A DNA stretch of 6,512 nucleotides from a virus (Duplodnaviria > Heunggongvirae > Uroviricota > Caudoviricetes), in IMG/VR virus record IMGVR_UViG_2531839454_000010. One strand, 5' to 3'. Of the stretch, positions 1 to 6,512 are shown piece after piece (position 1 is the first letter of the stretch; each line of letters begins with the position of its first letter). Position numbers and translations under genes: made by a program. Below the pieces are notes generated by a model that did not search any database, was not told the DNA's origin, and worked only from the letters and a program-made list of their open reading frames with translations.

Positions 1-18
1 CTGGCCAGAATGCAATAA
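1..18 (+). CDS. 3' end of the upstream head gene (probably the lambda FI-like DNA-packaging/head assembly protein); only the last 5 codons and the stop are in the window
   Basis: Frame 1 reads L-A-R-M-Q then TAA at 16-18, ending 11 nt before the FII start. Assigned by synteny only (FI precedes FII in lambda); too short to confirm by sequence. Confidence 0.4.
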   Translation: MARMQ

Positions 19-20
19 CG

Positions 21-25
21 GGAGG
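21..25 (+). promoter_or_regulatory. Shine-Dalgarno (GGAGG) for FII
   Basis: GGAGG lies 4 nt upstream of the GTG start at 30. Confidence 0.6.
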
Positions 26-29
26 CGCT

Positions 30-383
30 GTGGCTGATTTCGATAACCTGTTCGATGCTGCCATTGCCTGCGCCGATGAAACGATACGCGGGTACATGGG
101 AACGTCAGCCACCATGACATCCGGTGAGCAGTCCGGTGCTGTGATACGTGGTGTTTTTGATGACCCTGAAAATATCAGCTATGCCGGACAGGGCGTGCGC
201 GTTGAAGGCTCCAGCCCGTCCCTGTTTGTCCGGACTGATGATGTGCGGCAGCTGCGGCGCGGCGACACGCTGACCATCGGTGAGGAAAACTTCTGGATAG
301 ACCGGATTTCGCCGGATGATGGCGGAAGCTGTCATCTCTGGCTTGGGCGGGGCGTACCGCCTGCCGTTAACCGTCGCCGCTGA
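30..383 (+). CDS. FII: Head-tail joining (head completion) protein, lambda gpFII-like, 117 aa
   Basis: ORF 30..383 with a GTG start preceded by GGAGG (21-25) at 4 nt spacing. Translation MADFDNLFDAAIA...HLWLGRGVPPAVNRRR matches my recollection of lambda gpFII in sequence and in length (117 aa). Confidence 0.88.
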   Translation: MADFDNLFDAAIACADETIRGYMGTSATMTSGEQSGAVIRGVFDDPENISYAGQGVRVEGSSPSLFVRTDDVRQLRRGDTLTIGEENFWIDRISPDDGGSCHLWLGRGVPPAVNRRR

Positions 384-394
384 AAGGGGGATGT

Positions 395-973
395 ATGGCC
401 ATAAAAGGTCTTGAGCAGGCCGTTGAAAACCTCAGCCGTATCAGCAGAACGGCGGTGCCCGGTGCCGCCGCAATGGCCATTAACCGCGTTGCTTCATCCG
501 CGATATCGCAGTCGGTGGCACAGGTTGCCCGTGAGACAAGGGTACGCCGGAAACTGGTAAAGGAAAGGGCCAGGCTGAAAAGGGCCACGGTCAAAAATCC
601 GCAGGCCAGAATCAGGGTTAACCGGGGGGATTTGCCCGTAATCAAGCTGGGTAACGCGCGGGTTGTCCTTTCCCGCCGCAGACGTCGTAAAAAGGGGCAG
701 CGTTCATCCCTGAAAGGTGGCGGCAGCGTGCTTGTGGTGGGAAACCGTCGTATTCCCGGCGCGTTTATTCAGCAACTGAAAAATGGCCGGTGGCATGTCA
801 TGCAGCGTGTGGCCGGGAAAAACCGTTACCCCATTGATGTGGTGAAAATCCCGATGGCGGTGCCGCTTACCACGGCGTTTAAACAGAATATTGAACGGAT
901 ACGGCGTGAACGCCTTCCGAAAGAGCTGGGCTATGCGCTGCAGCATCAACTGAGAATGGTAATAAAGCGATGA
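395..973 (+). CDS. Z: Tail completion protein, lambda gpZ-like, 192 aa
   Basis: ORF 395..973 with ATG preceded by the purine-rich AAGGGGGA (384-391). Translation MAIKGLEQAVENLSRIS... matches lambda gpZ as I recall it, same length (192 aa). The stop overlaps the U start (ATGA at 970-973). Confidence 0.88.
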   Translation: MAIKGLEQAVENLSRISRTAVPGAAAMAINRVASSAISQSVAQVARETRVRRKLVKERARLKRATVKNPQARIRVNRGDLPVIKLGNARVVLSRRRRRKKGQRSSLKGGGSVLVVGNRRIPGAFIQQLKNGRWHVMQRVAGKNRYPIDVVKIPMAVPLTTAFKQNIERIRRERLPKELGYALQHQLRMVIKR

Positions 974-1365
974 AACATACTGAACTCCGTGCAGCCGTAC
1001 TGGATGCACTGGAGAAGCATGACGCCGGGGCGACGCTTTTTGATGGTCGCCCCGCTGTTTTTGATGAGGCGGATTTTCCGGCAATTGCCGTTTATCTCAC
1101 CGGCGCTGAATACACGGGCGAAGAGCTGGACAGTGATACCTGGCAGGCGGAGCTGCATATTGAAGTTTTCCTGCCTGCTCAGGTGCCGGATTCAGAGCTG
1201 GATTCGTGGATGGAGTCCCGGATTTATCCGGTGATGAGCGATGTCCCGGCACTGTCAGATTTGATCACCAGTATGGTGGCCAGTGGCTATGACTACCGGC
1301 GCGACGATGATGCGGGTCTGTGGAGTTCAGCCGATCTGACTTATGTCATTACCTATGAAATGTGA
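970..1365 (+). CDS. U: Tail terminator protein, lambda gpU-like, 131 aa
   Basis: ORF 970..1365. Translation [18 protein letters not shown]...[10 protein letters not shown] matches lambda gpU as I recall it, same length (131 aa). Start overlaps the Z stop. Confidence 0.9.
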
Positions 1366-1372
1366 GGACGAT

Positions 1373-2113
1373 ATGCCTGTACCAAATCCAGTAATGCCGG
1401 TGAAAGGGGCCGGGACCACACTGTGGGTTTATAAGGGGAACGGTGACCCTTATGCGAACCCGCTTTCAGACGTTGACTGGTCGCGTCTGGCTAAAGTTAA
1501 AGACCTGACGCCCGGCGAACTGACCGCTGAGTCCTATGACGACAGCTATCTCGATGATGAAGATGCGGACTGGACTGCGACCGGGCAGGGGCAGAAATCT
1601 GCCGGAGATACCAGCTTCACGCTGGCGTGGATGCCCGGAGAGCAGGGGCAGCAGGCGCTGCTGGCGTGGTTTAATGAAGGGGATACCCGAGCCTATAAAA
1701 TCCGCTTCCCGAATGGCACGGTCGATGTGTTCCGCGGCTGGGTCAGCAGTATCGGTAAGGCGGTGACGGCGAAGGAAGTGATCACCCGCACGGTGAAAGT
1801 CACCAACGTGGGACGTCCGTCGATGGCAGAAGATCGCAGCACGGTAACAGCGGCAACCGGCATGACTGTGACGCCTGCCAGCACCTCGGTGGTGAAAGGG
1901 CAGAGCACCACGCTGACCGTGGCATTCCAGCCGGAAGGCGCAACCGACAAGAGCTTCCGTGCGGTGTCTGCGGATAAAACAAAAGCCACCGTGTCGGTCA
2001 GTGGTATGACCATCACCGTGAAAGGTGTTGCTGCAGGCAAGGTCAACATTCCGGTCGTATCCGGTAATGGTGAACTTGCTGCGGTTGCAGAAATCAACGT
2101 CACCAACAGCTAA
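1373..2113 (+). CDS. V: Major tail tube protein, lambda gpV-like, 246 aa, with a C-terminal Ig-like (Big_2-type) domain
   Basis: The ORF track gives 1343..2113 (256 aa), but lambda gpV begins MPVPNP... and the ATG at 1373 is preceded by GAGGA (1364-1368) and lies 7 nt after the U stop. The 1343 and 1355 ATGs would overlap U and lack a Shine-Dalgarno. Translation from 1373 ([22 protein letters not shown]...) gives 246 aa, the lambda gpV length. Confidence 0.88.
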
Positions 2114-2128
2114 TCCGGAGAGTCAGCG

Positions 2129-2551
2129 ATGTTCCTGAAAACCGAATCATTTGAACATAACGGTGTGACCGTCACGCTTTCTGAACTGTCAGCCCTGCAG
2201 CGTATTGAGCATCTTGCCTGGTTGAAAGAGCAGGAAAAAAAGGCTGAATCCAGTGGCAACCTGCAGGTGTCTGTAGAGGATCTTATCAGAGGCGGGGCGT
2301 TTCTGGTGGCGATGTCTCTGTGGCATAACCATCCGCAGAAGACAAAGCTGCCGTCCATGAATGAAGCCGTTAAACAAATTGAGCAGGAAGTGCTTACCAC
2401 CTGGCCCACGGAGGCAATTGCTCAGGCTGAAAACGTGGTGTTACGTCTGTCCGGAATGTCTGAGTTTGTTGTGAATGATGCACCTGAACAGGCAGATGAC
2501 GCCGGGCCTGCAGAGCCTGTTTCTGCGGGAAAGTGTTCGACGGTGAGCTGA
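2129..2551 (+). CDS. G: Tail assembly chaperone, lambda gpG-like, 140 aa (zero-frame product)
   Basis: ORF 2129..2551 with ATG preceded by GGAG (2117-2120). Translation MFLKTESFEHNGVTVTLSELSALQRIEHL...PVSAGKCSTVS matches lambda gpG and carries the slippery heptamer G GGA AAG near its 3' end. Confidence 0.9.
   Translation: MFLKTESFEHNGVTVTLSELSALQRIEHLAWLKEQEKKAESSGNLQVSVEDLIRGGAFLVAMSLWHNHPQKTKLPSMNEAVKQIEQEVLTTWPTEAIAQAENVVLRLSGMSEFVVNDAPEQADDAGPAEPVSAGKCSTVS
2527..2533 (+). other. Programmed -1 ribosomal frameshift slippery heptamer G GGA AAG (X XXY YYZ) linking G to T
   Basis: GGGAAAG at 2527-2533 sits in the G frame as G|GGA|AAG (Gly-Lys), 6 codons before the G stop. A -1 slip re-pairs the tRNAs to GGG-AAA and continues with GTG (2533) in the T frame. 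Same heptamer and position as the known lambda G-T frameshift. Confidence 0.85.
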
Positions 2552-2967
2552 GTTTTGCCCTGAAACTGGCGCGTGAAATGGGGCGACCCGACTGGCGCGC
2601 CATGCTTGCCGGGATGTCATCCACGGAGTATGCCGACTGGCACCGCTTTTACAGTACCCATTATTTTCATGATGTTCTGCTGGATATGCACTTTTCCGGG
2701 CTGACGTACACCGTGCTCAGCCTGTTTTTCAGCGATCCGGATATGCATCCGCTGGATTTCAGTCTGCTGAACCGGCGTGAGGCTGACGAAGAGCCTGAAG
2801 ATGATGTGCTGATGCAGAAAGCGGCAGGGCTTGCCGGAGGCGTTCGTTTTGGCCCGGACGGGAATGAAGTTATCCCCGCTTCCCCGGATGTGGCGGACAT
2901 GACGGAGGATGACGTAATGCTGATGACAGTATCAGAAGGGATCGCAGGAGGAGTCCGGTATGGCTGA
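2533..2967 (+). CDS. T: T segment of the tail assembly chaperone G-T fusion; -1 frame relative to G, expressed only by programmed frameshifting (fusion spans 2129..2967)
   Basis: The -1 frame is open from 2533 to the TGA at 2965-2967. Its translation VFDGELSFALKLAREMGRPDWRAMLAGMSSTEYADWHRFY...GIAGGVRYG matches the lambda T region as I recall it. There is no independent Shine-Dalgarno or ATG start; the frame is entered from G at GGGAAAG (2527-2533). Confidence 0.82.
   Translation: MFDGELSFALKLAREMGRPDWRAMLAGMSSTEYADWHRFYSTHYFHDVLLDMHFSGLTYTVLSLFFSDPDMHPLDFSLLNRREADEEPEDDVLMQKAAGLAGGVRFGPDGNEVIPASPDVADMTEDDVMLMTVSEGIAGGVRYG
2945..2951 (+). promoter_or_regulatory. Shine-Dalgarno (AGGAGGA) for H, embedded in the 3' end of the T coding sequence
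   Basis: AGGAGGA lies 8 nt upstream of the H ATG at 2960, inside the T reading frame. Confidence 0.6.
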
Positions 2968-5527
2968 ACCGGTAGGCGATCTGGTCGTTGATTTGAGTCT
3001 GGATGCGGCCAGATTTGACGAGCAGATGGCCAGAGTCAGGCGTCATTTTTCCGGTACGGAAAGTGATGCGAAAAAAACAGCGGCAGTCGTTGAACAGTCA
3101 ATGAACCGGCAGGCGCTGGCTGCACAGAAAGCGGGGATTTCCGTCGGACAGTATAAAGCCGCCATGCGTATGCTGCCTGCACAGTTCACTGACGTGGCCA
3201 CGCAGCTTGCAGGCGGGCAAAGTCCGTGGCTGATCCTGCTGCAACAGGGTGGTCAGGTGAAGGACTCCTTCGGCGGGATGATCCCCATGTTCAGGGGGCT
3301 TGCCGGTGCGATCACCCTGCCGATGGTGGGGGCCACCTCGCTGGCGGTGGCGACCGGTGCGCTGGCGTATGCCTGGTATCAGGGCAACTCAACCCTGTCC
3401 GATTTCAACAAAACGCTGGTCCTTTCCGGCAATCAGGCGGGACTGACGGCAGATCGTATGCTGGTCCTGTCCAGAGCCGGGCAGGCGGCAGGGCTGACGT
3501 TTAACCAGACCAGCGAGTCACTGACGGCGCTGGTGAATGCCGGTGTGCGTGGTGGTGAGCAGTTTGAGGCGATCAGCCAGAGTGTGGCGCGTTTCTCCTC
3601 TGCATCCGGCGTGGAGGTGGACAAGGTCGCTGAAGCCTTCGGGAAGCTGACCACAGACCCGACGTCGGGACTGACAGCGATGGCACGTCAGTTCCATAAC
3701 GTGACGGCGGAGCAGATTGCGTATGTTGCTCAGTTGCAGCGTTCCGGAGATGAAGCCGGGGCATTGCAGGCGGCGAACGAAGCCGCAACGAAAGGGTTTG
3801 ATGACCAGACCCTCCGCCTGAAAGAGAACATGGGCACGCTGGAGACCTGGGCAGACAGGACAGCACGGGCATTCAAATCCATGTGGGATGCGGTGCTGGA
3901 TATTGGTCGCCCGGACACTGCCCAGGGAATGCTGGAGAAAGCAGAGGCTTTGCGGACAAAAAAGCAGACGACATCTGGAATCACCGGCAAGGATAACCTC
4001 AGCTTTGTTAACGATGAAGCGCGGGAGCGTTACTGGGATGATCGTGAAAAGGCCCGTCTTGCGCTTGAAGCCGCCCGAAAGAAGGCTGAGCAGCAGACTC
4101 AACAGGCCAGAGAGATGGCAGCAAAGGACTGGGCCGAGTCTGAGGCATCACGGCTGAAATATACCGAAGAGGCGCAGAAGGCTTACGAACGCCTGCAGAC
4201 GCCGCTGGAGAAATATACCGCTCGTCAGGAAGAACTGAACAAGGCACTGAAAGACGGGAAAATCCTGCAGGCAGATTACAACACGCTGATGGCGGCGGCG
4301 AAAAAGGATTATGAAGCGACGCTGAAAAAGCCGAAGCAGTCCGAGGTGTCTGCGGGCGATCGTCAGGAAGACAGTGCTCATGCTGCCCTGCTGACGCTTC
4401 AGGCAGAACTCCGGACGCTGGAGAAGCATGGTGGAGCGAATGAGAAAATCAGCCAGCAGCGCCGGGATTTGTGGAAGGCGGAGAGTCAGTTCGCGGTACT
4501 GGAGGAGGCGGCGCAACGTCGCCAGCTGTCTGCACAGGAGAAATCCCTGCTGGCGCATAAAGATGAGACGCTGGAGTACAAACGCCAGCTGGCTGCACTT
4601 GGCGACAAGGTTACGTATCAGGAGCGCCTGAACGCGCTGGCGCAGCAGGCGGATAAATTCGCACAGCAGCAACGGGCAAAACGGGCCGCCATTGATGCGA
4701 AAAGCCGGGGGCTGACTGACCGGCAGGCAGAACGGGAAGCCACGGAACAGCGCCTGAAGGAACAGTATGGCGATAATCCGCTGGCGCTGAATAACGTCAT
4801 GTCAGAGCAGAAAAAGACCTGGGCGGCTGAAGACCAGCTTCGCGGGAGCTGGATGGCAGGCCTGAAGTCCGGCTGGAGTGAGTGGGAAGAGAGCGCCACG
4901 GACAGTATGTCGCAGGTAAAAAGTGCAGCCACGCAGACCTTTGATGGTATTGCACAGAATATGGCGGCGATGCTGACCGGCAGTGAGCAGAACTGGCGCA
5001 GCTTCACCCGTTCCGTGCTGTCCATGATGACAGAAATTCTGCTTAAGCAGGCAATGGTGGGAATTGTCGGGAGTATCGGCAGCGCCATTGGCGGTGCTGC
5101 CGGTGGTGGCGCATCAGTGTCAGGCGGTACAGCCATTCAGGCTGCTGCGGCAAAATTCCATTTTGCGACCGGGGGATTTACGGGAACTGGCGGCAAATAT
5201 GAGCCAGCGGGGATTGTTCACCGTGGTGAATTTGTCTTCACGAAGGAGGCAACCAGCCGGATTGGCGTGGGAAATCTCTACCGGCTGATGCGCGGCTATG
5301 CGGAAGGTGGTTATGTGGGCGGTGCCGGAAGTCCGGCGCAGATGCGGCGGGCGGAAGGCATTAATTTTAATCAGAACAATCACGTGGTGATTCAGAACGA
5401 CGGTACGAATGGTCTGCCAGGTCCACAGATGATGAAGGCAGTGTATGACATGGCCCGTAAGGGGGCCCGTGATGAAATTCAGGCACAGATGCGCGATGGT
5501 GGTCTGTTCTCCGGAGGTGGACGATGA
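2960..5527 (+). CDS. H: Tail tape measure protein, lambda gpH-like, 855 aa
   Basis: ORF 2960..5527 with ATG preceded by AGGAGGA (2945-2951); the start overlaps the T stop by 8 nt. Translation MAEPVGDLVVDLSLDAARFDEQMARVRRHF...RDGGLFSGGGR matches lambda gpH. It has a long A/Q/E/K/R-rich central helical region and a Gly/Ala-rich hydrophobic segment near the C-terminus. Confidence 0.95.
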   Translation: MAEPVGDLVVDLSLDAARFDEQMARVRRHFSGTESDAKKTAAVVEQSMNRQALAAQKAGISVGQYKAAMRMLPAQFTDVATQLAGGQSPWLILLQQGGQVKDSFGGMIPMFRGLAGAITLPMVGATSLAVATGALAYAWYQGNSTLSDFNKTLVLSGNQAGLTADRMLVLSRAGQAAGLTFNQTSESLTALVNAGVRGGEQFEAISQSVARFSSASGVEVDKVAEAFGKLTTDPTSGLTAMARQFHNVTAEQIAYVAQLQRSGDEAGALQAANEAATKGFDDQTLRLKENMGTLETWADRTARAFKSMWDAVLDIGRPDTAQGMLEKAEALRTKKQTTSGITGKDNLSFVNDEARERYWDDREKARLALEAARKKAEQQTQQAREMAAKDWAESEASRLKYTEEAQKAYERLQTPLEKYTARQEELNKALKDGKILQADYNTLMAAAKKDYEATLKKPKQSEVSAGDRQEDSAHAALLTLQAELRTLEKHGGANEKISQQRRDLWKAESQFAVLEEAAQRRQLSAQEKSLLAHKDETLEYKRQLAALGDKVTYQERLNALAQQADKFAQQQRAKRAAIDAKSRGLTDRQAEREATEQRLKEQYGDNPLALNNVMSEQKKTWAAEDQLRGSWMAGLKSGWSEWEESATDSMSQVKSAATQTFDGIAQNMAAMLTGSEQNWRSFTRSVLSMMTEILLKQAMVGIVGSIGSAIGGAAGGGASVSGGTAIQAAAAKFHFATGGFTGTGGKYEPAGIVHRGEFVFTKEATSRIGVGNLYRLMRGYAEGGYVGGAGSPAQMRRAEGINFNQNNHVVIQNDGTNGLPGPQMMKAVYDMARKGARDEIQAQMRDGGLFSGGGR

Positions 5528-5853
5528 AGACCTTCCGCTGGAAAGCGAAACCCGGTATGGATGTGGCTTCGGTCCCTTCCGTAAGAAAGGTGCGCTTTGG
5601 TGATGGCTATTCTCAGCGAGCGCCTGCCGGGCTGAATGCTGACCTGAAAACGTACAGCGTGACGCTTTCTGTCCCCCGTGAGGAGGCCACGGTACTGGAG
5701 TCGTTTCTGGAAGAGCACGGGGGCTGGAAAGCCTTTCTGTGGACGCCGCCTTATGAGTGGCGGCAGATAAAGGTGACCTGCGCAAAATGGTCGTCGCGGG
5801 TCAGTATGCTGCGTGTTGAGTTCAGCGCAGAGTTTGAACAGGTGGTGAACTGA
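5524..5853 (+). CDS. M: Tail tip assembly protein, lambda gpM-like, 109 aa
   Basis: ORF 5524..5853. Translation MKTFRWKAKPGMDVASVPSVRKVRFGDGYSQRAPAGLN... matches lambda gpM, same length (109 aa). Start overlaps the H stop (ATGA at 5524-5527). Confidence 0.9.
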   Translation: MKTFRWKAKPGMDVASVPSVRKVRFGDGYSQRAPAGLNADLKTYSVTLSVPREEATVLESFLEEHGGWKAFLWTPPYEWRQIKVTCAKWSSRVSMLRVEFSAEFEQVVN

Positions 5854-6512
5854 TGCAGGATATCCGGCAGGAAACACTGAATGAATGCACCCGTGCGGAG
5901 CAGTCGGCCAGCGTGGTGCTCTGGGAAATCGACCTGACAGAGGTCGGTGGAGAACGTTATTTTTTCTGTAATGAGCAGAACGAAAAAGGTGAGCCGGTCA
6001 CCTGGCAGGGGCGACAGTATCAGCCGTATCCCATTCAGGGGAGTGGTTTTGAACTGAATGGCAAAGGCACCAGTACGCGCCCCACGCTGACGGTTTCTAA
6101 CCTGTACGGTATGGTCACCGGGATGGCGGAAGATATGCAGAGTCTGGTCGGCGGAACGGTGGTCCGGCGTAAGGTTTACGCCCGTTTTCTGGATGCGGTG
6201 AACTTCGTCAACGGAAACAGAGACGCCGATCCGGAGCAGGAGGTGATCAGCCGCTGGCGCATCGAGCAGTGCAGCGAACTGAGCGCAGTCAGTGCCTCTT
6301 TTGTACTGTCCACGCCGACGGAAACGGATGGCGCTGTTTTTCCGGGACGTATCATGCTGGCCAACACCTGCACCTGGACCTATCGCGGTGACGAGTGCGG
6401 TTATCACGGTCCGGCAGTCGCGGATGAATATGACCAGCCGACGTCCGATATCACGAAGGATAAATGCAGCAAATGCCTGAGCGGCTGTAAGTTTCGCAAT
6501 AACGTCGGCAAC
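5853..6512 (+). CDS. L: Tail tip assembly protein, lambda gpL-like; 5' partial (220 codons, no stop in window)
   Basis: Not in the ORF track because no stop is reached. The ATG at 5853-5855 overlaps the M stop (TGATG). The frame stays open to the window end and reads MQDIRQETLNECTRAEQSASVVLWEIDLTEVGGERYFFCNEQNEKGEPVTWQGRQYQPYPIQGSGFELNGKGTSTRPTLTVSNLYGMV..., matching lambda gpL. It includes the Cys-rich C-terminal region. Confidence 0.88.
   Translation, partial: MQDIRQETLNECTRAEQSASVVLWEIDLTEVGGERYFFCNEQNEKGEPVTWQGRQYQPYPIQGSGFELNGKGTSTRPTLTVSNLYGMVTGMAEDMQSLVGGTVVRRKVYARFLDAVNFVNGNRDADPEQEVISRWRIEQCSELSAVSASFVLSTPTETDGAVFPGRIMLANTCTWTYRGDECGYHGPAVADEYDQPTSDITKDKCSKCLSGCKFRNNVGN

Follow-up and report, generated by a model that had tools for sequence, protein, structure and literature searches.

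A probable lambda-type programmed −1 frameshift joining the tail genes G and T of a lambda-like phage tail module

Introduction

In the tail module of a lambda-like phage, gene G is followed by a reading frame, T, that is commonly presented as a gene of its own. The question raised by this locus is whether T is indeed translated independently, or whether it is reached only by ribosomes that shift by −1 at the heptamer GGGAAAG near the end of G and thereby produce a gpG-T fusion. The first description of a programmed −1 G-T frameshift is that of Levin, Hendrix and Casjens (1993), and the lambda case has served as a textbook example of recoding ever since; among long-tailed dsDNA phages the tail chaperone frameshift was reported to be conserved (Xu, Hendrix and Duda 2004, Mol Cell). 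The G-T frameshift site examined here is therefore already known and is biologically nothing new. The remark on its annotation stands nevertheless, because PGAP and many phage records still call a stand-alone, GTG-initiated T. We are highly confident that the site is a lambda-type programmed −1 ribosomal frameshift of the tail assembly chaperone genes.

Results

Gene order and origin of the window

The window, i.e. the whole stretch of DNA that was analysed, comprises 6512 bases. On the + strand it carries a tail module in the order FII-Z-U-V-G-T-H-M-L, as assigned from Pfam matches and from the genes that PGAP calls on the nearest E. coli chromosome. The features are as follows.

30-383, + strand: FII-like head-tail joining protein (Pfam/PGAP)
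395-973, + strand: Z (Pfam/PGAP)
970-1365, + strand: U (Pfam/PGAP)
1373-2113, + strand: V, major tail tube protein, upstream neighbour of G (PF16461 and Big_2; start from Shine-Dalgarno pairing and PGAP)
2129-2551, + strand: G, tail assembly chaperone gpG, 140 aa, zero-frame product (PF06894, TIGR01674, Shine-Dalgarno pairing, PGAP)
2500-2551, + strand: G/T overlap; here alone the G frame and the −1 frame are open together (TGA 2497; G stop TGA 2549-2551)
2527-2533, + strand: slippery heptamer G_GGA_AAG, with P-site GGA (Gly134) and A-site AAG (Lys135) (sequence and frame)
2533-2967, + strand: T segment, −1 frame, 144 codons followed by TGA 2965-2967 (PF06223, TIGR01715)
2129-2967, + strand: predicted gpG-T fusion, CDS join(2129..2533,2533..2967), 279 aa, 30.9 kDa (built in silico)
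2960-5527, + strand: H, tape measure protein, downstream neighbour (PF06791 and PF09718; Shine-Dalgarno pairing −10.3 kcal/mol)
5524-5853, + strand: M (Pfam/PGAP)
from 5853, + strand: L, start only (Pfam/PGAP)

The nine tail-module ORFs in the window are all intact and of full length, with normal starts and coupling overlaps. Consistent with the synteny V-G-T-H, Pfam and PGAP place the G/T pair between the major tail tube and tape measure genes. The start of H overlaps the stop of T (ATGGCTGA). For V, the ORF lister proposed ATG 1343 (256 aa), whereas Shine-Dalgarno pairing, PGAP and lambda favour ATG 1373 (246 aa); the pairing energies are −2.2 kcal/mol for ATG 1343 and −5.9 kcal/mol for ATG 1373.

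Around G-T the window shares about 94.5% DNA identity with lambda and is thus lambda-like rather than lambda itself. The best phage matches to the window were IdasGreatGrand and PhiR46_1 (97.7%), and the best complete E. coli chromosome reached 98.0% identity over its full length. The exact G allele is common on E. coli chromosomal contigs, where the gene order is the same. Because of this chromosomal occurrence, the window is most likely prophage DNA.

G and T belong to known protein families

G matched PF06894 (1.5e-53) and the equivalog model TIGR01674 (1.1e-57; 193.8 bits against a cut-off of 74.45), and the PGAP call for it in the nearest E. coli record has identical coordinates. T matched PF06223 and the equivalog TIGR01715 (1.9e-56; 189.1 bits against a cut-off of 77.35). 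The latter match begins at residue 5 of the T frame, which is upstream of the first ATG. In phrog_32165, a profile of 290 positions that comprises annotated fusions, G and T aligned colinearly at positions 1-142 and 140-285, respectively. When the fusion was built and compared to that of lambda, 256 of 279 residues were identical, with 144/144 in the T part and 112/135 in the G part. No PDB chain matched the fusion by sequence at E <= 0.01.

The reading frames allow only a −1 shift

GGGAAAG occurs once on the + strand of the window, at 2527-2533. In the frame of G (ATG 2129) it is read as G_GGA_AAG and is followed by codons for CSTVS and by TGA 2549-2551. The −1 frame is closed by TGA 2497 and is open from 2500 to TGA 2965-2967, so that the two frames overlap by 52 nt (17 codons). 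G_GGA_AAG is the sole in-frame slippery heptamer inside this overlap. Since both frames are open only in 2500-2551, a shift that joins them has to be a −1 shift within that stretch. Two other ways of extending G were considered and rejected: the +1 frame stays open for no more than 9 codons, and readthrough of the TGA in the zero frame would not lead to the T motif.

The predicted junction is ...PVSAGK/VFDGELSF..., and the junction peptide reads ...PVSAGKVFDGELSF... This agrees with the junction given in a preliminary description of the locus. The same description had placed the heptamer 6 codons before the G stop, which is right if counted from the Lys codon, with 5 sense codons lying in between. 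It had also described the T frame as open directly past the heptamer, as is the case with the −1 frame open over 2500-2967, and the lambda geometry as exactly preserved. Indeed, about 2510-2576 is identical to lambda NC_001416, and neither the slip site nor its spacing from the stop differs.

In-frame X_XXY_YYZ heptamers were found 6 times in 1776 codon positions of the seven complete genes, which is about the number expected from base composition. Because in-frame heptamers occur at this background rate, the heptamer alone is weak evidence. The chance expectation for XXXAAAG within the 17-codon overlap is about 0.5%, and the heptamer gains its significance from this position and from its conservation among relatives.

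The slip site is conserved among distant relatives

We compared the spacing of heptamer and stop across lambdoid G/T homologues, a check that had been suggested beforehand. The slip site lies in the overlap of all 54 complete divergent or species-representative loci, in each case as N_NNA_AAG, separated from the G stop by five codons or by one. Among the species-representative genomes, every complete locus (37/37) carries GGGAAAG or GGAAAAG, five codons or one before the stop. Close relatives show GGGAAAG with five codons to the stop in 81 of 82 loci, the exception having been analysed at a premature stop in G. In divergent phages the heptamer itself varies by type. GGGAAAG is found in the Stx2a type and AAAAAAG in the Stx1 type. 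N15, phi80, mEp237, mEp043 and an Enterobacter phage carry G_GAA_AAG five codons before the stop, and mEp460, Fels-1 and Gifsy-2 carry it one codon before the stop. In an alignment of G proteins (30-84% identity), Lys135 is the sole invariant residue of the variable C-terminal tail. The slip site is kept across genera, down to about 30% identity of G.

Nucleotide diversity in 68 unique close relatives, selected to include only sequences that carry GGGAAAG, is lowest at 2519-2548 (pi 0.009 compared to a mean of 0.059). This dip fits dual coding. It is supporting evidence only and not independent proof, because it is confounded by dual coding, by the generally lower diversity of T compared to G and by the GGGAAAG filter.

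Several further observations were made in the course of the comparison. The G segment 2204-2308 is hypervariable among close relatives, where pi reaches 0.25 and no fewer than three distinct alleles are present; beside a T that matches lambda in all 144 residues, such a segment points to a mosaic or recombination boundary inside G. One otherwise close relative (IMGVR_UViG_2671180673_000015) carries a TAG nonsense codon at codon 33 of G (LAWLK*QEKK), which is probably due to a decaying prophage or a sequencing error. Exact copies of lambda G were found in species-representative assemblies of taxa that include Neobacillus, Oceanobacillus, Kitasatospora, Shewanella, Pseudomonas, Leeuwenhoekiella, Chromatium and Pseudoxanthomonas, and several of the contig names give a coverage near 1x. 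These copies in unrelated taxa are almost certainly contamination of the assemblies with lambda DNA. In the N15/phi80 type, G_GAA_AAG is an imperfect X_XXY_YYZ, and a P-site tRNA-Glu would have to re-pair on GGA; the records of this type nonetheless annotate it as the slippery sequence. In mEp460, Fels-1, Gifsy-2 and a Citrobacter prophage, all with G_GAA_AAG one codon before the stop, and in a Phytobacter prophage, where the same heptamer stands five codons before it, an SD-like GAGG or AGGA lies 10-13 nt upstream of the heptamer. It is possible that this element is a frameshift stimulator that is absent from the lambda-type group.

T lacks a translation start signal of its own

The T frame contains a GTG at 2533, which begins on the last base of the heptamer and is used as the start of T by the ORF lister as well as by PGAP. 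To assess potential start sites, the 18 nt upstream were paired with the 3′ end of 16S rRNA, and all 364 start-like triplets in the window served as background. The pairing energy at GTG 2533 was −3.4 kcal/mol, compared to a background median of −3.1 kcal/mol. In contrast, G, H, M, Z and FII showed pairing of −6.6 to −10.8 kcal/mol, with G itself (ATG 2129) at −6.6 kcal/mol. At the next in-frame ATGs of T (2578, 2602 and 2614) no Shine-Dalgarno sequence was observed (−1.5 to −2.3 kcal/mol). By this computational test, the T frame is without a translation start signal of its own. T had been described as lacking both a start and a Shine-Dalgarno sequence. The latter part is correct, as pairing is at background level, but the former has to be qualified, since a GTG is present at 2533.

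The GTG is not maintained in relatives. At the same position, relatives with 70-73% G identity (Stx2a_JNE110649, PhiR12_5 and an E. albertii prophage) have GTC, Stx1-type phages have GCA, and the N15, phi80 and Gifsy types have GCC or GTC. In relatives that lack the GTG, the first start-like codon of the T frame occurs 15-69 nt past the heptamer. The peptide encoded in the T frame, on the other hand, is kept from the first codon after the heptamer onwards, with the consensus GK[VA][FL]xxELxFxxxLAREFxRPDWRxML. In phi80, mEp043, Gifsy-2 and the prophages of Superficieibacter, Pluralibacter and Phytobacter, T could start no earlier than codon 25-26, past the LAREFxRPDWR block. The conserved block precedes every start in those relatives and could therefore be translated only by ribosomes that come from G.

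These data have to be weighed against the possibility that T is a stand-alone gene, in which ribosomes would start at GTG 2533, whether directly or through termination-reinitiation on completing G at TGA 2549 (16 nt downstream), and make a 144-aa gpT. The GTG is present, and T is called in this way by the ORF lister, by PGAP, in the PhiR46_1 record and by metagenome gene callers. Gene U likewise has a weak Shine-Dalgarno pairing (−3.3 kcal/mol) and is evidently translated by coupling to Z via an ATGA overlap. Because U is translated by coupling despite its weak Shine-Dalgarno sequence, the missing signal at GTG 2533 is not decisive alone. Nevertheless, not only GTG 2533 but also the three downstream ATGs remain at background pairing, and the GTG changes to GTC, GCA or GCC while the peptide is kept and, in many relatives, reaches upstream of all starts. 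Independent initiation also has to contend with the G frame, in which the Lys codon and the heptamer are conserved while the remaining G tail is variable, and with lambda, identical here, for which Levin et al. (1993) report a gpG-T fusion. We thus consider independent translation of T highly improbable. Our data support the view that the T segment is the C-terminal half of gpG-T rather than an independent gene, as far as can be judged from sequence. This agrees with the earlier proposal to treat T as a frameshift fusion instead of a GTG ORF, which is borne out by the lack of a Shine-Dalgarno sequence, the unconserved GTG, the conserved peptide upstream of it and the lambda-identical site.

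No SD-like or structural stimulator was detected at the slip site

Folding of the 67-107 nt past the heptamer did not reveal a significant downstream stimulatory structure in the window when compared to shuffled sequences (z −0.4 to −1.05); only N15 reached a z of −2.2. A long-range stem that starts 7 nt past the heptamer in the 107-nt fold was rejected as a candidate, as an alignment of 16 sequences gave no consensus near the site and no covariation. The consensus structure of this alignment has an energy of −2.2 kcal/mol with a covariation term of +0.3. Following the criteria of Sharma et al. 2014, we also searched for an SD-like element 6-17 nt upstream of the heptamer. Such an element is absent in the window and in the lambda, Stx2a, Stx1 and N15 types, and is limited to the cdtI-like subgroup plus a few others.

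In a reporter study in E. coli, G_GG.A_AA.G was among the three most efficient heptamers, and motifs without a stimulator reached at most about 10 times a background of 0.055%. The few-percent rate of lambda is not accounted for by any feature that we detected, which is a minor point and no contradiction. As this rate exceeds that of stimulator-free reporter constructs, the G-T site may possess an unrecognised stimulatory feature.

Additional slippery heptamers in G and H

A second in-frame slippery heptamer, A_AAA_AAG, is located in G at 2236-2242 (EQEKKAE). A −1 slip at this position is predicted to give Lys-Lys-Gly and to end after two codons at TGA 2245, resulting in an abortive product of 38 aa. 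The heptamer is allele-specific: about 30 related viral loci have it, and lambda and 434 do not. A_AA.A_AA.G has been reported to be highly shift-prone and to be under-represented in E. coli genes. As an intrinsically stronger slip site, the heptamer could, if selected, be an allele-specific attenuator of the total G plus G-T output, although we regard this as very unlikely. Slipping at 2236 would cut short part of the translation of G before the G-T site is reached. A further in-frame A_AAA_AAG inside H (3958-3964), where a −1 slip would add 12 codons up to a stop at 3994, probably occurs by chance.

Discussion

The anatomy of the sequence, the homology of both proteins, the synteny, the lack of an independent start signal and the conservation of slip site and trans-frame peptide are direct observations on the window and its relatives. 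The shift itself, its frequency and its role in assembly would, by analogy with the experiments on lambda, also apply to this phage. Ribosomes would initiate at ATG 2129 and translate G. Once AAG of the heptamer has been decoded, the P-site tRNA-Gly, paired with GGA, and the A-site tRNA-Lys (mnm5s2UUU), paired with AAG, would slip one base back onto GGG and AAA. A few percent of the ribosomes would slip in this way, bypass the G stop at 2549 and go on in the T frame to 2967, giving a 279-aa gpG-T next to a far greater amount of 140-aa gpG. Judging from lambda homology, gpG and gpG-T should coat the tape measure protein H with their G domains and the T domain of the rare fusion should recruit the tail tube protein V, with neither protein expected to remain in the finished tail.

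For lambda itself, about 96% zero-frame retention has been reported (Maynard et al. 2012, PMC3296357), corresponding to about 3-4% fusion. In the same study, thiolation of U34 in tRNA-Lys was found to tune the gpG:gpGT ratio, and its loss raises the shift and harms phage production. According to a review, tail assembly in lambda depends crucially on a gpG:gpGT ratio of about 30:1; gpH is bound by the G domain and gpV by the T domain, and both products are required but absent from the virion. The literature values are in line with the small-percentage shift and the essential G to G-T ratio that the preliminary description had given for lambda. In the body text of PMC3296357, the lambda slippery sequence is printed as GGGTTTG (GGT-TTG / GGG-TTT), whereas Table 1 gives GGGAAAG; the table is correct and the body text is wrong.

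A fusion could in principle also arise at the level of transcription, with RNA polymerase instead of the ribosome slipping in the A run and adding or deleting a base. Transcriptional slippage is known from a review as an alternative route to trans-frame products, and Stx1-type relatives contain a run of six A (AAAAAAG). The heptamer of the window, however, offers just three consecutive A (GGGAAAG). Productive polymerase slippage is known on homopolymer runs far longer than three A. Moreover, what the relatives conserve is the tRNA re-pairing pattern N_NNA_AAG and not the length of the run, and the response of the lambda frequency to tRNA-Lys U34 thiolation (PMC3296357) is a ribosomal effect. 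The probability of a transcriptional origin therefore appears close to nil. Another explanation would be that the site is a relic, i.e. that the prophage is defective and the heptamer has merely been retained through recent common ancestry with lambda without having a current function. The window probably comes from a prophage, since its exact G allele occurs on bacterial chromosomes; in one related viral contig G is interrupted by a nonsense codon, and the close relatives differ too little for the conservation among them to demonstrate selection. It is difficult to reconcile a relic with nine intact tail-module ORFs that have normal starts and coupling, with inducible or plaque-forming phages that share the site at 95-98% identity, and with conservation of the site down to about 30% G identity across genera. 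We give this explanation next to no weight, and a ribosomal frameshift that is in current use remains by far the best description of the site, with nothing in the sequence speaking against it.

The useful consequence concerns annotation. T is listed as a separate, GTG-initiated CDS of 144 aa in RefSeq lambda NC_001416 (10115-10549), in the PGAP annotation of the E. coli prophage NZ_LR882997 (locus L137, 2533-2967) and in the phage record PV340565 (locus L138, 734-1168). In mEp237, PhiR12_5 and others, T was started at a downstream ATG, which cuts off the conserved N-terminal block. The records of phage 434 and phi80, on the other hand, annotate the homologous joined CDS correctly, and the frameshift is given as a misc_feature in the N15 record and as a note in the Gifsy-2 record. 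We suggest that join(2129..2533,2533..2967) for gpG-T replaces the stand-alone T. The current annotation spreads a T protein that the phage probably does not produce, and it leaves out the 279-aa fusion predicted here. The replacement of GTG by GTC, GCA or GCC while the trans-frame peptide is kept provides an argument for a fusion that needs no more than sequence and can be reused for automatic annotation.

Among known systems, the closest is G/G-T of lambda (Levin, Hendrix & Casjens 1993, J Mol Biol 234:124; Xu, Hendrix & Duda 2013, 2014). The heptamer, CSTVS, the TGA and all of 2510-2576 are identical, the order V-G-T-H is shared, and the fusion has 279 aa in both. The differences are located mainly in the G part, where 112 of 135 residues are identical and the window has another allele of the hypervariable segment 2204-2308. 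Additionally, the G of the window has the extra in-frame A_AAA_AAG at 2236. Due to TGA 2497, the −1 frame of the window opens 12 nt later, giving an overlap measure of 49 nt compared to 61 nt in lambda. In sequence terms, the window has all the defining features of a lambda-type gpG/gpG-T frameshift.

The class described by Xu and colleagues in 2004 (N15 gp14/15, phi80 gpG-T, Gifsy-2, HK97) likewise has an overlapping ORF pair between the major tail and tape measure genes, in which the second ORF is in the −1 frame and without a start, and the slip site precedes the first stop by a few codons. In contrast to the window, the N15, phi80 and Gifsy types use G_GAA_AAG, which deviates from X_XXY_YYZ, and the Stx1 type uses A_AAA_AAG; the slip site of the cdtI-like group lies one codon before the stop, and the T parts of the class are shorter, with about 112-117 codons. 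With E. coli dnaX and IS911/IS3 the site shares a tandem-slippage heptamer that ends in A_AAG and is decoded by tRNA-Lys(mnm5s2UUU), and both G_GG.A_AA.G and A_AA.A_AA.G are among the most efficient −1 motifs of the E. coli reporter study. Those systems, however, depend on an SD-like element upstream together with a hairpin or pseudoknot downstream, and their frequencies are in the tens of percent, whereas no stimulator of the dnaX/IS911 type was detected at the site in the window and the rate in lambda is a few percent.
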